From the NCBI GenBank assembly GCA_964558435.1, contig CAZLDZ010000001.1, positions 1 to 30,343 of the forward strand: a DNA stretch of 30,343 nucleotides, written 5' to 3'. The first letter of the stretch is position 1; each line of letters begins with the position of its first letter. A program made the translations under genes and the position numbers. The notes below the pieces were generated by a model. That model was not told the DNA's origin. It searched no databases and saw nothing but the letters and a program-made list of their open reading frames with translations. This document shows, piece after piece, positions 1-30,343 of this stretch. The DNA is from an uncultured bacterium. GTDB taxonomy: Bacteria; Chlamydiota; Chlamydiia; Chlamydiales; Rhabdochlamydiaceae.

Positions 1-1162
1 AATCGCGTAGGCGGATGATATCGTTATTATTGTGGTCCTTCTCTCCGCCCATCGCCTGTAAAAATCGGACAAATTGTTCATTTGTGACGGGGTGGATGTC
101 GAGGGCAAAACTCGTGAGCGCGATTTCATGTCTTGGCATCTCATCGCGCGCGCCTCCTAAACTTCCGCGCAAAAATTGTCCACCAGGGATGATGACCATT
201 TCATTCAGCAAAGGTTCTAGATTGTTTTCAACAGTTGCTTCGGGGCGGAATTGACCAACAGAACGCTCGCGGTGGAAAATAGCGCCTGGATCTTCATCAA
301 ATTCAGGACGAACAAGCTCACGCGGTTTTAATTTGGGCTTCAGGGATTTTTTTTCTTGAGATACGAGCTCTTCCATCACCTCTTTGATTGAAGATGTCCG
401 CTTGGAAGGATCGGGCTCCAAACATTGAATGATGAGATGATCCCAAGAGAGTTTGAAATCGGGAAACTCATGCGAAGGAAGAGGAAAAAATCCTTCTGGA
501 AACTTGTCCATCAATAAAAAATAGATCACGACACCAAAAGCATAAATATCGGCTTTTGCAAGATCACTGCTTGCCGAAATTTTCTGCTCAGGAGCAAGTG
601 ATGCCAGATGGGAAAATAAAACAAATGGAGTCTGTATTCGGGAGCGCTGCAAACGCTCAAGATAGGCAGAAGTCCCAAAAATCTGAATCAACCCAGCATC
701 GACCAGAAAAACGTGAGGCTCCTTTTCCTGACTGATGAGAATATTATGCACAGATAAAGAACCGTGCGCCATTTTGTTTTCATGTAGAAAGCGCAAAGCA
801 TCGGCAATCTGCTTTGCGACCGCTAGGATTTCCTCTTCTACATCGCTTCTTTTGGAAGCATAGTGCGCCAATGTAAGTGCTTGTTTTTTTCCGCTTGTCG
901 CCAGCTCGCTGACAAGAAAATATTTTCCTTCCGAAAACGAAACATTATGCACGCGTGCTAGATGTGGATGCTCCAGCTTTGCAAGGGAGCCAATTTCTTC
1001 TTCAAACTTTTTCAAAAAGATGCTGTTGGACGCCAGCTCTTGTGCGAGAACCTTGAGGAGGTAGGGCTTTTTTAAAAAGCGGTGCTCACCCAAATAATGC
1101 ACACCAAGAGGCCCTGTATCCAATTCTTTAATGATTTGAAAGTCACCGAGGGATTCATCCAT
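1..1162 (-). CDS. pkn1: Pkn1-type Ser/Thr kinase-like domain fused to an FGE-sulfatase domain; 3' end runs off the window
   Basis: Not in the ORF track because it has no stop in the window. Manual translation from ATG 1162 gives MDESLGDFQIIKELDTGPLG...HRFLKKPYLLKVL...HGSLSVHNILI...VDAG...LAPEQ...KADIYAFGVV, then EMVIIPGGQFLRGSLGGARDEMPRH...LDIHPVTNEQFVRFLQAMGGEKDHNNNDIIRLRD, the chlamydial Pkn1 architecture. Confidence 0.9.
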   Translation of the reverse strand, partial: MDESLGDFQIIKELDTGPLGVHYLGEHRFLKKPYLLKVLAQELASNSIFLKKFEEEIGSLAKLEHPHLARVHNVSFSEGKYFLVSELATSGKKQALTLAHYASKRSDVEEEILAVAKQIADALRFLHENKMAHGSLSVHNILISQEKEPHVFLVDAGLIQIFGTSAYLERLQRSRIQTPFVLFSHLASLAPEQKISASSDLAKADIYAFGVVIYFLLMDKFPEGFFPLPSHEFPDFKLSWDHLIIQCLEPDPSKRTSSIKEVMEELVSQEKKSLKPKLKPRELVRPEFDEDPGAIFHRERSVGQFRPEATVENNLEPLLNEMVIIPGGQFLRGSLGGARDEMPRHEIALTSFALDIHPVTNEQFVRFLQAMGGEKDHNNNDIIRLRD

Positions 1163-1164
1163 AA

Positions 1165-3204
1165 CTAAAGTCCTTGGATTGCTTTTTCGATCTCTTCTTT
1201 AGAGATATATGCCGGCTCACACATATTTTGCCTACAAATATAGACGGCCGTCTTGCCCTCAAGGGGCGTCTTTTCTTTTTCTTCAGGAAGCAGCATATCG
1301 ATTTTTTTTTCTTTTTTCCAAATTGTTTCAAGATGTGGAGAAAAAAGAGGAGCAAAAGCTCCTTGAATTTCTTTGAGAAGCGACTCTTTTTCATCCAGAG
1401 CCACGACGACCGTTGGAGCTTTTGGATTTAAATAGCGCTGCAGCGCAAGAAGAAGCCAGCAAGCCCCAGGTGGATAGGTCTCCAGGTGATTCTTTGCTGC
1501 TTTTAAAATATCCTCTGCTTGGCTCAAAAAACCCTTGTTGTGGGTGATCTGATAAAGCCGCACAAGATTTTCCGCGTGCACGCCATTTCCTGAAGGCTCT
1601 GCCCCATCATAAAAATCACACTTGCGCAAAACCACCTCTTCTTCTGTCTGGAAAAAAGCCCCTTGAGGAGCTTTAAAATGCCTCTCTAAAACTAAAGCAA
1701 GCTCAAGTGCCCATTCCAGATGTTCATTGCCAAGTCCATGCGTAAAAAGCGTAATGAGTCCTTTGATGAGAAACGCGTAATCTTCTAATACCGCAGGAAA
1801 TCTTGCCTCCTGATCGCACCAGCGCCTTAAAAGCCTTCCATCTCTCCAAAGTTCGCGCTTAAGAAAACCCACTGTTTTTTGTGCCGCTTCTGTAAATTTT
1901 GCCTCGCCCAAGGAAAATCCAGCTCTTACAAGAAGATCAATCATGAGACCATTCCAACACGTCAGGATCTTCTCGTCGCGAAAGGGGCGTTTGCGCATCA
2001 GCCGCTTTTCGAGAAGCATTTGGCGCATTTTTTTTAATTTTGAGGCAAGGTCGGCACGCGAAATTTTTCCCATTTCTGCAAATTCTTCTGGTGATATCGG
2101 CGCCAAAAGGACATTTCTTCCTTCAAAATTTCCCTCCCGTGTCACGTTGTAATAAAGGCAAAAAATTTCAGCCTCTTCCGGAGAAAGACTCGCGCGGATT
2201 TCCTCAGGTGTCCATGTATAATATAACCCTTCATGCCCATCTGTTTCCGCATCTTGTCCTGAATAAAATCCCCCATTTTCATTTTGCATCTCTCGTAAAA
2301 GAAACCTGAGCGTCTCTTCTACAACATCGCGGAATTTAGGTTTTTTAAAACACTTCCAGGCTTCTAAATAGGTCTTAGCAAGAAGGGCGTTGTCATAGAG
2401 CATTTTTTCAAAATGTGGAATATGCCACTTCTCATCGACAGAATAGCGTGAAAATCCCCCGCCTAAATGGTCGTAAATCCCTCCGCGCTGCATCGCATCC
2501 AGCGTCAGCTCGACATAAAAAAGTGCTCGACTATCTCCTGTAGATTTTGCCTCTTGCATCAAAAATTCTAGCTGATAACTCAAAGGAAATTTGGGACTCC
2601 CCTTCATGCCACCAAAAGTCGCATCCGAAAGCTCAAATAGCGTCTCCTCGGCAATTTTGATGTCTCGTTCGCCCGGCATTTCTGTTCCGGCTACCGGAAC
2701 GATCCGAGAAAAAGTTTCCACAAGTTGATCCGCCTGCTCAATCAAAAGCGCTTTTTCCTCACTTGCCCAGAGCTGTTTAATCTGCTGAATGAATTGATCA
2801 AAACCAATCAGGCCATGACGCGCTTTGGGAGGAAGGTAAGTGACAGCGAAAAAAGGCTTAAGATCGGGTGTTAAAATCATATTCAAAGGCCAGCCTCCCG
2901 AAGAGGCCATGAGCGCCTGAGCAAATTCCATGTATAAACTGTCGACTTGAGGAAGCTCTTCGCGGTCGACTTTGATACAGACAAAAGCCTCATTCAGCGC
3001 TAGGGCAATCAGAGGATCTTCGAAAGACTCTCTTTCCATCACGTGGCACCAGTGGCAGGTCGCATAGCCGATCGAAAGAAAAATCGGCTTCTCTTCGCTT
3101 TTGGCCTTCTCAAAAGCTTCTTGCCCCCACGGATACCAATCGACAGGGTTATTAGCATGCTGCAGAAGATAGGGGGATTTTTCTCCACCTAGATGGTTAG
3201 GCAT
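1165..3204 (-). CDS. yyaL: Thioredoxin domain-containing protein, YyaL/SSP411 (DUF255) family
   Basis: N-terminal [24 protein letters not shown] and [17 protein letters not shown]; [25 protein letters not shown]; 679 aa. Confidence 0.93.
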
Positions 3205-3213
3205 GCGTAAAAC

Positions 3214-3621
3214 CTAGAAAACACCAAGGAATTTCGCAAGATACCATGCGAGCACAAGAACGATTGCCGCAACACCTGCCCACATCAGATTAGGAAACCA
3301 TTTGACTCCCCCTCCCATGCTACCGCGCACTTCAAGCGTTCCAATGCCATAGGCAAATTCATGTTTTTCAGCCGGAACCTTGAAGGCATGCGGATGCTCG
3401 CGCATGATTTTTTCTGCATCCAGCCCTAAAAAAGAGGCGTATTGGCGCAAGAAACCCGTAGCGTAAATCCCTGCAACGCACTGCTGAATCTTCCCCTCTT
3501 CGATCGCTTCTAAATAGGAAGAGCGGATCGACGTGGAATTTTCAATCTCCTTTAAAGACAAATTCAATTCCTTTCTTCTCCCGCGCAAAAGTGCACCCAC
3601 TTGTTTCATTTCTTCTGTCAT
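3214..3621 (-). CDS. rodZ: RodZ-like protein (HTH_25 domain plus C-terminal transmembrane helix)
   Basis: VGALLRGRRKELNLSLKEIENSTSIRSSYLEAIEEG...YATGFLRQYASFLGLD and a C-terminal hydrophobic helix. Divergent from rnhC, as I recall for C. trachomatis CT008/CT009. Confidence 0.8.
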   Translation of the reverse strand: MTEEMKQVGALLRGRRKELNLSLKEIENSTSIRSSYLEAIEEGKIQQCVAGIYATGFLRQYASFLGLDAEKIMREHPHAFKVPAEKHEFAYGIGTLEVRGSMGGGVKWFPNLMWAGVAAIVLVLAWYLAKFLGVF

Positions 3622-3671
3622 AAAGCCCCCTGTTCATAAACATTCTATTATCTGTACCACAACAAGGCATA

Positions 3672-3744
3672 ATGTTGCATAAGTTTCCCTTTCTTTCGTG
3701 TCCAAGCGGGTATGTTGCATAAGCTTCTCTCTTTCGTGCCCGAG
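3672..3744. repeat. Imperfect 33-35 bp direct repeat, 40-bp period
   Basis: atgttgcataagtttccctttctttcgtgtccaag (3672-3706) versus atgttgcataagcttctctctttcgtgcccgag (3712-3744). Confidence 0.8.
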
Positions 3745-3820
3745 TCCGTGTCCGAGTCCGAGCTCCGATTTCTTTCTTCAATTTTAAAAAGATCGGAACT
3801 CGGACACGGACTCGGGCACG
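3735..3820. repeat. Intergenic palindrome with perfect 23-bp arms built from CCGWGT-like hexamers
   Basis: cgtgcccgagtccgtgtccgagt (3735-3757) is the exact reverse complement of 3798-3820; a further inner pair is tccgat/atcgga (3764-3769/3792-3797). Confidence 0.92.
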
Positions 3821-3862
3821 TATAAGAAATTCTATAAAACGCTTCCCTATCAAATAACCCCG

Positions 3863-3891
3863 TTGTATTTTTTTTAAAATACTGACATAAT
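3863..3891 (+). promoter_or_regulatory. Putative sigma66/sigma70 promoter of rnhC (predicted leaderless)
   Basis: TTGTAT (3863-3868)-N17-CATAAT (3886-3891); the ATG lies 7 nt after the -10; no Shine-Dalgarno sequence. Confidence 0.55.
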
Positions 3892-3897
3892 GCTCGC

Positions 3898-4794
3898 ATG
3901 CCTTCCTGTTTTGTCACGACCATTGATTTAAAACTTGCCGAGAAATTACAGCAGGATCTTCAAGCGCAAGGATTCGATCTTTCTAAACCTGCTCACACCC
4001 TCTTTTCTGCCCAAAAAAAAGGGGTTTCTTGCACACTTTACCAATCCGGAAAGCTCACGGTTCAGGGCAAAGAGATGAAAGAGTTCATCACCTTTTATCT
4101 AGAACCTGAAATCCTGCAGAATGTTTCGTTTTCTTATCCTGAAATCAAGCTCGATTTAACACCGCGCATCGGCATCGATGAAGCAGGAAAGGGGGATTTT
4201 TTTGGTCCCCTGTGCGTTGCGGGCGTGCAAGCCGGTGGAGAAAAAGTCCAAGAACTTCTTACGTTGGGTGTGCGCGATAGTAAACGGATGAGTGATGCTT
4301 CTGTTTTGGCTCTTGCCAAAAAAATCCGCGCAGGATTCCCTCACACCATTGTGCGCATCTCCCCTGCAAAATACAACGAACTGTATGCAAGTTTTAAAAA
4401 TCTTAACCGTCTTCTTGCCTGGGGACATGCGACTGCCATCACAGAACTTGTGGAAAAAACGCAGTGCAAAAATGTGATTATTGACCAGTTTGCCAGCGAA
4501 CATCTCGTGGAATCGGCCATCAAGCGTAAGGGCATTGAAACGAACCTCACCCAAAGACACCGCGCAGAAGAAGATCCTGTCGTAGCAGCCGCCTCCATCC
4601 TTGCACGCGCTGCCTTCCTAGAAGGGCTGGAAGACTTAAGTCATTCTTTAAACTTGCCCCTTCCCAAAGGAGCCTCTCAAAAAGTCGTTGAGATGGGGCG
4701 CATCCTTGTCGAAAAAAAGGGGCAAGATATCCTGAAAAGCGTCAGCAAGTCACACTTCAAAACAACGCAAGAAATTATTTCTTCATCAATTTAA
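3898..4794 (+). CDS. rnhC: Ribonuclease HIII
   Basis: N-terminal TBP-like domain (CTLYQSGKLTVQGK), IGIDEAGKGDFFGPL, DSKR, IIDQF, VAAASILAR, KSHFKT. Confidence 0.96.
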   Translation: MPSCFVTTIDLKLAEKLQQDLQAQGFDLSKPAHTLFSAQKKGVSCTLYQSGKLTVQGKEMKEFITFYLEPEILQNVSFSYPEIKLDLTPRIGIDEAGKGDFFGPLCVAGVQAGGEKVQELLTLGVRDSKRMSDASVLALAKKIRAGFPHTIVRISPAKYNELYASFKNLNRLLAWGHATAITELVEKTQCKNVIIDQFASEHLVESAIKRKGIETNLTQRHRAEEDPVVAAASILARAAFLEGLEDLSHSLNLPLPKGASQKVVEMGRILVEKKGQDILKSVSKSHFKTTQEIISSSI

Positions 4795-5335
4795 ATGAGT
4801 TTACGAAACGTGTGAAGTCTGCTTCGTCATAGTGCTGCATTTCGCATTCGACGGCCATCAGGTAGAGGCTATTTTTCACCATCATGGCGCGCCCTTTGAA
4901 AAAGACCGAACCGGTACGGATGAAAAAGTCTAAAGCTTCCCTTCCACCCACGAGAACGAGATCAGCAAAAATGAGCTGGTTGGCGGGATTGTGTGTTAAC
5001 AATCCGTTTAAAAAACTCTCTAAACTGACTTGTGCATAGCTTTCATCGACAAAGTCGGGATATTTTGCTACGAGAAGCATGAAGACGCTTTTCTTGTCGA
5101 GACTTGCGATGTATGCATCGTATTTTAAGTCGTAGCCTTCTTCGCTATCGCTCATCTTTTCGCTGATATGCTCAGGACGGTGAGGAAAGAGCATCGAGCA
5201 GCTTCCTGCAACTGAATGGAACTCTTCCCAAGAACTTTTAACACCGACTTGTGGAGATTTGGTTGGCGCTTCTGCAAAATTAGGTGCCGCTGCCGCTAAA
5301 AAACATGCCACAATAAGATTATTAATAATGCCCAT
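4775..5335 (-). CDS. Hypothetical exported protein (possible PsbP/DcrB-like fold)
   Basis: 186 aa; signal-peptide-like N-terminus; W-x(8)-SMLFP motif near the start and RFVNSFKL ending resemble PsbP-like proteins (inference). Confidence 0.65.
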   Translation of the reverse strand: MGIINNLIVACFLAAAAPNFAEAPTKSPQVGVKSSWEEFHSVAGSCSMLFPHRPEHISEKMSDSEEGYDLKYDAYIASLDKKSVFMLLVAKYPDFVDESYAQVSLESFLNGLLTHNPANQLIFADLVLVGGREALDFFIRTGSVFFKGRAMMVKNSLYLMAVECEMQHYDEADFTRFVNSFKLMKK

Positions 5336-5347
5336 ATGATTCTCCTA

Positions 5348-5986
5348 TTAGCCTTTCATTCCAATTGCCCAAAAGATGAACACGAGGATTTCCCAGAGTG
5401 CGATCGCGATGACAACAAAGGGCAAAACAACGTTAATAATGGATTTCCACATCGAAAATTTCTGGACTTCTGCAAGCGAGCGAAAAAGGAGCACGAAAGA
5501 CCAGATGATCAGGACCGTATGTGCAAGCGTAATCGCTGAAAAAGCCACATAACTTGCACCCGCAAAAGGGCTCAGCGGAAATGTCTCTAAAAAGACCCGC
5601 CCCCCAAAAAGCAACATCAAAAATACCCAAAGAACTCCGACTACAGCGTTGGGCATTTTCGACCATGCAATCGACGCCCTAACTTCTGGGTAACTTGCGC
5701 TTCCTCCCAACCATTTTCCCATCCAGAAAACAAGCGCGCTCATGATCACAAATCCGAGCATTCCAATCGGAGCCGCCAGGATGAGCGAAGCAATGAAAAT
5801 GGTCAGTGCAGAAAAATCTTGGCCAAGGGAGAGCCCTTGCGCAAAGCGCAAAAGAAGAGGAAAGCCATAAAATGCGGCCAGCCACCAGATCTTATAGTTA
5901 GGATCTGTCTTGACAATCCAACGGATCGTCTCACGTGGTTTTACCCACATATCAAGCCATGGATTGCATTCCTTCTTCGCAGGCAT
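5348..5986 (-). CDS. Yip1-family membrane protein
   Basis: PWLDMWVKPRETIR N-terminal motif, about 5 hydrophobic helices, GKWLGGSASYPEVRASIAWS. Confidence 0.85.
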   Translation of the reverse strand: MPAKKECNPWLDMWVKPRETIRWIVKTDPNYKIWWLAAFYGFPLLLRFAQGLSLGQDFSALTIFIASLILAAPIGMLGFVIMSALVFWMGKWLGGSASYPEVRASIAWSKMPNAVVGVLWVFLMLLFGGRVFLETFPLSPFAGASYVAFSAITLAHTVLIIWSFVLLFRSLAEVQKFSMWKSIINVVLPFVVIAIALWEILVFIFWAIGMKG

Positions 5987-6139
5987 AATCTACTTCCTTG
6001 GTTCCCTATTTATAATTTAATGTTATAAATAATAATTTATTATTACAACATAATTATAAAAATAATAAAAATGAGAGAAATTAAGGAAGGACTTCGTTGA
6101 ATCTTAATGGATTACGGTTGTGCGCGGATCTTTTTAAGG

Positions 6140-6400
6140 CTAATCCGTGTCAGGTTCGAGATCGGCTTCATTAGAAGCGTCGTCGGTTAAATTTTCTTCA
6201 TCGGTATCGCGCTCCAGGACATCATCGTCATCTTCTGCCTGTTCATCTAGATCAGCAGAAGGATCGATATCATCATCTGTTTCATCATCCACCACATCGG
6301 CAACAGTTGCTTTTTTCTGCTCTGCCTCAGAAAGAGCAACTTCAGGGGCTGCATTGCCTAAAATTAGGCTAAAAAGTGTAGCAAAAACGGGTGTAATCAT
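6140..6400 (-). CDS. Small, highly acidic, putatively exported protein
   Basis: Likely start ATG 6400 (AGAGG 7 nt upstream); hydrophobic N-terminus; 28 D/E in the last 54 residues. Confidence 0.7.
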   Translation of the reverse strand: MITPVFATLFSLILGNAAPEVALSEAEQKKATVADVVDDETDDDIDPSADLDEQAEDDDDVLERDTDEENLTDDASNEADLEPDTD

Positions 6401-6489
6401 CGTGAAACCTCTTGTTAAAGAGTGCATGTTCGCAAAAGCGCGAGAAAAATTCTATGTCCAAAAAAATCTTATGCATTTATAGATGGGGT

Positions 6490-6831
6490 ATGGGCAAGCA
6501 ACAAGATCAGGATCTTTTAAAACAAAAGGTAAGAGATCTCGAACATAGGCTGAGCATCGACGTCGGCTCTCTTCTCGTTCTTCTGTCCGAAGGATCTGCT
6601 GAGCAAGTCGCTCTTGCGGAGCGCAAAACCAAGAATGACCTCATAAAATTTGGGCCGGACATGCAAAAGTTTGCCCAAGAAGTGGGGGGCAAGCTGCCCA
6701 AAGCAGTTGAAGATTATCTAGAAAGTGTGGATGGCATTGTCCACAGCGCGACAGGCTGGATCGACGAAGCCAAAATCACCCACTGCTACAACATGACCCA
6801 AAGGCTGCAGAAAGAGCTTGGTCTTGAGTAG
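6490..6831 (+). CDS. Hypothetical alpha-helical protein
   Basis: Ordinary globular composition from MGKQQDQDLL onward (ORF track starts at 6412; start codon uncertain). Its 3' end overlaps the convergent TIGR01777 gene by 56 bp. Confidence 0.65.
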   Translation: MGKQQDQDLLKQKVRDLEHRLSIDVGSLLVLLSEGSAEQVALAERKTKNDLIKFGPDMQKFAQEVGGKLPKAVEDYLESVDGIVHSATGWIDEAKITHCYNMTQRLQKELGLE

Positions 6832-7681
6832 CGTGTCGGAATGAAAATCCCTCATTGAGTAATTTTTCAGGATACACATTTTGGCTCGCAAGCAAGAGCT
6901 CCTGTGCCATTTTTCCAAAAGCAAGTTGCACAAGAGGTGCGGGGATGTGGAAAAAACAGGGGCGGTGGAGGTGGCGGGCGAGAGTGCGGGCAAACTCTTC
7001 TTGCGTCACGGGGTGAGGGGCCGTAAGGTTGACTGCTCCTTGGATCGTTGAATGTTTCAATAAATGCACAAGAGCCTTCACTGCGTCCTCTAGAGAAATC
7101 CAGCAAAGATACTGCTGGCCGCTTCCTAATTTTCCGCCAAGACCCCATCGAAAAAGGGGCACCATTTTAGCCAGCATGCCGCCCTGCGGGCTTAAAACAA
7201 CCCCAAATCGCGGATGCAGGACACGTATTCCATCCTGTTCTAAGACATGTGTGGCAGATTCCCACTTCTCGCATAAATCTGCGAGAAATCCCTGCCCTTT
7301 GGGGCTTGCTTCGGTGAGATGCTCATTTCCCCGGTCTCCATAAAACCCACAGGCAGAAGCAGAGAGAAAAATTTTAGGTTTGTGGGACAGGCGCGACACC
7401 GTTTTTGCAAGCAGCCACGTGTCTCTTACTCGGCTTTGAAAAAGCTTTTCCCTCTGTTTTTTTGTCCATCTCCGTGCGGCAATATTTTCCCCTGCAAGAT
7501 GCACAACCGCATCAAAACCCTCAAATGCGGCTGGATCGACGTGCCCTTTTTTAGGGTCCCAATAAACCCCTGCACTGCTTTTTTCACGCACAAGCGGTAC
7601 TACGGCATCACCTGCTTGAACAAGTGTGCGCACAAGCGCATTCCCGATCAAGCCATGAGATCCAGAAAGGAGAACTTTCAA
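6776..7681 (-). CDS. TIGR01777-family NAD-dependent epimerase/oxidoreductase (YfcH-like)
   Basis: MKVLLSGSHGLIG Rossmann motif, VVHLAGENIAARRWT, SASACGFYG, GFLADLCEKWE, RFGVVLS, DUF1731-type C-terminus. Confidence 0.93.
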   Translation of the reverse strand: MKVLLSGSHGLIGNALVRTLVQAGDAVVPLVREKSSAGVYWDPKKGHVDPAAFEGFDAVVHLAGENIAARRWTKKQREKLFQSRVRDTWLLAKTVSRLSHKPKIFLSASACGFYGDRGNEHLTEASPKGQGFLADLCEKWESATHVLEQDGIRVLHPRFGVVLSPQGGMLAKMVPLFRWGLGGKLGSGQQYLCWISLEDAVKALVHLLKHSTIQGAVNLTAPHPVTQEEFARTLARHLHRPCFFHIPAPLVQLAFGKMAQELLLASQNVYPEKLLNEGFSFRHATQDQALSAAFGSCCSSG

Positions 7682-7687
7682 GCAAAA

Positions 7688-7951
7688 CTACTTCTTGCAG
7701 CAGCTGCAGGTGCTTCCTTTTTTGTCGGAGCAGCAGGTGCAGCAGCAGATGTGTTTCCACATCGAGAGGAAGCGGAGTCCCCAAACACCTGCAAGGCCGA
7801 TGATGGCATAAATCAAACGGCTCGTGCCTGTGGTGTTCCCTTTAAAGAGCCAGGCGACCATGTCAAATTGAAAAAATCCCCAGAGGCCCCAATTCAGTGC
7901 CCCGGCAAGGATGAGTAGAAGAGCTAGTCCATTTAAAAATTTTTTGATCAT
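7688..7951 (-). CDS. DUF378-family small membrane protein with Cys-rich tail
   Basis: LILAGALNWGLWGFFQFDMVAWLF...SRLIYAIIGLAG is the DUF378 signature; tail CCCTCCSDKKGSTCSCCKK. Confidence 0.88.
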   Translation of the reverse strand: MIKKFLNGLALLLILAGALNWGLWGFFQFDMVAWLFKGNTTGTSRLIYAIIGLAGVWGLRFLSMWKHICCCTCCSDKKGSTCSCCKK

Positions 7952-8703
7952 AATTCCCTCACTTTTACACCCAATTCTTTTAAAATACTTCTAAAAATCA
8001 TGCGCCGCTTCTCTTCGGTTTCTTCAAGAGAAGGAAGCACTTTTGCAAGATGCCTGCTCCCCCGCTGAAGAAAAGCGGTTGTAAATTCTATATGCACCCC
8101 ACTTAAAATGGCCTTTCCTTCTCCCACCCGGCAAGAAACGATGGCCGCAGGTGTTTGCTCAAGCTGAAGGTAGGAGCCTAAAACCTCCACTCCAGAGTAT
8201 GCGTGTGCATCTTCAAAATAACATCCCCCGTTAAAATATGTAAAACATTCTTCACTTTTCCAGGAAATGCACGCGGCTTCCACCCCTTGATCACTTTCGT
8301 AGCTGTAGCGCCCGGGGCCGTACGCAGGACCGGCTGCGCGCCCAGGAAAAAAAGAAAGTGCGCGCTCACCGCAAACTTGCAGAGGTCCCCCTTTTTCAAA
8401 TTCGATCTTCTGTGCTGCAAAATAGGCGCCTGCACACAACCCGAGATAGTGGCCACCGTTTTCGATAAAAGCGCGGATTTTTTCAGCCCCTTTTTTGCCA
8501 AGGGCTTTGTGATAATAAACGTCGCGCCCTCCAGGGATGAGAAGGAGTTTGGTGTCCTTTTCCCAATCCTGGGACAAAATTTGCTGGCTGTCTTTGCGGA
8601 TAAGGGGGTGCGCGCTTAAATCCACCTCGTTCTGTAGGCTTTTGACGGTTTGGCGCAGTGCTTCTCCCGAAACACCCTCATCGACATAAATAAGGATTGA
8701 CAT
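7948..8703 (-). CDS. BPL_N domain protein (stand-alone biotin-protein ligase N-terminal, GATase-I-like domain)
   Basis: ILIYVDEGVS, LLLIPGGRDVYY, YLGLCAGAY, YFNGGCYF, AILSGVHIE. Confidence 0.88.
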   Translation of the reverse strand: MSILIYVDEGVSGEALRQTVKSLQNEVDLSAHPLIRKDSQQILSQDWEKDTKLLLIPGGRDVYYHKALGKKGAEKIRAFIENGGHYLGLCAGAYFAAQKIEFEKGGPLQVCGERALSFFPGRAAGPAYGPGRYSYESDQGVEAACISWKSEECFTYFNGGCYFEDAHAYSGVEVLGSYLQLEQTPAAIVSCRVGEGKAILSGVHIEFTTAFLQRGSRHLAKVLPSLEETEEKRRMIFRSILKELGVKVREL

Positions 8704-8741
8704 ATTCCCCCTTCCTTAACCTACACTATTTATCTTAAATT

Positions 8742-9035
8742 ATGAAAGAAGAAGATCTTAACAAATTGGCAAAGCTTGCACGCATCGAATGTAGCGAAGA
8801 GGAGAAAAAACTTCTGCGTTCGAGTCTTTCTAAGGTCTTAAATTACATCGACTTATTGCAAGAGGTTGATACTGAGAATGTTAAACCTTGTTCTCACAGT
8901 TTTGAAGCCCTATTCAATGTGATGCGCGAAGATGTTGCACAAGAAACTCTTTCTCGCGATCTTTTCCTATCGAGTGCTCCAGCGCACACGGGAGGGATGG
9001 TCCGCGTTCCTCCGATCATGAGACCTCAGGAATAA
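8742..9035 (+). CDS. gatC: Asp/Glu-tRNA(Asn/Gln) amidotransferase subunit C
   Basis: KLAKLARI...LQEVDTENVKP...NVMRED...VRVPPI; directly upstream of gatA. Confidence 0.95.
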   Translation: MKEEDLNKLAKLARIECSEEEKKLLRSSLSKVLNYIDLLQEVDTENVKPCSHSFEALFNVMREDVAQETLSRDLFLSSAPAHTGGMVRVPPIMRPQE

Positions 9036-9036
9036 T

Positions 9037-10479
9037 ATGGAGCCTGCGCACAAGATAGCTGCCCGTTTTAAAAAGGGGGAAATTTCCGCGCAGGAAATCC
9101 TAGAAAAGACATTTGCCCAGATCGACAAACACGAGGAATCAGTGCAGGCTTTTTTAGCGCTTTTTAAAGAGCGGGCACATAAGAAAGCAGAAATCCTCGA
9201 TAAAAAACGCAAAGAGGGAAAAAATCTCGGCAAGCTTGCAGGAGTTCCGATTGCGCTCAAAGATAATATGTTTGTCAAGGGAGAGCTCGCCACCTGTGGC
9301 TCAAAATTCCTTGCCCATTATCGCGCTCCTTTTGATGCCACTATCACCGAGCTTTTAGAACAAGAAGATGCACTCATCATTGGGAAAACCAACATGGATG
9401 AGTTTGCGATGGGATCGTCCACGGAAAATTCCGCTTTTAAACACACAAAAAATCCTTGGAACCTCTCCTGTTCTCCCGGGGGATCTTCTGGAGGATCGGC
9501 AGCCGCAGTTTCTGCACGCTTCTGCCCTCTTGCTCTGGGAAGTGACACAGGAGGGTCCATCCGTCAACCTGCAGCTTTTTGCGGTGTTGTCGGCTTTAAA
9601 CCAACGTATGGAAGGGTGTCGCGCTGGGGCCTTGTTGCCTTCGCCTCTTCCCTTGACCAGATCGGCCCTTTTTCCACATGTACAGAAGATACAGCTCTCA
9701 TCATGGAGACTCTGGGCAAACATTGTGAAAAAGATTCCACTAGCATTCCCCATCCTCAGGAAAATTACACACAAACGCTACACAATGGCATTGCAAAAAA
9801 GCGGATTGGCGTCCCGTGGAATTTTCTTAAAGACTTATCTCCAGATGTCAAAGAGAGCTTTCAGAAATCCATTGAAGTCTACAAATCTCTTGGCTGCTCT
9901 ATCGTCGAAGTCGATCTCGACATATTGAAATATTCGATCGCCGTCTACTACATCCTTGCCACGGCAGAAGCCTCGAGTAACCTTGCACGCTTTGATGGAA
10001 TTCGCTACGGCACCCGTTCATCACGCGCAAAAACCCTAGAAGAAGTCTATGATTTTTCACGCCAAGAAGGGTTTGGCATGGAAGTTAAAAATCGCATTCT
10101 GTTAGGAACCTTTGTGCTCTCGTCAGGCTACCAAGATGCCTACTACAAAAAAGCCCAAAAAGTGCGCACCCTCATGATTGAAAAATTCCGCGCAGCATTT
10201 TCTTCCTGTGACATCATCGCCATGCCCTCTTCCCCTTTTGCTGCATTTTCTTTAGGCTCTGTGCAAGATCCCATGCAGATGTATCTCCAAGACATTTACA
10301 CAATTTGTGCCAATCTCGCGGGACTTCCTGCCATTTCCATTCCCGCGGGTTTTATTGAAGGAAAACCTCTAGGCCTACAACTTTTAGCCCCCGCTCTTCA
10401 AGACGGTCTTGTGCTTACCTTTGCCCACGCTTATGAAAAACAGACAAATCACGTGAGGGTTCCGCCAGCTTATGAGTAA
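9037..10479 (+). CDS. gatA: Amidotransferase subunit A
   Basis: GVPIALKDN, GKTNMDEFAMGSS, PGGSSGGSAAAV, GSDTGGSIRQPAAFCG. Confidence 0.98.
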   Translation: MEPAHKIAARFKKGEISAQEILEKTFAQIDKHEESVQAFLALFKERAHKKAEILDKKRKEGKNLGKLAGVPIALKDNMFVKGELATCGSKFLAHYRAPFDATITELLEQEDALIIGKTNMDEFAMGSSTENSAFKHTKNPWNLSCSPGGSSGGSAAAVSARFCPLALGSDTGGSIRQPAAFCGVVGFKPTYGRVSRWGLVAFASSLDQIGPFSTCTEDTALIMETLGKHCEKDSTSIPHPQENYTQTLHNGIAKKRIGVPWNFLKDLSPDVKESFQKSIEVYKSLGCSIVEVDLDILKYSIAVYYILATAEASSNLARFDGIRYGTRSSRAKTLEEVYDFSRQEGFGMEVKNRILLGTFVLSSGYQDAYYKKAQKVRTLMIEKFRAAFSSCDIIAMPSSPFAAFSLGSVQDPMQMYLQDIYTICANLAGLPAISIPAGFIEGKPLGLQLLAPALQDGLVLTFAHAYEKQTNHVRVPPAYE

Positions 10480-11935
10480 TATTCCTTATGAAGCATGGGA
10501 ACCCATCATCGGGCTCGAAATCCACGTCCAACTGAACACCCGCTCAAAACTTTTTAGCCCAGCGCCCAATCGCTTTGGGGATGAGCCCAACACAAACATC
10601 ACAGAGATCTGTACGGGACTGCCGGGAACTCTTCCCGTGCTCAATAAAGAAGCGGTTCAAAAAGCCATACGCTTTGGATGCGCTATCAACGCAGAAGTGC
10701 AACATTTCAGCACGTTCGACCGCAAATCCTACTTTTACCCCGACAGCCCCCGCAACTACCAGATCACCCAGTACGAGCAGCCCATCATTCTTGGTGGAAG
10801 CATCACGTGCGATGTCCAAGGAAAAACAAAACATTTTCTCATTGAACGCGCCCATCTAGAAGATGACGCCGGCATGCTGAAACATTTCAGCACCTTTGCC
10901 GGTGTCGATTATAACCGCGCAGGCGTCCCTCTTCTTGAAATCGTTTCCAAGCCCTGCATGCACGCGCCCAAAGATGCGAGCGCCTATGCCACGGCCATCC
11001 GTGCGATCATGCTCTATCTCGATGTTTCAGATTGCAATATGGAAGAAGGGTCCATTCGCTTTGACGTCAACGTCTCCGTGCGCCCCAAAGGAGAAAAAAA
11101 CCTGCGCACCAAAGTCGAAATCAAAAATATGAATTCCTTTGCGTACATGGAGATGGCAATTGAATCAGAAATCCGCCGCCAGATCCTCGCCTACACATCT
11201 CGTCCCCACGAAGATCCTGCACACATCATCACGCGGGGCACTTACCGCTTCGACCTCGAAAAAAAAGAAACCGTGCTCATGCGCCAAAAAGAAGAAGCCC
11301 AAGACTACCGCTACTTCCCCGAGCCCGACCTTGTCCCGCTCGTTCTCACACAAGCAGAAATTGACCGGATCCGCCGCGAGCTACCCGAGCTTCCCCACCA
11401 AAAATTCATGCGCTACACCACAGAGCTCAACCTCCCCGCATCCACCGCCTCCGTCCTGATCAATGACAAGCCCCTTTGTGACTACTTCGAAGACGCGCTC
11501 AAATATACACCCCATGCAAAAGCCCTTTCCAATTGGCTTGCCGTCGAGTTTACAGGACGCCTGAAAGAAAGCGGAAAAACCATCCAAGAATCGGGCATTC
11601 ACAGCGCACACATCGCCAAGCTCGTCAACCTCATCGATCAAGGCACTATCACAGGAAAAATTGCCAAAATGGTCGCCGATGAAATGGTCCTCCACCCCGG
11701 AAAAGACACAGAACAGATTGTCAAAGAGAATCCCGACTTCCAACCCTTACAAGACACCTCTTCCATCGAACCCATCGTCGACCAAGTCCTCGCCCAAAAC
11801 ACCCAATCCATCGCCGACTATAAGGCAGGAAAAGGCCGCGCTTTCGACTTCTTAGTCGGCCAAGTCATGAAAGCCACCAAAGGCAAGGCCTCGCCCGCCA
11901 TCGTCGGCAAACTACTCACCGAAAAACTAAAATAA
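10472..11935 (+). CDS. gatB: Amidotransferase subunit B
   Basis: IIGLEIHVQLNTRSKLF, RKSYFYPD, HLEDDAG, NRAGVPLLEIV, DYRYFPEPDL, FLVGQVMK. Confidence 0.98.
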   Translation: MSNIPYEAWEPIIGLEIHVQLNTRSKLFSPAPNRFGDEPNTNITEICTGLPGTLPVLNKEAVQKAIRFGCAINAEVQHFSTFDRKSYFYPDSPRNYQITQYEQPIILGGSITCDVQGKTKHFLIERAHLEDDAGMLKHFSTFAGVDYNRAGVPLLEIVSKPCMHAPKDASAYATAIRAIMLYLDVSDCNMEEGSIRFDVNVSVRPKGEKNLRTKVEIKNMNSFAYMEMAIESEIRRQILAYTSRPHEDPAHIITRGTYRFDLEKKETVLMRQKEEAQDYRYFPEPDLVPLVLTQAEIDRIRRELPELPHQKFMRYTTELNLPASTASVLINDKPLCDYFEDALKYTPHAKALSNWLAVEFTGRLKESGKTIQESGIHSAHIAKLVNLIDQGTITGKIAKMVADEMVLHPGKDTEQIVKENPDFQPLQDTSSIEPIVDQVLAQNTQSIADYKAGKGRAFDFLVGQVMKATKGKASPAIVGKLLTEKLK

Positions 11936-11990
11936 CATAAGTTTCAAATCGGGCAAGGGCACTCTTAATCCAGAGGAAAAACCAACTGCT

Positions 11991-12154
11991 TATAGTGATT
12001 TAAAACAAGATTGAGAGAATATGCAAGAAGGCTGCGCAGATTTTTTGCTCTGGAGCGAGCGGCCATTGTTCGAGAACAAGACGCGAGCGAAGACAAAAAA
12101 GATGCTGCAGAGCCGACGCAGCAGATTTTCTCAATGTTGTTTTAAATCACTATA
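11991..12154. mobile_element. 164-bp MITE with Correia-like TATAGTG ends
   Basis: 34-bp terminal inverted repeats with 3 mismatches (first 18 bp perfect): tatagtgatttaaaacaagattgagagaatatgc versus the reverse complement of the right end, tatagtgatttaaaacaacattgagaaaatctgc. TA at both ends; non-coding interior. Confidence 0.85.
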
Positions 12155-12158
12155 CCAC

Positions 12159-12222
12159 ATTTTTCGCTGGTTATACCTTTATACTCAGCGAAAATTGCAC
12201 CTTTTACCCCATTTTTCGCTGG
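12159..12222. repeat. Three copies of a CAGCGAAAA motif in alternating orientation; possible remnant ends of a second element
   Basis: atttttcgctgg at 12159-12170 and 12211-12222; cagcgaaaa at 12186-12194; TATA at 12172-12175 and 12180-12183. Confidence 0.5.
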
Positions 12223-12245
12223 GTTGGTTGTTAAGCCGTTAATTA

Positions 12246-12584
12246 TTAGCGTGTTGCTAGTCTAATAATTCCAATGTTTTGTTTGGTACTAAGAAAATTC
12301 CCACTTTTAACGATGGGTTTGATGGGTGTATGATAGCTTTCTTCCACCCACAAATCATATTTTTGCTGAAGATTCAGCCACAACTGTGGAGAAGTGTCGA
12401 AAGCTTCTGCAAGAGAAAGCGCAAGCGACGGCGTAACACTTGCTTTTCCTGCGCGAATTTTAAATAGAGTATTTCGTGCGATTGCCAAACGGTCAGCAAG
12501 CTTTTGTAAATTCAAGTTCAAAGGCTTAATATAGTGCTCATTTAAAATTTTTCCAGGATGTGTAGGCTTTCTTTTCTTAATCAT
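12246..12584 (-). CDS. higA: HigA-family antitoxin (HTH)
   Basis: PTHPGKIL...LNLQKLADRLAI...SVTPSLALSLAEAFDTSPQLWLNLQQKYDLW; lies downstream of the toxin gene. Confidence 0.93.
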   Translation of the reverse strand: MIKKRKPTHPGKILNEHYIKPLNLNLQKLADRLAIARNTLFKIRAGKASVTPSLALSLAEAFDTSPQLWLNLQQKYDLWVEESYHTPIKPIVKSGNFLSTKQNIGIIRLATR

Positions 12585-12593
12585 ATTTCCTCC

Positions 12594-12875
12594 TTAATGG
12601 TAATCTATTAAATCGACATTGTGAGCTTCGCCATTTACAAATCGAAAAATTATCGTCCAATTCCCATTCACGTGCACCGAATAAAATCCCCTGAACTCTC
12701 CTTTTAGAGGATGAAAATCCGATCCAGGAAAGTTCATATCTTTTACATCCACTGCTGTATCTAGCCGATCTAAAATAGAAGCAATTTTCTTTGCATGGGC
12801 AGCCTGAATTCCAGACTTATTGCCTGTCTCGAAAAACTTCCTTAAACTTTTATTCCTAAATGACTCTATTGCCAC
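12594..12875 (-). CDS. higB: HigB-family (RelE-superfamily) toxin
   Basis: From GTG 12875: (M)AIESFRNKSLRKFFETG...LDRLD...FHPLKGEFRGFYSVHVNGNWTIIFRF...VDLIDYH. The ORF-track start at 12905 is probably too long. Confidence 0.92.
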   Translation of the reverse strand: MAIESFRNKSLRKFFETGNKSGIQAAHAKKIASILDRLDTAVDVKDMNFPGSDFHPLKGEFRGFYSVHVNGNWTIIFRFVNGEAHNVDLIDYH

Positions 12876-12896
12876 AAAAAATCCACAAAATCTGAG

Positions 12897-12915
12897 TGTA
12901 ACCAAAACAGTTACA
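12897..12915. promoter_or_regulatory. Putative higBA operator palindrome
   Basis: TGTAAC-N7-GTTACA about 20 bp upstream of the higB GTG. TA operons are commonly autorepressed through such palindromes; binding is inferred. Confidence 0.5.
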
Positions 12916-12920
12916 TTTAG

Positions 12921-13784
12921 TCAAGGTCTTGGATGAAACGCCCGAAAGGCTTCATGCAGATGCTTTTTGCTGATGTGCGTGTAGCGATCGGTTGTGGCGA
13001 TGCTGGCATGGCCCAGCATCTCTTGGATGACGCGCAGGTCGGCCCCATTTTCTAGAAGATGTGTCGCAAACGAGTGGCGCAGCGTATGTGGGGAAATCGA
13101 TTTGGTGATCCCTGCGCGTGTCGCGTAAAATTTGATGCGCCTCCAGATCTCTTGCCTGCCGATGCGCTTTCCTCGGCTCGTGACAAAAAGCGCCGGCTCA
13201 TGTTCGCTCGTTTTGCGAAATTCAAGCAGATAATGATCGACAGCGCCGACCGCAATTTTGGCAACAGGAACAACTCTGTCTTTTCCCCCTTTTCCCTTCA
13301 CGCGAATAAAGTCATCGTCCAAATCTTGAATATTCAGAGAGGCGACTTCAGACACCCGCAAACCCGAAGCGTACAAGATTTCGAGAATGGCCCGATCGCG
13401 CGCCCCCAAAAAAGAACTGGTATCAGGTGCAGCAAAAAGACTTTCGATTTCGCTTGCGCTCAGCACTTCAGGAATCCATTCTTCAAGCTTGGGCCCTTCC
13501 AAGTACAACGTAGGATCGCTTGCGATTTTTTTCTCCCGCTTTAGAAAGCGGAAGAAAACTTTTATCGCAACAAGTGCGCGAGAAATCGAGCTTGACGCAT
13601 AGCTTCTCTCTTTTAAATGCGCCAAAAACTGCACAATCTCTTTTTCTGAAACCTCCGAAAAATCTTTCACTTGAAGAAATGCGCGCAAAAGCTCAAGATC
13701 ACGCTCATAAGATGCGAGGGTATTCTTGGCAAGCCCCCTCTCGGAGGCAAGGTAAGCAAGGAAATCGGAAATTTCTGGATACAT
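12921..13784 (-). CDS. xerD: Tyrosine recombinase XerD
   Basis: ERGLAKNTLASY, RDRAILEILYASGLRVSE, KGKGGKDRVVP, SPHTLRHSFATHLLENGADLRVIQEMLGHASIATTDRYTH. Confidence 0.92.
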   Translation of the reverse strand: MYPEISDFLAYLASERGLAKNTLASYERDLELLRAFLQVKDFSEVSEKEIVQFLAHLKERSYASSSISRALVAIKVFFRFLKREKKIASDPTLYLEGPKLEEWIPEVLSASEIESLFAAPDTSSFLGARDRAILEILYASGLRVSEVASLNIQDLDDDFIRVKGKGGKDRVVPVAKIAVGAVDHYLLEFRKTSEHEPALFVTSRGKRIGRQEIWRRIKFYATRAGITKSISPHTLRHSFATHLLENGADLRVIQEMLGHASIATTDRYTHISKKHLHEAFRAFHPRP

Positions 13785-13786
13785 AA

Positions 13787-14815
13787 GTGAACTATAAGGC
13801 TTTTTTATTTCTCTTGGCTAGCGCCACGCTTCTTGCAGAAGTTCCCAGTCGGGGCTGTGGCTTTTTTGTCTCCGCCGATTTTCTCTACTGGAAAGCCCAC
13901 GAAGAAGGGCTTGAATTTGCTCAGTCAGGAATCAAAGGCCCCTCCAATCCAAACCCCGAATCTGTAAAAAAAGGCTCTTTCTTCCATCCACGTTTTGAAT
14001 GGGCCCCTGGTTTTCGTGTGGGCGCTGGCTACAAAATCCCCAAGCAACAGTGGGAAATCTGGCTCAACTGGACCCGCTACAACGCCGAAGCAAAAAAATC
14101 CATCTCCCATGTGGGCGATGTCAATCTCGATCCTTTTTTTCCCATTCTCGATCACCCGCGCTTTGTGGGCGGCCCTCTTGTTTCCGCCTCTTCCAAACTC
14201 AACCTACGCTACAACACCCTCGATTTGCAGATCTCCCGTCCCCTTCCCATCGACCGCTACCTGCTTTTTTCTCCCCACTTTGGCCTGCGCGCTGCTTGGA
14301 TCGACCAGCGCTACAAAATCAACGAACTTATGAGCTCAAGCTCAACCAACCTCAACATGCAAGCCCACGAACTCCGCAATACCCACAATTTCCGCGGTAT
14401 CGGTTTGCGCGGCGGCGTCCATTCTCTTTGGCTCTTCAACACCCACCTAGGCCTTTTTGGTAACGCCGCCTTTGGACTCATCGGCGGCAGGTTTTGCGTG
14501 CAGCAAAAAATGACAGAAACCCTGAACACAATCCCCCCCTCCATTCTCCAAGGAACGTACGTAAACACGCGCACAAATTTCCATCATCTTGTCCCAGAGC
14601 TCGAAGCGGCCTTAGGTCTCCACATCGAGCCCGGCACCTACAAAGACCGCTACCATTTCGAAGTGGATCTCGGATGGGAATACACCCTCTGGTTCCACCA
14701 AAATCAACTCTTTAACTATTCAGGAGAAAGCCTCACCTCTTCAGGCAGTGGAAATCGAGCCCGCGGCAACCTCAGCCTCCAAGGCTTCACCGCCAGCGCC
14801 AAACTCTACTTTTAG
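13787..14815 (+). CDS. Legionella-MOMP/Lpg1974-family outer membrane beta-barrel protein
   Basis: GTG start, signal peptide, ADFLYWK, PGFRVGAGY, YNTLDL, PHFGLRAAWIDQ, FRGIGLRGG, terminal LQGFTASAKLYF with C-terminal Phe. Confidence 0.88.
   Translation: MNYKAFLFLLASATLLAEVPSRGCGFFVSADFLYWKAHEEGLEFAQSGIKGPSNPNPESVKKGSFFHPRFEWAPGFRVGAGYKIPKQQWEIWLNWTRYNAEAKKSISHVGDVNLDPFFPILDHPRFVGGPLVSASSKLNLRYNTLDLQISRPLPIDRYLLFSPHFGLRAAWIDQRYKINELMSSSSTNLNMQAHELRNTHNFRGIGLRGGVHSLWLFNTHLGLFGNAAFGLIGGRFCVQQKMTETLNTIPPSILQGTYVNTRTNFHHLVPELEAALGLHIEPGTYKDRYHFEVDLGWEYTLWFHQNQLFNYSGESLTSSGSGNRARGNLSLQGFTASAKLYF
13791..13820 (-). promoter_or_regulatory. Putative xerD promoter inside the porin gene's signal-peptide codons (predicted leaderless)
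   Basis: Minus strand TAGCCA (13820-13815)-N18-TATAGT (13796-13791); the xerD ATG begins 7 nt after the -10. Confidence 0.45.
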
Positions 14816-14816
14816 A

Positions 14817-15032
14817 CAGAAGAAAATCGAATCATTAGGAAACGAGCTGCAAAAGGAATTCCCAGGGATTAGCGGGTTTTCACGATCTAATCTGTTCAAA
14901 ATGAGAGCTTTTTACCTATCTTATGAAAAAGTCTCACAGACCGTGAAACAATTTGAAGAGCTCCCTATCTCCCAGATCCCGTGGGGGCACAATGTAATCT
15001 TGGTTACAAAAATTAAAGATACGAAAAAACGT
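14817..15032 (+). pseudogene. Fragment of a YhcG/DUF1016 N-terminal domain
   Basis: KIESLGNELQKEFPGISGFSRSNLFKMRAFY...SQIPWGHNVILVTKIKD matches DUF1016_N motifs; no proper start and no PD-(D/E)XK domain. Confidence 0.85.
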
Positions 15033-15148
15033 CCTAAGAAAAAAAGAATCAAGCCATGAACACCGATGTTAAGAATACACATCTTACCACACATACCATG
15101 CTGATCCTAGCTATCATGTGCCCGGTTTTGCCCATTCGAAACTCTACT

Positions 15149-16108
15149 TTAAGTCATGCAGATGCAGGCGATGCCGAGCCAAAGAATGCCCAGCGTGCCC
15201 GTAAGGGCGCAAGAGACGAGATTTTCACCGAGATAGGCCGCAAACCCCAGCGCAGCGATACAGGTTGCGCCGACGCATGCAAAAAGCTCTTGATCATAGA
15301 CCCCTTTCCCAGCATATTGTGCGTTCTTATAAAGAGCATAGGCATCCGCAATCAAGAAAAACACCCCAGTCGCTGCATTGAGCGCTGATGATACTAACAC
15401 CGCCTGTGCATCTGCCGAAACCAGAGGGATCACTGAAGAAAGCGTTGCAAAAATCGTGACAACAAGCCCTACCGACGTCCAGAAAATGTGTTTGTTATTC
15501 TCAATAAATGCCAAATCTATGGCGTCATCCTGGACAATTTCATAATGCGAAGAACCAAATAGACGCCAAAGTTCACGAGATGACTTCTGATTGATCAAAG
15601 TCATACGGTCAAAATTGTCTTGGAGCGCATTAAGCTCGAGCCTAAATATCACATGTTCACTCAGCGAGATGATCTGGGAGATCACACCCAAACCACCAAA
15701 GACGGCAAAAAGACCCATCCCCGCCTGGTTAAAAATCCCTAGAGCCACTTCATAAGTCTTAGATGTGGTCAGATTTGCCCAAATGCCCAGCACACGGATC
15801 GGAATATAGGTAAGACCCGCCGCCGTCAAAACAGCGCCGCGCGCGCATTCACAAGACGCAATAGCTGTTCCCACACCTTCTTCGCTTGTTTGTAGCCAAA
15901 ACCATTGGCGATTCAGCATCGACAACCCCGAAAAGAAACTCAAGATCGTGGTAAGTCCCAGAGCCGGAAACGTCGCAGGATCCTGAACCCCTTGAAGAGC
16001 ATTCCAGGTTCCCACCGCCCCCCGTGCCAGCACAGAGGTATCCATGACGAGATCAAGCTCGCCCTGGGCCATGCTACCAAAGAATGGATTGTATTGAACA
16101 GTTGACAT
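15149..16108 (-). CDS. Multi-pass hydrophobic protein, Inc-like/putative T3SS substrate; paralog of 16179..17960
   Basis: 319 aa, about 7 hydrophobic segments, collinear motifs shared with the upstream gene. Confidence 0.75.
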   Translation of the reverse strand: MSTVQYNPFFGSMAQGELDLVMDTSVLARGAVGTWNALQGVQDPATFPALGLTTILSFFSGLSMLNRQWFWLQTSEEGVGTAIASCECARGAVLTAAGLTYIPIRVLGIWANLTTSKTYEVALGIFNQAGMGLFAVFGGLGVISQIISLSEHVIFRLELNALQDNFDRMTLINQKSSRELWRLFGSSHYEIVQDDAIDLAFIENNKHIFWTSVGLVVTIFATLSSVIPLVSADAQAVLVSSALNAATGVFFLIADAYALYKNAQYAGKGVYDQELFACVGATCIAALGFAAYLGENLVSCALTGTLGILWLGIACICMT

Positions 16109-16114
16109 GGTAAT

Positions 16115-16142
16115 AATATAAACAATTATTACTTATAGTCAT
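16115..16142 (-). promoter_or_regulatory. Putative promoter (predicted leaderless) of the 319-aa gene
   Basis: Minus strand ATGACT-N16-TATATT; the ATG begins 7 nt after the -10; no SD. Confidence 0.4.
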
Positions 16143-16178
16143 AGTAAATTAAAATTTATATAATAATTATAATTTTAA

Positions 16179-17960
16179 TTATTTGCTTTTAATCGGAATA
16201 AATAATGATGAAGCTGCAATTGCATTAAGTTTATTGGCTGCAAGAGTGCGTTTTCTTGCAGATAAACTGTCAATGCGTCTATTGACAGCTTGCTTAAAAG
16301 CATCACCGGTTATATTTCTTGCAGAAGAAACATAAAGGCGGCCCTGGGCTAGACCTCCTCTTCCAATTTCACGCAGAATGGCTTGACGGTCAATCGTGCG
16401 CAAGTTTTTAAAGAGTCGCTTTAATTTCTCTTTATCTTTTTCTGTTTCGAGACGCTGTCTGAACTGCTCAAGAGTGCACTGCTCACTTGCATTCCAAAGG
16501 AGCTTACTCCAGGTATACCCATTGACTCCGAGCCAGAGAGTCGCAATGACAAGCGTCGCAATGAGCGGTACGATTCCGAGAGACAGAACACTAATCACAG
16601 CAATAGATGCTGCAAACCCTATCAGGGCAATCGCACTGCTGACGGCAAGCATCGTCTTGTCAAATTCATGTGGCTGCGCCGTTTTAAGCGCTTTGTTCAC
16701 GCAGTAACCATCAAGAAGGATCATGAGCCCCCCGACAACTAAGAACGCCACCGTGATGAGAAGCGGTGCAAGTCCGCCCGTGCAAACAAACAGAGCGATT
16801 GTCGCTGCAACGCCGATCATGCACGCCACGAGGTAGCCCACATTCACCCAGAAGTTAGCATCCATCTGCGCGCGGATGTCTTTCAATAAAGTTTTCAAAG
16901 CGCCTACATGTCTTTCATCGACTGGTTTTGTAAAATCTATTTTCTTACCAAGATCTTCAAATTTTTTGGCACAAACAGGACCCATAGCAGCAATGAGTGC
17001 AAGTCTGCGCTGTGCAAAATAACGTTCCTTGAGAACGTCAAATCCAATGAATTCAAGCACAGTTTTAGGTGTGAAGGTAACTCCACTTGCTTGGACATCT
17101 GGATCTTCGTTTTGCGCCGCAGCTTCTCTTACTGCGATTGCATATACAATACGCTCAAGTTCTTTCTGCGTTAGGTGGCCTAATCCCATTTTTTTCAGTC
17201 GAGCAATTGCATGTGCGCGTCCAGCTTCAACACGCGTTTCAAAATCTCCGAGATCATCCGCATTCACAATTTCTCGACCATTCCATTTATCCCAGAACTG
17301 TTTAAAACGAACGAGCTGATCATCACCTGGTCGCATTGCTTCTTCAAGCTCTGCACGGAATTTAGAAGCATTGTAAATTTCGACCATGCAAAGCACCCCT
17401 AAAAGCGCGTAGAAGACGCCCCAGAGTGCATTACCGACTGTAGAAACAATATAGGTCACTCGACCGAGAAGAGTCGGTACAATAGCGCTCGAAGTATCGA
17501 CATTTTTGATGTAGGAAGCAAGTGTCAGGCCACGCACACCAAAGAACAATGTTCCACCAGCAGCTTGTACAACACGGCCTGCGAGTTCAACATGTGCGGC
17601 GCGCTCGCCATCGGCGTAACCGACGCTTGCTGCTTGAGCAGCTTTCGCTCTAGCTCTGAGAGCGCCATTGGCACCAAGAAAAGCGTTTACTCCCGTAGAA
17701 AGCCCCATTGTGCCGTCCAGAGCATCGCTTGCGACACCTGGCACAAGACGCGCAATCATACACTGATCTGTCACGCAATCCTGAGCAGAAGAGACCGCGC
17801 AGCTCACATGCGGACGCGAAGACAACACAAGCGGACGCGCAGCCGTGCGCGAAAAAAGAGCAAATAGGGACCTTGCCGCCTGCATTTGCAGCTCTTCAGG
17901 GACTGGCGCATATAAGCCCTTCTGATCCGGAACTATAATTCCACTAGATTTAGTTGCCAT
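16179..17960 (-). CDS. Multi-pass hydrophobic protein with large soluble insert, Inc-like/putative T3SS substrate
   Basis: 593 aa, AAAGGA SD, about 7 hydrophobic segments, no cleavable signal peptide. Confidence 0.78.
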   Translation of the reverse strand: MATKSSGIIVPDQKGLYAPVPEELQMQAARSLFALFSRTAARPLVLSSRPHVSCAVSSAQDCVTDQCMIARLVPGVASDALDGTMGLSTGVNAFLGANGALRARAKAAQAASVGYADGERAAHVELAGRVVQAAGGTLFFGVRGLTLASYIKNVDTSSAIVPTLLGRVTYIVSTVGNALWGVFYALLGVLCMVEIYNASKFRAELEEAMRPGDDQLVRFKQFWDKWNGREIVNADDLGDFETRVEAGRAHAIARLKKMGLGHLTQKELERIVYAIAVREAAAQNEDPDVQASGVTFTPKTVLEFIGFDVLKERYFAQRRLALIAAMGPVCAKKFEDLGKKIDFTKPVDERHVGALKTLLKDIRAQMDANFWVNVGYLVACMIGVAATIALFVCTGGLAPLLITVAFLVVGGLMILLDGYCVNKALKTAQPHEFDKTMLAVSSAIALIGFAASIAVISVLSLGIVPLIATLVIATLWLGVNGYTWSKLLWNASEQCTLEQFRQRLETEKDKEKLKRLFKNLRTIDRQAILREIGRGGLAQGRLYVSSARNITGDAFKQAVNRRIDSLSARKRTLAANKLNAIAASSLFIPIKSK

Positions 17961-18023
17961 AAGTTAATTTCCTTTAAGCAACTATCATTATATAGTAATT
18001 AGTAAATTATTTACTACAATTAT

Positions 18024-18665
18024 TTATTCTTCGGAATGACTTAATAGATCACAATGCCTAACTAGCACATCTCGAAGGACTTCGAGAGGCCTTTGGTCAG
18101 CATTGAAACGGGAAATGAGCCGTGACGGGTAGTGTTCTAAAAGCTTAGATGTCTCTTTTTCATAGACTTGCATCCGGGTGAGCAGGACCTTATCGTCGGC
18201 ATCATCCATCCGCCGTTCAATGACCGCCCGCCGCTGCATGCGTTTAATCAGAGCATCGTAGTTTCTAGTATCTAAGACAATGATATGCAAGATCTTAAGG
18301 AAAGGGTCAAAAAGCTCCGCCTGTTTAAGGGTCCGTGGGACCCCATCCAAAAGCAAAAACTGCTGGTGGGGAAAGTAACGATTGGTGGCAATGAGCCCCC
18401 CCACATAGTGGCGCCAGATCTGCAGCGTCACCTCATCCGGAACCAAATGCCCCTTCCCCGCATAAGCATGGAAAAGCCTGCCCGCCGGCGACTCGGGCGA
18501 AAGCCCCCGAAAAATGTCCCCCGACGAAAGGTGAAAATGGTTCCCCTCACTACTTAAAAACTTGCCCAGCGTCCCCTTCCCCGCCCCCGGCGGCCCAAAG
18601 ATCAAAATGCTGCGAAAAGGCGGATGGTTTTCTTCAATGAGCGGAGCTTCCATAAGACCCATCAT
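18024..18665 (-). CDS. adk: Adenylate kinase, short-LID type (start uncertain: 18653/18662/18665/18683)
   Basis: ILIFGPPGAGKGT P-loop, HLSSGDIFR, GHLVPDEV, FLLLDGVPRT, RRMDD. Confidence 0.93.
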   Translation of the reverse strand: MMGLMEAPLIEENHPPFRSILIFGPPGAGKGTLGKFLSSEGNHFHLSSGDIFRGLSPESPAGRLFHAYAGKGHLVPDEVTLQIWRHYVGGLIATNRYFPHQQFLLLDGVPRTLKQAELFDPFLKILHIIVLDTRNYDALIKRMQRRAVIERRMDDADDKVLLTRMQVYEKETSKLLEHYPSRLISRFNADQRPLEVLRDVLVRHCDLLSHSEE

Positions 18666-18744
18666 TGAACGCTTTTTGCCCATTTCTGTAAAGCTGCACA
18701 CATAACACGTTAACAATCAGTAACTTATTACTTAAAATAAAAAC

Positions 18745-18773
18745 TTGAAATAAACAACTCGTTAATATATAAT
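18745..18773 (+). promoter_or_regulatory. Sigma66/sigma70 promoter
   Basis: TTGAAA-N17-TATAAT, followed by an AGAGG SD before ATG 18805. Confidence 0.75.
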
Positions 18774-18804
18774 ATTTTTTAAATTAGCATAAAAAGAGGC
18801 AATT

Positions 18805-19755
18805 ATGACTACAAAAACTATAACAATTGATTACGGAAGATGTCTTCAACTTGAAATTGAAGTCACCGGCGCATCGCACGATCTCGATGACAGAATGCAC
18901 GCTGCCGCAAAAAAAGCGTTTATTGCACTTGCTAAAGCTCATATGGTAACCCAAGTAACAGGACACCTTCAGGCTGGAGCAGAAGCAAGCGAAGCTGGTT
19001 TTAAATTTGAGGCTTCCTCAAGCTTTCAAGCCCACAAAGGTGACGCCTTAAAAGCTTGGCAAGCCTTTAAAAATATTTGCCTTGGCACCGATTCAGAAGG
19101 TGCAAGCCCAGCCCCCTCGCGCTCAGCCTCGCCCGCGTCTCACCCGCAAATCGAAGAAATGCCCTCAGATGGCGAAGAAGGAGAAGATGAAGGTGACCCC
19201 GCAAGTCCTGTTCCCTCACGCCCCATCTCGCCAACGCCTGAAGCACCAGCCCAAGAACTACCCTCAGACGACGAAACAGACCTAGCAAGTCCGCTTCCAA
19301 GCCCACGTCGAGCTTCACGCTCGGGGAGAGTCTCGCCTGTTGTAGATGCACCTGTGGAAGCCGTCGACCTAGAATCGGATGTAGGTACCGCGCTCCCACT
19401 TCCGGCACGTGAAGTTGCACTGCAACCCAGCTCCCCAGTACACGCTGGCATTTTAGCGCGCTTGAAAAAGGCAAATTCTGTGCCTCTGACCAGATATGAA
19501 CACCTTAAGCAAAGGTATTACCAGCCTATCCTTAGCTGGATGCCATGGACTCCAACCTTGGAAGATTGCATTAAAAAGGCCGCAGGAAGAGATAAGGCCC
19601 ATTTAGAAAAGCTGCAAGAGGACTATAAAGCCTACCTAAAGAGCGTAGAAGAGCAAAACCGCTCACGAACAAATAAATTTTATATATATTCTTTCAGAGA
19701 ATCTTTAACGGAAGCAATGCTAACGTACGAACAATCAGAAGCTTACAGAAAATAA
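18805..19755 (+). CDS. Hypothetical protein with Ser/Pro/acidic repeat region; putative effector
   Basis: 316 aa; consensus promoter and SD; three ASPxPS repeats. Confidence 0.8.
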   Translation: MTTKTITIDYGRCLQLEIEVTGASHDLDDRMHAAAKKAFIALAKAHMVTQVTGHLQAGAEASEAGFKFEASSSFQAHKGDALKAWQAFKNICLGTDSEGASPAPSRSASPASHPQIEEMPSDGEEGEDEGDPASPVPSRPISPTPEAPAQELPSDDETDLASPLPSPRRASRSGRVSPVVDAPVEAVDLESDVGTALPLPAREVALQPSSPVHAGILARLKKANSVPLTRYEHLKQRYYQPILSWMPWTPTLEDCIKKAAGRDKAHLEKLQEDYKAYLKSVEEQNRSRTNKFYIYSFRESLTEAMLTYEQSEAYRK

Positions 19756-19873
19756 AACAAAATTATTTACTTTTAATAATAAAAATATATATAATCTAAC
19801 CAACTTTAACAGAAAAACAAAAACTCTGTTAAGTAATAAAAATAAACAACACTTTTAAAAGGAGTTTTTAATT

Positions 19874-20968
19874 ATGTCAGGTAAATTAATATTAGACGCA
19901 GCTGGAGTATCTTTACCCCTAGCAGCACCAACAAGTTCAGCATCTGCTGCAGCTGAAAGCCCAAAGCTCAGCAAATGCAAAACATTGCAAAATGCTGTTT
20001 CAGCTATCCCTTCAAGAGTAGCAGCTTTTGATAAAAGCGCTCAAGAAGCAGTGAGCTGCTTTGGTCGTGAAACCATCACGAAGTTCTGGGAAAATCTTCC
20101 TAAAAATCTCGAGATCGGCTTCTCAAGAGTGACAAGCGGCCTCGGAGAGGTTAACGAAGAAGATAATACACGTTCATTCATCGAATTTTCACGCATTTTG
20201 GCCCCAGCAGCTATCGCTGACCGCCTTAGCTACATCCCTCTGCAACTCATGAACTTTATAGATGGATTGTGCTTTAAAAGAGGTGGACTCGGTCTAGATT
20301 TCTTGGCTAGGTTTCTCCGTGCTGACGGAATTACCCATGCTGGAATGTCAATAGTTCGAGCTATTTTTCTTTTAGCGTGTCTTATTGTTCGCGCAGTAAC
20401 ATTTGGAGTGATTGCTGCAGGTCTCTACATAGCAGCTACCCCATTTATCATTGTATTTGGGTTCTTAGTCGGTTGCTACAAAATTGTTAAAGCAGCACAG
20501 AGATACTTCGGAAACCACGAACTTCTCGAGCAGCTTTCTATGATTGCTGCACAGCAACAAGGCTTTGATGCTGACCATATGGCAGTCATTGCACAGTTTG
20601 CAGAAAGTGGCCAAAAACGTCTCAGAGCTAAATTGGATGCAGAAATTGCCCAAGCTGAGAAAGAAGAGCACGCTGCCCAGTTAAAAGCTGAGAAAGCTGA
20701 GCAAGCTGCTAAGCAAAAAGCTGAGCAAGCTAATCAGCCTGGCATTGGCGCAAGAGTCTCTGAATTCTTCTCTGGTCTCTTTGCAAGCAAAAAAGATGCT
20801 CCTAAAGCTTCTTTGAGCATAGTAGACATGCAGGATGTTCCTTCACGTCCTCATCTTCTTGAGCTTCCAGCTGATTCCGGCACAGGAACTGGTGTTTTAC
20901 CACCTGGTTCTGGTGACCGTGAAAGCAAAAGAAGCGGACCGCAGATTGGTGACGTTGGCGTCATCTAA
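19874..20968 (+). CDS. Inc-like protein (bilobed hydrophobic domain plus coiled coil)
   Basis: AAAGGAG SD; Ser/Ala-rich N-terminus; about 48-residue hydrophobic stretch GMSIVRAIFLLACLIV...FIIVFGFLVGC; then an AEK/AEQ-rich coiled coil. Confidence 0.8.
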   Translation: MSGKLILDAAGVSLPLAAPTSSASAAAESPKLSKCKTLQNAVSAIPSRVAAFDKSAQEAVSCFGRETITKFWENLPKNLEIGFSRVTSGLGEVNEEDNTRSFIEFSRILAPAAIADRLSYIPLQLMNFIDGLCFKRGGLGLDFLARFLRADGITHAGMSIVRAIFLLACLIVRAVTFGVIAAGLYIAATPFIIVFGFLVGCYKIVKAAQRYFGNHELLEQLSMIAAQQQGFDADHMAVIAQFAESGQKRLRAKLDAEIAQAEKEEHAAQLKAEKAEQAAKQKAEQANQPGIGARVSEFFSGLFASKKDAPKASLSIVDMQDVPSRPHLLELPADSGTGTGVLPPGSGDRESKRSGPQIGDVGVI

Positions 20969-20997
20969 TCCCACCTGCCGCTAGGCAGTAAGGATCG

Positions 20998-21032
20998 AAT
21001 GGCCATATTCGAAAGAATATGGCCATTTTTTT
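20998..21032 (+). terminator. Intrinsic terminator
   Basis: aatggccatattc-GAAA-gaatatggccatt stem (13 bp) followed by a T-run. Confidence 0.9.
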
Positions 21033-21033
21033 A

Positions 21034-21062
21034 TTGATTTAAATAATTATTATTGTTATAAT
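21034..21062 (+). promoter_or_regulatory. Sigma66/sigma70 promoter
   Basis: TTGATT-N17-TATAAT; ATG at 21075 implies a leader of about 6 nt without SD. Confidence 0.72.
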
Positions 21063-21074
21063 TAATTATTAATT

Positions 21075-22355
21075 ATGTCATATATTACTGAAGCAAATAG
21101 ATTATATCAGAAGCTGACGGAAGAATTGGTCGCTGTGCAAGCCAAGCGCGCCGATGATGGGATGCGCTATGCTTTGGACGGACAGGGCAAGCTCCGCTTG
21201 GAGCGGGTTCCTGAGAGCATTTGGGAGCGTTTCTGCGATTTCATTGATCGGCTTTGTTACGATCGTGAATTTCCCCTTCTGTGGAAGTTTAAAGAGATCG
21301 ACCTGAAGGTGAATGCCTATCTTGATTGTGAGACAGACCGGGCCCGGCTTGAGCAATTTTTACTGAACACCCATTCTTTAAATGAAATCTATTTAAATGC
21401 GGCGCATCTGCAGAAAAAGGCGGGCGTGAAGCGTTTGGTGATGGAGCCATCTAAAAGGGCTCAAGAGCTGATTTTAACGCCCCCTCATCGCAGACATCCG
21501 GACACCTATGCGGCACGAGCGCACATTCATCTTGCGCATGAGATTGAGGGTTCAGAGGTCCATTTTATGCTACACAATCGAGACCTCAACTGGGACGAGA
21601 ATCTGGGAGCCCCGAAAAACAAGACAGGATTTCTCTCGCTTACGCATGATTTTTCAGACACAACAACGATTTCTGCGTGTGCCAAACAGACACAAACAAT
21701 TCCCGCACATCAATACCATTTAACTGCCGAAATCGATGCTGTGGGCGGAATGACATTCAAAGAACAGGGCTTGTCGGAAGGCCCAAACATAACTCTAAAG
21801 AACACAGGATCAAGATATGTTGTGGTGCGTCTAAAAAATAGTGAAAATGAGAAAGATTTTATGGTTTATTCTCTCCCCCCCCACCAGCCGCGCGAGGTGG
21901 ATTTAGACCATTACGATACGATTGAGACTGTTGTGGAATTGGACGAGGAGTCTCTTCCTCTGTGTTTCAAAGCGGGGCGCTACAGCTGCTCTGTCAAGAG
22001 CGATGGAACTTTAACAACAGACGCCTGCCCGAAATATCGGGTGGAAACAGAAGCTACTGTTTCCCTCGACAGCCGCATATCGATCAAAAACCCTTCCTTT
22101 GAAGATGCGGTCATTTTCCCAACCTTGATTGGGAAAAAGGTATCTGTTGAGTTGCTCGAAACCTCAATCCCTCCAGGCTTCCTCGGCTCTTTAAGACAAA
22201 AAGCTCTTCTTGCTTCTGAAAATGCCAAGGCGCAAGCAGCGATACAGAAGGTGACTAGAGAAAAGGATGCCCAAATACGCCTAGCCTTTGAAAGCTTCTT
22301 GGGAATCCGCGTGATGGTCCCCGTGCTTCTTCATCGACAACTGTCTTTAGTTTAA
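21075..22355 (+). CDS. Hypothetical protein of unknown function
   Basis: 426-aa ORF with its own consensus promoter; helical N-terminus and beta-rich middle. Confidence 0.8.
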   Translation: MSYITEANRLYQKLTEELVAVQAKRADDGMRYALDGQGKLRLERVPESIWERFCDFIDRLCYDREFPLLWKFKEIDLKVNAYLDCETDRARLEQFLLNTHSLNEIYLNAAHLQKKAGVKRLVMEPSKRAQELILTPPHRRHPDTYAARAHIHLAHEIEGSEVHFMLHNRDLNWDENLGAPKNKTGFLSLTHDFSDTTTISACAKQTQTIPAHQYHLTAEIDAVGGMTFKEQGLSEGPNITLKNTGSRYVVVRLKNSENEKDFMVYSLPPHQPREVDLDHYDTIETVVELDEESLPLCFKAGRYSCSVKSDGTLTTDACPKYRVETEATVSLDSRISIKNPSFEDAVIFPTLIGKKVSVELLETSIPPGFLGSLRQKALLASENAKAQAAIQKVTREKDAQIRLAFESFLGIRVMVPVLLHRQLSLV

Positions 22356-22388
22356 AAACGAGTTCGTCAAAAGAATTAAGATTTTTTT

Positions 22389-22856
22389 ACCACAGAGACA
22401 AGAACCACAGAGAAAAATCATATTTTCAACCGACGCATGCCATCTCTCAAGGATTTTACATTAAAATTAATCAATAGACCAATTTTACAATTAGATAACT
22501 TTAAATAAGAAAGCAGCTGCGCATCATATATCTTTGAAAATCCAGAAACCGATTTAATTTCTATAATAACTTTACCTTCAACAACTAAATCAAGACGATA
22601 CCCACAATCGAGCATGACATCTTTGTAAAAAACTGGCAAAGGCTTTTGAGACTCCACAAATAAATTTCTTAACTTTAATTCATAAACCAAACAAGCTTCA
22701 TAAGCTGATTCTAAAAGCCCTGGACCTAATTCACGGTGCACTTCAATGGCTGCCCCGAGAATGTTTCCTGTTAAACTGTTACATTCTTCTATTTGTGTTG
22801 AAATATTTATTCTTCCTGCAGCCGCAGGCTGCCTCTGTGGTTCTTATCTCTGTGGT
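22389..22856. mobile_element. 468-bp unit: GxxExxY gene enclosed by 24-bp inverted repeats
   Basis: accacagagacaagaaccacagag (22389-22412) versus ctctgtggttcttatctctgtggt (22833-22856), 23/24 complementary; AT-rich interior. Mobility is inferred. Confidence 0.65.
22418..22741 (-). CDS. GxxExxY protein (PD-(D/E)XK nuclease superfamily); homology extends upstream to about 22790-22810
   Basis: LTGNILGAAIEVHRELGPGLLESAYEACL...YRLDLVVEGKVIIEIKSV...AQLLSYLKLSNCKIGLLINF. The frame is open up to 22843, but there is no ATG/GTG/TTG upstream of GTG 22741. Confidence 0.9.
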   Translation of the reverse strand: MHRELGPGLLESAYEACLVYELKLRNLFVESQKPLPVFYKDVMLDCGYRLDLVVEGKVIIEIKSVSGFSKIYDAQLLSYLKLSNCKIGLLINFNVKSLRDGMRRLKI

Positions 22857-22964
22857 TTCTCTTCTAAAAAACATTTAGCATCCAAATTTACGCAATGTTA
22901 AAATTTTAGTCTATAAAACGCCCACCTTCCCTTTATATGTGGGGGTGTGGTAGAGTTTGCCTTC

Positions 22965-23228
22965 ATGGCAAAACTCATCTTTAATCCGACAGGCGAAGAA
23001 AAGACCTTGGAAGACGGCTCTCCGATCCAGGAGGCGTGTGAAGAGGCGGGCGTTCCTTTTGCATGTACGGAAGGGGTGTGTGGCACGTGCGTGATCGAAG
23101 TGGAAGAGGGCATGCAAAATCTTTCGGAATTCACTCAAGAGGAAAAAGACTTTCTCGGCGACTTCAAAAATGAACGATTGGCTTGTCAATGCAAGATCCG
23201 CGGGGGCTGCGTAAAAATTAACTTTTAG
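22965..23228 (+). CDS. fdx: [2Fe-2S] ferredoxin
   Basis: GVPFACTEGVCGTC...RLACQC (CX4CX2C...C); likely start ATG 22965. Confidence 0.93.
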   Translation: MAKLIFNPTGEEKTLEDGSPIQEACEEAGVPFACTEGVCGTCVIEVEEGMQNLSEFTQEEKDFLGDFKNERLACQCKIRGGCVKINF

Positions 23229-23236
23229 GAGAATTC

Positions 23237-23803
23237 ATGGAGACGCAAGAAAAGATTCGAAGAGATATGACGATTGAAGAGATTCTGGGGGGCTTTCCGC
23301 AGAAGAGCCAGAAACTGGCGCAGGAAATCACCAATGCGGGTTTGCACTGTGTCGGGTGCCAGGCATCGACGTGGGAGACGCTGGAGGCGGGCATGCTGGG
23401 ACACGGCTTTCCTGAGGAAGAAATTGATGAGCTGGTGCGCCGTTTAAACGCAGTATTAGCGGAGCCTGTGGACACATCGACAATCCAGATGACGAAGCGT
23501 GCTGCAGAAAAATATCAGAGCATTTTGAAGGATGAAGGCCACGAAGGTTGGGGCCTGCGTTTTGGCGACAAAGCGGCGGGCTGCTCCGGTTTTGAGTATG
23601 TGCTCGATTATTCGGAAAAAGCGAGCGCAAACGATCAGGTGTTTTCTTCGCATGGTGTCGAGATCCATGTCGATCGCAAAATTGTCTCAAGACTTTTAGG
23701 TTCTGAAATCGACTATGTCGACGGCTTGCACGGTTCGGGCTTTAAAATCACAAACCCGAATGCAAAAGGCTCCTGCGGCTGCGGCAAATCCCAAAGCTAC
23801 TAA
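23237..23803 (+). CDS. DUF1858 domain fused to an A-type Fe-S carrier (IscA/HesB family)
   Basis: N-terminal DMTIEEIL...GLHCVGC...ETLEAG...HG (DUF1858); C-terminal GCSGFEY...NPNAKGSCGCGKS (A-type carrier). Confidence 0.9.
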   Translation: METQEKIRRDMTIEEILGGFPQKSQKLAQEITNAGLHCVGCQASTWETLEAGMLGHGFPEEEIDELVRRLNAVLAEPVDTSTIQMTKRAAEKYQSILKDEGHEGWGLRFGDKAAGCSGFEYVLDYSEKASANDQVFSSHGVEIHVDRKIVSRLLGSEIDYVDGLHGSGFKITNPNAKGSCGCGKSQSY

Positions 23804-23832
23804 TTTTATTAGCCACCAGAGAAAGAAAAAAT

Positions 23833-23943
23833 AACACGATCGGCTTCGCCGGCACGATCGCTGCTAGCGCAGCGGCAGGATGAGGAAAAATCATCGTGCC
23901 CGCTCCGTCAGGAGCGGATCGTGCCGGCGAAGCCGATCGTGTT
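23833..23943. repeat. 111-bp multi-branched palindrome (27-bp outer stem enclosing three hairpins)
   Basis: aacacgatcggcttcgccggcacgatc (23833-23859) is perfectly complementary to 23917-23943; internal hairpins at 23860-23873, 23874-23900 and 23901-23916. Confidence 0.92.
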
Positions 23944-23973
23944 CATCTTGTTTTCTCTTATTTTTTAGTTTGT

Positions 23974-24003
23974 TTGCATTAATTCTCTGATACTCTCTAT
24001 ACT
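23974..24003 (+). promoter_or_regulatory. Putative bamA operon promoter
   Basis: TTGCAT-N18-TATACT, 15 nt upstream of ATG 24019. Confidence 0.5.
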
Positions 24004-24018
24004 TGGCAAACATTTTGT

Positions 24019-26379
24019 ATGGGAAAATCCTCGATCCGCTGGTTTTCTATTTTCTTCTTCACGTGTGCTCCCATTGCGCAGCTGCCTGTGCATGCGGCGC
24101 CGGTGGAGGCGTATGAAGAGCGGCCGGTGGCGAAGATCGATGCCATTCTTGAGAACCCACCTCCGCACTACACGTTTGATTCCAAAACAGTTGTTTCAAA
24201 AATGAAGACGAAGATTGGGGATCCTTTTTCCCAATCCATTTTTGATGCGGATTTGAAAGCGCTATCAGAAGAATACGACAGAATTGAGCCGTCAGTCGAG
24301 GTCATGAATGGGGAAATTTACATCACGGTGAAGTTGTGGCCAAGGCCCCAGATTCGCGCAATCAAGTGGGTGGGAAACCAACATCTCAAAACGAAAGCTC
24401 TGAGAAAAGAGCTCGGGATTAAACCGTCATCGACTTTTAACCGTCCTGCATTCAACAAGGCTTTTAACAAAGTCAAAGCGCTCTACATCAAAAAGGGCTA
24501 TTTTGAATCGCAACTGAGCTACCGCGTAATTCCCGATCCCAAAACCAATGAAGTGGAGATTGAAATCGAAGTGCACGAGGGGCGTTCGGGCAAAATTTCC
24601 GACATTGAATTTAAGGGATTTTCTTCGAGTGAAAAAAGCGATCTTCTGGAGATGATCCGCACAAAAAAATACAATCTTCTGACGAGCTGGTTTTTTGGGA
24701 CAGGGATCTACAACGAAGAAATGCTCGAGCAAGACAACTTGATCATCTCAGAGTATCTGCAGAATCGAGGCTACGCGGACGCCAAAGTCGATGTGCAAAT
24801 TTTAGAGGCTCCCACGCAGGGAAAAATCATCATCGAGATCACAGCTGAGCACGGACCGATTTTCCATTTTGGCGAAGTGACTTTTGAAGGAAATACTCTG
24901 TTTACAGATGAGGAGATTGAAAAACGTTTTCTTGTGCACCCTGAGCAGCACTATTCTCCCGAAAATCTGCGCGAGACGGCGCAAGCGATTAAAGATTTGT
25001 ACGGACGAAAAGGCTACATCGAAGCAAGCGTGCAGTACGACACGCAACTTGTGGAAAATGAGCCGATCTACAACGTGCACTTTAAAATCGAAGAGGGAGA
25101 GCAGTACAAGATCGGCATGATCCGCGTGATCGGAAACGTCCAGACACAGGCGCGTGTGGTTTTGCATGAGTCGCTCTTAATCCCCGGTGAGACTTTTGAT
25201 TCGGCAAAACTCAAGGCTACGCAGACCCGCTTAGAAAGCATGGGGTATTTTAAAAAAGTGAACGTCTACGCGGTGCGCACCCAAGACGACCAATCTCTTG
25301 GCGAAAATTACCGCGATGTCTTCATTGAAGTCGAAGAAGCCCACACGGGAAATGTCAGCCTTTTTGCAGGGTTTAGCTCAGCGGACAATATTTTCGGGGG
25401 GCTTGATATCTCTGAAAACAACTTCAACTACAAAGGACTTTTCCAAATCTTTAGTAAAGGGGTCGCTGCAGTACGCGGGGGCGGCGAATACGCCCACGCT
25501 CGTTTAAACTTCGGTGCCAAACAAAGAACCTACACTCTCTCTTGGCTGACCCCGTACTTTAAAGATACGCTCTGGCGCGTGGGTTTTACAGGTGAACAGG
25601 GCATTAGTAGTTTGCAGTCGGACGATTATGAGATCTGGACGCTGGGGGCTACTTTCTACGCTTCTTACCCACTGACCCCCTACTGGACATTTGGAACCAA
25701 ATACCGAATCAAAGACGCAAATATCCACATCTCAGGCAAGGTGAGCCAAGCCGAACGTCAGCAAGAGCAAAACAGCGGCCTAATCTCTGCAGCTTCGGTG
25801 TCGATGAATTACGATTCGACCGACAGCGCGCTAAAACCCCATCGAGGCCTGCGTTCCTTTATTGAGGGGGAATTTGCGGGGGTGGGCGGTGATTTTAGCT
25901 TCTTGCGCCTCGGTTACATCAACAGTTACTACCAGCCTCTTTGGTCACGCGGCGTTCTGAAATACCGCTGGGAGTTCCGCTTCATCCAGCCGATTCTGTG
26001 GACCCCGAAGTCTAAAGACATTCCTTTAAGTGAACGCTTCTTCCTCGGCGGAGAAAACTCTGTACGCGGTTACGTCCCCTTCGATTTGGGTCCCCACTTC
26101 CCCGGCGGTGATCCCACAGGGGGCATCTCCTCTACACTCTTTTCTTTAGAGTACCTGCAAGAAATTTTTAGTTTTATGGATGTATTTGTATTTATCGATG
26201 CCGGTTCGGTATCCTTAAATCGATTTGAATTTGGACCCTACAATATGAGCTATGGTATCGGCAGCAGGCTTTCTCTCTTGAACCGCGTTCCGTTCACCTT
26301 GGGTTACGGGATTCCTGTGAACCCCGATTTCCATGGTCAAGTCAGAAACTTTTTCTTCCAGATGGGAGGACAATTTTAA
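24019..26379 (+). CDS. bamA: Outer membrane protein assembly factor BamA
   Basis: POTRA repeats, ERFFLGGENSVRGY, FIDAG, C-terminal FFFQMGGQF; followed by skp-lpxD. Confidence 0.96.
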   Translation: MGKSSIRWFSIFFFTCAPIAQLPVHAAPVEAYEERPVAKIDAILENPPPHYTFDSKTVVSKMKTKIGDPFSQSIFDADLKALSEEYDRIEPSVEVMNGEIYITVKLWPRPQIRAIKWVGNQHLKTKALRKELGIKPSSTFNRPAFNKAFNKVKALYIKKGYFESQLSYRVIPDPKTNEVEIEIEVHEGRSGKISDIEFKGFSSSEKSDLLEMIRTKKYNLLTSWFFGTGIYNEEMLEQDNLIISEYLQNRGYADAKVDVQILEAPTQGKIIIEITAEHGPIFHFGEVTFEGNTLFTDEEIEKRFLVHPEQHYSPENLRETAQAIKDLYGRKGYIEASVQYDTQLVENEPIYNVHFKIEEGEQYKIGMIRVIGNVQTQARVVLHESLLIPGETFDSAKLKATQTRLESMGYFKKVNVYAVRTQDDQSLGENYRDVFIEVEEAHTGNVSLFAGFSSADNIFGGLDISENNFNYKGLFQIFSKGVAAVRGGGEYAHARLNFGAKQRTYTLSWLTPYFKDTLWRVGFTGEQGISSLQSDDYEIWTLGATFYASYPLTPYWTFGTKYRIKDANIHISGKVSQAERQQEQNSGLISAASVSMNYDSTDSALKPHRGLRSFIEGEFAGVGGDFSFLRLGYINSYYQPLWSRGVLKYRWEFRFIQPILWTPKSKDIPLSERFFLGGENSVRGYVPFDLGPHFPGGDPTGGISSTLFSLEYLQEIFSFMDVFVFIDAGSVSLNRFEFGPYNMSYGIGSRLSLLNRVPFTLGYGIPVNPDFHGQVRNFFFQMGGQF

Positions 26380-26398
26380 CTTTTTTAAGGAGAACACT

Positions 26399-27001
26399 AT
26401 GAAAAAACTATCAATGATTCTTACATGTACAGCTCTGTGTGGAGCTGCATTTGCAGTGGAGCCGACAACCCCCTACGGGATTGTCAATTTCACAACATGC
26501 ATCACAGATTCCAAACTCGGGAAACAAGAACAGGGCACTTTTGAAGCTCTGAAAAAGCAGCTTTCCTCTCTGATCGAAGACACCGAAAAACAGCTCACCG
26601 AAATCAGCAACAAAATGAACGATGCTGAATACATGGATGGGCTTTCTCCTGAAGCAGAAGATGAGATGAAAAACAAATTCCAAGCTCTCAATGATGAGAT
26701 GGCGCGCTACCAAAACCAGTACTACCAAGTGCTGAACCAAGCGAACATGCGCGTGATGCAAACGCTTGCTACGAGCATTTCTGCAGCAGCAGAACGTGTT
26801 GCCAAAGAAAAGAAAATCGGCATGGTTATCAATAAAGACGCCTGCTTCTTCTACTCTCCGCAAAATGAGATCACAACTCTTGTGATTGGCGAGATGGACC
26901 GCCTCTTTGAGCAGGAGAAAAAAGCCCAGGCACAAACACAAACCCCTGTTCTTCCTGCAAGCAATGAACAGGCACCTGTAGCCCCTGAGCAGACCAAGTA
27001 A
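26399..27001 (+). CDS. skp: Skp/OmpH periplasmic chaperone
   Basis: AAGGAG SD before MKKLSMILT; GIVNF motif; coiled coils; DACFFY...ITTLVI; located between bamA and lpxD. Confidence 0.9.
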   Translation: MKKLSMILTCTALCGAAFAVEPTTPYGIVNFTTCITDSKLGKQEQGTFEALKKQLSSLIEDTEKQLTEISNKMNDAEYMDGLSPEAEDEMKNKFQALNDEMARYQNQYYQVLNQANMRVMQTLATSISAAAERVAKEKKIGMVINKDACFFYSPQNEITTLVIGEMDRLFEQEKKAQAQTQTPVLPASNEQAPVAPEQTK

Positions 27002-27002
27002 A

Positions 27003-28028
27003 ATGCCAAGTCTCGGGCAACTTGCACAGATAACCGGTGCTGAGCTCGTCGGTGATCCAGAATATGTGATCACCGGCGTCGCTTCCTTGGAAGAAGCTAT
27101 AAAAACCGATATCTCGTTTCTTGCAAACATGCACTACAAAGAAGCGCTGGATAAATCCCATGCGGGCGCCATCTGTGTTGCGCCTGGCATTGAGCTGGTG
27201 CAAGGAAAAAATTTCCTTGTCTCAGAAAATCCCTCGCGCACCTTCCAACAGATTGTTGAGCACCTGATTCGCAAGCTAGAATCCGGCTTTTGCGGCATCC
27301 ACCCCACAGCTGCCATCCATGCCAGTGTTGTTCTGGGAAAAGATGTTGAGATCGGCCCCTATGTTGTCATCGATCAAGGTTCCACGATCGGTGATCGCAC
27401 ACGCCTTGCGCCACACGTTTGTATCGGCGCAGGCGTCTTTATTGGGGAAGATTGTCTTCTGCATGCGCACGCCGTAGTGCGTGAAGGCTGCAAGCTCGGA
27501 AGTCGTGTCATCCTGCAACCCGGTGCCATCATCGGATCGTGCGGCTTTGGCTATACGACAGATGCGCAAGGGCACCATCAAAAACTCGATCAACTCGGCA
27601 TTGTGATCCTCGAAGATGATGTCGAAATTGGTGCGAACACCACCATCGACCGCGCCCGCTTTAAAGTGACGCGCATCGGCCGTGGCACTAAAATCGATAA
27701 CCTCGTCCAGATCGGCCACAACGTCATCATCGGCGAACACAACATCATCGTCTCCCAAACCGGCATCGCCGGCTCCGTAAAAACGGGAAGATACGTCGTC
27801 TTCGGCGGCCAAACAGGCGTCACCGGCCACGCCCACATCACGGACAACGTCATGATCGGCGCCCAAGGCGGCGTCAGCAAATCCATCACAAAAAGCGGCA
27901 AATACGCCGGCAGCCCCGTGCTCCCCCTAAACGAGCACAACAAGCAACAAGTGCTGCTCCGCAAAATCAAAGATTTTGCAGATAGGCTCAAGGCCTTAGA
28001 AGAGCACTTTTTTGCGGGACAAGATTAA
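27003..28028 (+). CDS. lpxD: UDP-3-O-(3-hydroxyacyl)glucosamine N-acyltransferase
   Basis: Hexapeptide repeats, IGSCGFGY, VEIGANTTIDR, TKIDNLVQIGHNV. Confidence 0.97.
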   Translation: MPSLGQLAQITGAELVGDPEYVITGVASLEEAIKTDISFLANMHYKEALDKSHAGAICVAPGIELVQGKNFLVSENPSRTFQQIVEHLIRKLESGFCGIHPTAAIHASVVLGKDVEIGPYVVIDQGSTIGDRTRLAPHVCIGAGVFIGEDCLLHAHAVVREGCKLGSRVILQPGAIIGSCGFGYTTDAQGHHQKLDQLGIVILEDDVEIGANTTIDRARFKVTRIGRGTKIDNLVQIGHNVIIGEHNIIVSQTGIAGSVKTGRYVVFGGQTGVTGHAHITDNVMIGAQGGVSKSITKSGKYAGSPVLPLNEHNKQQVLLRKIKDFADRLKALEEHFFAGQD

Positions 28029-28300
28029 TCATCGTAAACGTCTTTTCGATGATCAACTGCAACAATAACAACAGATTTTCTGGCTTCTTCAATACGATAA
28101 ACAATTCTATATGCATTTATTCTCAGCCTTCTATGACCTTTCAGGCTATAGCGGAGCGGTTTACCAAAACTGAGAGGATCGACTTCCAGTCGATCCCGCA
28201 TTGCTCTTCCTAACATTCTTTGAATAGCTTTTGGCAGCGATTTGAATTGCTTTAAAACTTCTTGATCCAGGAACTCTACTCGATATGAAGTTCTTTCCAT
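28025..28300 (-). CDS. relE: RelE/ParE-family toxin
   Basis: YRVEF...KQFKSLPK...PLSFGKPLRYSLKGHRRLRINAYRIVYRI...VAVDHRKDVY. Confidence 0.9.
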   Translation of the reverse strand: MERTSYRVEFLDQEVLKQFKSLPKAIQRMLGRAMRDRLEVDPLSFGKPLRYSLKGHRRLRINAYRIVYRIEEARKSVVIVAVDHRKDVYDD

Positions 28301-28518
28301 AATTTATCTGCGGAAATTCTTGGTTTGCCTTTGGCTCTTTTTTCTGCTTGTGCAGCAAGATTGGAAAGATAAATATCTTCGCGCAATTCAAGAGCTTCTT
28401 CAACAAGTTCCTGTGCAACATGGGAAAGCGATGTATCTCTTTTTTTTGACAAACGTGTTAGAGCTCTTGCCGTTCTTGGTCTAAAGGTGACGTTAATTCT
28501 GCGATGTTTTGTTGTCAT
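28276..28518 (-). CDS. Ribbon-helix-helix antitoxin
   Basis: RINVTF beta-strand followed by two helices (LTRLSKKRDTSLSHVAQELVEEALELRED); overlaps the toxin start. Confidence 0.85.
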   Translation of the reverse strand: MTTKHRRINVTFRPRTARALTRLSKKRDTSLSHVAQELVEEALELREDIYLSNLAAQAEKRAKGKPRISADKLWKELHIE

Positions 28519-28541
28519 ATGGGACCTTTAAAAGGTTAAGA

Positions 28542-28568
28542 TGTATCACAAGTGTATCACTTTGTCAA
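28542..28568 (-). promoter_or_regulatory. TA promoter with tandem operator-like repeats
   Basis: Minus strand has a perfect TTGACA (28568-28563) followed by GTGATACA twice (28560-28553, 28549-28542), 11-bp period. Confidence 0.65.
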
Positions 28569-28606
28569 GCCTTTCGTCTTTTGGTAATTTTTTAATCAAT
28601 AGCAAA

Positions 28607-29011
28607 CTAGATGGAGTCGGCACCAGGATTGATAAGAGCAGTCGGATGTGAACCGATTTGTGCGATTTCCCGGGGAAAATTGTAGCGTAAACCTTGGTCG
28701 CCGCAGTAATTAGCGATGCCGTTCGCGTGGCCGAAGATGAACTTTTCGGGGATTTCTAAAAGGGAAGAGACACAATTTTGGTAAGAACGACGCGTGTATG
28801 TTCTGATGCCCTCACCACAGCACAAAGATAATAAAGACCCCAAAGTGCCCAGCACGGCCTGATACGCGTAGAAAAAAGGTGCCACCAGAGCCACGACGCG
28901 CGGAATGATTTCGCGCAAGATCGGGTTTTGGATGGGCACACCAAAGCCGATGCGCTCCAAAGTGAAGGCTGGAAACAATACTCCGTAATACAGTGCAGAT
29001 CTGCAGTCCAT
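28607..29011 (-). CDS. Hypothetical hydrophobic protein, paralog of 29011..29517
   Basis: 134 aa; shares ALVAPFFYAYQA, VSSLLEIPEK and NYCG with its neighbour; TAATG stop-start overlap. Confidence 0.75.
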   Translation of the reverse strand: MDCRSALYYGVLFPAFTLERIGFGVPIQNPILREIIPRVVALVAPFFYAYQAVLGTLGSLLSLCCGEGIRTYTRRSYQNCVSSLLEIPEKFIFGHANGIANYCGDQGLRYNFPREIAQIGSHPTALINPGADSI

Positions 29012-29517
29012 TAGCCTTGGGCCTCCGGAGGAATGTTCATGTCAACGTCACCCAAGTCATCATCATCGCCAACAACAGGATCAGGCTGAGGAGTTTCTCC
29101 TCTCCCTACACTCGGACGGTATCTGTCTTTGTGGCCGCAGTAATTGGGCTGGCAATCGGGTCCGTAAATCAGTTTTTCGGGTATTTCTAAAAGGGAAGAG
29201 ACGAGATTTTGTAAGGAAATTGCCGCATGTAAGCCAGCAAAACCAGGAACTATTCCCCCACCACAAAGAAGTAATGGAGAAGATATGATTGTCAAACTGA
29301 TGCCCAGGAGGGCTTGGTAGGCATAAAAAAATGGGGCCACAAGAGCCGCGATCCGTGTCAGGATTTGTTTCCAGCAGTCTTTCACTTGCGGGACAGGCTT
29401 TTCTGTGTAGTAGTCCACAGTGCCAAATGCTTCATGCTCCAATACATAGGCCGGAAAAGCCATACAATCCATGAAATACTCTGCTGTTGGATTTCTCGCA
29501 AATATGCTATTGATCAT
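29011..29517 (-). CDS. Hypothetical Inc-like protein with acidic tail
   Basis: 168 aa; GGAG SD; about 45-50 residue hydrophobic stretch; DDDDLGDVD tail. Confidence 0.78.
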   Translation of the reverse strand: MINSIFARNPTAEYFMDCMAFPAYVLEHEAFGTVDYYTEKPVPQVKDCWKQILTRIAALVAPFFYAYQALLGISLTIISSPLLLCGGGIVPGFAGLHAAISLQNLVSSLLEIPEKLIYGPDCQPNYCGHKDRYRPSVGRGETPQPDPVVGDDDDLGDVDMNIPPEAQG

Positions 29518-29544
29518 AGTGTCTCCATTTGTTTTTGAATAAAA

Positions 29545-29573
29545 AGCATACCATTTTCTTGCTAGAGATTCAA
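29545..29573 (-). promoter_or_regulatory. Sigma66/sigma70 promoter of the paralog pair
   Basis: Minus strand TTGAAT-N17-TATGCT. Confidence 0.6.
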
Positions 29574-29603
29574 TAATTAAAATTATGATTATTAACTTTA
29601 ATT

Positions 29604-29628
29604 ATGCGGGGTTGTGACCACCCCGCAT
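29604..29628 (-). terminator. GC-rich hairpin after acpP (possible terminator, weak U-tract)
   Basis: atgcggggt/accccgcat 9-bp stem 3 nt after the acpP stop. Confidence 0.5.
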
Positions 29629-29631
29629 CGC

Positions 29632-29880
29632 TTACTTCTTTTTGGCTTGGATATAGGCAACAACATCGCCGACAGTTTTGAGTTTTTCGGCTTCTTCCTC
29701 GGATATTTCAAAGCCGAAGCGCTCTTCAAATGTCATGATGAGCTCTGTGAGATCGAGTGAGTCGGCGTTGAGGTCTTCAACGAACGACTTTTGCAGTGTG
29801 ACGTCTGCGGCATCGACGCCGAGCTGTTCGGTGACGATGTCGATCACTTCTTTTTCAATAGATGCTGTCTTTCCTTCCAT
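29632..29880 (-). CDS. acpP: Acyl carrier protein
   Basis: [14 protein letters not shown] phosphopantetheine motif; AAGGAG SD before ATG 29880. Confidence 0.96.
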
Positions 29881-29908
29881 AGTCTCCTTCCTTTCCAATT
29901 TACTAAAG

Positions 29909-30343
29909 TTACATAACCATTCCGCCATCGACGGTGAGCACTTGCCCTGTGATGTAATTCGACAGCGCGCTTGCTAAAAACACGGCTGCGTCGGCAATTT
30001 CTTGGGTCTTGCCCATACGTCCCATCGGGATTTTTTTGAGAATTGCTTCGCGTTGCGGATCTGTCAAGGCATCTGTCATGCGCGTCTGGATAAAACCAGG
30101 GGCGATGCAGTTGACGCAAATGCCACGCGAGGCAAGCTCTTGGGCGAGGGCTTTTGTAAAGCCGATCATTCCCGATTTGGATGCAGCATAATTCACTTGG
30201 CCTGCATTTCCTGTCAAGCCAACGACGGAGGAAATATTGATGATTTTTCCGCTTTTGGCTTTGATGAGCGGGCGCATCAGCGTCTGGCACGTGTTATAGA
30301 CAGATTTTAAATTGACGCTGAGGACTTCGTCCCACTCCTCTTC
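29909..30343 (-). CDS. fabG: 3-oxoacyl-ACP reductase, 5' part outside the window
   Basis: [17 protein letters not shown] (YxxxK), [21 protein letters not shown]; frame open to the window edge. Confidence 0.95.

Follow-up and report, generated by a model that had tools for sequence, protein, structure and literature searches.

The window analyzed here, a 30,343-nt stretch of a chlamydial genome, contains at 22389-22856 one small gene of the GxxExxY (PDDEXK_3) family enclosed by two inverted copies of a 24-nt sequence. Within a genome-wide family of "word-hairpin" repeats, this locus alone carries a gene, and its parts are as follows:

22389 to 22412, plus strand: arm flanking the gene's 3' end, ACCACAGAG-ACAAGA-ACCACAGAG, one of 61 genomic copies of the 24-nt module.
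22413 to 22417, no strand: A/T spacer of 5 nt between arm and stop codon, read from the sequence.
22418 to 22741, minus strand: ORF of 107 aa that begins at GTG 22741, the first canonical start, and ends with the stop codon at 22418-22420; the first ~12 residues of the conserved domain are missing from it.
22430 to 22777, minus strand: PDDEXK_3/GxxExxY domain, model positions 2-116 of 117, with the GxxExxY motif and D...E-x-K core intact and no internal stop.
22802 to 22817, minus strand: candidate non-canonical start, an AGGAAG (22817-22812) followed after 7 nt by an in-frame ATT (22804-22802).
22818 to 22832, minus strand: subterminal mini-hairpin GCAGCCTGCGGCTGC (gcagcc-gca-ggctgc), 15 nt, just inside the right arm.
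22833 to 22856, minus strand: arm flanking the gene's 5' end, which reads ACCACAGAG-ATAAGA-ACCACAGAG on the gene strand.
22872 to 22874, minus strand: ATG in the +1 frame, which reads the arm as ..TTE..TTE.., as in some homologs, and ends after 31 codons.

Each arm consists of two words set in a 15-nt register (ACCACAGAG-N6-ACCACAGAG), and a repeat search of the window agrees with the initial annotation that the two arms are inverted, 24 nt long and complementary at 23 of 24 positions (96%), with 420 nt between them. Other details of that first description were borne out as well: 5 nt separate the stop codon and the left arm, the right arm stops 92 nt short of the GTG, on its upstream side (about 90 bp had been given), a small hairpin is present inside the right arm, and the sole cargo is an AT-rich GxxExxY gene with a GC content of 34%, relative to 47-50% in the flanking genes and 46% across the genome. 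The ACCACAGAG 9-mer occurs five times in the window against 0.11 expected, a count that 0 of 100 shuffled sequences reached, and the chance that arms would bracket a random 420-nt segment is ~6e-6. The arms pair in the predicted single-strand fold (z -5.1), consistent with an earlier suggestion of pairing in RNA or single-stranded DNA. A scan for sigma-70 promoters and terminators around the element returned promoters at a level not above shuffled sequence.

A solitary ACCACAGAG 9-mer lies outside any arm at 11417-11425, in a region where the initial annotation noted a MITE and a HigBA pair. To the left of the element, a 426-aa ORF (21075-22355) lacks any Pfam match, and only one congener has a counterpart to it, at 25% identity. 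On the other side (22857-22946), four of five congeners encode a 72-75-aa coiled-coil-like protein (MENN..LLSK..LESKVD..; loci L014-L018) just upstream of the ferredoxin gene; this gene was not found in the present 85%-complete assembly, where the cassette takes its place. An exact-protein look-up of the ferredoxin neighbor matched the source sample alone.

The arms are not confined to this locus. In the host assembly (1.22 Mb, 177 contigs, 85% complete), the 9-mer is present in 125 copies relative to 8.5 expected, and the 24-mer ACCACAGAG-AYAAGA-ACCACAGAG in 61 copies with at most one mismatch. These form 19 inward-facing pairs, 18 of which are gene-less elements of 59-199 nt, and six outward-facing pairs; the other arms are single, half-paired or at contig ends. 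Alignment of the 61 arms yields 1.9-2.0 bits at each position except the spacer Y and no more than 0.8 bits outside, so the 24-nt module is sharply bounded. The interiors, in turn, differ in length and are without common sequence. Some are loops of 11-40 nt, seven contain a palindrome of ATGATA-type words, at least three a composite palindrome of CAGGAT and CACGATC words, and one the gene. Variants of the subterminal GCAGCYTGCRGCTGC hairpin lie just inside one arm in five gene-less elements (contigs C2, C6, C88, C113 and C23), and the stretch that these share with the gene-bearing copy is 15-25 nt long. The elements are intergenic, in both orientations relative to neighboring genes; 12 of them lie 7-36 nt after a stop codon, and the elements are often followed by T runs. 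No target duplication was found at 25 local junction pairs.

The initial annotation described the arms as terminal inverted repeats of a candidate minimal mobile element. A reading as private ends of a minimal transposon is not supported, given their 61 copies, their unrelated interiors, the existence of single arms and their nesting with other word palindromes. Near-identical arms around unrelated interiors are not what simple copy-and-paste movement of entire elements would leave; single arms and half elements exist as well. That the 24-mer is almost perfectly conserved around such interiors indicates constraint on, or homogenization of, the arm itself, and recognition by the nuclease would supply it.

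The repeats are also embedded in a wider mosaic. The motif CGTGCCCGTGCCCGAAAATTYAAGAAA abuts the outer side of many arms (contigs C2, C6, C8, C49, C54, C64, C88, C141, C155 and C158), and CGTGCCCG is present in 87 copies relative to 23 expected; the repeats are mosaics and not simple two-arm elements. Elsewhere in the window, a "four-way-junction palindrome" at 23833-23943 is built of CACGATC and CAGGAT-type words, and the same module fills some CACAGAG hairpin interiors (C2, C6, C158 and C32). It may represent a second, gene-less word family in this genome, since the GxxExxY gene of one congener (G001) has arms made of CAGGAT words, like some of the local interiors. Many local arms lie at contig ends, and most close homologs of the gene are on contigs of 1-2 kb; the word arrays explain common intergenic palindromes that break metagenome assemblies.

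The gene between the arms is the only PF13366 gene in this assembly. Its product matches PF13366 (E 2.6e-41, 141.1 bits, cut-off 22), which is its only Pfam match, and TIGR04256 (E 9.6e-44, 148.5 bits, cut-off 35). The residues G22, E27, D67, E77 and K79, invariant in an alignment of 76 sequences, are all present, with the motif reading GLLESAY, and the D...E-x-K core is as intact as first described. An AlphaFold2 model (pLDDT 95.6) features a restriction-endonuclease-like alpha-beta-beta-beta-alpha-beta core; together with the profile matches, it agrees with the earlier assignment to the PD-(D/E)XK superfamily. The nearest solved chains are 3ijm (Z 8.2), Cas4 SSO0001 (Z 7.9), the BpuSI nuclease domain (Z 7.9) and Hjc (Z 7.1), and structural neighbors of the model at Z 7-8 are generic for the PD-(D/E)XK fold. 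A sequence search of the PDB with the product returned no match.

The beginning of the gene is less regular than its core. The GTG at 22741 and the stop codon of the initially annotated gene are both present, but the Pfam match begins ~12 codons upstream of that GTG. There is no ATG, GTG or TTG in frame between the domain and TAA 22846-22844; the in-frame reading passes through the inner arm word and meets this TAA, which results from the T variant of the arm spacer. One base separates the frame of the ATG at 22874-22872 from that of the nuclease. Homologs at 70-80% identity measure 134-142 aa, with 15-25 residues ahead of the domain, and several translate their arm as ..TTE..TE.. or ..PQR... 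Three options remain for the local gene: a start at ATT 22804-22802, a truncated product from the GTG, or a start that has just been lost. Use of the ATT is possible and, judging from the reading frame, could yield a protein of 128 aa, the usual length for the family.

The lack of a canonical start before the domain and the TAA in the arm mean that the local gene may be truncated or dying. The locus could accordingly be read as a decaying relic, in which the gene is on its way to becoming a pseudogene and unrelated host processes keep or spread the 61 arms. Internal stops in six of 92 homolog genes are compatible with such decay, as is a congener (G004) with gene-less CACAGAG hairpins whose own gene, framed by CACCGAG words, is broken. 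We nonetheless give this reading little probability: the 123-codon domain is without defect and keeps every invariant residue, the Shine-Dalgarno-like AGGAAG and in-frame ATT could provide a start, and the arms are nearly free of mutation, which indicates recent activity or constraint.

The association between gene and repeat extends far beyond this genome. The family comprises 21,828 clusters at 50% identity (E <= 0.001). A profile scan with one genome per species gave 80 loci, 79 of them usable for arm alignment, from at least ten bacterial phyla and two archaea; carriers include Verrucomicrobiota, Chloroflexota, Acidobacteriota, Bacteroidota, Cyanobacteria, Planctomycetota, Desulfobacterota, Proteobacteria and Patescibacteria, with cultured strains such as Flavobacterium frigidimaris DSM 15937 and Lacihabitans soyangensis KCTC 23259 among them. 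We scored inverted repeats by local alignment of the upstream flank with the reverse complement of the downstream flank, using flanks displaced by 900 nt as controls. A score of at least 14 was reached at 60 of 79 loci and at none of 148 controls. The CACAGAG-type inverted repeats that the initial annotation mentioned beside other GxxExxY genes are therefore real and general, and a census of the homologs' flanks finds them enriched. The aligned arms are arrays of CRCNRAG words, with outer ends that are usually TTAACC or TTCACC. Two or more words are present on both sides of the gene at 63 of 92 loci (1 of 172 controls), and a terminal ACC-RCNRAG word on both sides at 41 of 92 (0 of 171 controls). 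CACAGAG is the commonest word (179), followed by CGCAGAG, CACAAAG, CACGGAG and CGCAAAG. Across 77 loci, mutual information between protein and words was low and followed taxonomy, with no clear covariation. Some family members (P0121-P0131) are 260-295 aa long with two tandem GxxExxY domains, an arrangement that hints at a dimeric working unit. A phage genome collection contained no family match and plasmids accounted for eight records, mostly megaplasmids, which argues that neither phages nor plasmids are the main carriers.

These data also bear on the possibility that the element acts at the RNA level, with the arms forming a long transcript stem (a terminator, a stabilizer or an RNase III site, as in ORF-bearing 23S rRNA intervening sequences) and the gene as a passenger. 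The predicted pairing of the arms and the position of the elements shortly after stop codons, often next to T runs, are in keeping with a transcript stem. So is the coding behavior of the words: they are free of stop codons in all frames, and many homologs translate them at their N-terminus. Yet a transcript stem would leave unexplained why the same protein family accompanies the words across phyla and co-occurs with them among relatives, the elements lie in both orientations with respect to neighboring genes, and the words are conserved as sequence and not for pairing alone. We therefore regard a purely RNA-level role as quite improbable.

Closer to the host, the exact arm was not found in 40 relatives, and the one near-match adjoins the GxxExxY gene of a congener (G003). 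All five congeners carry GxxExxY genes, which are non-syntenic and mutually 28-68% identical. The local copy shares 38-64% identity with those of its congeners, but 70-75% with copies from the order's other families and 67-70% with copies from a deltaproteobacterium, an Anaerolineales bacterium, a Verrucomicrobiae bacterium and an archaeon. Inverted arrays, each with two to four words (CACAGAG, CACCGAG, CGCAGAG or CACGGAG) at a period of 9-10 nt, enclose the gene at 10 of 11 of the relatives' loci.

Gene and arrays also co-occur from genome to genome. Of 19 relatives with a PF13366 match, 13 contain tandem CACAGAG arrays of at least four words, as does one of the 22 without (Fisher p 2.6e-5, with relatives that are not independent of one another); the reversed control pattern is found in none. 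The sole array-bearing relative without the gene is a genome that is 58% complete. Six carriers of the gene have no CACAGAG arrays: two (G002 and G039) use other words, two (G010 and G029) harbor gene fragments only, and two (G012 and G015) have longer matches.

Two relatives illustrate how such elements are arranged and copied. In congener G004, a local-type arm with a 7-nt spacer is gene-less, and CACAGAG hairpins lie exactly in the loop of CACCGAG-word hairpins (L111, L112 and L115). Nesting thus goes both ways, as CACAGAG arms form the outer shell in the window's genome and the inner one in G004. The second relative, G034, contains 67 matches, ~40 of which are an identical 3' fragment (model positions 66-117) between intact arms. 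Its cassettes, complete or internally deleted, lie directly after the stop codon of an IS5-like transposase (L022-L028). We considered this copy number as evidence that the cassette is self-mobile and rejected it, because the cassette has been copied along with the IS5-like element; a high gene copy number is, given this hitch-hiking, not evidence of the cassette's own movement.

The initial annotation proposed a minimal mobile element and pointed to empty sites and target duplications as signs of one. For the local locus, contigs from four public metagenome runs were compared with positions 20500-24500, and none joins the true flanks; every contig joint across the element is another gene-less copy of the arm. 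At the orthologous site of the five congeners, clean borders are unreadable: coding DNA is ~72% identical, the left neighbor is not conserved, and a 72-aa gene is present instead. Because these congeners are too divergent and the source metagenomes offer neither an empty allele nor an excision product, we turned to cassettes from cultured Flavobacterium genomes, which provide two site series (L089 for site 1 and L060 for site 2).

At site 1, arms and gene occupy 488 nt between two co-directional genes in G042, G096 (88% identical) and G163 (76%). A solo right-arm relic is all that G056, G049 and G132 retain, and G063 keeps one from the left arm, while G048 and G116 are pristine, with 4-7 nt from the stop codon to the next ATG. 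The TTAACC of the left arm overlaps the upstream stop codon. The gene is more similar between genomes than its flanks (96% vs 89-94% of nucleotides, and 83% vs 74-75%), and synonymous changes exceed non-synonymous ones by 10 to 4 and 41 to 13 codons. The gene at site 1 is under purifying selection, and a cassette of this kind can persist for long under such selection.

At site 2, G041, G124, G099, G133 and G128 carry a cassette that has TTAACC and GGTTAA as its bounds, and a gene-less hairpin of ~60 nt replaces it in six other species (G126, G068, G058, G156, G055 and G142). In G126, the right arm keeps the word order of the cassette (CCGCAARG, CGCTAAG, CRCAAAG), and G072 retains the last 12 nt of the right arm only. 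Gene-less hairpins can arise in place by gene loss, as seems to have occurred here, and gene-less copies therefore need not be products of transposition. In another genome (G051, L152), the same junction harbors a different hairpin made of CGCTGAT and ATCCGT word types. Several families of word hairpins may use stop-to-start junctions in general as landing sites. A natural comparison of close Flavobacterium species with and without the gene was also attempted and failed, as all of them carry other copies.

At both Flavobacterium sites, the inserted unit comprises the arms together with the gene and is delimited by the outer ends of the arms. The idea of a minimal mobile element holds to that extent. 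Pristine junctions exist in Flavobacterium, but no empty allele of the local locus was recovered from the four runs or five congeners, and the arm itself is a 61-copy module. Nor is there a target duplication at either Flavobacterium site (including full vs pristine alleles at site 1), any more than at the local junctions; the TTAA at either end of the Flavobacterium cassettes belongs to the arm palindrome.

Could the locus be a minimal autonomous transposon, with the arms as terminal inverted repeats, the nuclease as transposase, a 468-bp unit that moves whole, and the short elements as MITEs? Inverted arms around a single gene, the same arms on gene-less pairs, the subterminal hairpin common to the gene-bearing copy and five gene-less pairs, and unit-level presence and absence in Flavobacterium would all fit. 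We still consider it unlikely. No junction examined has a target duplication, and the short elements have interiors related neither to one another nor to the gene, which sets them apart from MITEs that descend from a master copy. Arms also exist singly and nested inside or around other word palindromes, and there is usually one gene copy per genome, kept at one site across species. To our knowledge, moreover, no PD-(D/E)XK protein acts as a lone transposase.

Alternatively, the hairpins may have come first and the gene later, by a homing-type invasion in which the nuclease cuts the center of an empty hairpin and repair from a filled copy puts the gene in the loop, the arms being both target and homology and not belonging to the element. 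PD-(D/E)XK homing endonucleases exist (I-Ssp6803I), and the gene always occupies the loop position of a hairpin type that is also found empty. Loops are clearly favored landing sites, as other palindromes nest there (types A and B in CACAGAG arms, and CACAGAG in the CACCGAG hairpins of G004). Occupancy, however, is low, with one of ~30 hairpins filled here and typically one to eight in other genomes; arms of 24-35 bp are short for recombinational repair; and gene and arms arrive jointly at sites that are pristine in sister species, some without any hairpin. This order of events, too, seems improbable to us.

We favor, at roughly even chances, a nuclease-repeat partnership of the REP/RAYT or Ssn/SRM kind, in which the putative nuclease acts on its own word arrays. 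Phased CRCNRAG words, both those that flank its gene and those of gene-less copies, would be recognized and cut by the nuclease, probably once the arms have folded back into a hairpin or cruciform. Words recur every 9-10 nt in most genomes and every 15 nt here, a phasing which suggests that several protomers could sit on one face of the helix or stem. Cutting would insert, spread or maintain the arms, and the gene would move along with them in a small cassette whose landing places are intergenic gaps directly behind stop codons. The reaction that follows recognition may be arm insertion, hairpin copying, homing of the gene into loops or an Ssn-like restriction of single-stranded DNA. We infer binding, cleavage, action in trans on gene-less copies and any movement in this genome.

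Two established systems offer the closest parallels. In REP/REPIN-RAYT systems (PMC3116915, PMC3337134, PMC5581495), as here, one enzyme gene is present per repeat family and is flanked by the inverted repeat, and tens of gene-less inverted doublets occupy intergenic DNA near gene ends with no target duplication. A RAYT gene can also persist at one site through speciation, and the Flavobacterium cassette does so across 3-5 species. On single-copy vertical inheritance, a REPIN/RAYT trait, the observations point both ways: the gene is in single copy here, yet non-syntenic and divergent among the chlamydial congeners, and the cassette recurs across many phyla. The enzyme is a 125-aa PD-(D/E)XK nuclease rather than a Y1 HUH (IS200/IS605-like) transposase, and phased arrays of 7-nt words stand in place of one imperfect palindrome headed by GTAG.

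Hairpin repeats of the genome flank the genes for Ssn nucleases, co-occur with them and serve as cleavage sites for the enzymes, whose cutting of single-stranded DNA and effect on transformation have been shown experimentally (Chenal et al. 2025, PMC11893778). The resemblance lies in a small nuclease gene flanked on both sides by a genome-dispersed hairpin repeat (NTS/SRM hairpins in the Ssn case) and in the co-occurrence of gene and repeat across phyla, represented here by the 60 of 79 loci vs 0 of 148 controls and by the 13 of 19 vs one of 22 relatives. Ssn enzymes belong to the GIY-YIG family, in contrast to the PD-(D/E)XK fold here, and the repeat architecture differs; cleavage is experimental there, whereas GxxExxY proteins are known from sequence and predicted structure. 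Although we liken the present system to both, its nuclease is neither of the enzymes that define them.

Other comparisons are more partial. MITEs and autonomous transposons with terminal inverted repeats likewise combine short inverted ends with a gene-bearing copy beside many short gene-less ones; the present elements depart from them in the absence of target duplications, in their unrelated interiors, single arms and nesting, and in having no known transposase family. Enterobacterial BIMEs are mosaics of palindromic units and other motifs, and IS1397 and ISKpn1 insert in REP loops. By description, BIMEs and these insertion sequences resemble the present elements as modular mosaics of several repeat types in alternating orientation at gene ends, with palindrome loops as landing sites, but their sequences and associated enzyme are unrelated. 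Also by description, ORF-bearing 23S rRNA intervening sequences place a small ORF in the loop of a long inverted repeat, yet the loci here lie between protein genes and the ORF is from another family.

The literature that we searched contained no published description of a GxxExxY nuclease with a word-hairpin system; where GxxExxY, PDDEXK_3 or PF13366 appeared, the function was given as unknown or the name merely cited. New here are the sharp 24-nt delimitation of the arm, its 15-nt register, the missing start codon, the two-way nesting, the caveat from IS5 hitch-hiking, and the two Flavobacterium site series with estimates of selection.

For the very large PDDEXK_3/GxxExxY family, the word arrays represent a concrete candidate substrate. 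A broader proposal, which we offer tentatively and judge possible rather than probable, is that GxxExxY proteins are sequence- and structure-specific nucleases that read phased CRCNRAG words on folded DNA and drive an unnamed class of prokaryotic mobile DNA without DDE, HUH, serine or tyrosine chemistry. The gene-less hairpins after stop codons in a dozen or more bacterial phyla and some archaea would belong to that class. As small site-specific nucleases, GxxExxY proteins could also be candidates for tools. If the nuclease acts on the arrays, it would constitute a third enzyme-repeat partnership, independent of REP/RAYT and Ssn/SRM, and would suggest that such partnerships are general in prokaryotic genomes.
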